Shown: one piece after another, positions 1 to 64,000 of the stretch
How positions within the stretch are numbered: position 1 is the stretch's first letter
Layout: the number at the start of each line of letters is the position of its first letter
Assembly: GCA_015069415.1 (NCBI GenBank)
Contig: SVIQ01000005.1
Coordinates: 27,415-91,414, forward strand
Direction: 5' to 3'
Length of the DNA stretch: 64,000 nucleotides
DNA from: Clostridiales bacterium
Lineage (GTDB): Bacteria > Bacillota > Clostridia > Christensenellales > UBA1242
Notes under the pieces: model-generated
What the model was told of the DNA's origin: nothing
What the model saw: the letters and a program-made list of their open reading frames with translations, nothing else
Database searches by the model: none
Made by a program: the position numbers and the translations under genes

Positions 1-351
1 TCGATTTGAATTTTTCGTATAGTAAAGAACGTTGTTTTTAATTTGAACTTCAAAGTCATGAGAAAGGATTGTGTTTAAAAGTTCTAGCTTTTGATTTTTG
101 CTAAGCAAGCGGAAAGCAGAAAAATATTTTAACACTTCATTTGTGTTCTTTTTGCTCATTGTAATTTTTTCTTGTTTGCGTCCTAAAAAATAGTACAGTA
201 AAAATAGGATTGCAAAACTGAAAATTAAACTTAAGAAAAAAGTAGGCCATAGTGAACGAATGTAAAAATTGATCCAGGCAAAAATAAGTAAGAATGTAGC
301 AGTGCTTACAAAAATTTTATCAATCAAATTTACAACTTTGAATTTAGACAT
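1..351 (-). CDS. hypothetical membrane protein, N-terminal part only (ORF runs off the window edge)
   Basis: My own minus-strand translation from the ATG at 349-351 gives MSKFKVVNLIDKIFVSTATFLLIFAWINFYIRSLWPTFFLSLIFSFAILFLLYYFLGRKQEK... It has two hydrophobic helices and stays open to position 1. It is absent from the ORF track because it is truncated. No family recognised. Confidence 0.4.
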   Translation of the reverse strand, partial: MSKFKVVNLIDKIFVSTATFLLIFAWINFYIRSLWPTFFLSLIFSFAILFLLYYFLGRKQEKITMSKKNTNEVLKYFSAFRLLSKNQKLELLNTILSHDFEVQIKNNVLYYTKNSNR

Positions 352-436
352 ATTAACCTCAAAATAATGATTGACTAGAAAAAAAAGAATATACTTTCAT
401 TTGACAAATTTTTTAATCTCTATTAAAATAAATACT

Positions 437-853
437 ATGAAAAAAGAGTATATTGTAAAATCATTAGAAGAGACTAAAAAAGTTGCTGAAGAGTTTTCTC
501 TTTTGCTTAAAGAAGGCGATACGGTTTTGCTTGATGGAGATTTAGGCGCTGGTAAAACTACGTTTACTAAATTTGTTTTTGAATGTTTGGGAGTGAAAGG
601 AAATGTAACAAGTCCTACATTTGCGATTTTGAAAATATATGAAGGGAAATTTAAGCTTAATCATTTTGATATGTATAGAGTCAATGAAGATGAGGCAATA
701 GAGTCTGGTTTTGATGAAATAATTGGAGCAAAAGATTCTGTGTCATTTATTGAATGGAGTGAGAATGTTTCTTCATTGATTCCAAAAAATACTAAAAAAG
801 TTACAATAACAAGATTAGGTGAAAATGAAAGAAAATTTGAGTTTTCATTATAA
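437..853 (+). CDS. tsaE: tRNA t6A37 biosynthesis ATPase TsaE (YjeE family)
   Basis: P-loop GDLGAGKTTFTK, length about 138 aa, followed by tsaB. I prefer the ATG at 437 (MKKEYIV...) over the TTG at 371 given in the track. Confidence 0.85.
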   Translation: MKKEYIVKSLEETKKVAEEFSLLLKEGDTVLLDGDLGAGKTTFTKFVFECLGVKGNVTSPTFAILKIYEGKFKLNHFDMYRVNEDEAIESGFDEIIGAKDSVSFIEWSENVSSLIPKNTKKVTITRLGENERKFEFSL

Positions 854-883
854 AAATTTATAAAATAAAGGAAAAACTACATA

Positions 884-1930
884 ATGAGCGTGAAATTGTG
901 TGTTAATACGGCAAATTCTAATTTATTTTTGTGTCTAAGTAAAGATGGACAAGTTTTCAAAAAACAATTAGAAAAAAATTTAAAGCATAATGAATATTTG
1001 CTTCCGTGTTTAGATGAATTGTTAAATGAGGCGTGTTTAAAAGTTTCAGATGTTGATGAATTTGGAGTTGTTGTAGGTCCGGGTTCTTTTACTGGGATTA
1101 GGGTTGGTGTTTCAACTGTTAAAGCTTTAAGAGATGCTTTAAATAAAAGTGCGAAAGGTATTAACAATTTAGATTATCTTTTTAAATTAGCTTCTAAACA
1201 AAATTCAGATGTAAAAGTTGTTGCGATTGCAGGTAGTAGAAACAGTTATTTTGTTGCTAGATTTATTGAAGGACAAATTTATAAATATGACAGAAATTTA
1301 ACCACGGAAGAATTGATTGCTTTGGCTGAAAATTCTCCTATTGGAATGTTTGAAGAAGATGAAAATTTAAATTGTTTCGTAGTTGAAACTGATGCTGAGA
1401 CAATGCTTGAATGTTTGGATGAAAGTGTGGATGAAAATTTACTTCCGGTGTATTATCAACTGTCTCAAGCTGAGAATGAGAAGCTTAAAAAGTTTAACTT
1501 AAATTTAAAAGAAATGACAAAAGAGGATATAGCTGAAGTTTGTCAAATTGAAAGCGAAACTGCTTTAAGTGATAAATTGTCATACGAAGAGATTGAAAAA
1601 ATCATTGACAATCCAAATTACAAAAAATTTGTAATTGAAAATGACAATGAAATTTTAGCGTTTATGATTTTGCAAATTACTGATGAGGTTAATGTATTTA
1701 ACATTGTAACAAAAAGCGGTTTTAGAAATTTAGGTCTTGCTACAAAGTTGTTGAGCAAAGCAGAAGAGATTGCAAAAGTTTTAGGATTAAATTTAAGCCT
1801 TGAAGTAAGTGACAAAAATTTAACAGCTTATGTGTTTTATGAAAAGAATGGATTTGTAACTAGAAGAGTTAGAAAATGTTACTACAAGGATAAATCTAAT
1901 TGTATTGAAATGTTTAAAGTTGTCTCCTAG
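884..1930 (+). CDS. tsaB/rimI: TsaB (YeaZ) fused to a RimI-type GNAT N-acetyltransferase
   Basis: The N-terminal half carries the TsaB motif GPGSFTGIRVGVSTVKAL. The C-terminal ~145 aa carry a GNAT acetyl-CoA motif (SGFRNLGLATKLL) and a RimI-like tail (YEKNGF). It is one uninterrupted 348-aa frame. Confidence 0.8.
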   Translation: MSVKLCVNTANSNLFLCLSKDGQVFKKQLEKNLKHNEYLLPCLDELLNEACLKVSDVDEFGVVVGPGSFTGIRVGVSTVKALRDALNKSAKGINNLDYLFKLASKQNSDVKVVAIAGSRNSYFVARFIEGQIYKYDRNLTTEELIALAENSPIGMFEEDENLNCFVVETDAETMLECLDESVDENLLPVYYQLSQAENEKLKKFNLNLKEMTKEDIAEVCQIESETALSDKLSYEEIEKIIDNPNYKKFVIENDNEILAFMILQITDEVNVFNIVTKSGFRNLGLATKLLSKAEEIAKVLGLNLSLEVSDKNLTAYVFYEKNGFVTRRVRKCYYKDKSNCIEMFKVVS

Positions 1931-3423
1931 TGATAATCATCAGGTAAGTCATTTAAAAATAAAATTGTATCTTCTTCTGACAAGTTTTGATAATAAGTGG
2001 AAGCGTCTTCTAAAGTTGAAGCGTAAACAATTTTGTTTTTATGAAAATTAATAGAATTAAGCCCGTCTGTAAGGGCTTTTTTGTTGTGCTCTCCAACTAT
2101 GATGATTTTGTCTAAATTTTTGCACATTGTACCGAGTTTGAAATTTAAATCATATTCACTAATTCCTCCTTCGATAATGCCCGGAGTGATTAAAATTTTT
2201 TTACCTTTGGTTTGTTCTAAAACGAACAAAGATTCTTTCGCACTTGCAATTGAGCAGTTGTAGCTGTCGTCCAAAATGTTGATGTGTGATTTAATGAATT
2301 CTAGTCTGTGTGGAATAAGGTTTAATTTAGGCACTGTTTCTAAAATGTTTTCAATAGGAATTTCTAAAATTAAAGACATCGCAGAGGCGAGAAGAATGTT
2401 TGTTACATTGTGTCTTCCTAGTAAATTGGTTTCAATGTCGTAAGAAGAGTTGTTGATGAAAATTTTAAATTTTGTTTTAAAATTTTCGATTTTGATAGAT
2501 TTTGCATATATTTTTGCATGTTTTTTTGTCGAAACAAAATAATTTTTCTTTTTATTTTTTAAATATTCGTTTTTAATAAATTCGTTGTCTATATTGAGGA
2601 CACAATGGTTTTCGTTTAATTGATAATACAATTCAAATTTTTCTTTTACTATATTTTCTATTGATTTAAAAGTTTCAAGATGCTGAGGGGCGATAGATGT
2701 GATAATCCCAAAGTCTGCACCAAAAATTTCTATTAGCTTTTTTATGTCTCCAGATTTTCTTGCGCCGTATTCAAGTATTATAACTTCAGTGTCAGATTTT
2801 AACTCGTTGTTAATAAATTTACTTAAGCCTAAAGGAGTGTTATAACTAGATGGAGAGGCTTGCGCTTTATATTTTGTTGAAAGTAATTGTAACAAAATAT
2901 TTTTTACTGTTGTCTTGCCGTTGCTTCCGGTGATTGCAATAATTTTTGGTTTATATGTACTGAGTTTTTCTTGTGCAAGTTTTATAAATTTTTTATTTCT
3001 TACAAAGTCGTATACGTCTAAAAATTTTGCGACAATAGGAAGAAATGTTAAGAGGGATAGGATTAGTATGTTGCTGTAAGGAAAATGCAAAATCAATACA
3101 CTTATAACAATCATGACTAAATACAAAATTTTTGATTTTTTAGTCCAATTGAGTGGTGTTTTTTTTGAAGATATTAAATTGAAATTTAGATAGAACAATG
3201 TTAAAAGTGCAAATAAAGAAAAGATAAAAAATAATAATAAATTTTTAAAAAACATTAAAAATATCGCTAAAAACGTGTAAAAAATCGTCGAAAAGTAATA
3301 TTTTTTTGAAAAATATTTTAAATATCGTTTGTTTTGATAGTCTCTTAGTTGATAAATATGCAAATATTTTTTTAGAATAAAAATGCAAATAACAAAAGTA
3401 ACAATATTAAAAATTAAAATCAA
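1927..3423 (-). CDS. murF: MurF-like Mur ligase with an N-terminal multi-pass membrane domain
   Basis: Mur ligase P-loop IAITGSNGKTT near residue 166 and DSYNCS (canonical MurF has D-x-YNANP). About 330 aa follow the P-loop, as in MurF. The first ~140 aa are 4-5 hydrophobic helices. The TTG start overlaps the stop of the upstream hydrolase. The gene is divergent from ddl. Confidence 0.6.
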   Translation of the reverse strand: MILIFNIVTFVICIFILKKYLHIYQLRDYQNKRYLKYFSKKYYFSTIFYTFLAIFLMFFKNLLLFFIFSLFALLTLFYLNFNLISSKKTPLNWTKKSKILYLVMIVISVLILHFPYSNILILSLLTFLPIVAKFLDVYDFVRNKKFIKLAQEKLSTYKPKIIAITGSNGKTTVKNILLQLLSTKYKAQASPSSYNTPLGLSKFINNELKSDTEVIILEYGARKSGDIKKLIEIFGADFGIITSIAPQHLETFKSIENIVKEKFELYYQLNENHCVLNIDNEFIKNEYLKNKKKNYFVSTKKHAKIYAKSIKIENFKTKFKIFINNSSYDIETNLLGRHNVTNILLASAMSLILEIPIENILETVPKLNLIPHRLEFIKSHINILDDSYNCSIASAKESLFVLEQTKGKKILITPGIIEGGISEYDLNFKLGTMCKNLDKIIIVGEHNKKALTDGLNSINFHKNKIVYASTLEDASTYYQNLSEEDTILFLNDLPDDYH

Positions 3424-4121
3424 GAGCTTAAAAATTTTATCACCTCATAATTGAATTTTTCTTCATGAGTTAGATATGCAAAATGGTCACCGGTTGTCAC
3501 AATTGTTAACGAGTGTGATTTGTTTTCTTGTTTGATTTTTTTCATAATCCACAATGGAGTTTCTTTATCTTTTCTTCCCCAAAACAAAAGAATGGAGCAA
3601 TTAAATTTTGTTAAGTTCTTAAGGTTTAAGTTGACTACATTTTTAAAAGTTTGTTGATTTGTTTTAGAAAGATTTTTGTAATCGGGACTAATTAAATTTT
3701 TTAAATTAGATGAATTGTTTAAAAGAATAAGTTTTTGTCTCGCACTTATTTTCTTAAACATATTTTTCTGTTTAGGACCGGCTCCTCCTGTTATGATAAT
3801 TTTTAAAATTTTAATTTTGTTTTTAATAAGCATGCTAACTCTAAATCCAAAACTGTGACATAGAATGATGACTTCATTTACATTTAAACTTTTTAATAAA
3901 TTCTCGACAAGAGAAGAATAATCATTCATTGTCCAACTGGATGTAGTTTGTTCAATTGTTGGCATGGTAAGAACAATTATTCGAAACTTGTTTTTTAATA
4001 AATTTAAAGTTTTATTAAAAGAATTTTTACATCCTCCCCATCCGTGCAGAACTAAAATTGTTTGATTTCCATTTCCAAAAATAGAATAATCTATTACTTC
4101 GTTTTTAAATAAAAAATTCAT
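3420..4121 (-). CDS. alpha/beta-fold hydrolase
   Basis: Oxyanion-region motif VLHGWGG, nucleophile elbow CHSFGF, and a C-terminal GDHF histidine region. I use the ATG at 4121 (MNFLFKNE...). The longer track ORF (to 4241) runs antisense into ddl. Confidence 0.6.
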   Translation of the reverse strand: MNFLFKNEVIDYSIFGNGNQTILVLHGWGGCKNSFNKTLNLLKNKFRIIVLTMPTIEQTTSSWTMNDYSSLVENLLKSLNVNEVIILCHSFGFRVSMLIKNKIKILKIIITGGAGPKQKNMFKKISARQKLILLNNSSNLKNLISPDYKNLSKTNQQTFKNVVNLNLKNLTKFNCSILLFWGRKDKETPLWIMKKIKQENKSHSLTIVTTGDHFAYLTHEEKFNYEVIKFLSS

Positions 4122-4169
4122 AATTTCATATATGCAAACATTTTTAAAAATTCTAACATATGTAAAGGT

Positions 4170-5246
4170 ATGAAAAAGAAATGTGTAATATTTGGTGGAG
4201 CAAGTTGCGAACATGATGTTTCGATTATAACTGGAATGCAACTTGCTAAAAAATTTTCAGCAAAAGAGGAAATTGAAAAAATTTATTTAGGACTTGATAA
4301 CAAATTTTATTTGGCAACAAAAGTAACAGACTTGAAAACTTTTTCAGACAAAAAAAATTTAAAATTGAAAGAAATAGTTATAAAAGATTCTTCTATATTC
4401 ATAAAAGGTGTACTTTTAAAAAAATATTGTGAAATTGATTGCGTAATCAATTGTTGTCATGGAGGTATCGGAGAGAATGGAACTCTTGCTGGATTTTTCT
4501 TAACTAATAAAGTTTCATATGTTGGCTCATCTCCGTTGAGTGCTGGTATAACTATGGATAAAACGCTAACAAAAAAATTAATAGACAAGAAAATTAACAC
4601 TATAAAAGGTGTCTTAGTCACAAAAGAAAATTTTGATGATGCTACTAAAAAAATAGAAAAAGAATTTAAAGATGAGTTGATTGTAAAACCTAATTCTCTC
4701 GGTTCTAGCATAGGTGTTAAGGCTTGCACTAAAAATGATTTTAAAGATCAGATTTTAGCAATTTTTGAATTAAACGACGACGCTCTTGTTGAAGAAAGGA
4801 TTGTTGATTTAATTGAATACAATCAAGCGTGTTTTAGAGATAAAGATGAATTAGTGCTTAGCGCTATTGAACAGCCGATTACAAAATCAAAATTTTTAAC
4901 GTTTAAAGATAAGTATCAAAATAATTGTAAAGGTAAAGGAACGGATAGAATAATTCCTGCAAAGATAGAAAAGAAACTTCAATCAAAAATTGAGAAATGG
5001 ACGGCAGAAATTTATGAAACATTGTCTTTAGGCGGAGTTGTAAGAGTAGATTACATTTTTGATAGAGAAACTGGCGAGCTTTATTTTAATGAAGTCAATA
5101 CCATTCCGGGAAGTATGGCTTTTTATCTCTATGAAGAAAAAGGCATTGATTATGTAACCTTAATCGAAAGATTGATTGAAAACAAAATTAGCCCAAAAGA
5201 ATTTACTTTCATAGAAACGGGAATTTTAAGTAGCAAAAATATATAA
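4170..5246 (+). CDS. ddl: D-alanine--D-alanine ligase
   Basis: N-terminus MKKKCVIFGGASCEHDVSIITG, C-terminal ATP-grasp motif FNEVNTIPGSMAF, 358 aa. Confidence 0.9.
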   Translation: MKKKCVIFGGASCEHDVSIITGMQLAKKFSAKEEIEKIYLGLDNKFYLATKVTDLKTFSDKKNLKLKEIVIKDSSIFIKGVLLKKYCEIDCVINCCHGGIGENGTLAGFFLTNKVSYVGSSPLSAGITMDKTLTKKLIDKKINTIKGVLVTKENFDDATKKIEKEFKDELIVKPNSLGSSIGVKACTKNDFKDQILAIFELNDDALVEERIVDLIEYNQACFRDKDELVLSAIEQPITKSKFLTFKDKYQNNCKGKGTDRIIPAKIEKKLQSKIEKWTAEIYETLSLGGVVRVDYIFDRETGELYFNEVNTIPGSMAFYLYEEKGIDYVTLIERLIENKISPKEFTFIETGILSSKNI

Positions 5247-5280
5247 TTGTTTTAAATTTCTTTTATTAGTACATTATTAA

Positions 5281-5307
5281 ATACGGCAAAAGATTGCTGT
5301 ATTTTTT
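5281..5307 (+). terminator. rho-independent terminator after ddl
   Basis: 8-bp stem ATACGGCA/TGCTGTAT (one G-U pair) followed by a T-run. Confidence 0.55.
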
Positions 5308-5368
5308 ATGTTGAAAATTAAAATGTAAGTTGAGAATTTAGATTGTAAAAAAAATCTGTTAAAAAAAT

Positions 5369-5397
5369 TTGATTTAAAAAAAATTTTCTGTTACAAT
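5369..5397 (+). promoter_or_regulatory. sigma-A type promoter upstream of the topoisomerase operon
   Basis: TTGATT, 17-nt spacer, TGt-TACAAT (extended -10). Confidence 0.45.
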
Positions 5398-5439
5398 ATA
5401 ATTTGTGAAAAAAGAAATTTAAATTTACTGGGGGATATT

Positions 5440-7383
5440 GTGGCTAGTTATGATGCAAAAGATTTAGTAGTGTTAGAAGGGCTTGATGCTGTTCGTATGC
5501 GTCCGGGAATGTACATTGGTACTACTGGAATTAAGGGACTTCATCACCTTTTGTGGGAAATAATTGATAATGCAGTTGACGAGGTTGCAAATGGATACGG
5601 AAACAAAGTTGAAGTAACTTTGCATAAAGACGGAACTGCATCTGTTCTTGATAATGGTAGAGGAATTCCAGTTGGTATTCACCCAAAACTTAAAGTGAGC
5701 GGTGTGGAACTTGTATTTACACAACTTCACGCGGGCGGAAAGTTCGGTGATGACAACTACAAGTATTCTGGAGGTTTGCACGGAGTTGGTGCTTCTGTTA
5801 CAAATGCTTTGAGTCGTTATCTTGACGTTACTGTTCATAAAGATGGTAAAAAGTACTCTGCGAGATTTGAGTCTATTGAAAAGGGTGGCAAAGTTCACAG
5901 TGGTGTAACTGTTCAACATTTAACTGAAGTTGGAAAGACAACTCAAAAAGGAACTTATGTTCGTTTCCTTCCAGACGACAGAGTTTTTAAAGATACAAAG
6001 TTTGATTACAACACAGTTTTAGAAAGACTTAAAGAAACAGCATTTTTAAACAAAGGAATTCACATTGAGTTAATTGATGAAAGAACTAGCAAACATGAAA
6101 CATTGTGTTATGAGGGTGGAATTAGAGATTATGTAACTCATTTAACAAGTGAAAAGAAACCTTTGTTTGTGCCTCCAATTTACATTGAGAATGAAATAGA
6201 TGATACTTATGTTTCTCTTGCTCTTCAATATGTTGATACCTACACTGAAAACATATTTAGTTATGTTAACAACATTCCAACTCCAGAAGGAGGAACTCAT
6301 GAAGTTGGATTTAAAACAGCTCTTACAAAAGTGTTAAATGATTTTGCAAAGAAACATAATCTAATTAAAGAAAAGGATGTTCCTTTTATTGGAGATGACT
6401 TTAGAGAAGGTCTTGTAGCAGTTTTGTCAATAAAAATGAAAAACGTTCAATTTGAAGGACAAACAAAAACAAAACTCGGAAACGTTGAAGCTAGAAGCAG
6501 AGTTGAAACTGTTTGTGCTCAAGGTTTGACAGAATTCTTTGAAAGTAAGAAAAATGAAAACGTCGGATCTTTAATCATTGAAAAAGCAAAAGGTGCAGCG
6601 CGTGTTAGACAGGCTGCAAAGAAAGCAAAAGAACTCACAAGAGCAAAGAACTCAATTGAGGGAAGCATGCTCATTGGTCAACTCGCTAACTGCACAAGTA
6701 GAAATAGCGATATTAATGAACTTTTCATCGTTGAGGGTAAATCGGCAGGAGGATCTGCAAAACAAGGAAGAGACAGATACTTCCAAGCTGTTTTACCACT
6801 TAGAGGAAAGCCTTTAAACAGCGAAAAGAAAAGAATAGATCAAGTTCTTGCAAATGAAGAAATTAGAACTATTATTGGAGCACTTGGAACAGGAATTGGA
6901 GAAGATTTCAAGTTGGAAAATTTAAAATATAACAAAGTTATTATTTTAAGTGATGCCGATCCGGATGGAATGCACATTCGTTGTATTTTGCTCACGTTCT
7001 TCTTTAGATATATGCGCCCATTAATTACAAACGGAAACGTTTACATTGGCATGCCTCCTCTTTACGGAGTAAAAAGTAAAGGAAAAATTATTTACTGCTA
7101 CACGGATGAAGAACTTGCCGACATTACTAAGGATTTAAGTAAATACACAATCCAACGTTATAAAGGTCTTGGAGAAATGGATTACGACCAACTTAGAGAC
7201 ACAACTCTCGATCCAGCAAAACGTACAATTATTAGAGTAGGTTTAGAGGATGCTGTTCAAGCGGACAAAGAGATATCTTTGTGGATGGGAGATGAAATTG
7301 GCGCTAGAAAAGATTACATTAACAAATATGCAAATTTTAATCGCGTGGATAATTTTGAAACTAAAACGGAGGATGAAGAATAA
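5440..7383 (+). CDS. parE: type IIA DNA topoisomerase subunit B (ParE-like; GyrB not excluded)
   Basis: GHKL N-terminus VLEGLDAVRMRPGMYIG, Toprim motif EGKSAGGSAKQGRDR, PLRGK. GTG start behind a GGGGGA RBS. The call as topo IV rests on the partner subunit. Confidence 0.6.
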   Translation: MASYDAKDLVVLEGLDAVRMRPGMYIGTTGIKGLHHLLWEIIDNAVDEVANGYGNKVEVTLHKDGTASVLDNGRGIPVGIHPKLKVSGVELVFTQLHAGGKFGDDNYKYSGGLHGVGASVTNALSRYLDVTVHKDGKKYSARFESIEKGGKVHSGVTVQHLTEVGKTTQKGTYVRFLPDDRVFKDTKFDYNTVLERLKETAFLNKGIHIELIDERTSKHETLCYEGGIRDYVTHLTSEKKPLFVPPIYIENEIDDTYVSLALQYVDTYTENIFSYVNNIPTPEGGTHEVGFKTALTKVLNDFAKKHNLIKEKDVPFIGDDFREGLVAVLSIKMKNVQFEGQTKTKLGNVEARSRVETVCAQGLTEFFESKKNENVGSLIIEKAKGAARVRQAAKKAKELTRAKNSIEGSMLIGQLANCTSRNSDINELFIVEGKSAGGSAKQGRDRYFQAVLPLRGKPLNSEKKRIDQVLANEEIRTIIGALGTGIGEDFKLENLKYNKVIILSDADPDGMHIRCILLTFFFRYMRPLITNGNVYIGMPPLYGVKSKGKIIYCYTDEELADITKDLSKYTIQRYKGLGEMDYDQLRDTTLDPAKRTIIRVGLEDAVQADKEISLWMGDEIGARKDYINKYANFNRVDNFETKTEDEE

Positions 7384-9818
7384 TGAGTAAGAAAGACAAA
7401 GTAGAAAAGATTAAAAGCATTATTCCAACAGGACAATTGCTTCATAAAACCGTTGAAGAAGTTATGTCAGCATCAATGCTTCCGTACAGTGAATATGTAA
7501 TTTTGGATAGAGCATTGCCTAGAGTTGAAGACGGATTAAAGCCGGTTCAAAGAAGAATTTTAAATGATATGCTTCTTTTGGGACTTACTCCTGATCAAGA
7601 ATTCAGAAAATGTGCGGCAGTAGTCGGTGACGTACTTGGAAAATTTCATCCGCATGGAGACACGTCTGTTTACGGAGCATTGGCTCGTATGGCTCAAGAC
7701 TTCGTAATGGGAGAAACATTAATTGAAGGACATGGAAACTTTGGTTCTATTGATGGAGATAGCCCGGCTGCGTATCGTTACACAGAGTGTAGATTGACTC
7801 CTCTTGCAATGGAGCTAATGAAAGATTTAGACAAAGACACTGTAAGTTTTAGTTTAAACTTTGATGATAGACTTAAAGAGCCTGATTATCTTCCTGGAAA
7901 TTTCCCTAATTTGTTCGTAAATGGTGCTATGGGAATTGCGGTAGGACTTGCTACTAACATTCCTACACACAATTTAGGAGAAATGTTAGACGGTTGTGTG
8001 GCATACATTGAAAATCCTAATATTACACTTGACGAAATGATGAAAATAGTTAAAGGTCCAGATTTTCCAACTGGAGGAATAATTACTATTTCAAACGAAA
8101 CTTATGAAGCTTATGCAACTGGTAGAGGAAAGTGTACTATTAGAGCAAAATTCCATATAGAAGATGAAAAGAATGGAAAGACTAACATTGTCATTGATGA
8201 AATTCCTTATCAAGTGAACAAGGCTGAACTTTTAAAGTCTATTGCAAACTTAAAAGAAAAGATGAAAGATGAGCTTAGTTCCATTAGCGAAATTGCAGAT
8301 GAAACAAGTCATGAGGGAGTAAGAGCTGTAATTACTTTAAAGAAAGATGCAGACGTAGACAGTGTGATTGCTATTCTTCTAAAACATACCGATATGCAAA
8401 TTAACTTCAACTATAATGTTGTTGCGATTGCTGATGGAAGTCCTAAACAACTTGGAATTTTAGAGTACTTAAACTACTATACCAAATATCAATTAGAAGT
8501 TTTAGTTCGTAGAACTAAATTTGATCTTGAAAAGGCAAGAGCTAGAATGCATATCTTAGAAGGATTGCATATTGCAGTAACTAACATTGATGAAGTAATT
8601 AGAACTATTAAGTCATCTGCTTCAACTGCTGAAGCAAAAACAAAACTTATGACTAAGTTTGAACTTACAGAAATTCAAGCGCAAGCAATTCTTGATATGA
8701 GACTAGCAAGACTTACTAATCTTGAAGTTGAAAAACTTAAAGATGAAATGGCTACTTTAAGAAAATTAATTGCTGAATACGAAAGTATTTTAGAAAGTCC
8801 TGCTAAACAACGTAAAGTTCTAAAAACTGAATGGTTGGAACTTAAGAATAAATATGCAACAGAAAGAAAAACAGAGATTGTTGAAACATTTGAAAATTAC
8901 ACAGTTACACCTATTGAAAAACTTTTAGACACAGAGTGTTCGGTGGCGGTAAGTTATGACGGTTTAAGACTTAAGACTTTAGACGTTAAACAATTGCAAA
9001 ATGCAAGCGCAACATATGATTATGACCACATGAACGCACTTCATAAGTTTATGGTGCATACAAGTATGAACAGTAGTGTTTATATTTTCACAAACTTCGG
9101 TAATTTCTTTAAATTAAACGTTAGAGATATTCCGAATTCTAAATTTGTGCAAAAGGGTACTGCCTTTAGTCAAATAACCAATGCGGAAACAAAAGAAAAA
9201 ATCGTTGCAATTTTCAATGAACAAGACTTGAATGAAAGTAAAGAACTTATCATGATTAGTGCAGATGGTTACATTAAACGCGTTGAAACTAGTGAGTATA
9301 TGTCGCTAAAGAGTGGAAGTTTGGCACTTAAACTTAAAGATTTTGACAGACTTGTAACAGTACAAATCAATGACAATCTTCCTTCAATCCTTATGGTTGC
9401 AAATGATGGTATGGCAATCAATTGTGAATATGAAAGTGTTCCTCTAACAAAACGAAACAGTGGTGGAGTCATAGGAATTAACTTAAACGATGGAGCAAAA
9501 GTAATCTTTGCAAGCCTTGTAAACACTCTTGACAAAGTTTTAGTTTTAACTCTTGATGGATGTGCTAAGAAATTTAGTCTAAATGAACTTCCTGTCGGTC
9601 AAAGAAACCGAAAAGGATTAAGAATTGTAACAAGTAAGGAAACGTTGTTTGCAGTAATGTCTCCAGTTGTGGCTGGTGAAGTTATTATGCTATCTAAAGA
9701 TGAAATTTTGAAAGTAGATGTAAATGACATTTCAATTCAAGAAAGAACAAATCCATGTAAGCCAATTAATAAAAAAGCAAAATTAAGCTTGAAAGAGGCT
9801 GGTTTGTACTTAATTTAG
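7383..9818 (+). CDS. parC: type IIA DNA topoisomerase subunit A (ParC-like; no GyrA box seen)
   Basis: Catalytic Tyr context AAYRYTECRLT and PVQRRIL (ParC-like; GyrA usually has PVHRRIL). I could not find a Q-R-R-G-G-K-G type GyrA box at the start of the C-terminal domain. The start overlaps the parE stop (TAATG). Confidence 0.6.
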   Translation: MSKKDKVEKIKSIIPTGQLLHKTVEEVMSASMLPYSEYVILDRALPRVEDGLKPVQRRILNDMLLLGLTPDQEFRKCAAVVGDVLGKFHPHGDTSVYGALARMAQDFVMGETLIEGHGNFGSIDGDSPAAYRYTECRLTPLAMELMKDLDKDTVSFSLNFDDRLKEPDYLPGNFPNLFVNGAMGIAVGLATNIPTHNLGEMLDGCVAYIENPNITLDEMMKIVKGPDFPTGGIITISNETYEAYATGRGKCTIRAKFHIEDEKNGKTNIVIDEIPYQVNKAELLKSIANLKEKMKDELSSISEIADETSHEGVRAVITLKKDADVDSVIAILLKHTDMQINFNYNVVAIADGSPKQLGILEYLNYYTKYQLEVLVRRTKFDLEKARARMHILEGLHIAVTNIDEVIRTIKSSASTAEAKTKLMTKFELTEIQAQAILDMRLARLTNLEVEKLKDEMATLRKLIAEYESILESPAKQRKVLKTEWLELKNKYATERKTEIVETFENYTVTPIEKLLDTECSVAVSYDGLRLKTLDVKQLQNASATYDYDHMNALHKFMVHTSMNSSVYIFTNFGNFFKLNVRDIPNSKFVQKGTAFSQITNAETKEKIVAIFNEQDLNESKELIMISADGYIKRVETSEYMSLKSGSLALKLKDFDRLVTVQINDNLPSILMVANDGMAINCEYESVPLTKRNSGGVIGINLNDGAKVIFASLVNTLDKVLVLTLDGCAKKFSLNELPVGQRNRKGLRIVTSKETLFAVMSPVVAGEVIMLSKDEILKVDVNDISIQERTNPCKPINKKAKLSLKEAGLYLI

Positions 9819-9823
9819 TTATG

Positions 9824-9857
9824 AAAACTAAGGTTTTTGCCTTAGTTTTTCTTTTTT
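9824..9857 (+). terminator. rho-independent terminator after parC
   Basis: 10-bp stem AAAACTAAGG/CCTTAGTTTT followed by a T-run. Confidence 0.7.
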
Positions 9858-9892
9858 GACATTTTATTCTAAATTTTGACATATATAACATT

Positions 9893-10210
9893 ATGGAGTC
9901 GTCTTTCTTAGAGTTAAAGTCTAAGCAAGTCATTAATACTGTGGACGGAAAATGTCTGGGACATATTACAGACATGGTTTTTGATGTCGCGTGCGCAAAA
10001 ATATTAGGACTAATTGTTCCGCAAAGCGGACATGGTTTTTGGGGTATGTTTAAAGGGGGAAAAGAACTGTTTATTCCTTTTGATTGTGTGTTTAAGATTG
10101 GTGTAGATGTAATTTTAGTGGAACTTTACATTGATGATAAGTCGTGTCAAGCTAAGCCTCACCCAAAGAATTGTGGAGAAGAAAAACATAAACCACAACA
10201 TAAAGGATAA
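9893..10210 (+). CDS. ylmC: PRC-barrel sporulation protein, YlmC/YmxH family
   Basis: LELKSKQVINTVDGKCLGHITDMVFD...ILGLIVP is the typical YlmC/YmxH N-terminal PRC-barrel signature. No obvious Shine-Dalgarno sequence. Confidence 0.65.
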   Translation: MESSFLELKSKQVINTVDGKCLGHITDMVFDVACAKILGLIVPQSGHGFWGMFKGGKELFIPFDCVFKIGVDVILVELYIDDKSCQAKPHPKNCGEEKHKPQHKG

Positions 10211-10299
10211 AATTTTTTAAAATATTTTCAAAAAGTGCTTAAATTCGTTTGTATTTTTTGTCGAAATGTGCAATAATAATTTCAATTGAGGTGAAAAAT

Positions 10300-10734
10300 A
10301 TGAAATGCATTTTTTGTGGTAACAGCGAAAGTAAAGTAGTGGACAGTAGATACTTAAAGGACACTTCTATTCGTCGTCGTCGTGAATGTTTGGTTTGTGG
10401 TAAGAGATTTACGACATATGAAACTGCAGAAAGTAATCCTATGGTGGTAACAAATGTGGACAACATTCGTGAACCATTCAAGACTGAAAAGTTAACATGT
10501 TCAATCGAACATGCAGTTTACTGCACTGAAATTGAAAATCAAGTAAAAGACATTGTTGACAAAATTGAAAAGAAACTTTTTGAACTTCAAAAGCAAGAAA
10601 TCACAACTAAAGACATAGTTAAAGTTGCACTTGAAGTTTTGATTGAATTAAGTTCAATGGCTTGCCTTGTTTACTACACTCAACACACTGATTGTGATGA
10701 TTTCGATGGAGTAAGAAGATTTATTAATATGTAA
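10300..10734 (+). CDS. nrdR: transcriptional repressor NrdR
   Basis: Zinc ribbon MKCIFCGNSESKVVDSR...RRRRECLVCGKRFTTYE followed by an ATP-cone-like C-terminus. GAGGTG RBS. I prefer the ATG at 10300 over the track start at 10249. Confidence 0.85.
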   Translation: MKCIFCGNSESKVVDSRYLKDTSIRRRRECLVCGKRFTTYETAESNPMVVTNVDNIREPFKTEKLTCSIEHAVYCTEIENQVKDIVDKIEKKLFELQKQEITTKDIVKVALEVLIELSSMACLVYYTQHTDCDDFDGVRRFINM

Positions 10735-10934
10735 AAAATTAAAGCAGTTATTTAACTGTTTTTTTTATTAAATAAACAACTCATTAAATTTCAGATTGTT
10801 AAAAAATTTATTTATTAATTTTTATTTTTTTACGAAGAAAATAAAATGGTAATTAATAATAAAAAATATTATTTAATTAATAAATTAATTAAATAAAAAT
10901 ATTAAAAATATTTTAAAAATTTTGTCAAAATGTT

Positions 10935-10963
10935 TTGATTTAAAATTTTATGTATGTTATACT
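10935..10963 (+). promoter_or_regulatory. sigma-A type promoter placing the transcription start at or next to the ATG of the PAP2 gene (possible leaderless mRNA)
   Basis: TTGATT, 17-nt spacer, TGt-TATACT. The -10 ends 6 nt before the ATG at 10970, and no Shine-Dalgarno sequence lies between them. Confidence 0.4.
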
Positions 10964-10969
10964 TGAATT

Positions 10970-11599
10970 ATGAAAACAAATAAATTTAGAACAAATATAT
11001 CATTTGCAATTATATTTTTGTGCTTAGCACTCTTTATTTTGCTTTGCGCATTGCAGGAAAGAGGAAGCTTAAAAATTGACACATCTGCTGTTGATTTCGT
11101 ACTTGATTTAAGAAGGGGTTGGCTTAACAAAATCGTGAAACTGGTAACTCATGTGGGATCGTTCTATGTTTTGTTAGTTGTTGCCTTATTAGTTGCAATC
11201 TTTAACAAAAAAGTAGGATTTGTGTCAGTGTTTGGTCTAGGTGTTTCAGGAGTGTTGAATTTTATTGTGAAACACATTATTGAACGTCCTCGTCCTGATA
11301 TTAAATTGATCGCTGAAACAGGATTTAGTTTCCCAAGCGGACATGCTATGATGAGTATTACATTGTATGGTTTCTTACTTTATGCAGTTATTGTTAACAT
11401 TAACAAGACATGGTTAAAAAGTTTGCTAGCAACACTTCTTGTTGGTATGATTGCAGTTTCTGGATTAAGTAGAGTCTACTTAGGTGTTCATTACTTAAGC
11501 GATGTTATTGCCGGATATGCATTAGGACTTGCTATCTTAGTACCAATAATATATTCATTTAAAAACTTAAACTTTGGCGATTTTAAGTTAAAAAAATAA
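10970..11599 (+). CDS. PAP2-family lipid phosphatase (BcrC/undecaprenyl-diphosphatase-like)
   Basis: All three PAP2 motifs are present (KHIIERPRP, PSGH, SRVYLGVHYLSD). Multi-pass membrane protein. Confidence 0.75.
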   Translation: MKTNKFRTNISFAIIFLCLALFILLCALQERGSLKIDTSAVDFVLDLRRGWLNKIVKLVTHVGSFYVLLVVALLVAIFNKKVGFVSVFGLGVSGVLNFIVKHIIERPRPDIKLIAETGFSFPSGHAMMSITLYGFLLYAVIVNINKTWLKSLLATLLVGMIAVSGLSRVYLGVHYLSDVIAGYALGLAILVPIIYSFKNLNFGDFKLKK

Positions 11600-11609
11600 A
11601 CAATAAAAG

Positions 11610-11637
11610 AATTGCAAAATTCATTGCAATTTTTTTT
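11610..11637 (+). terminator. rho-independent terminator after the PAP2 gene
   Basis: 8-bp stem AATTGCAA/TTGCAATT followed by a T-run. Confidence 0.65.
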
Positions 11638-11674
11638 GTTTTGTGTTAGAGTAGGTTGGAATTTAAGGAGAATT

Positions 11675-13255
11675 ATGATTACAGTTAATAATGTTTTAGT
11701 TCAATTTGGAAGTAGAAAATTGTTTGATGAAGTAAATTTAAAATTTACTAAAGGTAATTGTTACGGAGTAATTGGTGCAAATGGTGCAGGTAAATCTACA
11801 TTTATGAAGGTTTTGAGTGGTGAATTAGAGCCAAACAAAGGTGATGTTTCAATACCTGCAAAAGAAAGATTGTCTGTTCTTGAACAAAACCAAGAAAAGT
11901 ACAACGATTACACTGTTCTTAAAACCGTTTTAATGGGACACAAACGTCTTGTTGAGATTATGGATGAAAAAGAAGTGTATTACCAAAAAACAGATTTTAC
12001 TGAAGAAGACGGAATCAAACTTAGTGAATTAGAAGCTGAGTTTATGGAAATGAATGGTTGGGACGCTGAAAGTGAAGCTGAAAGTTTACTTAATTCGTTA
12101 GATATTCCTAAAGAGTTGCATTATGAATTAATGGGTAACATTGACAGTAAAATAAAAGTTAAAGTGCTTCTTGCTCAAGCATTGTTTTCAAATCCAGACA
12201 ACTTGATTCTAGATGAGCCTACAAACAACTTAGACGTTAAAACAATTCGTTGGTTGGAAGACTTCATTTTGAATTTTGAAAACACAATCATAATCGTCAG
12301 CCACAACAGACATTTTTTAAACAAAGTTTGTACTCATATCTGTGACATTGATTACGGAAAAATCAATTTGTTCTTAGGTAACTATGATTTCTGGTATGAA
12401 TCAAGTCAACTTGCTTTGAAGCAACAAAAGGACCAAAACAAGAAAGCAGAACAACGAGCTAAAGAACTTCAAGAGTTTATTGCTAGATTTGCAGCGAATG
12501 CTTCAAAATCAAAACAAGCAACAAGTAGAAAGAAAGAGCTTGAAAGACTTACAATTGAAGATATTAAGCCAAGCAGTAGAAAGTATCCATACATTGATTT
12601 CAAGTTTGAACAACGTATTGGTAACGACATCTTGTTTGTTAAAAACTTGACAAAAAAAGGACTTTTTGAAAATGTTTCATTTACTGTTAGACCGGACAAT
12701 AAAATTGCAATCATTAGCGAAAATAGTAACGTTGTAACAGCTTTATTTGATATTTTGTCAGGTAAAGACACGGATTACAAAGGAGAAGTTAAGTGGGGTA
12801 AAACCATAACTTCAACATATCTACCTCAAAATAACAATGAATATTTTGAAGGTTCAGAAATGTCTTTAGTTGAGTGGATTGGTCAGTACACAAAAGAAAC
12901 AGATGCAACATTCCTTCGTTCATGGCTTGGAAGAATGTTGTTTAGTGGTGAAGAAGCTGAAAAACAAGCTCAAGTTTTGTCGGGTGGTGAAAAAGTTAGA
13001 TGTATGCTTGCTCGCATGATGCTCCAAAGTGGAAACTTCTTGCTTTTAGATGAACCTACTAACCACTTAGATTTGGAATCAATTACAGCACTTAACAAAG
13101 GTATGGAAAGATTCGAAGGTTGCATGATTTTCTCAACACACGATGAAGAAATTATTTCAACAGTTGCAAACAGAATTATTCGTATCAATTCAACTCTTGA
13201 ATATGACAACGAAATTGATTACGAAAGCTATGTAGAAACTCAAATGAAAAAATAA
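11675..13255 (+). CDS. ABC-F family ATPase (YbiT/YkpA-like) with a degenerate second Walker A
   Basis: Two NBDs and no TM region. NBD1 Walker A is GANGAGKST. NBD2 has signature LSGGEKVR and Walker B LLLDEPTNHLD. A basic inter-domain linker is present. AAGGAG RBS before the ATG at 11675. The NBD2 P-loop position reads ISENSNVVTAL (no GK[ST]). Confidence 0.8.
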   Translation: MITVNNVLVQFGSRKLFDEVNLKFTKGNCYGVIGANGAGKSTFMKVLSGELEPNKGDVSIPAKERLSVLEQNQEKYNDYTVLKTVLMGHKRLVEIMDEKEVYYQKTDFTEEDGIKLSELEAEFMEMNGWDAESEAESLLNSLDIPKELHYELMGNIDSKIKVKVLLAQALFSNPDNLILDEPTNNLDVKTIRWLEDFILNFENTIIIVSHNRHFLNKVCTHICDIDYGKINLFLGNYDFWYESSQLALKQQKDQNKKAEQRAKELQEFIARFAANASKSKQATSRKKELERLTIEDIKPSSRKYPYIDFKFEQRIGNDILFVKNLTKKGLFENVSFTVRPDNKIAIISENSNVVTALFDILSGKDTDYKGEVKWGKTITSTYLPQNNNEYFEGSEMSLVEWIGQYTKETDATFLRSWLGRMLFSGEEAEKQAQVLSGGEKVRCMLARMMLQSGNFLLLDEPTNHLDLESITALNKGMERFEGCMIFSTHDEEIISTVANRIIRINSTLEYDNEIDYESYVETQMKK

Positions 13256-13300
13256 AAATTAAACTAGTCTTTTTGGCTAGTTTTTTTCATATCTTTTAGT

Positions 13301-13555
13301 ATGAGTATGATGAGCGAAATTGAAAGTTTGATGACGGAAGTGGGAGCTTCTTCGTCATACAGGATTGTAAATGTTGGAGGTAAATCTTTGTATGTTGAAG
13401 GTATTAAAAATTTAGTTGATTTAAAAAGTGAACAAATACAATTTGGTTTAAAAAATCACTTGCTTACAATCGTTGGAAATAATTTAAAAATCAAGTATTT
13501 AGACAAAACAACTGCAGTGATAGATGGGGAAATTAAAGAGGTTATTACAAAGTGA
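13301..13555 (+). CDS. yqfC: sporulation protein YqfC (YabP/YqfC family)
   Basis: 84 aa with YabP/YqfC-like repeats (VEGIKNLVDL...LTIVGNNLKIKYLDKTTAVIDGEIKEV). Immediately upstream of, and overlapping, a yqfD-like gene. Confidence 0.6.
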   Translation: MSMMSEIESLMTEVGASSSYRIVNVGGKSLYVEGIKNLVDLKSEQIQFGLKNHLLTIVGNNLKIKYLDKTTAVIDGEIKEVITK

Positions 13556-14637
13556 AATTTGAATTAAATGGTTACGGTGTAGAAAATTTAATAAAAACTT
13601 TGCATAGCAAAAAAATTAAAATTTTTAATCTTACTTACGAAGAGAAAAAAGTAACATTCGAAGTAATGGATAAGGACGAAAAGAAAGTAAAACGCTACAT
13701 TGGAAATTTTAAAGTTAAAAAAACTTTTACAAATTTTAAGGCACTTCCAAAATTTTTGCTTGCAAATGTTGGAGTTGTTATTGGACTGTTTTTAGGCATT
13801 ATTTGTCTAATATTTGCATCAACTTTTACATGGGATATTAGGATTTATGGAACAAAAGATTTAAAGGTAAATGAAATATTAAATGTTTTGGAAGAAAATG
13901 GTGTAAAAAGGGGTAGAATAAACACTGAAACAAAAGAGGATATTGAAAATATTTTACTTGAAAAATACGACAGAATAGCTCAAGTTTCTGTTATGAAAAA
14001 AGGGACAACGATTTTAATAAATTTAAGTGAAAAATTAGTTTACGATGAAGAAGAATTTTTACCTATCACAGCAAAATTTTCAGGAATTGTGACAAGTGTA
14101 AACGTGGTAACTGGAACTCTAAATGTAAAAGTTGGAGATTATGTAAACGAAGGAGATTTACTCGTGTTACCTTTCAATATAAATAAAAATGGCGAGAAAG
14201 TAAACGTCTGTCCAAAAGCGGAAATCTATGGCGAAATTTTTTTAACAGAAAAGAAAGAATTGAAACGAAAAGAAACTGTGTTAGTTAGAACTGGAAAGAA
14301 GATTGTAACGTATGATTATTTCTTTAAAAAGAAAAAACTTTTTTCGCGTAAAGTTAAAAATTCGTTTGCTCTTTTTGAAACTAATATGTATAATGAAAAT
14401 ATAAGCAATGTTGTGCCTTTAAATAGAAATAAAATTGTAACTTATGAATTAAAAACTGAAGAAATTACACATAATTTTGATGAAGAGAAAGAAAATCTAA
14501 TTAATGAGTGTGAAGAAACGGCTAAAGAAAAAGCTAGAGATAATGAAATATTAAGCACAACGACAAGTACGTTTGTTTATAATGACACAATGTACGCAGT
14601 AACGATATTAAAAATCAAAGGATTAATCAATGATTGA
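13552..14637 (+). CDS. yqfD: sporulation protein YqfD (stage IV-type)
   Basis: 361 aa with a single TM segment near residue 70-95. Position after yqfC and before ybeY, as in Bacillus. The GTG start overlaps the yqfC stop. Confidence 0.55.
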   Translation: MKFELNGYGVENLIKTLHSKKIKIFNLTYEEKKVTFEVMDKDEKKVKRYIGNFKVKKTFTNFKALPKFLLANVGVVIGLFLGIICLIFASTFTWDIRIYGTKDLKVNEILNVLEENGVKRGRINTETKEDIENILLEKYDRIAQVSVMKKGTTILINLSEKLVYDEEEFLPITAKFSGIVTSVNVVTGTLNVKVGDYVNEGDLLVLPFNINKNGEKVNVCPKAEIYGEIFLTEKKELKRKETVLVRTGKKIVTYDYFFKKKKLFSRKVKNSFALFETNMYNENISNVVPLNRNKIVTYELKTEEITHNFDEEKENLINECEETAKEKARDNEILSTTTSTFVYNDTMYAVTILKIKGLIND

Positions 14638-15997
14638 ATTTAACACTGAAGATATAGAATTTAAGGAAGATTTAATTCGCGTTCACGACGAAGTTGTGCG
14701 CGTTTTGTCTTTGCCTAAAAACATTAAAGTAAATTTAAATTTTGTTTCTGCTGAAGAAATTAGAATTATTAATAGAGACACAAGAAAGTTGGATAGAGCA
14801 ACGGATGTTTTGTCGTATCCTTACACAAATTTAAGACCAGGTGAAAAACTTTGTGTCGATGATTATGCTTTTAACATTGACCCTACGGACGACACGTTAA
14901 CAATAGGGGATATCTACATTTGCGTAGACAGAGCAAAAGAGCAAGCGTTTGAATATAATCACTCTTTAAAAAGAGAAGTTTGTTTCTTGTTCTGTCATGG
15001 AATGCTTCATATTGCAGGATATGACCATATTAAAGAAGAAGATGCTCAGCTTATGGAAAAAATGCAAGAAAAGATTTTAACAAAGCTTAACATTACAAGA
15101 AAATGTTTTCAAAGTGGTTTCGTAACAATTGTTGGTAACACTAATGCTGGAAAGAGCACATTAATTAATGCTTTAGTAGGAGAGAAAGTTGCTATTGTTA
15201 GCCCTAAATCTCAGACTACAAGAGAGAATATTCATGGTATTTACAACGCCGATGATTGTCAAATTGTTTTTGTAGACACTCCAGGTTATCACAAAAGAAA
15301 CAATCTAATTGATGACGAAATGGACAAGCAAATCCGCGTTGCTCAAGAAGACACAGAAGTTGTTGTAATGATGATCGTTGCTAATAAACCTCTTTTGGAA
15401 CAGTATAATGAACTTGCAAAAAAAGTAAACAAAAGAGCGAAAAAGATTTTAGTTATTAACAAAATTGATGAAGTAAGTTACGAAAAACTTTATCCACAGT
15501 TGTTCTTACTTGGTAAAGAAACAACAGTTAATGAAATTTTGCCTATTAGCGCAATGAAAAACAAAAATTTAGATATTTTGATTTCTATGATTAAAAAGTA
15601 CTTACCTTGCTATGACTATGAAATGAGATATTATCCTATCGATGAGTACACGGACAAAAATCTTAGACATATGGTGGCGGAAATCATTCGAGAACGTGCG
15701 CTTTTATATTTAGACGATGAAATTCCGCATGGAATTCAAGTTGTTGTAACAGATTATAAGGAAAACACAAAACCTATCCAAATTTATGCTGAACTTTATT
15801 GCGAAAAAGAATCTCACAAAGCAATTATTTTAGGTAAAAAAGGTGAAATGATTAAAAGAATTTCAACCAGTGCTAGGCTGTCAGCTGAAAAATTGGTAGG
15901 TTCAAAAATCAATCTTCAAATTTTCGTTAAAGTTAAACAAAATTGGAGAAATGATTCAAAAGCAATTTCTGAATTCGGACTTGAAATTAGTGAATAA
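14630..15997 (+). CDS. ybeY/era: fusion of the endoribonuclease YbeY and the GTPase Era
   Basis: N-terminal ~155 aa carry the YbeY zinc motif HGMLHIAGYDH. They are followed by Era G1 GNTNAGKSTLINAL, SPKSQTTR, DTPG, and a C-terminal KH region. It is one continuous 455-aa frame. Confidence 0.85.
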   Translation: MIEFNTEDIEFKEDLIRVHDEVVRVLSLPKNIKVNLNFVSAEEIRIINRDTRKLDRATDVLSYPYTNLRPGEKLCVDDYAFNIDPTDDTLTIGDIYICVDRAKEQAFEYNHSLKREVCFLFCHGMLHIAGYDHIKEEDAQLMEKMQEKILTKLNITRKCFQSGFVTIVGNTNAGKSTLINALVGEKVAIVSPKSQTTRENIHGIYNADDCQIVFVDTPGYHKRNNLIDDEMDKQIRVAQEDTEVVVMMIVANKPLLEQYNELAKKVNKRAKKILVINKIDEVSYEKLYPQLFLLGKETTVNEILPISAMKNKNLDILISMIKKYLPCYDYEMRYYPIDEYTDKNLRHMVAEIIRERALLYLDDEIPHGIQVVVTDYKENTKPIQIYAELYCEKESHKAIILGKKGEMIKRISTSARLSAEKLVGSKINLQIFVKVKQNWRNDSKAISEFGLEISE

Positions 15998-16037
15998 ATT
16001 AGATTTAATTTCATAAAATAAACTAACGAGGTGGGTT

Positions 16038-16181
16038 ATGGATTTAAATGAAATAAAAGAAGGCTTTTGGGAATGCTTTTTAAAACAAGGCAAAGTTGAA
16101 GATTATCTTCGTTACTCTCAACTTAAACACTTATGCGAAAATGTTTATGGAAAAGATGAAGAAGTTACTCTAGAATTGTAA
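16038..16181 (+). CDS. small YqzL-like protein (47 aa)
   Basis: Not in the ORF track (under 60 aa). My translation is MDLNEIKEGFWECFLKQGKVEDYLRYSQLKHLCENVYGKDEEVTLEL. GAGGTGGG RBS. It sits between era and recO, exactly where yqzL sits in Bacillus. Confidence 0.5.
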   Translation: MDLNEIKEGFWECFLKQGKVEDYLRYSQLKHLCENVYGKDEEVTLEL

Positions 16182-16187
16182 AAATTT

Positions 16188-16859
16188 ATGAACGAAAAGA
16201 TAAAAGGTGTTGTAGTTAAATTAATAGATTATTTAGACGCGGACAAACTCGCGTCAATTTTTACGTTAGAAGAGGGAATAATTACGGCTAAATTTACAGG
16301 TGTTAGAAGAGAAAAAGCTAAAATGAAAGCTGTTGCTCAACCATTTGTGTTTGCTGAATTTTCAGTTGCAGAAAAGAATAATCATAAAACGGTTATTAGT
16401 GCTGACGTAATTGACAGTTTTCCTGGTATTTTGTCTAATTACAACAAAACTATCTGCGGGTACATAGTGTTGGATGCAATAAAAACAATCATACCAAAAG
16501 AAAAATCCGAACCAGATTTATTTTTACTAACCTTATCTAGCTTAAAAAATATCGAAACACAAAATGAATATATTGCAACTGCTGAGTTTTTATTAAAATT
16601 CATAGATTTCAGTGGAATGACTGTTCAATTTGTTGACGCAGACAATTGTTATCTAGATGTTAACACGGGTAATTTTTCTACTTTACGAGAAATTGGAAGT
16701 GTTGCAATTGATAAGAAAGTTTACAGCATATTAAAAAATATAAAAAATGAAGAAGAATTTGAATTTAATGAACATACTCTAAAACAAGTTGTTAGACTTC
16801 TTGGAAACATTGTTTATTTAAAATTTGGTGAGATAATTAAGGCCATTGAATTTATTTAA
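16188..16859 (+). CDS. recO: DNA repair protein RecO
   Basis: OB-fold N-terminus (KGVVVKLIDYLDADKLASIFT...), 223 aa, conserved era-recO synteny. Confidence 0.7.
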   Translation: MNEKIKGVVVKLIDYLDADKLASIFTLEEGIITAKFTGVRREKAKMKAVAQPFVFAEFSVAEKNNHKTVISADVIDSFPGILSNYNKTICGYIVLDAIKTIIPKEKSEPDLFLLTLSSLKNIETQNEYIATAEFLLKFIDFSGMTVQFVDADNCYLDVNTGNFSTLREIGSVAIDKKVYSILKNIKNEEEFEFNEHTLKQVVRLLGNIVYLKFGEIIKAIEFI

Positions 16860-16865
16860 AAAATA

Positions 16866-16893
16866 TTGACATATTGAAAATATGTGGTAGAAT
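16866..16893 (+). promoter_or_regulatory. sigma-A type promoter
   Basis: TTGACA, 16-nt spacer, TGg-TAGAAT. Confidence 0.5.
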
Positions 16894-16910
16894 AAATTTG
16901 AGGTATAATT

Positions 16911-17399
16911 ATGGCAAAGAAAATTTTAAGTTTTGATGATGCTTTTTTATCAATTTGTGAAAATCCAAGAAGTATTTTAGAGATTTCAAGTGAAACTGAC
17001 GGATATTACGCTCTTTTAATCCAAGCTATGGTTCGAGATTCTAGCTTGATTTATGATGTTGAAGATAAAGAACATTCTCTTACATATTTAGAACTAACGG
17101 AAGAAGAAATAAAAGAAATGATGAATGCGATTGATGAGCATCAAAGCCTTCTCATGCTTATTTCAGATGAAGAAAAGGAATTTAAAAATCTCGAAAGTTT
17201 GATTTTAAGTACTTATTTATATAATTGTGCTAAAAAAGTAGGAAGTGAAACTAATTATAAGAAAATTGTTGAGTATCTTTCAAAAAGAATTACTCCTTTG
17301 AGAGATATGATAATAAGACATGCTAGAGGAGTGTACAATCCTGAAGCGTTCTTTGACGCATGTGGTTACAATGGAAACGATTTAACAGACGGAGAATAA
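16911..17399 (+). CDS. hypothetical protein, paralog A of a tandem pair
   Basis: GAGGT RBS. The N-terminus LSFDDAFLSICENPRSILEISSETDGYYALLIQAMVRDSSLIYDVED aligns with the N-terminus of the next ORF. No family recognised with confidence. Confidence 0.5.
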   Translation: MAKKILSFDDAFLSICENPRSILEISSETDGYYALLIQAMVRDSSLIYDVEDKEHSLTYLELTEEEIKEMMNAIDEHQSLLMLISDEEKEFKNLESLILSTYLYNCAKKVGSETNYKKIVEYLSKRITPLRDMIIRHARGVYNPEAFFDACGYNGNDLTDGE

Positions 17400-17401
17400 T
17401 T

Positions 17402-17854
17402 ATGACATTTGAAGAAGCTTACGAATTAGTAAAAAATGATCCAAATTCAATTGTTAGCATTCCGAAAGATGTTCCAAATTACAGTGAATTGGCAAGTCTT
17501 GCAGTAGCAATTGACCCAGAAAGTTTACAACACATCGATGAAACTAGGGCAGACAATTACGTAAATTTACTTTACTTTGTTATGCGTCCTAGAATGAAAA
17601 AAGAGTGGGAACGAGATTTTCAAAATAAATATGGAGTTTTAACTAGTGAAGACTGGCAAGACTTTACAGACAATGAAATCAAAATGGAAATCAACACATT
17701 ATGTAGAAATTACAGAACGGCTTTATTAGAAACTCTTAAATCATATGGAGCAAAAATGGCAACAATGGTTATGCTAATTATTCCAGATTACAAAGAATTT
17801 TTAACGTTAAGAATTGAATGTTTAAGGGGAAATCAAAATAATTTAGAAAATTAA
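17402..17854 (+). CDS. hypothetical protein, paralog B of a tandem pair
   Basis: The ATG at 17402 lies 2 nt after the upstream stop. The N-terminus MTFEEAYELVKNDPNSIVSIPKDVPNYSELASLAVAIDPESLQHIDE resembles paralog A. Confidence 0.5.
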   Translation: MTFEEAYELVKNDPNSIVSIPKDVPNYSELASLAVAIDPESLQHIDETRADNYVNLLYFVMRPRMKKEWERDFQNKYGVLTSEDWQDFTDNEIKMEINTLCRNYRTALLETLKSYGAKMATMVMLIIPDYKEFLTLRIECLRGNQNNLEN

Positions 17855-17856
17855 AT

Positions 17857-17888
17857 TCTTTTAAGAGAAATCTTAAAAGATTTTTTTT
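17857..17888 (+). terminator. rho-independent terminator
   Basis: Perfect 10-bp stem TCTTTTAAGA/TCTTAAAAGA, GAAA loop, T8 run. Confidence 0.8.
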
Positions 17889-17976
17889 AGAAAATTTGTC
17901 GAAACGATTAAAATTGCTTGCCTTTTAGATGTGTTTTTTGGTAGACTGTAATCGTTTAAACTTAAAGGGAGAATTT

Positions 17977-20619
17977 ATGAAAAAGTTCGTTTACTTATTC
18001 AGTGAAGGTAATGCTAGCATGCGTGAACTTTTAGGTGGTAAAGGTGCTAACTTGGCAGAAATGACTAAGATTGGTTTACCAGTTCCTCAAGGTTTCACAA
18101 TTTCTACTGAAGCCTGCACACAGTACTATGAAGACGGTCGTAGAATTAATGAATCTATCATGGCTGAAATCATGGAAAACATCGAAAAGATGGAAAAAAT
18201 CACAGGAAAAAAATTCGGAGACAAAGAAAATCCTCTTTTAGTTTCAGTTCGTTCTGGTGCTAGAGCATCAATGCCTGGTATGATGGACACAATTTTGAAC
18301 TTAGGACTAAATGAAGAAGTAGTAGAAACTTTATCTCGTAAGTCTAACAATCCTCGTTGGGCTTGGGACTGCTACAGAAGATTTATTCAAATGTTCTCTG
18401 ACGTAGTTATGGAAGTTGGTAAGAAGTACTTCGAAAAACTTATCGACAAAATGAAAGAAGAGAAGGGAGTTACATCTGACGTTGACCTTACAGCGGAAGA
18501 TTTAAAAGCTCTTGCTAACCAATTTAAAGCTGAGTACAAAAATCAATTAGGAACAGATTTCCCATCTGACCCTAAGGAACAATTGTTCGAAGCTATTAAA
18601 GCTGTATTCCGTTCTTGGGATAACCCTAGAGCAAACATCTATCGTATGGACCACGACATTCCTTATTCTTGGGGAACTGCTGTTAACGTTCAAATGATGG
18701 CGTTTGGTAACATGGGTGAAACATCTGGAACAGGTGTTGCATTTACTCGTAACCCTGCAACTGGTGAAAAAGGTTTAATGGGAGAATTCTTAATGAATGC
18801 ACAAGGTGAAGACGTTGTTGCTGGTGTTAGAACTCCAATGCCTATTGACAAGATGGCTGAAGTTATGCCTGAATGTTATGCTCAATTCAAAGAAATTTGT
18901 AAAACTCTTGAAAACCATTATCGCGACATGCAAGATATGGAATTCACAATTGAAGACAAAAAACTTTACATGTTACAAACTCGTAACGGAAAGAGAACAG
19001 CTGCAGCTGCAATCAAAATTGCTTGTGACTTAATTGATGAAGGAATGATTAGTGAAGAAGAAGCTTTAATGCAAATCGACGCTAAAACTTTGGATATGTT
19101 GTTGCACCCAACTTTTGATGCTGAAGCTCTTAAATATGCTGATAAGAACAACGTTGTTGGTAAAGGTATTGCTGCTTCTCCTGGAGCTGCTGCTGGTACA
19201 ATCGTATTCACAGCTGAAGATGCGGTTGTTGAAGGAAAGAAAGGTAAGAAAGTTATCTTAGTTCGTCTTGAAACTAGCCCAGAAGATATTGAAGGTATGA
19301 AATATGCTCAAGGAATATTGACTGTTCGTGGTGGTCAAACATCTCACGCTGCCGTTGTTGCTCGTGGAATGGGAACTTGCTGTGTTTCTGGTTGTGGCGA
19401 CATTAAAATGGATGAAGAAAACAAATGCTTTACACTTGCTGGTAAAGTTTACCATGAAGGAGATGAATTATCTCTTGATGGTTCTACTGGTAACATTTAC
19501 GATGGTATGATTAAGACTGTTCCAGCTGATCCAAACAGTGGATATTTCGGACGTATCATGAAACTTGCTGACAAGTACAAAGCTCTTGGTGTTAGAACAA
19601 ACGCTGACACTCCAGCTGATGCTGAAAGAGCAGCAGAACTTGGCGCTCAAGGTATCGGTTTGTGCCGTACAGAGCATATGTTCTTCGATGCTGACAGAAT
19701 TGGAGCATTCAGAGAAATGATCTGTTCTGACACAGTTGAAGAAAGAGAAGTTGCGTTATCTAAAATCGAACCTATGCAACAAAAAGACTTTGAAGGATTG
19801 ATGGAAGCTCTTAAAGGTCAACCGGTTACAATCCGTTTCTTGGATCCACCTCTTCATGAGTTTGTTCCTACAAGTGAAGAAGACATTAAGGCCCTTGCAG
19901 ATGCTCAAGGCAAGACAGTTGCTCAAATTAAACAAATCATTAACGATTTACATGAATTCAACCCTATGATGGGTCACCGTGGATGTCGTTTGGCTGTAAC
20001 TTATCCAGAAATTGCTGTAATGCAAACTAAGGCTGTTATTAAGGCTGCTATCGCAGTTCAAAATAGACATCCTGATTGGAAAGTTGTTCCAGAAATCATG
20101 ATCCCACTCGTTGGTGACTTAAAAGAATTAAAATTTGTTAAAAAATTAGTTGTTGAAACTGCTGAAACTGTAATTAAGGAAGCAAATTCAACTCTTAAAT
20201 ATGAAGTTGGTACAATGATCGAAATCCCTCGTGCAGCATTAATCGCTGACGAAATTGCTGAAGAAGCTGAATTCTTCTGTTTCGGTACAAATGACCTTAC
20301 TCAAATGACATTCGGCTTCAGCCGTGATGACGCTGGTAAGTTCTTACCATCTTACTATTCTAACAAAATCTACGAGTCAGATCCATTTGCTCGTCTTGAC
20401 ACTACTGGTGTTGGTAAACTTATGGAAATGGCTATTAAACTTGGAAAGGGCACTCGTCCTAGCATGCACGCAGGTATCTGTGGTGAGCATGGTGGTGACC
20501 CTTCATCAATCGAGTTCTGTCACAACATCGGACTTGATTACGTAAGTTGCTCTCCATTCCGTGTTCCTATTGCACGCCTTGCTGCTGCACAAGCGAACAT
20601 TAAGAATAAGAGAAATTAA
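17977..20619 (+). CDS. ppdK: pyruvate, phosphate dikinase
   Basis: GGKGANLAEM, catalytic-His motif RGGQTSHAAVVARG, PEP-utilising C-terminal TIM domain, about 880 aa. GGGAGA RBS before the ATG at 17977. Confidence 0.95.
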   Translation: MKKFVYLFSEGNASMRELLGGKGANLAEMTKIGLPVPQGFTISTEACTQYYEDGRRINESIMAEIMENIEKMEKITGKKFGDKENPLLVSVRSGARASMPGMMDTILNLGLNEEVVETLSRKSNNPRWAWDCYRRFIQMFSDVVMEVGKKYFEKLIDKMKEEKGVTSDVDLTAEDLKALANQFKAEYKNQLGTDFPSDPKEQLFEAIKAVFRSWDNPRANIYRMDHDIPYSWGTAVNVQMMAFGNMGETSGTGVAFTRNPATGEKGLMGEFLMNAQGEDVVAGVRTPMPIDKMAEVMPECYAQFKEICKTLENHYRDMQDMEFTIEDKKLYMLQTRNGKRTAAAAIKIACDLIDEGMISEEEALMQIDAKTLDMLLHPTFDAEALKYADKNNVVGKGIAASPGAAAGTIVFTAEDAVVEGKKGKKVILVRLETSPEDIEGMKYAQGILTVRGGQTSHAAVVARGMGTCCVSGCGDIKMDEENKCFTLAGKVYHEGDELSLDGSTGNIYDGMIKTVPADPNSGYFGRIMKLADKYKALGVRTNADTPADAERAAELGAQGIGLCRTEHMFFDADRIGAFREMICSDTVEEREVALSKIEPMQQKDFEGLMEALKGQPVTIRFLDPPLHEFVPTSEEDIKALADAQGKTVAQIKQIINDLHEFNPMMGHRGCRLAVTYPEIAVMQTKAVIKAAIAVQNRHPDWKVVPEIMIPLVGDLKELKFVKKLVVETAETVIKEANSTLKYEVGTMIEIPRAALIADEIAEEAEFFCFGTNDLTQMTFGFSRDDAGKFLPSYYSNKIYESDPFARLDTTGVGKLMEMAIKLGKGTRPSMHAGICGEHGGDPSSIEFCHNIGLDYVSCSPFRVPIARLAAAQANIKNKRN

Positions 20620-20664
20620 AACATAAGCATACAAACAGCCGTTTAGCGAGTGTTTTAAGGAAAA

Positions 20665-20699
20665 AACAGGAAATATTAGTTTCCTGTTTTTTCTTTTTT
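20665..20699 (+). terminator. rho-independent terminator after ppdK
   Basis: 9-bp stem AACAGGAAA/TTTCCTGTT followed by a T-run. Confidence 0.8.
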
Positions 20700-20707
20700 A
20701 ATAATAA

Positions 20708-20743
20708 AAAACTATATTTATATTTGAGAGATAAATATAGTTT
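20708..20743 (-). terminator. A/T-only hairpin, probable terminator of the minus-strand gene 20814-21368
   Basis: 12-bp perfect inverted repeat AACTATATTTAT/ATAAATATAGTT with a 9-nt loop. An A-run on the + side gives a T-run on the minus strand. Confidence 0.4.
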
Positions 20744-20813
20744 CTAAAAATATTTTAATTTTCAATTTACTAAATATAGTGTATATTATTTTTAAAAATA
20801 TCAAAATAGTGTG

Positions 20814-21368
20814 CTATAATGACTCAATTGTTTCGGAAATAGTAGTATCTTGAAATAAATATTCTAAACCAATATTTTTATAAATATTTTCAACTTCTTG
20901 TCTTGTTACTCCTTGAGTGTACCAATTAAAGTATCTAGAAGATAAATCTGATCTTTTGAATAAATTAAAACTTCCACCAATGCTGAATAAATCAATAACG
21001 CCTTCAATTTTGTTGCAAGCAGGAAAATCAGTGTCGATATTTAGAAAATCATAGTCTGATAAAATATGATAATGTCCTTTTTCTGGACTTTCTATTTTTT
21101 CAAAACCATATTTTGAAAGGATGTGGCTTACTAATGCAACACTTCTTTCGCACGCTGGCTCCAATTTGTGTTTTTGTTCAATTTTATCTGATAAAAATGA
21201 TATAACTTTGCAGGCGTCAGTTAGGCTCATTCCATCAGGCAATCTAAAACGACTAGAAATGCCATGAGTTTGTCCAATTTTTTTTCGAGGATGATAATAT
21301 AGACTTTCAAATTTTTCAAATGCTACATAATATAATCTAATAATTAGATCTTTCCTGTCTTTTTTCAT
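20814..21368 (-). CDS. hypothetical protein (184 aa, soluble)
   Basis: AAAGGA RBS. No motif recognised. Confidence 0.5.
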   Translation of the reverse strand: MKKDRKDLIIRLYYVAFEKFESLYYHPRKKIGQTHGISSRFRLPDGMSLTDACKVISFLSDKIEQKHKLEPACERSVALVSHILSKYGFEKIESPEKGHYHILSDYDFLNIDTDFPACNKIEGVIDLFSIGGSFNLFKRSDLSSRYFNWYTQGVTRQEVENIYKNIGLEYLFQDTTISETIESL

Positions 21369-21439
21369 ATTTTATTTTCCTTTTCTTTTGGTTTGGACAT
21401 TATATCATAGATTATGAAATTTTACAACACTTTTAAAAT

Positions 21440-21462
21440 AAAAAAATCACCGTGTGGGTGAT
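21440..21462 (-). terminator. rho-independent terminator of 21467-22009
   Basis: Stem ATCACC/GGTGAT with a 5-nt loop, flanked by an A-run on the + strand (T-run on the minus strand). Confidence 0.55.
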
Positions 21463-21466
21463 AATT

Positions 21467-22009
21467 TTATATGTTAGAATGTTCTTGAACTTGATCTAAA
21501 ATTTTCATTTCATTTCTAATGTGGTATACAGTGTTAAATCCAGTCAATGCAATGAATGCGATTAGAGGAAGATAGAATGTATAAGTGTGATTGTAAGCGT
21601 ATTCTAAAATTGAATAAGTTAAATACCATACAAAACCGAGCAATGCAATAATAGATAAAATTTCTTGAACGATCAAATAAAATTTAGCAGTTTTTTGGCT
21701 TTTTGGTGGGAATAAGATAGCAACGTTAGTAGTGTGTACTTTATTTTTTTTAACTTTATTCATTATTTTCATGTCTTTATATGCGTAAAGGAATGAGAGC
21801 AAACAGAACATCATAGAAAGGAACAGAAGCACAATTCCAACAGATATTTTAAGTAAACCAACTTTGTCATGCAAATAATCAATAAATAAAACTGTAAATT
21901 GGTAAAAGAAAACTCCTAAAAATAAAAAAGTAAATATTAATCTAGTAATCATATCGCGTTTTAGTAACGGAATGTTACTAGCATGAAAATCAAATTTTCT
22001 TGTTGTCAT
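21467..22009 (-). CDS. hypothetical membrane protein (about 4 TM helices)
   Basis: GAGGT RBS and hydrophobic segments. No family recognised. Confidence 0.5.
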   Translation of the reverse strand: MTTRKFDFHASNIPLLKRDMITRLIFTFLFLGVFFYQFTVLFIDYLHDKVGLLKISVGIVLLFLSMMFCLLSFLYAYKDMKIMNKVKKNKVHTTNVAILFPPKSQKTAKFYLIVQEILSIIALLGFVWYLTYSILEYAYNHTYTFYLPLIAFIALTGFNTVYHIRNEMKILDQVQEHSNI

Positions 22010-22059
22010 AAAAACCTCTATTTTTAGTTTAGTAATTTAAACAAAAGTTGTCAAACATT

Positions 22060-23013
22060 TTAACAAAAAACTACAAAACTAAGTAGAAATGCTATAAATC
22101 CAGCTAAAATTCCTTGAAAACATTTCTGTTTTAACATATCTGTAAACTTAAATTTTAATTTACTTAAGAATGCTAGTGATTGCATGAATATACTAGTTCC
22201 TCCAAAACCTATTAAAGCGCTCGATATTACTGTTTTTGATTTTAAAGTTAGATTAGTTTTTCCTAGGTCAATTATTCCTCTTGTCATTTCTATAAGTCCT
22301 TTTAGTATAGCAGAAAAACTTTCTTGAAATTTAATTGGAAGAATAGAGGAGAATAGGTTGAAAATTTTTAAGAATTCAAGAATGTCAATAATTAAAAACG
22401 AAAAAACAATAAATCCTCCCACCATTAGAATTGAAATTATTGAGTCGTAAACGCTGTTTGTGAGTAAATTTTCGTTTGTTTTCTTTAGAATATTTTGCTT
22501 GTAACTAGTTTTTCCTTTTCTAAATAACAATCCATTTATTAGGCTTGCAATTATGTTTGAAATTAAAATTATTATTCCTGCTTTAAAAGATGACAAAACT
22601 CCTATTCCAATTGTCGCTACCATAAACATTGGCCCACTGACAGAGCAGAAAGACATCATTTTTTTAGCATCTTTTTGATCTATTGCTTTGGTGTCATACA
22701 TATAGCAAATTAGTTTTGCTCCCATAGGATAGCCTGAAAGGGTGGATAATAAGAAAATTACAAAACTACCGCACGGAACGTTGTAAATTTTTGAAAAAGT
22801 CTTGTCCAAAAAAGAAGGTTTGATAGTGATTAAATTTACCAGAAGCCTTGAGAAAATAAAAAAGGGAAACATTACTGGTAAAATGTTTAAAGTCCACACA
22901 CTTAAAGCATTTAAACAAGATTTTGAGCAAAGAGTAGGATTAAGAATTAAAAAAATGCACATAGTAATTAGTAAAATTACTAAAATTTTATTTGCTTTTA
23001 ATTTTTGTAACAT
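22060..23013 (-). CDS. multi-pass membrane protein, YlbJ-like (nucleoside-recognition/Gate domain; sporulation integral membrane protein family)
   Basis: The N-terminal pattern CLNALSVWTLNILPVMFPFFIFSRLL resembles the YlbJ family. 317 aa, shorter than Bacillus YlbJ. Confidence 0.4.
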   Translation of the reverse strand: MLQKLKANKILVILLITMCIFLILNPTLCSKSCLNALSVWTLNILPVMFPFFIFSRLLVNLITIKPSFLDKTFSKIYNVPCGSFVIFLLSTLSGYPMGAKLICYMYDTKAIDQKDAKKMMSFCSVSGPMFMVATIGIGVLSSFKAGIIILISNIIASLINGLLFRKGKTSYKQNILKKTNENLLTNSVYDSIISILMVGGFIVFSFLIIDILEFLKIFNLFSSILPIKFQESFSAILKGLIEMTRGIIDLGKTNLTLKSKTVISSALIGFGGTSIFMQSLAFLSKLKFKFTDMLKQKCFQGILAGFIAFLLSFVVFC

Positions 23014-23043
23014 ATATAATAATATAAGAAAGTAAGGGGAAAT

Positions 23044-23832
23044 ATGAAAAAATTTGCATTGGTTTTAGGTGGTGGATCAGCTAAAGGTTTTGCGCATGTT
23101 GGAATTCTTAAAATTCTTGAAAAACATGGAATAATTCCGGATTTAATTGTAGGGACTTCAATGGGCGCAGTAATCGGCGGAATTTACGCAGTTGATAAAG
23201 ATTTAGAAGATTTAGAGTACTTATCTAAAAAGTTCGATAAATTAGGTTCATTTAACGTTTTTTCAGCACTTTTTAAAGGCAATTTGTTAAGTCCTAAAAG
23301 ATTTGAAAAGAGTATAAAAAGAGCTGTGGGAGAAGCTGAGCATCTTAACACAAAAATTCCTTTTGTTGCAGTAGCTACTGATATAATCAAAGGAAAAGAA
23401 ACTTGTTTGAAAAATGGAAAAGTAAAAGACAGCATAATTGCAAGTGCTTCAATTCCTGGGGTTTTCCCTTATTACAAAATAGGAGAAAATTGTTATTGTG
23501 ACGGTGGATTAATGAACAATTTGCCAGAAGATGTTGCAAAAAAATTAATGCCAGATGCTGTTATTATGTCTGTCGATGTCATTGGCGAATACTCAAAGCA
23601 AATAGAGAAAACAAAAATTAAATCAATAGCACCATTTTTAAACGCTTCAACTCTTATGACAACGCAAAATGTTAAGAGAAAAGAACAAATCGCCGATTTA
23701 AGAATTACTATTACGCAACCTCAAGTTAGTCAAATGGATTTTTCTAAAGATACGACGGAAAAAACAATAGCAAGAGGCGAGATGTACATGAGAAAAAATA
23801 TTAAAAAATTAAAGGAATTACTAAATGATTAA
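23044..23832 (+). CDS. patatin-like phospholipase
   Basis: GGGSAKGFAHVG oxyanion motif, GTSMG nucleophile elbow, and the DGG catalytic Asp motif. Confidence 0.8.
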   Translation: MKKFALVLGGGSAKGFAHVGILKILEKHGIIPDLIVGTSMGAVIGGIYAVDKDLEDLEYLSKKFDKLGSFNVFSALFKGNLLSPKRFEKSIKRAVGEAEHLNTKIPFVAVATDIIKGKETCLKNGKVKDSIIASASIPGVFPYYKIGENCYCDGGLMNNLPEDVAKKLMPDAVIMSVDVIGEYSKQIEKTKIKSIAPFLNASTLMTTQNVKRKEQIADLRITITQPQVSQMDFSKDTTEKTIARGEMYMRKNIKKLKELLND

Positions 23833-24802
23833 GAATATATATTTAAACAAATTACTAAAAGAAAACAAGAAATCTATGAAAAAAATACTTTTACCAGAAG
23901 CGCGTATTGACGAAAGGGTAAAAGAAGCATGTAAAATTTTGATAAAAAGCAAAGCGTGTCACGTAGTTGTTCTTGGAAAAGAAACTGATTTTGACAAAAC
24001 ATTTTTAAACAAAAAGTACTGCACAATTATCGATAGAGATAATTTTGACACTGACAGTATGGCAAAAATGCTTAGAGATTTAAGAAAGGACAAGGGTGTC
24101 GACCTTAGAAAAGCTCGAACAATGATTAAAAGTGATGACTATTTTTCAACTATGCTTTTAAAAATGGGTTATGCTGATGGTCTAGTTGCTGGAGCGGTGT
24201 GGACGACTGGAAACACATTAAAACCAGCTCTTCAAATCATCAAAACGAAAGCGGGAGAAAAGATAGTAACTGGTGCTATGATTATGGTTAAAGAAAACAC
24301 AAGTCCGCTTCTTTTCCTTGATGTTTCTTTAGTTGAAAATCCTACTTCAGAAGAGTTGTCACAAATCGCAATTAGTGGGGGAAGATTTATGTATAACACA
24401 CTACATATTGAGCCTCAAATTGCTATGCTTAGTTACTCAACAAAAGGAAGTGCTAATCATGAATTAGTTCAAAAAGTTTCGCATGCAACATTCTTGGCTA
24501 TGCAAAATTCTTTCATGAACATTGATGGAGAAATGCAAGTAGACAGTGCTTTAGATATTGATGTTGCAAAGAAAAAAGGAATAACCAGTTCTGTAGGAGG
24601 AAATGCAAATGTTTTAGTCTTCCCAGACCTTAATGCTGGAAATATTTCATATAAACTAGTTAGCCGTCTTGGTGGATACAAAGCAATCGGTCCAATTATG
24701 TTAAATTTTGCAAAACCGGTCAATGATTTAAGTAGAGGTTGCACGACAGAAGAAATAGTAGACACGGTGTTAATAACAAAATTAATGTGTGAAGAAAATT
24801 AG
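23825..24802 (+). CDS. pta: phosphate acetyltransferase
   Basis: GLVAGAVWTTGNTLKPALQIIKT and ...SRGCTTEEIV resemble short-form Pta. Followed by ackA. Confidence 0.8.
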   Translation: MIKNIYLNKLLKENKKSMKKILLPEARIDERVKEACKILIKSKACHVVVLGKETDFDKTFLNKKYCTIIDRDNFDTDSMAKMLRDLRKDKGVDLRKARTMIKSDDYFSTMLLKMGYADGLVAGAVWTTGNTLKPALQIIKTKAGEKIVTGAMIMVKENTSPLLFLDVSLVENPTSEELSQIAISGGRFMYNTLHIEPQIAMLSYSTKGSANHELVQKVSHATFLAMQNSFMNIDGEMQVDSALDIDVAKKKGITSSVGGNANVLVFPDLNAGNISYKLVSRLGGYKAIGPIMLNFAKPVNDLSRGCTTEEIVDTVLITKLMCEEN

Positions 24803-24886
24803 GAGAAATTAAATGTTTTTCCTATTTTTTATTTGTCTTAATTTTATATTTGTGATATAATGCAAGCATTATTTAAGGAGAAAAAT

Positions 24887-26071
24887 ATGAAAGTTTTAGT
24901 AGTAAACGCTGGAAGCAGTAGCTTGAAAGCTCAACTTATGGAAACAACAAACGGAGAAGTTTTTGCAAAAGCTTATTGCCAAAGAATTGGTATTAATGGC
25001 TCTTTTATGGAGTACAAAACATCTAGTAAGCAAGTGGTTGAGGCTGAAATGCCAACTCACAAGGAAGCATTTAAATTGTTTTTAGATTACTTAACAAGCG
25101 CAGAGCATGGAGTAATTTCGAGTCTTGATGAAATTAAAGCAATTGGTCACAGAGTGGTAAACCTTGGCGAAAAGTACAACAAATCTATTGTGGTAACTCA
25201 AGAAGTTTTTGAAGACATGAAGAATTACATTCACTTTGCACCGCTTCACAATCCAGGAGCAATGTCTGGAATGAAGGCTTGCATGGAATTAATGCCAGAC
25301 AAAACAAATGTTGCAGTATTTGACACAGCATTCCATTCAACTATGCCTGAAGAAGCTTATATGTATGCAATTCCTTATGAATTCTATGAAAATCATAAAA
25401 TTAGAAGATACGGCGCTCATGGAACTAGCCACAGATACATTGCTAAAAAATGTGAAGAAATTTTCGGAGATTTAACAGGTAAAAAGATTATTTCTTGTCA
25501 TATCGGTAGTGGAAGTAGTATTTGCGCAATTAAAGATGGAAAATGTGTTGACACTTCAATGGGATACACTCCACTTGCTGGACTTGTTATGGGAACTCGT
25601 TCAGGTGATATCGATCCAAGTGTTATTAAAGATATGATGGACATTAAAGGTATGACGATTGATCAAACAATCAACATGCTTAACAAAGAAAGTGGACTTG
25701 TTGGTATCACTGGAGAATATAGCGATTTAAGAGATATCGATGCAAATCTTGACAAACCAAAGGTTAAACTTGCTTTCGATATGCTTGTTTATTCAATCAA
25801 AAAATATATCGGATCATACGCTGCAGCAATGAATGGAGTAGATTACATTGTGTTTACTGCAGGTGTTGGTGAAAATGATGAATTAGTGCGTGAAGCTGTT
25901 TGTAAAGATATGGAATACCTTGGAATTGACTTTGATTTCGAAGTAAACCGTACAGCTCCAAGAGGCACAATTATCGAGTTTACAAAGCCTACAAGCAAGG
26001 TAAAAGTAATGAGAATACCTACAGATGAAGAATTCATGATTGCTATGGACACGGCAGACCTCGCAAAATAA
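24887..26071 (+). CDS. ackA: acetate kinase
   Basis: MKVLVVNAGSSSLK N-terminus, about 395 aa. AAGGAG RBS before the ATG at 24887. Confidence 0.9.
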   Translation: MKVLVVNAGSSSLKAQLMETTNGEVFAKAYCQRIGINGSFMEYKTSSKQVVEAEMPTHKEAFKLFLDYLTSAEHGVISSLDEIKAIGHRVVNLGEKYNKSIVVTQEVFEDMKNYIHFAPLHNPGAMSGMKACMELMPDKTNVAVFDTAFHSTMPEEAYMYAIPYEFYENHKIRRYGAHGTSHRYIAKKCEEIFGDLTGKKIISCHIGSGSSICAIKDGKCVDTSMGYTPLAGLVMGTRSGDIDPSVIKDMMDIKGMTIDQTINMLNKESGLVGITGEYSDLRDIDANLDKPKVKLAFDMLVYSIKKYIGSYAAAMNGVDYIVFTAGVGENDELVREAVCKDMEYLGIDFDFEVNRTAPRGTIIEFTKPTSKVKVMRIPTDEEFMIAMDTADLAK

Positions 26072-26095
26072 TTTTTAAAATATAATCAAAACTAG

Positions 26096-26124
26096 TTGAC
26101 AATTTCACTTTTCTTTGGTAGAAT
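26096..26124 (+). promoter_or_regulatory. near-consensus sigma-A promoter of rpmF
   Basis: TTGACA, 17-nt spacer, TGg-TAGAAT. Confidence 0.65.
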
Positions 26125-26196
26125 GAAGCCATATGTTGTCGAGTGCGCGCAAATTTTAGTTTGCAAAAATGCACGAATATTATATGGAGGTAATAT

Positions 26197-26388
26197 ATGG
26201 CAGTTCCAAAGGGAAAAGTGTCAAAAGCTAGACGTGACAAACGTCGTGCTAACTGGAAAGCAGCTGTTCCTACTCTTGTTGAATGTCCTCACTGTCACGA
26301 AAAGAAAGTGGCTCACAGAATTTGTAAGAATTGTGGATACTACGATGGAGAACAAGTTGTAAACGTTGACAAAAAAGAAAGTAAATAG
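26197..26388 (+). CDS. rpmF: 50S ribosomal protein L32
   Basis: [21 protein letters not shown] plus the zinc ribbon CPHC...CKNCGYY. Confidence 0.95.
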
Positions 26389-26409
26389 AGCTTAGCGCTC
26401 TATTTTTTC
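26385..26409 (+). terminator. rho-independent terminator after rpmF
   Basis: 7-bp stem ATAGAGC/GCTCTAT followed by a T-run. Confidence 0.6.
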
Positions 26410-26453
26410 TTTATTTACTTGTCAAAAAGTTTGTTTTAAGTTAAAATAAAAGC

Positions 26454-27566
26454 ATGAAGAGAATAATTGAAACATTAAGAGAAAATGAAGAAAAGATTTT
26501 AAAAATTGTGCTTAGTGACACAAAAAGTGAAGTAAAGAAAATTCTAGTTCGTCCAATTAAGATGAAAAATGCAATCAAATGGCAAATTGAGAGAACAATT
26601 GGCGCTCAAGTTTTCCATGAAAATGTTGATTTTGATGAGGTTTTGAACTTGAATTGTAATGATTACAAGCAAATTTTAGTAGTGCTCACTAACGAAGAAA
26701 TTACTTTTAGTAAAACGAAAAATTCGTATCATATGAAAAGAAAAGAAACGCAAGTAAAAGAAAAGACTGTAGAGCATAATAAGGCAAAAAATTACTTTAT
26801 TAATGAGGGTGATGATTGTCCGGCTTTGGTTGATTTAGGAGTGTTTACAAAGGATAACAAAATTGTTAAATCAATGTATGACAAATTTAAGCAAATCAAC
26901 AAGTTTATTGAGATAATTGATGATGCTTTTAAAGAAACAAAAGAGAAAGAATTTACAATTTTAGACTTTGGCTGTGGAAAGTCTTATTTAACATTTTTAG
27001 TGTATTATTACTTCGTTGAAATTAAGAAATTAAAAGCAAATATCATTGGTTATGATATAAAGAAAGATGTAGTTGAAAACTGCAATAAAATTGCTGAAAA
27101 ATACAAATATGAAAACCTTAAATTTTATTTAAAAGACGTTAAGAAAGATGAATTGTTTAAAGGTAAAATTGACATGGTAATTTCGCTTCATGCGTGCGAC
27201 ACTGCTACTGATTTTGCTCTCGATTTTGCAATTAAGAATGATGTTAAAAATATATTTTCAGTGCCTTGTTGTCAGCATGAAATAAACTTGTCAATAAAGA
27301 AAGGGGGAGATTACGATTTGCTCATGAAAGATGGGCTAATCAAAGAACGTTTTTCAGCACTTCTAACTGACGCAATTAGAGTTGAGGTGTTAAGAGCAAG
27401 AGGGTATAGTGTAGATGTAATTGAATTTGTCGATTTTGCTCATTCGCCTAAAAATTTGATGATTAGAGCAAAGAGAAATAGTAAACATGCACCTATTAAA
27501 AATTTGTTAGAATTGAAAGAAAAATATAAATTTAATCAAACTTTGTTAGATTTACAATCTAAATAA
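26454..27566 (+). CDS. class I SAM-dependent methyltransferase, substrate unknown
   Basis: Motif I ILDFGCGKSYLTF, then a downstream acidic loop and CCQHE. 370 aa. Confidence 0.6.
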   Translation: MKRIIETLRENEEKILKIVLSDTKSEVKKILVRPIKMKNAIKWQIERTIGAQVFHENVDFDEVLNLNCNDYKQILVVLTNEEITFSKTKNSYHMKRKETQVKEKTVEHNKAKNYFINEGDDCPALVDLGVFTKDNKIVKSMYDKFKQINKFIEIIDDAFKETKEKEFTILDFGCGKSYLTFLVYYYFVEIKKLKANIIGYDIKKDVVENCNKIAEKYKYENLKFYLKDVKKDELFKGKIDMVISLHACDTATDFALDFAIKNDVKNIFSVPCCQHEINLSIKKGGDYDLLMKDGLIKERFSALLTDAIRVEVLRARGYSVDVIEFVDFAHSPKNLMIRAKRNSKHAPIKNLLELKEKYKFNQTLLDLQSK

Positions 27567-27632
27567 CGAAAATTTGCATTATTTTGTTTGTTAAAATTTT
27601 AAGTTTGGTGTAAAATGAAATTAGGAGAAATT

Positions 27633-28634
27633 ATGAAAATAGTAATAGATGCTTTTGGTGGAGATTATGCTCCAAGAGAAATAGTAGCGGGAGCTGTAAA
27701 GGCTTTACAAGCAAATGAAAAATTAGAATTAGTTTTAGTGGGAGATAAAGACAAAATTACTGAAATTTTGCAAGACTTAGTTTTTGTTAGTGACAGACTT
27801 GAAATTGTTCACGCTCCAGACGTTGTAACAATGAATGATGTGCCTACTGTTGCAATTAGAACAAAGAAAACTTCAAGTATTGTAGTCGCTTACGATTACT
27901 TAAAAAATAATGATGACGCAGTGGCATTAATTAGTGCTGGTAGCACAGGTGCAACTCTTGCTGGATCAGTTTTGAAACTTGGTAGAATTAAAGGAATTTC
28001 AAGACCAGCACTAGCACCGCTTCTTCCAACTGTAAATGACGGAAATGTTATGCTTTTAGACTGTGGAGCAAATGCTGAATGCAAAGCAGAAAACTTGTTG
28101 CATTTTGCAATCATGGGAAATGAGTACATGAAAGCAATGGGAATTAAAAAACCTAAGATTGCATTGCTTAACATTGGAACTGAAGAAGAAAAGGGTAGTG
28201 AAATGATTAAAGAAGCTTACGAACTTCTTAAAAATTCAAACCTTAACTTTGTTGGAAACATTGAAGCAAGAGATGTTATGAAAGGTATGGTTGACGTTGT
28301 GGTTGCGGACGGTTTCTCTGGAAATATTTGCTTAAAAACAATTGAAGGAACAGCTGAAATCTTGTTCGGTGAAATTAAAGACGTCACTCACAAATCATTA
28401 AAAACAAAAATCGGTGCTTTAATGCTTAAGAAAGGTCTTTATGGAATTAAGAAAAAATATGATTACCGTAAAGTTGGCGGAGCACCAATGCTTGGCGTTA
28501 ACAAAATTGTTTTAAAATGTCATGGAAACAGCAAGGCAGACAGCATTGAAACAACAATTCATCAAGCTTATGAACTTGCTAATAATAATTTAATCGAAAA
28601 GGTAAGGAAAGCAGTAAGTAAAAATGAAGAATAA
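27633..28634 (+). CDS. plsX: phosphate acyltransferase PlsX
   Basis: MKIVIDAFGGDYAP N-terminus and ADGFSGN. AGGAGA RBS before the ATG at 27633. Confidence 0.9.
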   Translation: MKIVIDAFGGDYAPREIVAGAVKALQANEKLELVLVGDKDKITEILQDLVFVSDRLEIVHAPDVVTMNDVPTVAIRTKKTSSIVVAYDYLKNNDDAVALISAGSTGATLAGSVLKLGRIKGISRPALAPLLPTVNDGNVMLLDCGANAECKAENLLHFAIMGNEYMKAMGIKKPKIALLNIGTEEEKGSEMIKEAYELLKNSNLNFVGNIEARDVMKGMVDVVVADGFSGNICLKTIEGTAEILFGEIKDVTHKSLKTKIGALMLKKGLYGIKKKYDYRKVGGAPMLGVNKIVLKCHGNSKADSIETTIHQAYELANNNLIEKVRKAVSKNEE

Positions 28635-29274
28635 TTTTATTGAACTTTTTGAAAAATGTAAGGATGAGTTAAAAGATTTAGCATTTACTCATTCTTCTTT
28701 TGCTAACCAGCACGGAGTTGAAAGCAACGAAAGAGTTGAGTTTTTAGGTGACACTGTTTTGTCTACAATTGTTAGTGATTATCTTTACAAGCATTATCAC
28801 AAAACTGAAGGCAAAATGACTAAAATTCGTTCAAGTTTTGTGTGTACTGAAAATTTAAGTAAACTTGCAAAAGAGTTAGGTATTGAAAGTAGAATTAAAA
28901 TTGGAAAATCTTTAACACAAATATCCGACGCTATCCTTGCTGATACAATTGAAAGTATGATTGGTGTAATGTACTTGTCGTTCGGTCTTCATTCAATATC
29001 TGGAGCAGTGTTAAATGCTCTTAAGGTAAAAGAAATTTTAAAAGCTGGTGGAATTAAAACTGATTTTAAAAGCGAACTTCAAGAATACACGCAAGAAAGA
29101 AAATTAAAATTAAATTACGAAGTTGAAAAATATGAAACGGCTGGCGGACAAATGAACTTTAGAGCAAATTGCTTCGTGTCAGGTGAATTTTTGTCTTATG
29201 GACAAGGCTCTACTAAGAGAGAAGCAGAGCAAAATTCAGCTAAACTAGCCCTTCAAAAATTAAAGAAAAAATAG
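28624..29274 (+). CDS. rnc: ribonuclease III
   Basis: Signature ERVEFLGDTVL and a C-terminal dsRBD (KREAEQNSAKLALQKL). Confidence 0.9.
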   Translation: MKNNFIELFEKCKDELKDLAFTHSSFANQHGVESNERVEFLGDTVLSTIVSDYLYKHYHKTEGKMTKIRSSFVCTENLSKLAKELGIESRIKIGKSLTQISDAILADTIESMIGVMYLSFGLHSISGAVLNALKVKEILKAGGIKTDFKSELQEYTQERKLKLNYEVEKYETAGGQMNFRANCFVSGEFLSYGQGSTKREAEQNSAKLALQKLKKK

Positions 29275-29286
29275 ACATTATTTTGT

Positions 29287-29315
29287 TTGACAATATATTA
29301 AAAAAGTGCTAGAAT
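29287..29315 (+). promoter_or_regulatory. near-consensus sigma-A promoter of rpoZ-priA
   Basis: TTGACA, 17-nt spacer, TGc-TAGAAT. Confidence 0.6.
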
Positions 29316-29336
29316 TAGCACGTATAAGGAGATATT

Positions 29337-29534
29337 ATGTTATTTGAACCACCTATTGATGAATTAGCAAAATTGGCAGGTTGCCGTTACGCTGTTGCTA
29401 TTATTGTTGGAGCAAGAGCAAAAGATTTGGAAAACAAAATCCCAACATTATTGAACGGAAGCGCAAATCTTGCGATTGACTATGCCGCAAATGAACTTTT
29501 CCGTGGAGAAGTTGTAGGAGTTCAATCTAAATAA
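29337..29534 (+). CDS. rpoZ: RNA polymerase omega subunit
   Basis: 65 aa, MLFEPPIDELAKLAGCRYAVAIIVGARAKDL, omega-like. AAGGAG RBS. Confidence 0.75.
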   Translation: MLFEPPIDELAKLAGCRYAVAIIVGARAKDLENKIPTLLNGSANLAIDYAANELFRGEVVGVQSK

Positions 29535-29536
29535 AA

Positions 29537-31714
29537 ATGTTTGCTCGCGTTATAGTAGATATCTCCAACGATGCAGTTGACCGCATTTTCGATTACAGAG
29601 CTTTGTCTGACACTAAAATTGGAATGAGAGTTCTTGTCCCATTTGGTGGAAGAAAAGTTATGGGATATGTGGTGGCTCTCACAAATCAAACAGATTTTGA
29701 TGAAACTAAGGTTAAATCTATTATCGCGAATTTGGAAAACGAACCAAAATTAAGGCCTGAGATTTTAGAACTTAGTTTCTATTTAGCTCGGCACTTTTTT
29801 TTACGACTTAGTGACTGTATTAAACTTGTTTTACCTTCGTGTGTAAGAAACTTTAGTCAGCATGAACAAACCGAGTTTATTTTAAGTAATGTTTACGATA
29901 TTGAAACAAGTATTAACATGATAGGAAATCGCGCAAAAAATCAGTTGTCGGCGGTTGCTTATTTAAATGAACATGCCGAAGAAAAGTTTTCAAAGATGGT
30001 TGAACTTTTTGGCCGTACAAGTATAAATGCATTAGTTGAAAAAGGACTTGTTTTAAAAACTCCAATTAGAAAAATGCGTGCTCCTGAGTTTACAGGTGAA
30101 AATGTAAAAAGAAATGTTTTAACACCTCTTCAAGAAAGTGCAGTAAATCAAATTTCAGGAGAGGACAAAACATTCCTACTTCAAGGAGTTACTGGAAGTG
30201 GAAAGACTGAAGTTTACATGAACATAATTGAAAGAGCTGTAAACGACAACAAAACGGCAATTATGCTTGTTCCAGAAATTTCTCTTACTCCACAAATGAT
30301 GAGTAGATTCAATTCTCGTTTTCCGGGGATTGTCGCTGTTCTTCACAGCGGACTTAGTGAAGGGGAACGATTTGACGAATGGGAAAGAATATTCTCGGGA
30401 GAGGCTAAAGTAGTGCTTGGTGCAAGGAGTGCAATATTTGCGCCACTTGAAAATTTAGGTGTAATTGTAATTGATGAAGAGCATGACGGGTCTTATATCA
30501 GCGAAACTAATCCTAGATTTGTTACTCACGATGTTGCAAATTGGAGAGCAAGAAAAAATAAATGTCCTTTAATTTTAGGAAGCGCAACACCAAGCATTGA
30601 AACATTTAAGAAGTCTATGGATGGAGAATATACGTTAGTAGAACTTCCAGAGCGTGTTGGTGGGTTAAGCATGCCTAACATTGAAATTGTAGACATGTTA
30701 GGGGAAGTTATGGATGGAAACACAACTCCATTTAGTAGAGCATTGTTGTCGGGAGTTGAAAATTCAATTAAGAGTAAAAAGCAATCAATTTTGTTTATTA
30801 ATAGACGTGGCTTTGCATCTTTCATGATGTGTAGAGAGTGTGGTTACAGAGCTAAATGTGATGACTGTGAAGTTAGTCTTGTTTACCACAAAGAAGATAA
30901 TGAATTAAAGTGTCATTTCTGTGGGAAAAGATATAGAATGCTAACAAACTGTCCGGGATGTAAAAGTAGCAATATAAAATATGGAGCATTAGGAACAGAA
31001 CGTGTTTGCGAAGATTTAAGAAATTTATTTCCAGACGTTCCTGTGTTTAGAATGGATAATGACACAACTAAAGGAAAGAATGGGCACAAGAAAATTTTAG
31101 AAGAGTTTAGTAAAACAAGCCCAAGCATTTTGGTTGGAACTCAAATGATTGCAAAAGGGCATGATTATCCTCTTGTTAATTTTGTTGGAATTTTAGATGC
31201 TGACGTAAGTCTTTACAACAGTGATTACAAATCAAACGAAAGAACTTTCCAGCTTGTTACTCAGGTGGCGGGTAGAGCTGGTAGAAAAACAGATGATGGT
31301 TCTGTGGTGCTTCAAACTTATGCGCCGAAACATTATGTTTATCGTTTTGCTAAAAATTACGATTACTTAAATTTTTATCATAAAGAGATTAATTTAAGGC
31401 AGACGACAGGATTTCCTCCGTATTCAACAATTTTAAGAATTCTTGTGAGTAGTGTTAGCGACAATAGGGCAAAAGAAGTTACAAAAAAACTTTATGACTT
31501 AGCGCTTGAAATCAAGCAAAAGCATAGGGGAGAGATAATCTTTATGCAAGCTATGCCGTCTCCGGTTAAAAGAATTCAAACAAAATATCGCTATCAAATC
31601 TTGACTAGATTTGTTCCAAGTGATACAATAACTAAAGAATTTTATGATATTTGTGATATCATAGAAAAAGATGTTTCAATTTTCGTTGAAACAAATCCAA
31701 ATAATTTGAGGTAA
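29537..31714 (+). CDS. priA: primosomal protein N' (PriA helicase)
   Basis: GVTGSGKTEVY, DEEHD, and a Cys-rich zinc-binding insert (CRECGY...CDDC...CHFCG...CPGC). Confidence 0.9.
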   Translation: MFARVIVDISNDAVDRIFDYRALSDTKIGMRVLVPFGGRKVMGYVVALTNQTDFDETKVKSIIANLENEPKLRPEILELSFYLARHFFLRLSDCIKLVLPSCVRNFSQHEQTEFILSNVYDIETSINMIGNRAKNQLSAVAYLNEHAEEKFSKMVELFGRTSINALVEKGLVLKTPIRKMRAPEFTGENVKRNVLTPLQESAVNQISGEDKTFLLQGVTGSGKTEVYMNIIERAVNDNKTAIMLVPEISLTPQMMSRFNSRFPGIVAVLHSGLSEGERFDEWERIFSGEAKVVLGARSAIFAPLENLGVIVIDEEHDGSYISETNPRFVTHDVANWRARKNKCPLILGSATPSIETFKKSMDGEYTLVELPERVGGLSMPNIEIVDMLGEVMDGNTTPFSRALLSGVENSIKSKKQSILFINRRGFASFMMCRECGYRAKCDDCEVSLVYHKEDNELKCHFCGKRYRMLTNCPGCKSSNIKYGALGTERVCEDLRNLFPDVPVFRMDNDTTKGKNGHKKILEEFSKTSPSILVGTQMIAKGHDYPLVNFVGILDADVSLYNSDYKSNERTFQLVTQVAGRAGRKTDDGSVVLQTYAPKHYVYRFAKNYDYLNFYHKEINLRQTTGFPPYSTILRILVSSVSDNRAKEVTKKLYDLALEIKQKHRGEIIFMQAMPSPVKRIQTKYRYQILTRFVPSDTITKEFYDICDIIEKDVSIFVETNPNNLR

Positions 31715-31717
31715 ATT

Positions 31718-32188
31718 ATGGCAATTAGAGAAATTGTTCCACATTCAGAAAGTTTCATTAGAAAGAAGAGTAAACCGGTTAAGGCTTTTGACGAAAAATT
31801 GTGGGAACTTTTAGATGATATGCATGAAACTCTAGATGACAGAATGGGTGCTGGACTTAGTGCAGTTCAAGTGGGAGTTTTAAAACGTGTTTTCATTATT
31901 GACATTAACAATATGAAAATGGAATTTATTAATCCAGAGATTATATCAAGCGAGGGTGAACAGTACAAAAAAGAGGGATGCTTGAGCGTTGCTCTTCCTT
32001 TTGGTTATGTAAAACGTCCATTCACTGTTACGGTAAGAGCATATGACAGATTTGGCAACCTTTTCACATTAACATGTGAAGATTGGACAGCTGTTTGTAT
32101 TTGTCATGAAAACGACCATTTAGACGGTGTTCTTTATATAGATAAAATGTGTGTTCCACCAAAAGACATGATGGAGGATGACGAATAA
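31718..32188 (+). CDS. def: peptide deformylase
   Basis: All three motifs are present: GAGLSAVQVG, EGCLSV, HENDHLDG. Confidence 0.95.
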   Translation: MAIREIVPHSESFIRKKSKPVKAFDEKLWELLDDMHETLDDRMGAGLSAVQVGVLKRVFIIDINNMKMEFINPEIISSEGEQYKKEGCLSVALPFGYVKRPFTVTVRAYDRFGNLFTLTCEDWTAVCICHENDHLDGVLYIDKMCVPPKDMMEDDE

Positions 32189-33108
32189 TGAAAATAGTTT
32201 TCTTTGGAACTGGAAAATTTAGCGCTACAGTTCTTGAGGGACTCTTAAATCAAGGAAGAGAGATTGTAGGAGTTGTAACACAACCGGATAAAGTAAACGG
32301 AAGAAACAACAAAGTAATTTTTTCTGACATTAAAAAATTGTGCCTTGAAAAAAATCTTCCATTGTTTCAGTTTGCTAAATTAAATCTCGAAGGGGAAGAA
32401 GTTTTAAAGGAACTTAATGCTGACATTTTTGTTACAGCTAGTTACGGTCAAATCATTAAGCAAAACATTTTGGACATTCCTAGATTTGGAACGATTAATG
32501 TTCATGCTAGTCTTCTTCCAAAGTATAGAGGACCAGCTCCAATCCAATGGGCAATTATGAATGGAGAAACTAAAACTGGTGTTACAATTATGAAGACTGA
32601 ACTCGGTCTTGACACTGGAGATATTTACTTAAAACGCGAAATAGATATAATGGAAGACGATACTTCATCTAGTGTATTTAACAAATTGGCTCTACTAGGA
32701 ATAGATTGTTTAGATGAATTCTTTAACAATTTTGAACATTACAAAAACAACCATATTCCGCAAAACGATGCTGAAGCAACATATTTCCCAATGTTTAAAA
32801 AAGAAGATTTCCAAATTGATTTTTCCGTACGAGCAAAAGACGTTCTCAACAAGATTAGAGCTCTGGAAGGCAGTTTCTTTGTATATCGCGGAATGAGATT
32901 TAAAGTGTTCACTGCAAAAGTTAGAGAAGAAAAAGGAAAAGCTGGAGAAATTTTAGCTTGTTCATCAAAATTAGGATTTATAGTTGCAACAAAAGATAAA
33001 AGTCTTGAAATTCTAGAAATTCAACCAGAAGGAAAATCTAGAATGGATGCAAAAAGTTATATGAATTCAAATAAGTTTGTTTTAGGAGATATAATTGAAA
33101 ATTCTTAG
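32188..33108 (+). CDS. fmt: methionyl-tRNA formyltransferase
   Basis: HASLLPKYRGPAPIQWAI. Position after def. Confidence 0.9.
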   Translation: MKIVFFGTGKFSATVLEGLLNQGREIVGVVTQPDKVNGRNNKVIFSDIKKLCLEKNLPLFQFAKLNLEGEEVLKELNADIFVTASYGQIIKQNILDIPRFGTINVHASLLPKYRGPAPIQWAIMNGETKTGVTIMKTELGLDTGDIYLKREIDIMEDDTSSSVFNKLALLGIDCLDEFFNNFEHYKNNHIPQNDAEATYFPMFKKEDFQIDFSVRAKDVLNKIRALEGSFFVYRGMRFKVFTAKVREEKGKAGEILACSSKLGFIVATKDKSLEILEIQPEGKSRMDAKSYMNSNKFVLGDIIENS

Positions 33109-34120
33109 CGATTTTAGTCTTGAAGAATTGAAAAATGAATTGACACATATTCAATCGTTTCGTGTCAAACAAATTTTTGATGCAATTCATCAATCAAAAG
33201 ACTATGCTGACACAAATTTACCTAAAAATTTAATTGAAGAATTAAAAGAAAATTACATTTTAAAACCGGCTGAGATTTTTAGAAAATTAGAAAGCAAAGA
33301 TGGAACTAAGAAATATTTAATCAAACTTCATGATGATAATTTAATTGAATGTGTTTTCTTGTTTCAAGATTATGGTAATACAATCTGTTTGTCAACACAA
33401 GTTGGTTGTAGAATGGGGTGCAAATTTTGTGCAAGCACAGAAAACGGACTTATTAGAAATTTAAGTGCTGGCGAAATGCTTAGTGTGGTAGCTCTTGTCA
33501 ATGCAGACAACGGCAAATGTAACGAACGAAATTTTACTAACATTGTACTTATGGGTAGCGGAGAACCGTTAGATAATTTTGACAACGTTGTGAAGTGGTT
33601 AAAATTAATTACTTCTAAAGACGGATTTAATCTTAGCGAAAGAAATATTTCACTTTCAACATGCGGACTAGTAGACAAAATTCATGAACTAAGTAAAAAA
33701 GATTTTCAAATTACATTGTGCGTGTCTTTGCATGCAACGACAGATGAAATAAGAAAAACAATTATGCCAATTGCAAATGCTTACAAAATCGAAGATATAA
33801 TTAACGCGCTAAAAGAGTATGTTGCAAAGACTAAAAGAAGAGTTGTGTTTGAATATTGTTTGATTAAAGACGTAAATGATAGTGATTTAGACATTAAACG
33901 ACTTAAACAATTAACTCGAGATTTGCTTTGCCATGTAAACGTAATTTGCTTAAATCCAAATGGAGGTAGTTTAAAAGCCACTACAAAGGATGAAGCGAAA
34001 AACTTTGTTAAAAAGTTAAACGATGCCGGTGTTTCTGCAACTCTTAGAAGAAGTCAAGGAAGTGACATTGAAGGGGCTTGCGGAATGCTAAGGGCAAAAC
34101 ACTTAAAAAATAAAGAATAA
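33095..34120 (+). CDS. rlmN: 23S rRNA/tRNA adenine-C2 methyltransferase RlmN (radical SAM)
   Basis: CRMGCKFCAS radical-SAM cluster motif and a C-terminal GACG. TTG start behind an AGGAG RBS. Confidence 0.85.
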   Translation: MKILSDFSLEELKNELTHIQSFRVKQIFDAIHQSKDYADTNLPKNLIEELKENYILKPAEIFRKLESKDGTKKYLIKLHDDNLIECVFLFQDYGNTICLSTQVGCRMGCKFCASTENGLIRNLSAGEMLSVVALVNADNGKCNERNFTNIVLMGSGEPLDNFDNVVKWLKLITSKDGFNLSERNISLSTCGLVDKIHELSKKDFQITLCVSLHATTDEIRKTIMPIANAYKIEDIINALKEYVAKTKRRVVFEYCLIKDVNDSDLDIKRLKQLTRDLLCHVNVICLNPNGGSLKATTKDEAKNFVKKLNDAGVSATLRRSQGSDIEGACGMLRAKHLKNKE

Positions 34121-34133
34121 TTTAGCAAAAAAT

Positions 34134-34162
34134 GTCTTTAATTTTTCTTAAAGGCGTTTTTT
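34134..34162 (+). terminator. rho-independent terminator after rlmN
   Basis: 8-bp stem GTCTTTAA/TTAAAGGC (one G-U pair) followed by a T-run. Confidence 0.5.
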
Positions 34163-34208
34163 AATTTTACATTTTTTTAATTTATGATATAATAAAAGTG
34201 GAGTAATT

Positions 34209-34865
34209 ATGAAAAAAATAGTAGTTTCGGCTTCAAGCCTTCCAGCGGGAAGAAATATGTCTTCTCAAATTGAATACATCCAAAGAGTAGGAAATTTTGG
34301 TGCAGACATGTATCACCTTGACGTAATGGATGGAAAATTTGTTAAAACAAAGTCGTTAGATTACACATATTTTGAACAATTAAGAGAGAGATCTCCTCTT
34401 CTTTTTGACGTTCATTTAATGATTGAAAATCCTCAAAATTATGTAAATAAGTACATAAAAGCAAAATCAAACATAATCACAGTTCATGTAGAGGCAATGG
34501 ATGAAATTACTCTAGTTAAAACTCTAAAGAAAATTAAAAAAGCGGGAATAATGACTGGAATTGCAGTTGATCTTGACACTGACATTAGCTTAATCGACAA
34601 ATATCTCGATCAAATAGATTTAGTACTTATTCTTTGTGTTAAAGCTGGTAAAGGTGGTCAACCTTTCCAAAAAAGCGCATTAAAGAAAATTAAACATGTA
34701 AGAGAATTAAATCCAAACATTTTAATCGAAGTGGATGGAGGAATTGATCCAACTACTGGAGCTCAATGCGTTAAAGCGGGCGCTGACATTTTGGTAAGCG
34801 GAAATTACATTTACAACAACGACGCGTATCAGGCGATACAAGGGTTAAAGGGGAAGAATGGATAA
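34209..34865 (+). CDS. rpe: ribulose-phosphate 3-epimerase
   Basis: HLDVMDGKFV, DGGI, 218 aa. Confidence 0.85.
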   Translation: MKKIVVSASSLPAGRNMSSQIEYIQRVGNFGADMYHLDVMDGKFVKTKSLDYTYFEQLRERSPLLFDVHLMIENPQNYVNKYIKAKSNIITVHVEAMDEITLVKTLKKIKKAGIMTGIAVDLDTDISLIDKYLDQIDLVLILCVKAGKGGQPFQKSALKKIKHVRELNPNILIEVDGGIDPTTGAQCVKAGADILVSGNYIYNNDAYQAIQGLKGKNG

Positions 34866-35550
34866 TAGATACTATTTTAAAGAAAAAAATGATAATATAG
34901 TAATCTTCTCCTCAAGCGAAGCTCAACATTTAGCGAGAGTAAGGCGTGCTAAAATCGGAGATGAAATTGTTGGTTTTAATGGTGATGGAATAGATTACAA
35001 TTTAAAAATCATAGAAATAACTAAAGACAAGGTTAAAGCTGAAATTTTGTCCTCAACGAAAAACAAAGCATATGAAGACACTGGTGTTACTGTTTACTTG
35101 TCTTTCTTAAAAAATGACGCGTTGACAACTTTGATTGATCATTTGGCTGAACTGAATGTAAAAACAGTAAAGTTATTTAAATCTGACTTTTCAGTAGCAA
35201 ACCTTGATGAAAAGAAAATTGAAAAATTAAATCAAATTTCAATTCAAGCAAGTAAACAATGTGAAAGAGCTGACATAATGAAAATTGAATTGATCGCTAA
35301 GTCTCAAATAGAAAAAGATTTAGAAGGAAAATTATGTTTCTTCGCATATGAAAATGCAGATGAAAAAATAACAAGTTTTAGTGGTGATTTTGCTGTAATC
35401 ATTGGACCAGAAGGAGGATTTTCACCTGATGAAGTTCAACTCTTTTCAAAGTTTTGTAAAACAATAAGTTTAGGTAAAACTATTCTTAGAGCAGAAGTTG
35501 CTGGAGTGGTGGCGGTAAGCTCTCTAAAGGCGGTGCAACATGAAAGCTAG
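34858..35550 (+). CDS. rsmE: 16S rRNA (uracil1498-N3)-methyltransferase RsmE
   Basis: C-terminal SPOUT motif IIGPEGGFSPDEV and LGKTILRAE. Confidence 0.8.
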   Translation: MDNRYYFKEKNDNIVIFSSSEAQHLARVRRAKIGDEIVGFNGDGIDYNLKIIEITKDKVKAEILSSTKNKAYEDTGVTVYLSFLKNDALTTLIDHLAELNVKTVKLFKSDFSVANLDEKKIEKLNQISIQASKQCERADIMKIELIAKSQIEKDLEGKLCFFAYENADEKITSFSGDFAVIIGPEGGFSPDEVQLFSKFCKTISLGKTILRAEVAGVVAVSSLKAVQHES

Positions 35551-36784
35551 TGTTGTAACTTTAGGGTGTAAAGTAAATGAGTATGAAAGCCAATCAATTT
35601 TAAATCAGTTAAAAAACGAAGGATATGAAATTGCTGAGGGTTTGGTTTACGCTGACGTCTACATTGTAAACACTTGTGCAGTAACAAACACGGGAGAGAG
35701 AAAATCTCGTCAAGTAATAACAAAAATTTTAAAAATTAATCCTAATGCAAAAATTGTAGTTTGTGGTTGTGCTGTTCAAAATGATCCGAGTAAATTTTTA
35801 GTAAACAAGAATGTTATTGCTTTAACAGGAAACTCTGGAAAACATGAAATTATGAAATTCATAGAAAATGAAAATAAAGTTTTACCAGAAATTGAACATG
35901 CAATATATCACGATATGGCAAGACCAATTGAAACAAGAACAAGGCAGTATATTAAAATTCAAGATGGTTGCAATTACTTTTGTTCATATTGCATTATTCC
36001 TTACTTAAGAGGAAGAAGTAGAAGTAGAGATTTAGATGATATCATTGATGAAATAAGTTCTACAAAAGCAGAGGAAATTGTTCTTACCGGAATAAATATG
36101 TCAGATTATCGCATTGATGGAAATCTTGCATTGAAAACATTAATTCAGGAAGTTGACAAGCTAAATAAAAGGTTTAGAATTTCTTCCATTGAATGTAAAG
36201 TTCTTGATGATGAAATGATTGAGCTACTAAAAAATGCAAAGAATTTCTGTCCACATTTTCATTTGAGTTTGCAGTCGGCTTGCGATGAAACTCTAAAAAG
36301 AATGAACAGACGTTATTCAATTGAAGAGTTTAAAGAAATTGTAAAGAAAATTCGTAAAAATTTCCCACTTGCATCAATTTCAACTGATATAATTGTTGGA
36401 TTTAAGGGAGAAACTGATGAAGAATTTAATGAGACTATAAAAAACCTTCAAGAATTAAAATTTAGTTTTATGCATATTTTCCCATATAGTGAAAGAAGTG
36501 GAACAATGGCAAGCCGTATGACAGGAGATGTTGACAAATGCATTGTAAAACAAAGGGAAAAAGTTTTGCAAAAATTAAATGAAGAATTTAAACATGAATT
36601 TTTCTTGAAAAATGAGGAAACAATTCATTCAGTGCTAATTGAAGAAATTGTAGACGGGTTTTCTGTAGGTTACACAGATAATTATATTTACACTTACATT
36701 CCTGAAAAGTTGGAAGTAGGTAAAATTGTCAATGTGAAACTAAAAGAAGAATATTTAAATGGAATGATAGGAGAAAAGGAGTAA
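35540..36784 (+). CDS. mtaB: tRNA t6A methylthiotransferase MtaB (MiaB-family radical SAM)
   Basis: UPF0004 N-terminal domain, GCNYFCSYCIIPYLRG, TRAM-like C-terminus. Conserved rsmE-mtaB synteny. Confidence 0.75.
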   Translation: MKASVVTLGCKVNEYESQSILNQLKNEGYEIAEGLVYADVYIVNTCAVTNTGERKSRQVITKILKINPNAKIVVCGCAVQNDPSKFLVNKNVIALTGNSGKHEIMKFIENENKVLPEIEHAIYHDMARPIETRTRQYIKIQDGCNYFCSYCIIPYLRGRSRSRDLDDIIDEISSTKAEEIVLTGINMSDYRIDGNLALKTLIQEVDKLNKRFRISSIECKVLDDEMIELLKNAKNFCPHFHLSLQSACDETLKRMNRRYSIEEFKEIVKKIRKNFPLASISTDIIVGFKGETDEEFNETIKNLQELKFSFMHIFPYSERSGTMASRMTGDVDKCIVKQREKVLQKLNEEFKHEFFLKNEETIHSVLIEEIVDGFSVGYTDNYIYTYIPEKLEVGKIVNVKLKEEYLNGMIGEKE

Positions 36785-36787
36785 ATT

Positions 36788-37123
36788 ATGGAAGATTGTG
36801 TATTTTGTAAAATTAGAAAAGGTGAAATTCCTTCAACAGTTCTTTACAAGGATGAAGAAATGATGATCATTAAAGATATCAACCCTAAAGCCAAAGTTCA
36901 TTTGATTGCTATTCCAAACGAACATGTTCCAATGATTGAAATGATGACGACTGAAGGTTGCTGTGAACTTGGTAAATTTATGGGTAAAATATCTCATATG
37001 CAAGAAGAATTGGGACTAACAAATGGTTATCGTTTAATTATCAATCAAGGTGAACACGCAGGTCAAACTGTTGGTCATGTTCATGTTCATATCCTTGGTG
37101 GAGAACAATTAAAAGATTTCTAA
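36788..37123 (+). CDS. HIT-family nucleotide hydrolase (Hint-like)
   Basis: Histidine triad HVHVHILGG, 111 aa. Confidence 0.85.
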   Translation: MEDCVFCKIRKGEIPSTVLYKDEEMMIIKDINPKAKVHLIAIPNEHVPMIEMMTTEGCCELGKFMGKISHMQEELGLTNGYRLIINQGEHAGQTVGHVHVHILGGEQLKDF

Positions 37124-37252
37124 TATTCAACTTATAAAACGTTAATCGTTTACGCATAATTCATTAAAGTCAATGTTTTTGTCTTTAAGTTTTATTTCTT
37201 ATTTGTTAATATTGAAATTTTTACAATAATTGATAAATATTTCATAAAACTC

Positions 37253-37281
37253 TTGACAATTGTTAAAATTTAGAGTAAAAT
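37253..37281 (+). promoter_or_regulatory. sigma-A promoter of rpsU
   Basis: TTGACA, 17-nt spacer, TAAAAT. Confidence 0.6.
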
Positions 37282-37308
37282 AACATAGAATTTTTAACAA
37301 AAAGGCGG

Positions 37309-37506
37309 GTGAAAAAGTTGACTACAGTTCGTTGCGGTGAAAATGAATCATTAGAAAGCGCATTAAAACGTTTCAAACGTAAGTGCCAAAAAGATGGTAT
37401 CATTGGCGATTTGAAAAAGAAAATTGAGTACAAAAAGCCAAGTGTTGCTAAGAAAGAAAAACAAAAAGCTGCTCGTAAACGTGCTATGAAAAAATCACGT
37501 TACTAA
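37309..37506 (+). CDS. rpsU: 30S ribosomal protein S21
   Basis: ...VRCGENESLESALKRFKRKCQKDG...KKPSVAKKEKQKAARKR. The start is ambiguous: GTG at 37309 or TTG at 37318. The TTG gives MTTVRCGENESL, which is more S21-like. Confidence 0.9.
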   Translation: MKKLTTVRCGENESLESALKRFKRKCQKDGIIGDLKKKIEYKKPSVAKKEKQKAARKRAMKKSRY

Positions 37507-37513
37507 AACTTAT

Positions 37514-37539
37514 TCACTAGGTCGCCCCTAGTGATTTTT
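37514..37539 (+). terminator. rho-independent terminator after rpsU
   Basis: 8-bp stem TCACTAGG/CCTAGTGA followed by T5. Confidence 0.7.
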
Positions 37540-37555
37540 GTTTGAAGGAGGATTT

Positions 37556-38062
37556 ATGGATTTAATTGAAATTTGGAATTTGGCATTGCAATTTCAAGAA
37601 AGAATTATTATGAAAGATCAAGCAAGAGGAGATGTATTGCTTAACATTGAATTGTCGGTAGCTGAAACATGTGATCAAATTGACTTAATGACAAGATCTG
37701 CAAACCTTTACAAATATAGACATGAATTAGAAATTTTAAGAGACCATGTAAAGTTTTTGAGAACTAAACATTTTGAAGGTAAACCTTATCTTTTAACTTC
37801 AGGCAAGAGTGGTATTTTGGTTGACTTGTGGAATGTGGCTGAAAAGTTTTGTGTTTTAATGTATTCTCAAGATCAAGCAGAGAAAAGAAGCATCACTAAG
37901 GATATTGTATTAAAAGATTTGAACACACTCATTTCAAGCAATCTTGACAAGAGTGAAATTTGTAATCAGTTGGAAAGAATTAAAAAGCAAATTGAAAGTT
38001 ACTTACAAACAGGAGTTTTGGTTAAAATTCAAAAACCTGTAAGTGATGCATACAGTTTTTAA
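37556..38062 (+). CDS. hypothetical protein with an internal two-fold repeat
   Basis: GGAGG RBS before the ATG at 37556. Residues 2-23 (DLIEIWNLALQFQERIIMKDQA) align with ILVDLWNVAEKFCVLMYSQDQA further on. No family recognised. Confidence 0.5.
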   Translation: MDLIEIWNLALQFQERIIMKDQARGDVLLNIELSVAETCDQIDLMTRSANLYKYRHELEILRDHVKFLRTKHFEGKPYLLTSGKSGILVDLWNVAEKFCVLMYSQDQAEKRSITKDIVLKDLNTLISSNLDKSEICNQLERIKKQIESYLQTGVLVKIQKPVSDAYSF

Positions 38063-38072
38063 AAGAAATAAA

Positions 38073-38105
38073 AAGTTGAAACGCTTGCAGTTCAGCTTTT
38101 TTTTT
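38073..38105 (+). terminator. rho-independent terminator
   Basis: 8-bp stem AAGTTGAA/TTCAGCTT (one G-U pair) followed by T9. Confidence 0.55.
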
Positions 38106-38119
38106 GGTATAATGTAATC

Positions 38120-42290
<4,171 letters not shown>

Positions 42291-42345
42291 TCTAAGACAT
42301 TATAAAAATTCAACAAGCATTTAGATTACAAAAAAATTTTATTGT

Positions 42346-42927
42346 ATGTTAAAACCAAAAAGGATTAGAATGATGAATACTCAGGATAAATTAATTAATT
42401 GTGATTTATGTGGCAAGTTACCTAAATTGATAGAAAATTCTGTACAATATGGAACTACAAATTTTATAATTATTGGAGAAAGTCCTGCAAAAGATGGTTG
42501 GATAGAAAGTAAACGTGCTTTTTACAACACTTCTGGTAAATTACAAGGCACTGGAAGAGTGCTAGAAAAACTTTTAAATAATATTGGATTAACTATATCT
42601 GATATTTATTTTACAGAGTGTTGTAAATGCATTATATCTGATAGGCGTAATTTAGAAAAATGTTCAAAAAATTGCATGCCTATATTGATAGAGCAATTAA
42701 ATGATATTCCTTGCGAAATCATACTAACTATGGGAGTTCATCCAACACAAGCAATTTTGCAAACTAAAATAAAAAAATTTGCTGATTATGTTGGGAAAGA
42801 ATTTGATATAAGTTTGGGAAATAAAAAATATAAACTTATACCAATATATCACCCGAGTCCATTGAATCCGAAAGGTTATAAGGAGAATGTTCCAATTTTT
42901 GATAAAATAAAAAAGAACTCAATTTAA
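42346..42927 (+). CDS. uracil-DNA glycosylase superfamily protein (family 4/5-like)
   Basis: IIIGESPAKDGW (GE-x-P motif A) and IYHPSPLN (HPS motif B). A better-placed alternative start is the ATG at 42370. Confidence 0.6.
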   Translation: MLKPKRIRMMNTQDKLINCDLCGKLPKLIENSVQYGTTNFIIIGESPAKDGWIESKRAFYNTSGKLQGTGRVLEKLLNNIGLTISDIYFTECCKCIISDRRNLEKCSKNCMPILIEQLNDIPCEIILTMGVHPTQAILQTKIKKFADYVGKEFDISLGNKKYKLIPIYHPSPLNPKGYKENVPIFDKIKKNSI

Positions 42928-42942
42928 ATATTGAGTTTTTTT
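42916..42942 (+). terminator. rho-independent terminator after the UDG-family gene
   Basis: 8-bp stem AACTCAAT/ATTGAGTT followed by T7. Confidence 0.65.
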
Positions 42943-43049
42943 ACTAGTTTCGAAATCTCGCCAACTTATGTGTATTTTTTGTTTTGGTAATTGTATTAAA
43001 AGTTATATTTTGTGTAATGAAAAAATTAGTAGAAAACACCTTTATTTAT

Positions 43050-43078
43050 TTGGAAAATGATTTATTTTTTGTTATAAT
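43050..43078 (+). promoter_or_regulatory. sigma-A promoter of smc
   Basis: TTGGAA, 17-nt spacer, TGt-TATAAT. Confidence 0.5.
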
Positions 43079-43107
43079 AAAACTATTAAAACCAATTAGG
43101 GGAACAT

Positions 43108-46100
43108 ATGATAACATTTAAAGAAATAGACATGGTTGGCTTTAAATCGTTTGCAGACCACACTCAGATTAGTTTTGATGGCGGTATCACTGGTATCGTT
43201 GGTCCAAATGGTTGCGGAAAGTCAAATGTTAGTGATGCAATTAGATGGGTGCTAGGTGAACAATCTAGTAAAGCTTTGCGTGGAAAGAGCATGCAAGACG
43301 TCATCTTTGCTGGAACAGAAAAAAGAAAGAAGTTGAGTTACTGTGAAGTATCTCTTGTTTTTGACAACACTAACAAATGGTTTAACATTGATTATGATGA
43401 GGTCGTTATAACTCGTAAACTTTATAGAAGTGGAGAAAGTGAGTACCAAATCAATCGTAAACCTTGTAGATTAAAAGATATTCGTGACATTTTATATGAC
43501 AGCGGTATTGGTAAAGATGGTTATTCAATCATCGGACAAGGACGAGTTGAAGAAATCATTCAATCAAAACCAGAAGAACGTCGTTCAATTTTCGAAGAGG
43601 CTGCTGGTATTGCGAAGTACAAAGCTCGTAAAGTTGAAACAGAAAACAGACTTGAGAGAGTAAGGGAAAATTTAAGTCGTGCTACCGACATTTTAACTGA
43701 AGTAGAACGCCGTCTTGGACCTCTTAAACGTCAAAGTGAAGATGCTAAAAAGTACTTAGAATATAGAGACGAATTAAAAGCTCTTGAAATCAATGCTTAC
43801 ATTTATCAATATGACCATGCATCTAGCATTAAGAAAGAAATTAATGAAAAATTAACTGGTTACAAAGATAACCTTAATGTTTTAACTAATTCATTAGAAA
43901 CTGAGCAAGCAAAGTATGACAAATCTTTAAATGAAATTAACGCGCTCGACAGAAAAGCAAATGAAATTCACGAAGAAGTTTTACGTCATACCATTGCTCT
44001 TGAAAAACGTCAAAGTGACAGTAGATTATTAAACGAACAAACAAAGCATTTACGAGAGCAAATTGAAAGACTTACTAATGAATTAAATCAGTACGAACTT
44101 GATTTAAAACAACGTACAGTTTTAGTTGAAAATGCTAGTTTACAAAAGAAAGACGAAGAAGAAGCTTTAAGAAAGTTAAGAGAAGAAAGGGATGTAAACA
44201 CTGAAAATTACTTAAAATTAGTTGATGAAATTTCATTAACTGAAGGAGCAAAAGAAGAAAGCCAAAAGAATATCATTGACAACCTTTCAAAACTCACTGA
44301 CATCAAGGCAAATTTGTCTGGATACAAAGCAAAACGCGAAACATTGATGGAAAATATTTCTCAAGATAAATTAAAACTCGAAGAAGCTAACAAGGAAAAA
44401 TTGAATTCTGAATTGGAATTTAGAGATTTGGATAAAATTGTAAGTGACCTTTATTCTTCGAAACAAGCGAAAGAGAAAAATATTGTTAGTCTTCAAGAAA
44501 AAATGCAAACATTGACAAGTTCAATTGAAAATTTAAATTCAGACATTTATTCATTAAAAACTGCTATTTCAAATGATACTAACAGAAAGAATATTTTAGT
44601 AAATTTACAAGCGGACTTTGAAGGTTATCAATTTGCAGTTAAACGTTTACTTCAAGAGGGTAAGAAAAACCCTGTTTTATCTAAAGCTATTAAAGGAGTT
44701 GTTGGAAACATTATTAGTGTTGACGAGAAATTCCAAACAGCCATTGAAATTGCTTTAGGCGGAAGCATTCAAAACGTTGTAACTCAAAATGAAGAAGACA
44801 CAAAAATCTTAATCAACTACTTAAAAGAAGCAAAAGTAGGACGAGCAACATTCCTTCCAATTAGTGCTGTAAAACCTAGATTTTTGTCTAGTTCTGACAG
44901 AAAATTCTTGTCTAGCAAGGGAGTGTATGGAGTAGCTAACGAATTAGTAAAAACTGATTCTATGTATCGTCCTGTTATCGACAGTTTGCTTGGAAACACT
45001 GTAGTTTGTGAGAATTTAGATGATGCTGTTGCTATTGCAAAATCTAGTGGTTATGCGTTTAGAATTGTAACACTTGAAGGCGACATTTTATCACCACAAG
45101 GCAGTATGTCTGGTGGTAGCAAGAAAAGTAACGATAGCTCTCTTTTAAATAAAGACAAAGAGATTAAAAATCTTACTAAAAACATTGATGATAATACAAA
45201 AGAATTAGAAATTTTAACAGAAGAATATAATTCTCAAATTCAATCAATGAACAAGATAAAAGAATTGCTTGCAAACGAAAGAGAAACTTTGACTTCAATT
45301 AACAGTGATTACTACACAAACAACACTAAACTTGAAGGATTAAAAAGTTTAATTGAAACCAAGAGTGAACAAATTTTCTCAATTACAAGTCAAATTAAAG
45401 TTGCTGAAGATATGGTTGAAAGCTTGAGTTCTCAAATTGATTCTATTGACCAAGTAGAACAAGATTATCACACAGCACAAGCGCAAGCAGGAGCTGAAAG
45501 AGAAACTAAAAATTCAGTATACGTTGAACTTAAAAAACGTAAAGAAGATTACATTGAAATGATGACATCTTCTCGTGTAGACATTGCTTCAAAAGAAGAA
45601 AAAATACGTGCGTTAAGTAAAGATATTGAAAATAACAGTGTTGAAATTGAAGGACTCAACGCAAACATTGAAAGAGTCAAGAGAGAATTGGAATCAGAAC
45701 AAAAAGTTTTCGATGAAGTCGTTGCTATGAACATTAGCAAAGAAGACAAAGAGGAAACTGCTTCTCTAGAAGCAAAACTTCAAGAATTAAATGGTAAAAT
45801 TTCTCAATTTGATGACTTTAAAGCTTCACTTATGCGTGAGCTTAAAGATTTGGATGAGAAAAAATCAAACATTACAAACGACATTTCTCGTATGAACAAC
45901 AAAATCTATCAAGAAGAAGCAAAACTTCAAAAAGTAGATATTGATATTGAAAACATGCAAGAAAGAATTTACGAAGAATACGAGATGACATATAATGATT
46001 GTCTTCCTTTCAAAGCTCAAGACGAAAATTATGACATTAAGGAAAATCTCTCTCGAATCAGTAGACTTAAAGGTCAAATTACATCTCTTGGATACGTAAA

Positions 46101-46707
46101 CGTAAATGCTATTGAAGAGTACAAATCTGAAGGTGCAAGATTTGAAGAGATGAACGGTCAAATTGAAGACTTGAAGAGAGCAGAAGAAGATGCTGTTAAG
46201 ATTATCAAAGACTTGTCAATGGAAATGCTTGATAAATTCAACACTGAATTTGTTAAAATTCAAGAGAATTTCACAAAAGTATTCAAAGAATTGTTCGGTG
46301 GCGGAAATGCAAGACTTGAACTTCTTCCAAGCGATGATCCGCTTACTGCTGGAGTTGAAATTATTGCTCAACCACCTGGAAAAGTTTTGTCTAACATTAC
46401 ACTTCTTAGTGGTGGAGAAAAGACAATGACAGCAATTGCTATCTTGTTTGCAATTTTAAAATTAAAGCCAATGCCTTTCTGTTTCTTAGACGAAATTGAA
46501 GCGGCTCTTGATGACGCAAACATTGATAGATACGCAAAATACTTAAAGCGTTTCAGTGATGACACTCAATTCATTGTTATTACACACAGAAAACCAACAA
46601 TGGAAGTTGTTGACACATTGTATGGTGTAACAATGGAAGAAAAAGGTGTTAGTAAAATAGTTTCAGTAAAACTCGCTGAAGCTGTAAAACAAGTTAATGC
46701 CAACTAA
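43108..46707 (+). CDS. smc: chromosome segregation protein SMC
   Basis: GPNGCGKSNVSDAIRWVLGEQS, long coiled coils, a hinge, and a C-terminal LSGGEKTMTAIAILFA plus FCFLDEIEAALD. Confidence 0.95.
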   Translation: MITFKEIDMVGFKSFADHTQISFDGGITGIVGPNGCGKSNVSDAIRWVLGEQSSKALRGKSMQDVIFAGTEKRKKLSYCEVSLVFDNTNKWFNIDYDEVVITRKLYRSGESEYQINRKPCRLKDIRDILYDSGIGKDGYSIIGQGRVEEIIQSKPEERRSIFEEAAGIAKYKARKVETENRLERVRENLSRATDILTEVERRLGPLKRQSEDAKKYLEYRDELKALEINAYIYQYDHASSIKKEINEKLTGYKDNLNVLTNSLETEQAKYDKSLNEINALDRKANEIHEEVLRHTIALEKRQSDSRLLNEQTKHLREQIERLTNELNQYELDLKQRTVLVENASLQKKDEEEALRKLREERDVNTENYLKLVDEISLTEGAKEESQKNIIDNLSKLTDIKANLSGYKAKRETLMENISQDKLKLEEANKEKLNSELEFRDLDKIVSDLYSSKQAKEKNIVSLQEKMQTLTSSIENLNSDIYSLKTAISNDTNRKNILVNLQADFEGYQFAVKRLLQEGKKNPVLSKAIKGVVGNIISVDEKFQTAIEIALGGSIQNVVTQNEEDTKILINYLKEAKVGRATFLPISAVKPRFLSSSDRKFLSSKGVYGVANELVKTDSMYRPVIDSLLGNTVVCENLDDAVAIAKSSGYAFRIVTLEGDILSPQGSMSGGSKKSNDSSLLNKDKEIKNLTKNIDDNTKELEILTEEYNSQIQSMNKIKELLANERETLTSINSDYYTNNTKLEGLKSLIETKSEQIFSITSQIKVAEDMVESLSSQIDSIDQVEQDYHTAQAQAGAERETKNSVYVELKKRKEDYIEMMTSSRVDIASKEEKIRALSKDIENNSVEIEGLNANIERVKRELESEQKVFDEVVAMNISKEDKEETASLEAKLQELNGKISQFDDFKASLMRELKDLDEKKSNITNDISRMNNKIYQEEAKLQKVDIDIENMQERIYEEYEMTYNDCLPFKAQDENYDIKENLSRISRLKGQITSLGYVNVNAIEEYKSEGARFEEMNGQIEDLKRAEEDAVKIIKDLSMEMLDKFNTEFVKIQENFTKVFKELFGGGNARLELLPSDDPLTAGVEIIAQPPGKVLSNITLLSGGEKTMTAIAILFAILKLKPMPFCFLDEIEAALDDANIDRYAKYLKRFSDDTQFIVITHRKPTMEVVDTLYGVTMEEKGVSKIVSVKLAEAVKQVNAN

Positions 46708-46764
46708 CAATATGCATTGCAGTTAGTGTTAAAAATACACAATATATAGTAACATGGAGTAAGT

Positions 46765-47628
46765 ATGGGAATATTCAAAAAGTTTTTTGAAAAGTTAAAA
46801 TATACATTCAAAAGAACTGAATTAAATGATGATTTTTATGACGAACTAGAATCTGTTTTGGTGTCCAGTGATATGGGTGTAGAAACCGCTATGGACATCA
46901 TGGATGAACTTAGGGATATTTGTAAGGCTAAATTAATTAAAGAAGCAGATTTGGCTGAAAAAGAATTAAAATCACTCTTAATTCAAAAACTTGAAGCCGA
47001 GAAAGTAGATTTTAAATTCCCACTTATCATAACGGTTGTTGGAGTAAATGGTGTTGGTAAGACTACATCAATTGCAAAGATGACAAAATACTTTTTAAAC
47101 AAGAAAAAATCAGTAATGCTTGCCGCAGGTGACACGTTCCGTGCGGCAGCTACTGAGCAACTTAATATGTGGGCAGACAGACTTAAAGTGAAAATAGTGA
47201 AACAAGGAGAGGGTGCAGATTCTGCTTCTGTTGTGTTTGATGCGATTAAAAGCGCAAAGGCTAAAAATACAGATGTTTTAATCGTTGACACTGCTGGTCG
47301 TCTTCACACTAAAACCAACCTTATGAAAGAGTTGGAAAAAATCAATAATATTGTAAATAGAGAGTACCCAGAAGCAATGAAATTAAATTTAATTGTTTTG
47401 GATGCATCGATCGGACAAAATTCAATTGCTCAAGTAAAAGCTTTTAAGGATAGTGTTGATATTGACGGAATTATTTTAACCAAGCTTGATGGAACAAGTA
47501 AAGGTGGAGTAGTTTATCCAATTATTAATGAATTACATGTTCCGATTATATTTACAGGGTTTGGTGAAACTGTAGAAGATATGGACGTGTTTGATCCTGA
47601 GAATTTTGTTGAGAAAATATTAATGTAA
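46765..47628 (+). CDS. ftsY: signal recognition particle receptor FtsY (NG domain only, no acidic A domain)
   Basis: GVNGVGKTTSIAK, DTAGR, TKLDG, 287 aa. Confidence 0.9.
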   Translation: MGIFKKFFEKLKYTFKRTELNDDFYDELESVLVSSDMGVETAMDIMDELRDICKAKLIKEADLAEKELKSLLIQKLEAEKVDFKFPLIITVVGVNGVGKTTSIAKMTKYFLNKKKSVMLAAGDTFRAAATEQLNMWADRLKVKIVKQGEGADSASVVFDAIKSAKAKNTDVLIVDTAGRLHTKTNLMKELEKINNIVNREYPEAMKLNLIVLDASIGQNSIAQVKAFKDSVDIDGIILTKLDGTSKGGVVYPIINELHVPIIFTGFGETVEDMDVFDPENFVEKILM

Positions 47629-47643
47629 GGGTGCTCGAAGATT

Positions 47644-47696
47644 TGCCGTTCACTAAACGGACGTTTGCAAGCGCAAATCCTAAGTCGTTCAGGCAA
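47644..47696. repeat. conserved core, copy 1 (53 nt)
   Basis: TGCCGTTCACTAAACGGACGTTTGCAAGCGCAAATCCTAAGTCGTTCAGGCAA. It differs from copy 2 at 5 of 53 positions (47645, 47649, 47661, 47670, 47691). Confidence 0.9.
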
Positions 47697-47750
47697 AAAC
47701 TTCTCGCACTGGGTTAAAAGGTGTTTAAAATAAAGAGGGAATCAGTTTTT

Positions 47751-47803
47751 TACCGCTCACTAAACGGTCGTTTGCATGCGCAAATCCTAAGTCGTTCGGG
47801 CAA
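47751..47803. repeat. conserved core, copy 2 (53 nt)
   Basis: TACCGCTCACTAAACGGTCGTTTGCATGCGCAAATCCTAAGTCGTTCGGGCAA, offset 107 nt from copy 1. Confidence 0.9.
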
Positions 47804-47845
47804 TAAATCTTCGACTATGTTAAGAAGTTTTATTTAGGAGAAAAT

Positions 47846-48415
47846 ATGGATAATATAAAAAATCAAATTAAAAATTTTAAACCGTTCAATGAACAAGAAG
47901 AAAAGGATAAAGAATATTTGTTGAAATTTATCGACTCTTTTGATGATACGTTAACAAGAGAAAATATATTTGGTCATTTTTGTGCTTCAGCATTTGTTCT
48001 TAATAAAGAGAGAACAAAAATCTTGTTAGTTGATCATAATATTTTTAAGGGCTATATATTTCCAGGCGGGCATGTAGACGGAGAAAAGGATTTCTTAAAA
48101 GTTGCACTTGAAGAAGTTGAAGAAGAAACGGGAGTAAAAGCAAAACCTATAAACAATGAAATATTTTCGTTGTGGACTTGCGCTGTATCAAGACATATTA
48201 AAAATGGGAAATTTATTCCGTCACATATACATTTAGATGTTAATTTCTTGTGTGAAGCGGATGAAAGCGAAAAGTTAACTATAAAACCAGATGAAAATAA
48301 AAATGTTATTTGGGCGGATATCAATGAAATCGGAAAATCGATCAAGTTAGTTGATTTCTTCCAATTAGAATATGAAAAATTCTTGCAAAAGTTAAAGGTA
48401 CTCAATGAAAATTAA
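47846..48415 (+). CDS. NUDIX hydrolase
   Basis: Nudix box GGHVDGEKDFLKVALEEVEEETGV (GX5EX7[R->L]EUXEEXGU). AGGAG RBS. Confidence 0.8.
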   Translation: MDNIKNQIKNFKPFNEQEEKDKEYLLKFIDSFDDTLTRENIFGHFCASAFVLNKERTKILLVDHNIFKGYIFPGGHVDGEKDFLKVALEEVEEETGVKAKPINNEIFSLWTCAVSRHIKNGKFIPSHIHLDVNFLCEADESEKLTIKPDENKNVIWADINEIGKSIKLVDFFQLEYEKFLQKLKVLNEN

Positions 48416-48707
48416 AGTTGTGACAATCTGTGGTGGTTTAAAGTTTCAAAAAGAAATGCAATCAATTTCAAGGGATTTAACTTTAAATAATGGTTGGTGT
48501 GTAATTCAGTGTGTTTACGAAATAGACAAAACAAAAATCACACAATTGGAAATTGACAATATGGTCAAAGCTCATTACAAAAAAATTGAAATTTCAGATG
48601 CGATTTATGTGGTCAACATTAATGGCTACATTGGAAATTCTACAAAAAATGAAATTGAATACGCAAAATCTTTAAACAAAGAAATCATTTATCATGAGGA
48701 AAGGTAA
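48405..48707 (+). CDS. small nucleoside 2-deoxyribosyltransferase / DNPH1(Rcl)-like superfamily protein
   Basis: 100 aa. It has a KVVTICGGLKF N-terminal beta-loop, and DAIYVVNINGYIGNSTKNEIEYAKSLNKEIIY matches the D/S-x-G-T-x-x-E-I-G-Y-A-x-x-L-x-K-P-I type motif of that fold. It overlaps the NUDIX stop by 11 nt. Confidence 0.4.
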   Translation: MKIKVVTICGGLKFQKEMQSISRDLTLNNGWCVIQCVYEIDKTKITQLEIDNMVKAHYKKIEISDAIYVVNINGYIGNSTKNEIEYAKSLNKEIIYHEER

Positions 48708-48712
48708 TAAAA

Positions 48713-49018
48713 GTGAATTTAGAAGAACAAGTTGAAATTTCCATATTATTTAAGTATTATGGAAAATTGTTAACTGAAAAACAACAGGAAGCAATCAGAA
48801 TGTATGTTGATGACAATTTGTCACTTGGCGAAATAGGGGATGAACTAAGCATTACAAGGCAAGGGGTGAAAGATGCGTTAGATAAGGCTATTTTGTCTTT
48901 AAAAAAATACGAAGATAATTTAGGATTTATTAAACGTGACGAAAAAATACGAGCCAACTTAAAAAATACAGATGAAAGCATTAAAACTAAAATTATATCT
49001 ATCTTGGAGGACATCTAA
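48713..49018 (+). CDS. ylxM: YlxM/UPF0122 helix-turn-helix protein (SRP operon)
   Basis: LFKYYGKLLTEKQQEAIRMYVDDNLSLGEIGDELSITRQGVKDAL. Directly upstream of ffh. GTG start. Confidence 0.8.
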   Translation: MNLEEQVEISILFKYYGKLLTEKQQEAIRMYVDDNLSLGEIGDELSITRQGVKDALDKAILSLKKYEDNLGFIKRDEKIRANLKNTDESIKTKIISILEDI

Positions 49019-50370
49019 TGGCATTATTTTCAGGCTTAAGCGAAAGATTAAATCACATATTTAGCAAAATGACTAAACACGGCAAATTGACTGCTCTAGA
49101 AATTAAGGAAGCAATGAGAGAAATTCGTATTGCGTTACTAGAAGCCGATGTTAATTTTTCTGTTGCAAAAAATTTCATAGCAAAGGTTAGCGAACTTGCA
49201 GTTGGCGAAGAAATATTAAAAAGTTTAACTCCAACACAACAAGTAATCAAAATCGTCCGCGATGAATTAACTTCTTTAATGGGAGGAGACAATCAAAAAT
49301 TGGAAGTTGCATCAAAACCTCCTACAATTATTATGATGTGCGGTCTTCAAGGTAGTGGTAAAACTACCATGTGTGGTAAACTTGCTTTGAAACTAAAAAA
49401 AGAGGGCAAAAAACCTTTGCTGGTTGCGTGTGACGTATATAGACCAGCAGCAATTGATCAACTTAAAGTTCTTGGTAAATCTATTCAAATTGATGTTTTT
49501 GAAAAGGGTACACAAAATCCTGCAAAAACTGTGAAACAAGCAGTTGAGTATGCAAACAAATTTGCTCTTGACACTGTTATTATTGATACTGCCGGACGAC
49601 TTCAAATCGATGAAAAATTGATGGACGAATTAAAGGAAATCAAAAAGGTTGTTGATCCAACCGAAATTTTGCTAGTAATTGATTCTATGATTGGTCAAGA
49701 AGCAGTTGCAGTTTCTACAGCGTTTAATGACGCTTTGGATATCACAGGAGTTGTTTTAACTAAAGTTGATGGAGACAGCCGTGGAGGTGCTGCGCTTTCA
49801 ATTAAAGCAGTTATGGGTAAACCTATTAAATTTATTGGTGTAGGTGAAAAACTGACTGATTTAGAACCTTTCTATCCAGACAGAATGGCGTCTAGAATTT
49901 TAGGTATGGGAGACGTTTTAACTCTTATCGACAAGGCGCAAGAAGCAGTTGATGAAGAAACTGCAAAAGAAATGGAAAGAAAATTCCGTGAAAACAGTTT
50001 CGACCTTAACGATTACATTGAGCAAGTAAATTCTCTTAAGAAAATGGGTGGTATTAAATCTGTTCTTTCTATGATTCCAGGAATTGGTGGAAAGTTAAAA
50101 CAGATTGAAGACCAAATTGATGATAAAGCGCTAGAAAAAAACAAGGCAATAATTCAATCGATGACAACAAAAGAGAGAATGAATCCTGAAATCATAAACG
50201 GAAGCCGTCGCCAAAGAATTGCAAAAGGTGCAGGTGTTCAAGTAAGCGATGTAAACCAATTAATTAAGCAATTCAATCAATCAAAAGAAATGATGAAAAT
50301 GATGAAAAATCCGAAAGCCCATGGAGGAAAAATGGCAATGATGAAGAAACTCATGGGAGGAGGATTTTAG
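49018..50370 (+). CDS. ffh: signal recognition particle protein Ffh
   Basis: GLQGSGKTTMCGKLA, DTAGR, TKVDGDSRGGAALS, and a Met-rich M domain tail. Confidence 0.95.
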   Translation: MALFSGLSERLNHIFSKMTKHGKLTALEIKEAMREIRIALLEADVNFSVAKNFIAKVSELAVGEEILKSLTPTQQVIKIVRDELTSLMGGDNQKLEVASKPPTIIMMCGLQGSGKTTMCGKLALKLKKEGKKPLLVACDVYRPAAIDQLKVLGKSIQIDVFEKGTQNPAKTVKQAVEYANKFALDTVIIDTAGRLQIDEKLMDELKEIKKVVDPTEILLVIDSMIGQEAVAVSTAFNDALDITGVVLTKVDGDSRGGAALSIKAVMGKPIKFIGVGEKLTDLEPFYPDRMASRILGMGDVLTLIDKAQEAVDEETAKEMERKFRENSFDLNDYIEQVNSLKKMGGIKSVLSMIPGIGGKLKQIEDQIDDKALEKNKAIIQSMTTKERMNPEIINGSRRQRIAKGAGVQVSDVNQLIKQFNQSKEMMKMMKNPKAHGGKMAMMKKLMGGGF

Positions 50371-50646
50371 AAATTAAGAATGGAAAGTGAAGAATTGAGT
50401 TAAATTTAAAATCATTTTGGATGATTTTACTGAATTTAACTTGAGGAAAGAAACTCGAAGAATTTAGCAATGCATTAATTACTAAATATTCTGTTAAACA
50501 AAAAAATTTTATTTATTAATAAAAAAAATGATAAAAAGAGAGAAAAAATCAACATTTTCTTTCTTTTTTGTTGTTTTTTAAAAATTTTTTTCATTTTTCC
50601 TTAAATTTGTTTTATTTTCGACAATTTTTTGATATTATATAAGCAT

Positions 50647-51408
50647 ATGATGAAAAGAGAAAATATTAGTTCAGTGTTAATATTTTTGCAAGCAATACTA
50701 TTAACTACAATAGTTGTGTTTTTTGCATTAGCAGTTGGTAGTTTTAATTTACCATTTAATGCATTTAAGGTTTTCAAAAGTTTAGCGCAAGTGTTAGTAT
50801 TTTCATGTATTCCATATGTTGCTTTTGCGTTTAACATAAAAACAACTAAAACTTTGCAAGTTTACATTTTAATTGCATTTTTAGGTCATTTGTTGGGCGG
50901 AAATGTTTTTAGATTGTATGCAACTTGTTGGTATTACAGCTTTGTTTTACATATGGTGAACAGTGCAGTTATTGGAATTATAATTTACAATCAAATTCAC
51001 AAAAAATGTCCAAATCATAGCAAACAATTTTTGTTTCTTATGACCATGTGCGCAGTTCTCGCTGTTGGCGTGTTGTGGGAATTGTTTGAATATTTTAATG
51101 ATATTGTGTTTGCTTCTAAAAACATGCAAAGAACAATAAATTCAATAACACATGAGCCATTCGTTGGGAAAAGGGCAATTAGAGATACGATGATTGATTT
51201 CTTAATGGATATGGCTGGAGGTGTCTTGTCTTGTGGTTTGGCTTTAATTCCGATTAAAGGAAAACCAATGCATAAGTATTTTCAAGTAGATTTTCCTGAG
51301 AAAATTAGTAATTGTTTAAAGTTTAAGCGTGCAAAGAAGAACGAGAGCAAAACTGTCGAAGTTGAAACGAACAAAATTTATGACAAAGATGAAAATAACG
51401 AAGTTTAA
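50647..51408 (+). CDS. hypothetical multi-pass membrane protein
   Basis: About 6 hydrophobic segments and an acidic/basic C-terminal tail. I prefer the ATG at 50647 to the TTG at 50629. It interrupts the usual ffh-rpsP adjacency. Confidence 0.5.
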   Translation: MMKRENISSVLIFLQAILLTTIVVFFALAVGSFNLPFNAFKVFKSLAQVLVFSCIPYVAFAFNIKTTKTLQVYILIAFLGHLLGGNVFRLYATCWYYSFVLHMVNSAVIGIIIYNQIHKKCPNHSKQFLFLMTMCAVLAVGVLWELFEYFNDIVFASKNMQRTINSITHEPFVGKRAIRDTMIDFLMDMAGGVLSCGLALIPIKGKPMHKYFQVDFPEKISNCLKFKRAKKNESKTVEVETNKIYDKDENNEV

Positions 51409-51448
51409 AGATATTCCTAAAATTTAAGGAATATTTTTTAAAAAACAC

Positions 51449-51477
51449 TTTACAAACTAAAAAGATTGTGTTATAAT
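51449..51477 (+). promoter_or_regulatory. sigma-A promoter of rpsP
   Basis: TTTACA, 17-nt spacer, TGt-TATAAT. Confidence 0.6.
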
Positions 51478-51519
51478 GTAAAGCGAAAATACTTTACAAG
51501 GTATTAAAAGGAGAAAATT

Positions 51520-51816
51520 ATGGCAGTTAAGATTAGATTAACTCGTTTAGGCGACAAAAAATCTCCATTCTATCGTGTAGTTGTTGCTGATGCTAGAGTT
51601 GCAAGAGACGGAAAATATATCGAACAAATCGGTACTTACAATCCTCTTACTAACCCAGCTGAAATTAAAATCAACAACGAATTAGCTGAAAAATGGCTTA
51701 AGAATGGTGCTCAACCTACAGAAACAGCTAAAGCATTACTTCAAAGAGTTGGTGTTTTAGAAGTTAAGGGTAACAGCGTTGCTAAAACAAATGATAAAAA
51801 GAAAAAGAAAGCATAA
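51520..51816 (+). CDS. rpsP: 30S ribosomal protein S16
   Basis: [31 protein letters not shown]. Confidence 0.95.
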
Positions 51817-51826
51817 GGAGTAAGTT

Positions 51827-52054
51827 ATGCAAGAAATGTTAGAGTACATCGTTAAAAATCTTGTTGACAATCCTGATGCTGTTGAAATTAACGTTGAAAA
51901 TCAAGGTAAAACAAAAGTTTTCAAAGTAAAGGTTGAAGCTAAGGACTTAGGAAATGTCATCGGTCGTGGCGGTAGCATTGCTAACGCTATCAGAACTGTT
52001 GTTAGATCTACTGGTGGCAAAGAAAGATTAGTCATTAAGTTTGAAGAAAAATAA
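51827..52054 (+). CDS. khpA: KH-domain RNA-binding protein (YlqC/KhpA)
   Basis: 75 aa, GxxG loop VIGRGGSIANAIRTVV. Conserved position after rpsP. Confidence 0.8.
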   Translation: MQEMLEYIVKNLVDNPDAVEINVENQGKTKVFKVKVEAKDLGNVIGRGGSIANAIRTVVRSTGGKERLVIKFEEK

Positions 52055-52076
52055 TCGGTTTAACCGATTATTTTTT
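52052..52076 (+). terminator. rho-independent terminator after khpA
   Basis: 7-bp stem TAATCGG/CCGATTA followed by T6. Confidence 0.7.
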
Positions 52077-52080
52077 AGCA

Positions 52081-52122
52081 AAAAAATAAAAGGCATTTTA
52101 TATTATTTTAATAATGCCTTTT
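52081..52122 (-). terminator. terminator of the minus-strand gene 52137-53342
   Basis: 10-bp stem AAAAGGCATT/AATGCCTTTT. An A-run on the + side gives T6 on the minus strand. Confidence 0.6.
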
Positions 52123-52136
52123 ATAATTAAACAAGT

Positions 52137-53342
52137 TTATAATATATGCTCTTCATCTTCGGAATAGAAAGATGGTTGAGTTGTTTTAGGTTGTAGAGTT
52201 GTCATTATTGATGATTCTTTTTTGACTGAAGTTTGACTGATTTGTGTTAATTCAGATTCGTTGATTTTTTCGCCAACAGGGATTTGTGTTAAAGGTTGTT
52301 TTTCGAGAAGATCTTCCTCAACTTTTTCCAAAGAGTACAAGTCAAACTTTTCTCCGGGTTGTAATCCTTTTAGTTTAGCCATTATTTGTAACATTTCAAA
52401 ACTATCTGGAATACTTATAAATTCTAACTCACTTGCTGGAACATTAACTTTTGTTGAAACTAAATCAGAACAATTAGAAGGATGTTTTCCACCTGAAGAA
52501 TGAGCAAAGAAAGTGCCAATAGCCCATATAAACATATCTCCTTTAGCTTGAAGTTCTAAATAATCTCTTAAAGGCATTGCTGTCCTATGTGCAAATGCAT
52601 TGCTTGCATTTAAAACATATTTTTTAGAATTTATAGGAATTAATGCTATTTGTGGTCTTTTAGAACATAGTTTTGTAATAACTTTTCTTGCATTTTCTAT
52701 AATTGCGGGTTGTTCTTCTAATCTAAAATTTTTATTGATTTTATCAATGGCAACCCTTAAATAATAATCTTCTTTTTTTTCTCCAACTAAAACTGGTAAG
52801 GGATTTTCGCCTTGGTTTAAGGGTCCATGAAATAGTCGTTCTGGAGATTGTTGCATAGCATAATATATAGAATTTGAACCTGGACTTGTGTAATATATTT
52901 CCGAAGAGTCTCTAGATTGATTTTTTAAAAATTCTGATGTTCCTAAAGCTTTTTCGAGTTTTTCTAGTTCAGTTCCTATAACTCTATCATAATTTTTATC
53001 GCTTCCCAAACCATTTTTCTTTATCATTGGCAAATTAAAACCATTGAAAGAGTGAGTGACAACGCCCTCATCAATAATGTTCCTTACTAATGCATCTTGC
53101 ACTTTTTCATTACGTTTCATATTTTTTGGTTTAGGCTCTTGCTTTATAAGTTTAAGTAATTCTTTATAAGAATAAGTTTTCGTATCCCTTGTTGAAATGT
53201 AATAGGCTAATATTTCTCCCATAATATGTTGCATATTCTCAAGATTGTCGCAATTTTTTATCATTTCTTCTATAAAAGTTTTATCTTGAAAGATTTTATT
53301 TAGTGTTGTAGCTAATTTTTTAATACTTTTCATACTATTCAT
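52137..53342 (-). CDS. hypothetical protein (about 400 aa, soluble, no recognisable motif)
   Basis: Long clean ORF. The first ATG (53342) overlaps a consensus -10 box, so the functional start may be the ATG at 53333 (MKSIKKL...). No Shine-Dalgarno sequence. Confidence 0.55.
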   Translation of the reverse strand: MNSMKSIKKLATTLNKIFQDKTFIEEMIKNCDNLENMQHIMGEILAYYISTRDTKTYSYKELLKLIKQEPKPKNMKRNEKVQDALVRNIIDEGVVTHSFNGFNLPMIKKNGLGSDKNYDRVIGTELEKLEKALGTSEFLKNQSRDSSEIYYTSPGSNSIYYAMQQSPERLFHGPLNQGENPLPVLVGEKKEDYYLRVAIDKINKNFRLEEQPAIIENARKVITKLCSKRPQIALIPINSKKYVLNASNAFAHRTAMPLRDYLELQAKGDMFIWAIGTFFAHSSGGKHPSNCSDLVSTKVNVPASELEFISIPDSFEMLQIMAKLKGLQPGEKFDLYSLEKVEEDLLEKQPLTQIPVGEKINESELTQISQTSVKKESSIMTTLQPKTTQPSFYSEDEEHIL

Positions 53343-53368
53343 TATACCATAAAAACTTGATTTATCAA
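53341..53368 (-). promoter_or_regulatory. sigma-A promoter predicting a leaderless or near-leaderless mRNA; the -35 is embedded in a 7-bp inverted repeat
   Basis: The minus strand reads TTGATA, 16-nt spacer, TGg-TATAAT, then GAATAGT-ATG. The inverted repeat ACTTGAT-TT-ATCAAGT (53355-53370) overlaps the -35. Confidence 0.4.
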
Positions 53369-53547
53369 GTATTTAGCGAGAAAATATATTAATAGAAGAC
53401 TAAATACTTTACTGATAGATAGTGTAAGCTGAAAACTGTTAAGTATACTTCTATTTTTTTCATTAATAATTATTCATGCATTTTATAAAATTATAAAAAT
53501 TTGAGTATAAAAAAAATTTAATTTTTTGGATATATTTACAATAATTG

Positions 53548-53576
53548 TTGACAAAAATAAAAAGATTTTATATAAT
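53548..53576 (+). promoter_or_regulatory. consensus sigma-A promoter of tRNA-Trp
   Basis: TTGACA, 17-nt spacer, TATAAT. The tRNA 5' end lies 11 nt downstream of the -10. Confidence 0.65.
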
Positions 53577-53586
53577 AATAAAGCAT

Positions 53587-53661
53587 AGGGGAGTGGCTCA
53601 ACGGTAGAGTAGTGGTCTCCAAAACCATTGGTTGCGTGTTCGAATCGCGTCTCCCCTGCCA
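53587..53661 (+). tRNA. trnW: tRNA-Trp (anticodon CCA), 3' CCA encoded
   Basis: Hand-folded cloverleaf. Acceptor stem AGGGGAG/CTCCCCT, anticodon loop CTCCAAA, T-loop TTCGAAT, discriminator G, CCA. Confidence 0.9.
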
Positions 53662-53667
53662 AATTTC

Positions 53668-53692
53668 TCGAACTTTCAAGTTCGATTTTTTA
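53668..53692 (+). terminator. rho-independent terminator after tRNA-Trp
   Basis: 7-bp stem TCGAACT/AGTTCGA, TTCA loop, T6. Confidence 0.75.
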
Positions 53693-53774
53693 TTTAAACA
53701 AATTTTTTCAAATATTTTTTTAATGTAATAATTAGATTTTTTTGTACGCTTGAATAGGATATTTAGTTATACAA

Positions 53775-53808
53775 TAAAAAATCACACCAAATATTTGGTG
53801 GATTTTTT
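53775..53808 (-). terminator. bidirectional hairpin, terminator of 53814-54479
   Basis: Palindrome CACCAAAT/ATTTGGTG extended by ATC/GAT. An A-run lies upstream and a T-run downstream on the + strand. Confidence 0.6.
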
Positions 53809-53813
53809 GAGTT

Positions 53814-54479
53814 TTATCTATTTGTTGTTGATTGAGGGCTAACGGCAGTTGGATATAATGGAAGTTCGAAAACTCCTGGACAAATGTCGTCGCCTGTAAA
53901 TGGAGTGCAAGGTGGGATAGGGCAATAGCCATAACTTGGAACAAGAACATCTACTACTGCTACAACTTTTAAAATTGTTGTAACGCACGCAGAAATCGTA
54001 AATCCGCCGGTTGTAGGGTTGTAACTTCCTTCTGCAATCACAGCACTTCCAAACGCAATTACGTCAATAGGTGTAAGACTTGGTTGTGGAACGTACAAGA
54101 TTACATCTTGGTTTAATGAAATTGTGCCCGTTGCTGTTCCCGGCGTGTTGTTCGCATCAGTATATGTAACTGTTACTGGAATGTTAATTGTTGCTTGAAC
54201 ACGTGCGAAGTTTGGTCTGTCGTCAAATCGAGTAATAACAAGATTTGAAATTGTAGTTGTGCCTCCAAGAGAATTTCCGCTTACAAAGTTAAGTGGAGTT
54301 GTTGGATTTGCTGGATTAAAATCTGTTAAAGTAAGTGAGTAATTTTCAATTTGACTTTGATTCATGCATGCGTCAAAAACTTTTGTTGCTTGAATGCAAA
54401 TTCTTTCACACAGTCCGTTAGTCACATTGTTCGTTTGACCAGGGAATATTCCAGGTCTAGAATCTGTATAAAAAGACAT
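53814..54479 (-). CDS. hypothetical Cys-capped, Thr/Val/Asn/Pro-rich (predicted all-beta) protein; candidate spore or surface structural protein
   Basis: Strong AGGAGG RBS. 221 aa with no signal peptide or TM segment. Three Cys sit near the N-terminus (GLCERICIQATKVFDAC) and three near the C-terminus (YGYCPIPPCTPFTGDDIC). G+C looks higher than the neighbours. Confidence 0.6.
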   Translation of the reverse strand: MSFYTDSRPGIFPGQTNNVTNGLCERICIQATKVFDACMNQSQIENYSLTLTDFNPANPTTPLNFVSGNSLGGTTTISNLVITRFDDRPNFARVQATINIPVTVTYTDANNTPGTATGTISLNQDVILYVPQPSLTPIDVIAFGSAVIAEGSYNPTTGGFTISACVTTILKVVAVVDVLVPSYGYCPIPPCTPFTGDDICPGVFELPLYPTAVSPQSTTNR

Positions 54480-54595
54480 GTAAATAAACCTCCTAATGAT
54501 ATTATATTTTATTCATTTTGTTTTAAATGTGTGAGAAGAATTGAAAATGTTTGACGAAGAAAATTTTTTATGATAAAATTAATAAAGGAGAAATT

Positions 54596-55291
54596 ATGAA
54601 TATCTATTCGATTAGTGATTTACATCTTGATATTAATAACACTAAACCAATGGATATTTTTGGTCCGTCTTGGGTTGGATATATTGACAAAATTGTAGAA
54701 AATTGGAACGAAATAGTTGATGAAGACGACATTGTAGTTCTTGCTGGCGATTTATCGTGGGCAATGAAATTAGAAGATGTTGTGCCCGACTTTGATTTTC
54801 TACACAAGTTAAAGGGTAAAAAAATTATTGTTCGTGGTAATCATGATTATTGGTGGAGCAGTTTAAATAAGGTTCGTTCGTCACTCCCAGAAAGCATTGT
54901 AGCTCTTCAAAATGATGCTGTAAAAATTGGGAATTATATCTTTTGTGGGAACAGAGGATGGCAAATTCCAGAAGGAAAGTTTGACACAGAAGAAAACAGA
55001 AAATTGTATGCAAGAGAATTAATTAGACTTGATTTATCACTAAAAAATGCAATGAAATTAAAAAAGGATAATGAAAAAATTGTGTTTGTCACACATTTCC
55101 CGCCGTTCAATAACAAAAGAGAGCCTAGTGAATATACAAAAAAACTGACTGAAGCTGGAGTAGATATTGTAATTTTTGGACATTTACATGGTTACGTTAA
55201 CCCTAAAATGATTTATAACGAAATTGATGGAGTTAAGTATTATTTAACAAGTTGCGATGCTGTAAAAAATAAATTGGTAAAAATAGATTAG
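54596..55291 (+). CDS. calcineurin-like metallophosphoesterase
   Basis: ISDLHLD, GDLSWA, GNHDYWW, GHLHG. AAGGAG RBS before the ATG at 54596. Confidence 0.8.
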   Translation: MNIYSISDLHLDINNTKPMDIFGPSWVGYIDKIVENWNEIVDEDDIVVLAGDLSWAMKLEDVVPDFDFLHKLKGKKIIVRGNHDYWWSSLNKVRSSLPESIVALQNDAVKIGNYIFCGNRGWQIPEGKFDTEENRKLYARELIRLDLSLKNAMKLKKDNEKIVFVTHFPPFNNKREPSEYTKKLTEAGVDIVIFGHLHGYVNPKMIYNEIDGVKYYLTSCDAVKNKLVKID

Positions 55292-55297
55292 GAGATT

Positions 55298-56224
55298 ATG
55301 GAATTTAATCATATTTCAGTGCTTAAAGAAGAATCGATTGCTGGACTAAACATTCGTCCAGACGGTTTTTACGTCGATTGTACGACCGGAGGAGCAGGGC
55401 ATTCAAAGGAAATTGCAAAAAGGCTCACAACGGGAAGGTTGATTTGTATTGACAAAGATTTAGATGCTTTGTCCGTAGCTAAAGAACGTCTTAAAGAATT
55501 TGACTGTGTTACATTTGTTAACAATAATTTCGCAAATATTGATGAAATTTTAGATGAATTAGGAATTGACAAAGTAGACGGAATTTTAGCAGATTTAGGA
55601 GTTAGTAGTTATCAAATCGACACTGCTGAACGTGGTTTTTCATTCATGAGAGATGCTCGTCTTGATATGCGTATGGACAAAAACGCAAAACTAGACGCTT
55701 ATTATATTGTAAACAATTATTCTGAAAACGATTTGGCAAAAATCATGTTTACTTATGGAGAAGAAAAGAATTCAAGACAAATTGCTAGAAAGATTGTGAA
55801 ACAACGCGAAGTTAAACCTATTGAAACAACTTTTGAATTAAGGGATATTGTAGTTTCAAGTTATCCGCCTAAATTTCAAGGAAAAACAAGTTTGCCAAAC
55901 AAAGTTTTCCAAGCAATACGTATTGAAGTTAACAATGAAATGAACGATTTGGAAAAAGCAGTTGAAAAAATGTTGTCAAAATTAAACAAATTTGGTAGAC
56001 TATGTATAATTACATTCCATCCATTGGAAGATAGAGTGGTGAAACTGAGTTTTAAAGAGCATGCAACTGATTGCATTTGCCCGCCCAGAATACCGATGTG
56101 CGTGTGTAATCATAAGGCCGACATAAAGCTCATAACTAAGCATCCGATTGTTCCGACGGATAATGAATTACTAGGAAATTCTAGGTCTGCAAGCGCAAAA
56201 CTTAGAATTGCAGAAAAATTGTAA
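55298..56224 (+). CDS. rsmH: 16S rRNA (cytosine1402-N4)-methyltransferase RsmH (MraW)
   Basis: DCTTGGAGHS, DLGVSSYQ. First gene of the dcw cluster. Confidence 0.9.
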   Translation: MEFNHISVLKEESIAGLNIRPDGFYVDCTTGGAGHSKEIAKRLTTGRLICIDKDLDALSVAKERLKEFDCVTFVNNNFANIDEILDELGIDKVDGILADLGVSSYQIDTAERGFSFMRDARLDMRMDKNAKLDAYYIVNNYSENDLAKIMFTYGEEKNSRQIARKIVKQREVKPIETTFELRDIVVSSYPPKFQGKTSLPNKVFQAIRIEVNNEMNDLEKAVEKMLSKLNKFGRLCIITFHPLEDRVVKLSFKEHATDCICPPRIPMCVCNHKADIKLITKHPIVPTDNELLGNSRSASAKLRIAEKL

Positions 56225-56233
56225 AGGGGAGAA

Positions 56234-56758
56234 ATGGATTTCGAAAGGGAGAGAGAAAGCGAACTAAACACTTCTGTTGATGTTGAAACTCAAAGTGAAC
56301 GCAAAATCAAATTTGAAGATTTGCCTAACATTGAAGAGATGATCAAAAGTGAACAGACAGTGCAAAACGAAACAAAGTTTGAAGGCTTAACCAAAGTTGA
56401 GCCTAATGTTTTAAGCGAAAATCGAACTTTTAAAAAGAAAGAAGATCAAAAAAAATCCTTTATAAAAAAGAGAATTAAAACCATAAGTGGTGTATATATC
56501 GCAATCACAACACTAATTCTTGTTTTAGTTGGAGTTAACATTTTTACATTAGTTGCATTGAATAAAGAGATTGATGCGAACAAAGCAACAATGCAAAGAG
56601 AAAGTGTCGCGCTTGAGTACGAAAAGACTGACATTCCGTCCAACGCTAGTGAATCTTTTGAAATTTCACTAAACGAACCAAGAGATTATTCAGATGATTA
56701 TCAAGAATTAACATTCTTAGATAAAATGACAATCTTCTTTAGAAATTTACTTGGCTAA
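56234..56758 (+). CDS. ftsL: bitopic membrane protein in the FtsL position
   Basis: Single TM segment (VYIAITTLILVLVGVNIFTLVAL) followed by a short polar segment. The call is by position between rsmH and the class B PBP. The sequence itself is not diagnostic. Confidence 0.4.
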   Translation: MDFERERESELNTSVDVETQSERKIKFEDLPNIEEMIKSEQTVQNETKFEGLTKVEPNVLSENRTFKKKEDQKKSFIKKRIKTISGVYIAITTLILVLVGVNIFTLVALNKEIDANKATMQRESVALEYEKTDIPSNASESFEISLNEPRDYSDDYQELTFLDKMTIFFRNLLG

Positions 56759-56791
56759 TTCTAAATCTTAGTTTCCAAAATATAATATTAC

Positions 56792-58696
56792 ATGAGGAAA
56801 TTTAAGACTTTTTACAATATATATTCAATGCAAAAGCGCTTTGTTGCTCTTTTGCTTATAATCCTTGTCTTGTTTGTTAGTCTACTTGCAAGGATTTTTT
56901 ATTTGCAAATTATTACAGGAAAACATTTGCAAGCAATGGCAAGTGAGGAGTGGCTAAGAGATCTCCCTTTGAGTAGCAAGCGTGGTGAAATTTACGATTC
57001 AAACGGAGTGAGCCTTGCAACAACAATCACTACATATGATGTGTATGTTAGAGCAAGAAATGTTGAAAATGCTCAGGAACTAGCATCTGCCTTAAGTTCT
57101 AGATTAAACTTAGATTTTGATAACGTTTTGAAAAAAATTACAAACATTAAGCAAAGCGAAGTGTTAATTAAGATGCAAGTAGATGAAAATGTAGCAAAAG
57201 CTTTAACGAAGTATCCTGGAGTTTGCCTTTCTCAAAATGTAGCAAGAGTTTACCCATATTCTAATCTTCTAACTCAAGTTTTGGGCTATTGCACTATTGA
57301 CAACATAGGACAAGCGGGGCTTGAAAGCTACTATGATAAATACTTGAAAGGAATAGACGGAAAAAGTTTGACTCAAACAAATGCGCAAGGTAAGGAAATT
57401 GATAATTCGCTAGACTATTATATACCAAGTGTAGCGGGAGCGAATTTAACAACTACAATAGATGTTCAAATGCAAGCAATTTTAGAAAAAGAACTTTCTG
57501 TCGCTTTAGAAGAAAACAAAGCGTTAGGAGTTAGTGGGATAATAATGGACGCTAAAACTGGCGGAATTAAGGCAATGACATGCCTTCCATCTTTTGATTT
57601 AAATGATGTCCCTAGAAATGATATAAATTTACTTCAGTCAATGACCAAAAATTCAACAGTTGTAGATGTTTATGAACCTGGAAGTACGTTTAAACTTATT
57701 ACATTAGCATCTGCGTTAAATGAAGGATTAACAAACGAAAATGAGAGATTTTTTTGTGGTGGTAGATGTACTGTAGATGGCGAAACAATTAAATGCTGGA
57801 AATCTACAGGTCACGGAAGTTTAAATCTAACAGAAGCATTCAAAAATAGTTGTAACTGTGTTTTTGTTCAACTGGCTTTACGTTTGGGAGTTGAAAAATA
57901 CTATGAGTATCTAGACTTGTTTGGAATAGGAGAAAAAACGGGAATTGACATTTCAAGTGAGTCTAGCGGAATAGTCATGAATAAAGATAGTGTTAAAGTT
58001 GTTGATTTGGCGAGAATCGGATTTGGACATGCGGTGGCGGTCACCGAATTGCAAATGGCTAGTGTTTATGCAAAAATTACAACAGGTTATGATGTTACTC
58101 CGCATATATTAAACGAAATTAAAACTGAAAACCGAACATTGTACAAAACAAATCTGACTAAATCAAAGTTAGAGCTAAAGGAGAGCACTATAAAACTTGT
58201 TAATTCAATGCTATCGAATAATGTGAATAGTGAAGAAAACTTAACATTTGTTGCGGGCTTTGATGTAGGAGGGAAAACCGGCACGGCTCAAAAATACGCA
58301 GAAAACGGAAGCATAGCAACTGGGAAATATATATCAAGTTTTATAGGAACATTTCCTGCTAGTAATCCGGATTATGTGTTAATAGTTTGCATCAACGAAC
58401 CAAGCGCAGGTGCATACTACGGAGGTGTGGTTGCTAAACCTGTTGGACAAAGAGTTTTTAATTCTATTTTTGAAATTAAAGCAATCGAACCAACGGATGA
58501 AACGCAAAAATCTCTTGTGCCAACGATTGAAATGCCTAATTTAGTAGGCTTGACCGTAGCGGAAGCGTCTGCAAAACTTAAAACCTTAGGATTGAACGCA
58601 AACTACAGCAGTGAGGGAGAATATGTTTTAAGCCAACTACCTCCAATGGGTACTAAATTGTTTTTGGGAGAAATAGTTTATTTGATTTTAGGATAA
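56792..58696 (+). CDS. class B penicillin-binding protein (FtsI/PBP2B/SpoVD type) with one C-terminal PASTA domain
   Basis: GSTFK, SCN (SxN), KTGT, and a PASTA-like tail MPNLVGLTVAEASAKLKTLGL. The start is uncertain (56792 or 56828). Confidence 0.85.
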   Translation: MRKFKTFYNIYSMQKRFVALLLIILVLFVSLLARIFYLQIITGKHLQAMASEEWLRDLPLSSKRGEIYDSNGVSLATTITTYDVYVRARNVENAQELASALSSRLNLDFDNVLKKITNIKQSEVLIKMQVDENVAKALTKYPGVCLSQNVARVYPYSNLLTQVLGYCTIDNIGQAGLESYYDKYLKGIDGKSLTQTNAQGKEIDNSLDYYIPSVAGANLTTTIDVQMQAILEKELSVALEENKALGVSGIIMDAKTGGIKAMTCLPSFDLNDVPRNDINLLQSMTKNSTVVDVYEPGSTFKLITLASALNEGLTNENERFFCGGRCTVDGETIKCWKSTGHGSLNLTEAFKNSCNCVFVQLALRLGVEKYYEYLDLFGIGEKTGIDISSESSGIVMNKDSVKVVDLARIGFGHAVAVTELQMASVYAKITTGYDVTPHILNEIKTENRTLYKTNLTKSKLELKESTIKLVNSMLSNNVNSEENLTFVAGFDVGGKTGTAQKYAENGSIATGKYISSFIGTFPASNPDYVLIVCINEPSAGAYYGGVVAKPVGQRVFNSIFEIKAIEPTDETQKSLVPTIEMPNLVGLTVAEASAKLKTLGLNANYSSEGEYVLSQLPPMGTKLFLGEIVYLILG

Positions 58697-58768
58697 CATT
58701 TTGTCTAATTTTGTAAGCGGAATGCTAATCTTCTTTTTATATGCTACATTAGAAACAAGGAGTGTTTT

Positions 58769-60232
58769 ATGAAGCTGTATGAAATAATATCAAATATGAA
58801 GTTTGTTGGGATAAAAAATTACAAAGATGTCGACATTGATGCTTTAACTTGTGACAGCAAAGAAATTGTTAATAATGGAATATATTTTTGTATTAAGGGA
58901 ATGAATTTTGATGGTCATGACTTTGCTGAGGAGAGTTTATCTAACGGTGCTGTCTGCTTAGTAGTTGAAAAGTACTTAAATCTTCCTGTTCCTCAAATTT
59001 GTGTTAACAATGTGAGAGTTGCAATGTCTTACATTAGTTCAATCTTTTTTGAAACGTATAAATCCAATATGAAGTTTGTGGGAATTACTGGAACTAATGG
59101 GAAAACAACTACAACATATATCATAAAAGAAATATTGTCAAAAATGGGCAAATCTGTTGGATTAATCGGAACAGAGGGAATTCATATTAACAAATTGTCA
59201 CTTCCTGCAATGCTCACAACTCCCGATCCTATTGCTCTTCATAAGGTTATTAGAGAAATGGAAAGTAACGGCTGTGAGTACTGCGTTATGGAAGTTAGTG
59301 CTCATGCAATAGCATTGAACAAAATTGATAATATTTTTTACGATGTAGTTGCTTTAACCAATATAACAAAAGATCATTTAGATTTCTTTCACACTATGGA
59401 GAACTATGCAAAAGCTAAACAGTCTTTGTTTGATTACAAGCATGCTAAATCCGGTGTTGTAAACATTGATGCAAAATATGGCAAAGAAACAATGAAAAAA
59501 TCGAGCATTGAAGTTTTGTCAGTTGGAAAAGATGCTCGAGTTTCAATTGTTGGACAAATATATTCTTTAAAGGGAACTCAATTTAAAATTAAAATCAATG
59601 ACAAAATTTACTTAGGAAACACTAATCTAATTGGAGAATACAATTTGTATAATCTAATTACAGCTATTTCATGTTTGATAAATTTAGGGTTTGAAATTTC
59701 GACTCTGTTAGATGTTGTAAAAGATTGTGAATTTTTTGTACCTGGAAGGTTAAACATTTTAAATACAGACACAGATTATAAAGTAGTTATTGATTACGCA
59801 CACACTCCAGACGGAATAAAAAATGTACTTTCTGCAATAAAATCATTAAACAAAGGTAAAGGAAATATTATTACTGTTTTTGGATGCGGAGGGAACAGAG
59901 ATAAAACAAAGAGAAGTGAAATGGGATCGGTGGCGGTTAATTTGAGTGATCAAGTAATTGTTACTAGCGACAATCCTAGAAATGAAAATCCTGACATGAT
60001 AATTGACGACATTACAAAGAATTTAAATGGGCTTGATTATCTTCGTATTGTAGACAGAAAAGAAGCGATAGAGTATGCATTAAGCATTGCTGAAGCAAAT
60101 GATATAATTGCAATTTTGGGTAAAGGGGCAGAAACCTATCAAGAAATTAATGGGATAAAATATCATTTTAGTGACTATGAAGTGGTAGATGAGTATTTGT
60201 ATAAAATAAAAGAGGATAAATTAAAAGCATGA
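58769..60232 (+). CDS. murE: UDP-MurNAc-L-Ala-D-Glu:meso-diaminopimelate ligase MurE
   Basis: GITGTNGKTTTTY. The DNPR motif (TSDNPRNE) is typical of DAP-adding MurE. Confidence 0.85.
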   Translation: MKLYEIISNMKFVGIKNYKDVDIDALTCDSKEIVNNGIYFCIKGMNFDGHDFAEESLSNGAVCLVVEKYLNLPVPQICVNNVRVAMSYISSIFFETYKSNMKFVGITGTNGKTTTTYIIKEILSKMGKSVGLIGTEGIHINKLSLPAMLTTPDPIALHKVIREMESNGCEYCVMEVSAHAIALNKIDNIFYDVVALTNITKDHLDFFHTMENYAKAKQSLFDYKHAKSGVVNIDAKYGKETMKKSSIEVLSVGKDARVSIVGQIYSLKGTQFKIKINDKIYLGNTNLIGEYNLYNLITAISCLINLGFEISTLLDVVKDCEFFVPGRLNILNTDTDYKVVIDYAHTPDGIKNVLSAIKSLNKGKGNIITVFGCGGNRDKTKRSEMGSVAVNLSDQVIVTSDNPRNENPDMIIDDITKNLNGLDYLRIVDRKEAIEYALSIAEANDIIAILGKGAETYQEINGIKYHFSDYEVVDEYLYKIKEDKLKA

Positions 60233-61224
60233 TAAAACTTTTACTGGCTTTTTTGACTAGTTTTTTGATTTCGGTAATTTTGATGCCATATATAATCAAG
60301 TTGCTAAAAAAAATGAGCGCTGGTCAAACTATTTTAGGTTATGTAGAGAATCATAAAGAAAAAAATGGAACTACCACAATGGGTGGGGTACTTTTTCTCA
60401 CCGTTCCACTATTTCTTTCGTTTATGTTCTTAAAGTTTGACAAGTTTTGGTTTGTAACTATATTGGTTAGCGTGTTTTTTGGCGTGCTGGGTTTTTTAGA
60501 TGACTTTTTGAAAGTTAAAAACAAGCAAAATTTAGGACTTAAACCTTATCAAAAAATTGTGGGACAACTAGGAATTTCTGTTATTTTTGCTATGTTTGTT
60601 TTCTTTTCGCAAAATGCGGGAAATATTTTTGCTCTTTTTTCGACTAAGTCAATCGATTTAAAATTTTTTGTTATTCCTTTAATTATTTTAGTTTTAATAG
60701 CTTGTTCAAACAGTGTTAATTTAACCGATGGACTCGACGGTCTTGCTGGAAATGTAAGTTTATTTTATTTAATCTTTTTCACATTGATTTCAATTGTGAT
60801 TTCAACTAAATTGTATAATGCTGGAGAAACAGGACAAATACTAACGCAAATCGAAAGTATAAACACTTTGAACATGTTATTTATTGGCTCAATACTAGCT
60901 TTTTTAATGTTTAACACTAACAAAGCAAGCATTTTCATGGGGGACGTGGGGTCTCTTTGCCTTGGTGGATATATCGGCGCAAGCGCTTGTGTTTTAGGTT
61001 TAGAGTTAATTTTACCAATACTTGGATTTTGCTTTGTTTTTAGTGCAATTTCTGTAATTATGCAAGTAATTTATTTTAAATTAACGAAAAAAAGAATTTT
61101 TAAGATGGCGCCATTTCATCATCATTTACAGTTGTCTAATTTAAGTGAACCGAAAATTGTTGCAATTTATTCTGCTGTCACTAGTGTTTTAGGAGTTATT
61201 TGCCTAATATTTTACCTTTTGTAA
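60229..61224 (+). CDS. mraY: phospho-MurNAc-pentapeptide translocase MraY
   Basis: NLTDGLDGLA, PFHHHL. Multi-pass membrane protein. Confidence 0.9.
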   Translation: MIKLLLAFLTSFLISVILMPYIIKLLKKMSAGQTILGYVENHKEKNGTTTMGGVLFLTVPLFLSFMFLKFDKFWFVTILVSVFFGVLGFLDDFLKVKNKQNLGLKPYQKIVGQLGISVIFAMFVFFSQNAGNIFALFSTKSIDLKFFVIPLIILVLIACSNSVNLTDGLDGLAGNVSLFYLIFFTLISIVISTKLYNAGETGQILTQIESINTLNMLFIGSILAFLMFNTNKASIFMGDVGSLCLGGYIGASACVLGLELILPILGFCFVFSAISVIMQVIYFKLTKKRIFKMAPFHHHLQLSNLSEPKIVAIYSAVTSVLGVICLIFYLL

Positions 61225-61256
61225 TAATTCTTAAATTAAAAAATATTATTAATTAG

Positions 61257-62570
61257 GTGAGTATGAAAAATTATTTTAAAAATAAGTTAGTTTTAGTGTA
61301 TGGTTTGTCTCTATCTGGAGAATGGGCCACAAAACTTTTATTAAGACTTAAAGCAAAAGTTTTTCTCTATGATGACGACAGAAAAAAACTAAATGGAAAA
61401 TTTAAAAATTGTTTTGTGGTGACAGAGTTAAATGAAAGTCTGATTGCAAAATTTGATTATTTAATTGTTTCTCCTTCAATAGAAAAAGATAATGAGTTTT
61501 TAACTTTAGCAAGAAATAATTATGTAAAAATAATGAGTGAATTAGAGTTTGCGTCTGCTTTTTGTAAAGATCTTGTTGCAGTCACAGGGACTAATGGTAA
61601 AACTACGACAGTTGAAATGATTAGTTCAGTCTTAAATCAAAAAAGAAAATCAGTACCTTGCGGTAATATTGGTTATCCAGTGTCAAGGGCAGTCCTTGAA
61701 AAGAAAAAGCATTTAAAAGTTGTTGAAGTTAGTAGTTTTATGATGGAAAATTCAAAAACATTTGCTCCGCATGTTGCAACAATTTTAAACATACAACCCG
61801 ACCATTTAATTAGGCATAAAACAATGGAAATTTACACGAATGAAAAAATGAAAATTTTAGATAATATTAAACCCAGTGATTACGTGGTGATAAATTTAGA
61901 TGCAAAAATTAAACCGAAAACGAACGGAAAGACAATTACATATTCTTACTCACATAATGCTGACATTTTTCTAAAAAACGGTTACATTTGCTACAAAGAT
62001 AAAAAAGTTTTGGCCGTTAATGAGTTAAAAGTTAAAGGTAAGCATAACATCTTAAATTTAATGTGTGCGATTGCTTATGGCATAATTTACAAAGTAAGTT
62101 TGAAAAAAATCAAGGAAGCGTTGATTAATTTTAAGTTGGAAAAGTATAGAGTTGAGTATGTTTCAAAAGTAAACAAGATAACATTCATTAACGATAGTAA
62201 ATCAACAAACATTGCTTCAACACTTGCATGTGTTGAAAGCGTAAAGTCTAGTATTGTGCTTTTGCTAGGAGGCTCAAAAAAAGGGTTGGATTACAAAGAG
62301 CTTTTCCTTAAACTTCCTAAAAAAGTTAGACTAATAGTGGCATTTGGCGAAATTAAGGAAGATTTAATTAATGCAAATCAAGAAAAATTCAAAATGTTGG
62401 AAGCAGAAAATTTAAAAGAAGCTTTTAATTTAGCAGTTAATCAAGCGAATCAATCGGATAGCGTTGTGCTATCTCCGGCGAGTGCTAGTTATGATGAATT
62501 TAGTAGTTACATCGAAAGAGGAATGAAATTTAATGATTTGGTGAAAGAATATGAAAATTCTAAAAAATAA
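61257..62570 (+). CDS. murD: UDP-MurNAc-L-alanine:D-glutamate ligase MurD
   Basis: VTGTNGKTTT. Position after mraY. The start is GTG at 61257 or ATG at 61263. Confidence 0.85.
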   Translation: MSMKNYFKNKLVLVYGLSLSGEWATKLLLRLKAKVFLYDDDRKKLNGKFKNCFVVTELNESLIAKFDYLIVSPSIEKDNEFLTLARNNYVKIMSELEFASAFCKDLVAVTGTNGKTTTVEMISSVLNQKRKSVPCGNIGYPVSRAVLEKKKHLKVVEVSSFMMENSKTFAPHVATILNIQPDHLIRHKTMEIYTNEKMKILDNIKPSDYVVINLDAKIKPKTNGKTITYSYSHNADIFLKNGYICYKDKKVLAVNELKVKGKHNILNLMCAIAYGIIYKVSLKKIKEALINFKLEKYRVEYVSKVNKITFINDSKSTNIASTLACVESVKSSIVLLLGGSKKGLDYKELFLKLPKKVRLIVAFGEIKEDLINANQEKFKMLEAENLKEAFNLAVNQANQSDSVVLSPASASYDEFSSYIERGMKFNDLVKEYENSKK

Positions 62571-63654
62571 GCACAGCATCATTATTGTTTTTTTAACCGT
62601 TTTGATTGCTGTGTTTGGCTGTGTGATGGTGTACAGTGCGAGCAAATACTCAGCTTTTGTTCAATATGGAAACAAGTACTTTTACCTAAAAAAACAAATA
62701 ATTGGTGTCGCCGTTGGTTTGATAGGAATGGTTGCATGTTCTTTCATAAATCACAAAATTTATAAAAAATTTTATTGGATTTTTTACATTGTTGGTTTTG
62801 TCTTTTTGGCTCTAGTTTTTGTACCCGGCCTGTCTAGGACAAGTTACGGAGCAACTCGATGGATTGGGATAGGAGGGCTCACAATTCAACCAAGCGAAAT
62901 TGCTAAATTTTGTCTAGTTTTTGCTCTTGCTGGACTAATTTCTAATGGTGATTATTTAGAAAAACCTAAAAATATATTGTTGTGTCTTGCTCTTGGTGGA
63001 GTATATTGCTTACTCATAATGCTAGAGCCGAACATGTCGATTACAATTTGCGTTGCTTTAACGCTTGTGTTTATGCTTTTTATTGGAGGAATGAGATTAA
63101 AGGTTTTTGCTTTGCTTGTAATTCCTGCAATTTTACTAGCAGTCGTTTTGATTGCAATAGAACCTTACAGACTTAGTCGTATTGTCGCCTTTATCAATCC
63201 ATGGGAAAATCCGCTGGATGAAGGGTATCAACTAATTCAGTCGTTGTACGCAATTGGTGCTGGAGGAATGTGGGGCGTTGGTCTTTTTAATTCAAGACAA
63301 GCCGAACTATTTTTACCTTTTAGCGAATCAGATTTCATTTTTTCTATCATTGCAGAAGAATTAGGTTTTGTAGGCTGTTTTGTTTTAGTAATTGCTTTCG
63401 TTCTTTTAATTGTAACGATCTTTAAAGTAGGACTTAAATCAGACAGTAAATTTTCAGCCTTCCTTTGTTTTGGAATAGGAGCAGTAATCTCAATTCAAGT
63501 TATTCTAAACATCGCCGTCGTCTCCGGCTCAATTCCACCAACAGGGCTTCCGCTTCCGTTCATCTCCGCTGGCTCAACTTCACTACTAGTTTTTATGAGT
63601 GCGATAGGAGTTGTTCTAAATGTGGATAGACAGAGTAGGAAGAGTAAAATTTAA
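62551..63654 (+). CDS. ftsW: SEDS-family peptidoglycan polymerase FtsW/SpoVE
   Basis: QPSEIAKF, GLPLPFISAGSTSLL, about 10 TM segments. Confidence 0.85.
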   Translation: MKILKNKHSIIIVFLTVLIAVFGCVMVYSASKYSAFVQYGNKYFYLKKQIIGVAVGLIGMVACSFINHKIYKKFYWIFYIVGFVFLALVFVPGLSRTSYGATRWIGIGGLTIQPSEIAKFCLVFALAGLISNGDYLEKPKNILLCLALGGVYCLLIMLEPNMSITICVALTLVFMLFIGGMRLKVFALLVIPAILLAVVLIAIEPYRLSRIVAFINPWENPLDEGYQLIQSLYAIGAGGMWGVGLFNSRQAELFLPFSESDFIFSIIAEELGFVGCFVLVIAFVLLIVTIFKVGLKSDSKFSAFLCFGIGAVISIQVILNIAVVSGSIPPTGLPLPFISAGSTSLLVFMSAIGVVLNVDRQSRKSKI

Positions 63655-63741
63655 TTTTTTATTTAAAATGTATACAAATTGTAATCAAAATGTAGACATT
63701 TTTTTATTTGTATAATATAATTAAAAAAGTGGGAGGAAAAA

Positions 63742-64000
63742 ATGGGATTTTTTAGTTTTTTTAAAAAGAAAAAAAAGAAACAAGAATACAAGTTGTCTGA
63801 AGAAGATTTGAAATGGAACAAAATGTGGGATTTATGGTGCAATGGGGAGATTGAATCTCCGTATCGTGAACTAATGGAGTACTCCGGAGGAATTAATAAT
63901 GGTGGACATCATATGCATTATGACAATATCGCGGGAAATTCAAATTTAAAAGAATATGTTGACCAGCTAGTGTTGATTTTGCCTGAACCTTTAAAATCAA
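63742..64000 (+). CDS. partial ORF, DMP19/DUF4375-like (N-terminal part, runs off the window)
   Basis: GGGAGG RBS. My translation is MGFFSFFKKKKKKQEYKLSEEDLKWNKMWDLWCNGEIESPYRELMEYSGGINNGGHHMHYDN... The Y-x-GG-I-NNGG pattern resembles DUF4375. Confidence 0.35.
   Translation, partial: MGFFSFFKKKKKKQEYKLSEEDLKWNKMWDLWCNGEIESPYRELMEYSGGINNGGHHMHYDNIAGNSNLKEYVDQLVLILPEPLKS

Follow-up and report, generated by a model that had tools for sequence, protein, structure and literature searches.

The spacer that follows ftsY in the window, by which we mean the whole 64-kb stretch of DNA under analysis, carries two tandem copies of a long imperfect hairpin, and our best reading is that these belong to a previously undescribed family of dispersed hairpin repeats that is restricted to Candidatus Onthoplasma; we have filed the family as REP-like, but it is its own kind. 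More specifically, and with a probability of about 0.6, we think that the element is a REP-like dispersed hairpin repeat, tandemly duplicated at this locus, which sits in the 3'UTR or in the intercistronic part of mRNAs and acts close to the stop codon. As a class, the dispersed palindromic repeat is ordinary, and it is the position rule obeyed by this family that is unusually strict. Candidatus Onthoplasma itself is a member of the Christensenellales (GTDB family UBA1242), with genomes of ~0.8-0.9 Mb that are ~91% coding (PMC12306168). The parts of the locus are as follows.

46765..47628, plus strand: ftsY, encoding 287 aa with Pfam domains SRP54_N and SRP54; its stop codon TAA is 47626-47628
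47629-47845: spacer between ftsY and the NUDIX gene, 217 nt, with the NUDIX ATG at 47846
47629..47735, plus strand: repeat unit 1, a hairpin and a tail, with 107-nt spacing; covariance-model match at 47629-47713 (73.6 bits, E 4e-19)
47631..47709, plus strand: long hairpin of unit 1, with compensatory changes over the family
47631-47640 / 47700-47709, plus strand: outer stem of unit 1
47635..47636, plus strand: outer 2x2 mismatch, TC opposite TC at 47704-47705, with both columns unpaired in 18-20 of 24 copies
47642-47647 / 47692-47698, plus strand: middle stem of unit 1 (TTGCC/GGCAA), with a one-base bulge at 47697
47649..47652, plus strand: inner YTCR block (TTCA), opposite TTCA at 47688-47691, with flanking pairs that covary
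47653..47659, plus strand: left block CTAAACG of the asymmetric internal loop
47660..47679, plus strand: variable tip, a 5-bp stem (47664-68 / 47673-77) with a 4-nt loop
47680..47687, plus strand: right block CTAAGTCG of the internal loop
47710..47735, plus strand: tail of unit 1, a purine-rich AAAAGGTG motif (GGTG at 47720-47723) and then an A/T-rich run
47736..47845, plus strand: repeat unit 2; covariance-model match at 47736-47820 (64 bits)
47738-47816, plus strand: hairpin of unit 2, its outer stem decayed
47760-47766 and 47787-47794, plus strand: conserved blocks of unit 2
47846..48415, plus strand: NUDIX hydrolase gene, downstream of the spacer

The earlier note on this DNA, made from the letters alone, had described the spacer as two 107-nt units, and both a repeat search and an alignment of the units bear this out. 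The search finds a direct repeat of 65 nt at 86% identity (47642-47706 and 47749-47813, 107 nt from start to start), and without gaps the two units are identical at 72 of 107 positions, which divide into 48/53 in the core and 6/15 and 18/39 in the flanks (40-46%). Direct comparison likewise returns the five differences that had been counted between the 53-nt cores (47644-47696 and 47751-47803), at 47645, 47649, 47661, 47670 and 47691, and the estimate that these cores are about half G+C is matched by measured values of 0.49 and 0.51, versus 0.32 for the whole window. Tandem Repeats Finder, when run on the window, does not list the repeat in the ftsY spacer, probably because the flanks of the units are so diverged. 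A 40-nt core pattern occurs at just two sites in the 64 kb and at none in 100 shuffles, and a covariance-model search of the window with its filters off gives the ftsY spacer as the sole occurrence of the element. In metagenome contigs of the same species (L004-L019) the spacer is identical to that of the window, so there is no variation to learn from; several short-read contigs end within it. Samples with this organism include JGI 3300032167, JGI 3300029705 and ENA ERZ27248436. The exact 10-bp inverted repeat that had also been noticed (47635-47644 / 47805-47814) is indeed present, and tandem duplication of a hairpin explains the pairing, since the left arm of copy 1 complements the better-kept right arm of copy 2.

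In its general plan, a unit has an imperfect hairpin, 70-170 nt long, and behind it a ~30-nt tail; in the window the element begins 1-3 nt past the ftsY TAA. From the outside in, the hairpin is made up of an outer stem, a 2x2 mismatch, a middle stem, a second 2x2 mismatch, an asymmetric internal loop and a variable tip. The middle stem is flanked on both sides by single-base bulges, and the inner TC/TC mismatch is unpaired in 22 of 24 copies, while both of the pairs that flank it covary: 47649/47691 is CG in 15 copies and UA in 9, and 47652/47688 is AU in 11 and GC in 10. The invariance of CTAAACG and CTAAGTCGYTCRGG comes partly from the pattern used in the search, and copies found by the model only vary more there. 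Tip length ranges from 3-4 nt in short forms, through the 20-nt mini-hairpin of the window, to between 45 and ~115 nt elsewhere. The tail motif (AARNGG[A/T]) is constant in position over the copies, 13-14 nt past the right YTCR, and the tail of unit 2 merges into the ribosome-binding site of the NUDIX gene (AGGAG, 47836-47840). We did consider that the motif might itself be the ribosome-binding site of the downstream gene, and rejected this: the real site in L033 lies ~35 nt further on, and the first units of tandem arrays carry the motif too.

The long hairpin is strongly backed by compensatory changes. In a MAFFT alignment of 12 copies, 81.6% of the cells were paired, versus 26-50% for slid partners, and 17 of 27 pairs had changed on both sides, as had 15 of the 19 in the outer and middle stems. 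In an alignment of 24 copies, which was fitted to the model and is therefore biased towards the model's pairs, two-sided changes were found in 18 of the 22 hairpin pairs and the covariation score was 0.489, versus 0.07-0.15 for slid partners, which upholds the earlier proposal of a structured element. Within the window, the substitutions at 47649 and 47691 amount to a single compensatory pair (U-A to C-G), the one at 47670 falls in the tip loop, and those at 47645 and 47661 each weaken one pair in copy 2. Folding of single sequences gives z scores of -1.1 to -2.6 for copy 1, and copy 2 and the whole spacer both score ~0; none of these is significant alone. The fold that had been drawn by hand matches the family-supported structure in its outer helices and in P3, and its P2 (47656-59 / 47686-89) does not match, as it clashes with the covarying pair 47652/47688 and with the adjacent invariant C-G 47653/47687 of the model.

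How widely is the element spread? A two-block pattern drawn from the copies in the window and in L033 found 9 sites among 185,579 species genomes, all of them in MAGs of the Onthoplasma type and several to a genome, spread over its contigs, and the covariance models R1 and R2 then enlarged the set to 25 copies at ~19 sites in five Candidatus Onthoplasma MAGs plus the window. In addition, we surveyed ~1.1 Mb from ~55 Onthoplasma species, taking the ftsY loci and 42 loci reached via the PBP gene (56792-58696 in the window), with 7-22 kb examined at each, and the matches were limited to one clade (CAZTNT, JAZONT, JAZNKB, SVHS and JAZXYJ) plus the window's species. Judged by its FtsY relatives, the latter branches far from the element-bearing clade and represents a deep branch of Candidatus Onthoplasma. 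Density within the clade is ~1 copy per 8-10 kb. Outside these organisms, the exact core 19-mer gave only 3 chance matches in genome contigs, all within genes; a scan of metagenome contigs gave 5 chance matches, on contigs of 50% G+C, in a collection that is evidently without these organisms; collections of viral contigs, phages and plasmids yielded nothing similar; and a full-text search of the literature with the core sequences returned unrelated primers only. Of the readings put forward in the earlier note, that of a palindromic, REP/MITE-like element is the one that these data favour, as related copies are dispersed behind many unrelated genes in related genomes.

These upstream genes encode FtsY, a ComF-like protein, SepF, RuvX, MazF, ClpX, an ABC-F protein, ArgRS, RF1, PrmC and a GTPase, and the gene upstream of L104y is DegV-like by eye only. 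All copies match the orientation of the gene immediately upstream, and most of those that lead an array have their start anywhere from 28 nt ahead of its stop codon to 0 nt past it; the ORFs of L097a and L101 terminate at the TAA within the element's own CTAAACG. The rule is obeyed even where there is room to spare. Of particular interest is L144, where two convergent genes share a canonical terminator and each of them carries, ahead of it, a copy in its own direction, so that opposite orientations stand only 130 bp apart. In L104 the element adjoins one of two convergent genes, and the copies in L097 lie behind a minority-strand gene, against the local GC skew. The arrangements in L144 and L097 tell us that orientation tracks the transcription unit and not the replication strand.

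The ftsY site is itself variable. In ~50 related species, ftsY usually lies 6-10 nt ahead of ylxM-ffh, and in some species small genes are inserted there, which encode a NUDIX protein, a 100-aa protein, a UDG-superfamily protein, a metallophosphoesterase, a DUF1653 protein or RidA (our guess that a 138-aa protein of the islet is HIT-like has been withdrawn, as it has no Pfam match). One related hairpin is seen behind ftsY at each of three loci: L033, where the 100-aa gene comes next, L111, where a RidA gene does, and L035, where the hairpin is diverged. We think that the element in the window is probably a passenger of this variable ftsY–ylxM islet and not a sensor for the NUDIX gene.

Comparison of the loci shows a turnover of copies between related species, by gain, by replacement and by nesting. 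Both the ftsY site and a site behind a 350-aa gene are occupied in some species of the clade and empty in others, an empty site consisting of the stop codon, ~8 nt and a terminator (L135), and, among relatives, the variants found at these two sites are not the same. L151 has a distinct copy nested between the arms and the tail of an older one, the latter being that seen in L144 and L156. There are tandem or partial copies at three loci (L097, L101 and L104), and at two of these, L097 and L101, the array ends in partial or decayed copies. Copies 1 and 2 of the window are 74% identical over the hairpin, versus 39-69% with any other copy, and since tandem neighbours are closest relatives, the arrays grow by duplication in place. 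Between L156b and L144a, which are orthologous copies, identity is 85.7%, versus 71% for the third codon positions in the gene next to them, which suggests, from this one orthologous pair, that the copies are under purifying selection. A search for exact direct repeats of at least 8 nt flanking 19 copies, which short or degenerate target duplications would escape, found none besides the tandem units and one 15-nt repeat in L101, and no transposase or recombinase was identified in the 7-22 kb loci. We also discarded the idea of a right arm copied off the target upon insertion, given that L033, L111 and the window have different left arms although the site, behind ftsY, is the same in all three.

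Among known repeats, the element acts most like a REP, and it has several structural likenesses to attC. In common with REP/BIME sequences, which are RAYT-associated repetitive extragenic palindromes, it is a short imperfect palindrome, extragenic and in many copies per genome, it lies in 3'UTRs or between cistrons, often a few nt from the stop codon, its transcript is predicted to form a hairpin, and its sequence is species- or genus-specific. However, it has no conserved GTAG/GTGG head (its left flanks are GGGTG, AGGTG, GGAGG, GGAGT, GAAGG, GTAAT and so on), it is 2-4 times longer and built in modules, with an internal loop and a tip that varies, its arms vary between copies and yet remain complementary, and it is strictly sense-oriented. 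Its arrays (window, L097, L104) run head-to-tail and not as inverted pairs, the sole inverted pair (L144) belonging to two convergent genes, and its host is a reduced-genome member of the Christensenellales, whereas REP/BIME sequences belong to Enterobacteria and Pseudomonas.

The comparison with MITEs is similarly mixed. Correia elements in Neisseria, RUP and BOX in Streptococcus and RPE in Rickettsia are non-autonomous hairpin repeats of ~100 nt that are patchy in relatives and can overlap gene ends. Our element is also ~100 nt long, folds to a hairpin, varies in presence among relatives and overlaps gene ends (L097a, L101), but it has no sequence-conserved terminal inverted repeats, its conserved parts being interior, no target-site duplications turned up in the search for exact repeats, and its copies are only 53-69% alike. 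Integron attC sites, for their part, are found immediately 3' of an ORF with their orientation fixed relative to it, keep structure over sequence and fold better on the noncoding strand. Here too, we see a fixed orientation 3' of an ORF, a hairpin structure that is kept more than sequence, a variable terminal structure, conserved unpaired positions that would make the strands non-equivalent, and a better-folding strand that is complementary to the coding strand. The differences are that the foot of the stem is without RYYYAAC / GTTRRRY core sites (the window tails GTTAAAA and GTTAAGA fail at the last GTTRRRY position, and there is no left core site), that the copies are scattered behind core housekeeping genes with no cassette array, and that the ~100-nt tandem units are without ORFs.

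As to how such an element might work, we envisage that it is propagated at the DNA level and, since its sense orientation is fixed, that the mRNA of the upstream gene would contain it, either in the 3'UTR or between cistrons. The hairpin would begin within the footprint of the terminating ribosome, and by analogy with the stop-proximal REPs of E. coli it would most likely serve either to hold up 3' exonucleases or to brake termination-proximal translation and decouple neighbouring cistrons. REPs of E. coli that lie <16 nt from a stop codon lower translation and cause ribosomes to stall (summarised in PMC12306157). In the window, the element stands between ftsY and the two genes (NUDIX and 100-aa) that are inserted before ylxM-ffh, and with one locus only in 64 kb it may be an inert relic in this species.

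The rival that survives best, but which we still consider unlikely, is that of a purely selfish DNA element with no RNA role, in which the antisense strand would form a single-stranded DNA hairpin for a putative HUH/RAYT-type transposase or recombinase, analogous to the bottom strands of attC, and both the sense orientation and the stop-codon position would reflect target choice, or the insertions that a densely packed genome will tolerate. It has the strand evidence on its side. When both strands are folded, the one complementary to the mRNA comes out more stable in 19 of 25 copies under RNA parameters and in 20 of 25 under DNA parameters (mean difference ~4 kcal/mol with RNA parameters; Wilcoxon p 4e-4 for RNA and 1e-3 for DNA). 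On this antisense strand, both conserved mismatches are 5'-YGAR-3'/5'-YGAR-3' tandem G.A (5'-CGAG/5'-CGAG for the outer one), a context that favours stable sheared tandem G.A pairs, whereas the mRNA strand has UC/UC loops, and the pairs flanking the mismatches covary in such a way that Y and R persist. In addition, RNA under selection usually shows a strand bias in its wobble pairs, and here there is none (10 versus 9); taken by themselves the wobble pairs favour neither strand, but the want of a bias, like the folding preference, counts against an mRNA hairpin. Consistent with a selfish element, too, are the patchy distribution, confined to one clade plus the window's species in the survey, and the nested, replaced and decayed copies, with different variants at the same sites in relatives. 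Against it, orientation follows the upstream gene rather than the replication strand, so that an ad hoc link to transcription would be needed; the stems are kept by compensatory change, and the one orthologous pair exceeds the conservation of silent sites; and no transposase, conserved terminal inverted repeats or target duplications were seen.

The better folding of the antisense strand would also suit a small antisense RNA gene, in which a promoter in the tail would drive a minus-strand RNA that begins with the G.A hairpin and reads on, antisense, into the gene upstream from its 3' end; the tail is indeed A/T-rich and conserved in position. We nevertheless judge this very improbable, as promoter-like sites at the spacer are no commoner than in shuffles and there are none in the tails, where no consistently spaced -35/-10 pair could be aligned by eye, and as one family that controls ~19 unrelated housekeeping genes would be unparsimonious. 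Terminator and promoter scans around the spacer gave nothing above chance.

A riboswitch or cis-regulatory RNA for the downstream NUDIX gene, possibly with tandem aptamers, was an idea raised by the earlier note, and the spacer does look the part, being G+C-rich, structured, upstream of NUDIX and composed of two similar domains; we would now give it next to no chance. The Rfam check that had been proposed gave nothing relevant over the window at the gathering threshold, nothing even at E<=10 for 47500-47950, and nothing for 10 loci with other copies. NUDIX orthologues in L025 and L032 lie 6-7 nt behind ftsY without the element, and no element is present upstream of the NUDIX genes in L111-L115. 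The copies follow unrelated genes, some of them between convergent genes with nothing downstream to control, and the genes downstream differ among copies with no linkage to one gene class; dispersed copies without gene association were the very outcome named beforehand as telling against a riboswitch. Judged from sequence, the NUDIX gene is without a functional tie to the element.

Just as remote is a conserved 17-codon minus-strand micro-ORF ([TTG]-PERLRICACKRPFSER). What had been said of the window is correct, in that the minus-strand reading LPERLRICACKRPFSER is kept in both copies, across four synonymous changes, with a TAA following in copy 2, but neither frame nor length is conserved over the family: only PERL(S) is common, which is simply the conserved nucleotides, short forms read LPERLS..V-stop in 9 codons, the frame shifts with tip length, and an in-frame start codon is absent from many copies. 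Moreover, two of the 'synonymous' changes (47649 and 47691) face each other in one covarying pair, and the frame is antisense to the operon, with no ribosome-binding site seen by eye. An intrinsic terminator was rejected, there being no terminator-like site in 47300-48100, and L144 and L151 have a separate canonical terminator downstream of their elements. Likenesses to the K-turn, the hairpin ribozyme and the hammerhead also failed, with no 3-nt bulge by the G.A pairs, no G opposite AGUC and no Rfam match.

For annotation, the consequence is that this G+C-rich spacer should be labelled a repeat element and not a riboswitch, an sRNA or a small ORF. For the biology, sense-strand context set against antisense-strand stability makes for a concrete and testable puzzle. 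A bolder idea, and to our minds a decidedly doubtful one, is that the family stands, in these reduced-genome gut Clostridia, for a new class of orientation-specific structured element, with a conserved internal loop and two mismatch motifs that differ between the strands, which targets or abuts stop codons and has a novel recognition protein or mobilisation mechanism; if this were true, it would install itself in the sense orientation after stop codons, insert into its own older copies, and influence events coupled to termination, such as the release of ribosomes, the protection of mRNA 3' ends or the decoupling of cistrons. The genomes in question are very small, and yet one clade tolerates or uses about one 100-nt hairpin per 8-10 kb. 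The strict sense and stop-codon rule, combined with compensatory stems, makes this family a clean natural system for studying REP-like site choice, and one that could show whether stop-adjacent hairpins tune translation or mRNA decay outside the Proteobacteria.

The hairpin element is a dispersed REP-like repeat found sense-oriented, mostly at the stop codons of unrelated genes, in Candidatus Onthoplasma. Side observations include a toxin gene at locus L101 and a nested arrangement at locus L151. Some of the features discussed here are as follows.

L101, 47-328 and 372-420: MazF/PemK-type toxin gene, and 15-nt direct repeat past the hairpin element
L035, 3935-3965: GTCATNCYGASCG...GAAG...ATC motif
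L098, 5445-5480 and ~4405-4440: the same motif
L103, minus strand, directly past the hairpin element: the same motif
L105, ~4375: the same motif
L144, 4035-4075: the same motif
L156, 6585-6620 and 1375-1410: the same motif
Window, 48405-48707: 100-aa ORF, overlapping the NUDIX stop by 11 nt
Window, 53587-53658: single tRNA gene (Rfam, gathering threshold)

At L101, the toxin gene extends into the element and terminates at the TAA of its conserved CTAAACG block (...ITKTVAVR*). Past the element's tail there is a 15-nt direct repeat (ATAACAAAAACAGTT) with an in-frame continuation, ...ITKTVSTY*, apparently the original C-terminus in a displaced position. At L151 (1819-2060), a different full copy sits inside the one known from L144 and L156, whose arms and tail flank it, and this nested pair is followed by a third, decayed copy. 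Several copies are also adjoined by the second dispersed motif listed above, which had no Rfam match in the loci scanned and which we presume to resemble a repeat found widely across many bacterial phyla. In the window, the tRNA gene is the sole Rfam match at the gathering threshold.

In the window's own species, six short-read contigs (L006, L011, L014, L015, L018 and L019) break off within the ftsY-NUDIX spacer, 17, 77 or 111 nt past ftsY or 115-123 nt ahead of NUDIX, and the cause could be either that assembly falters at the tandem repeat or that strains differ in copy number. At L112, what looks like a 546-nt gap between two NUDIX genes is ftsY itself and no spacer; within this gene a run of N (~1090-1190) marks masking or a scaffold gap.

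The 100-aa ORF has no Pfam match; its counterparts adjoin ftsY in L033 and L060 (63-68% identity). Across Onthoplasma, the junction between ftsY and ylxM, usually 6-10 nt long, is a variable islet (window 47629-48707; L020-L071 near position 3862; L111 9134-10800), filled depending on the species by genes for NUDIX, a 100-aa protein lacking any Pfam match, a UDG-superfamily protein, metallophosphoesterase, DUF1653, RidA, a 67-aa or a 138-aa protein, all tightly packed with tiny spacers between them.
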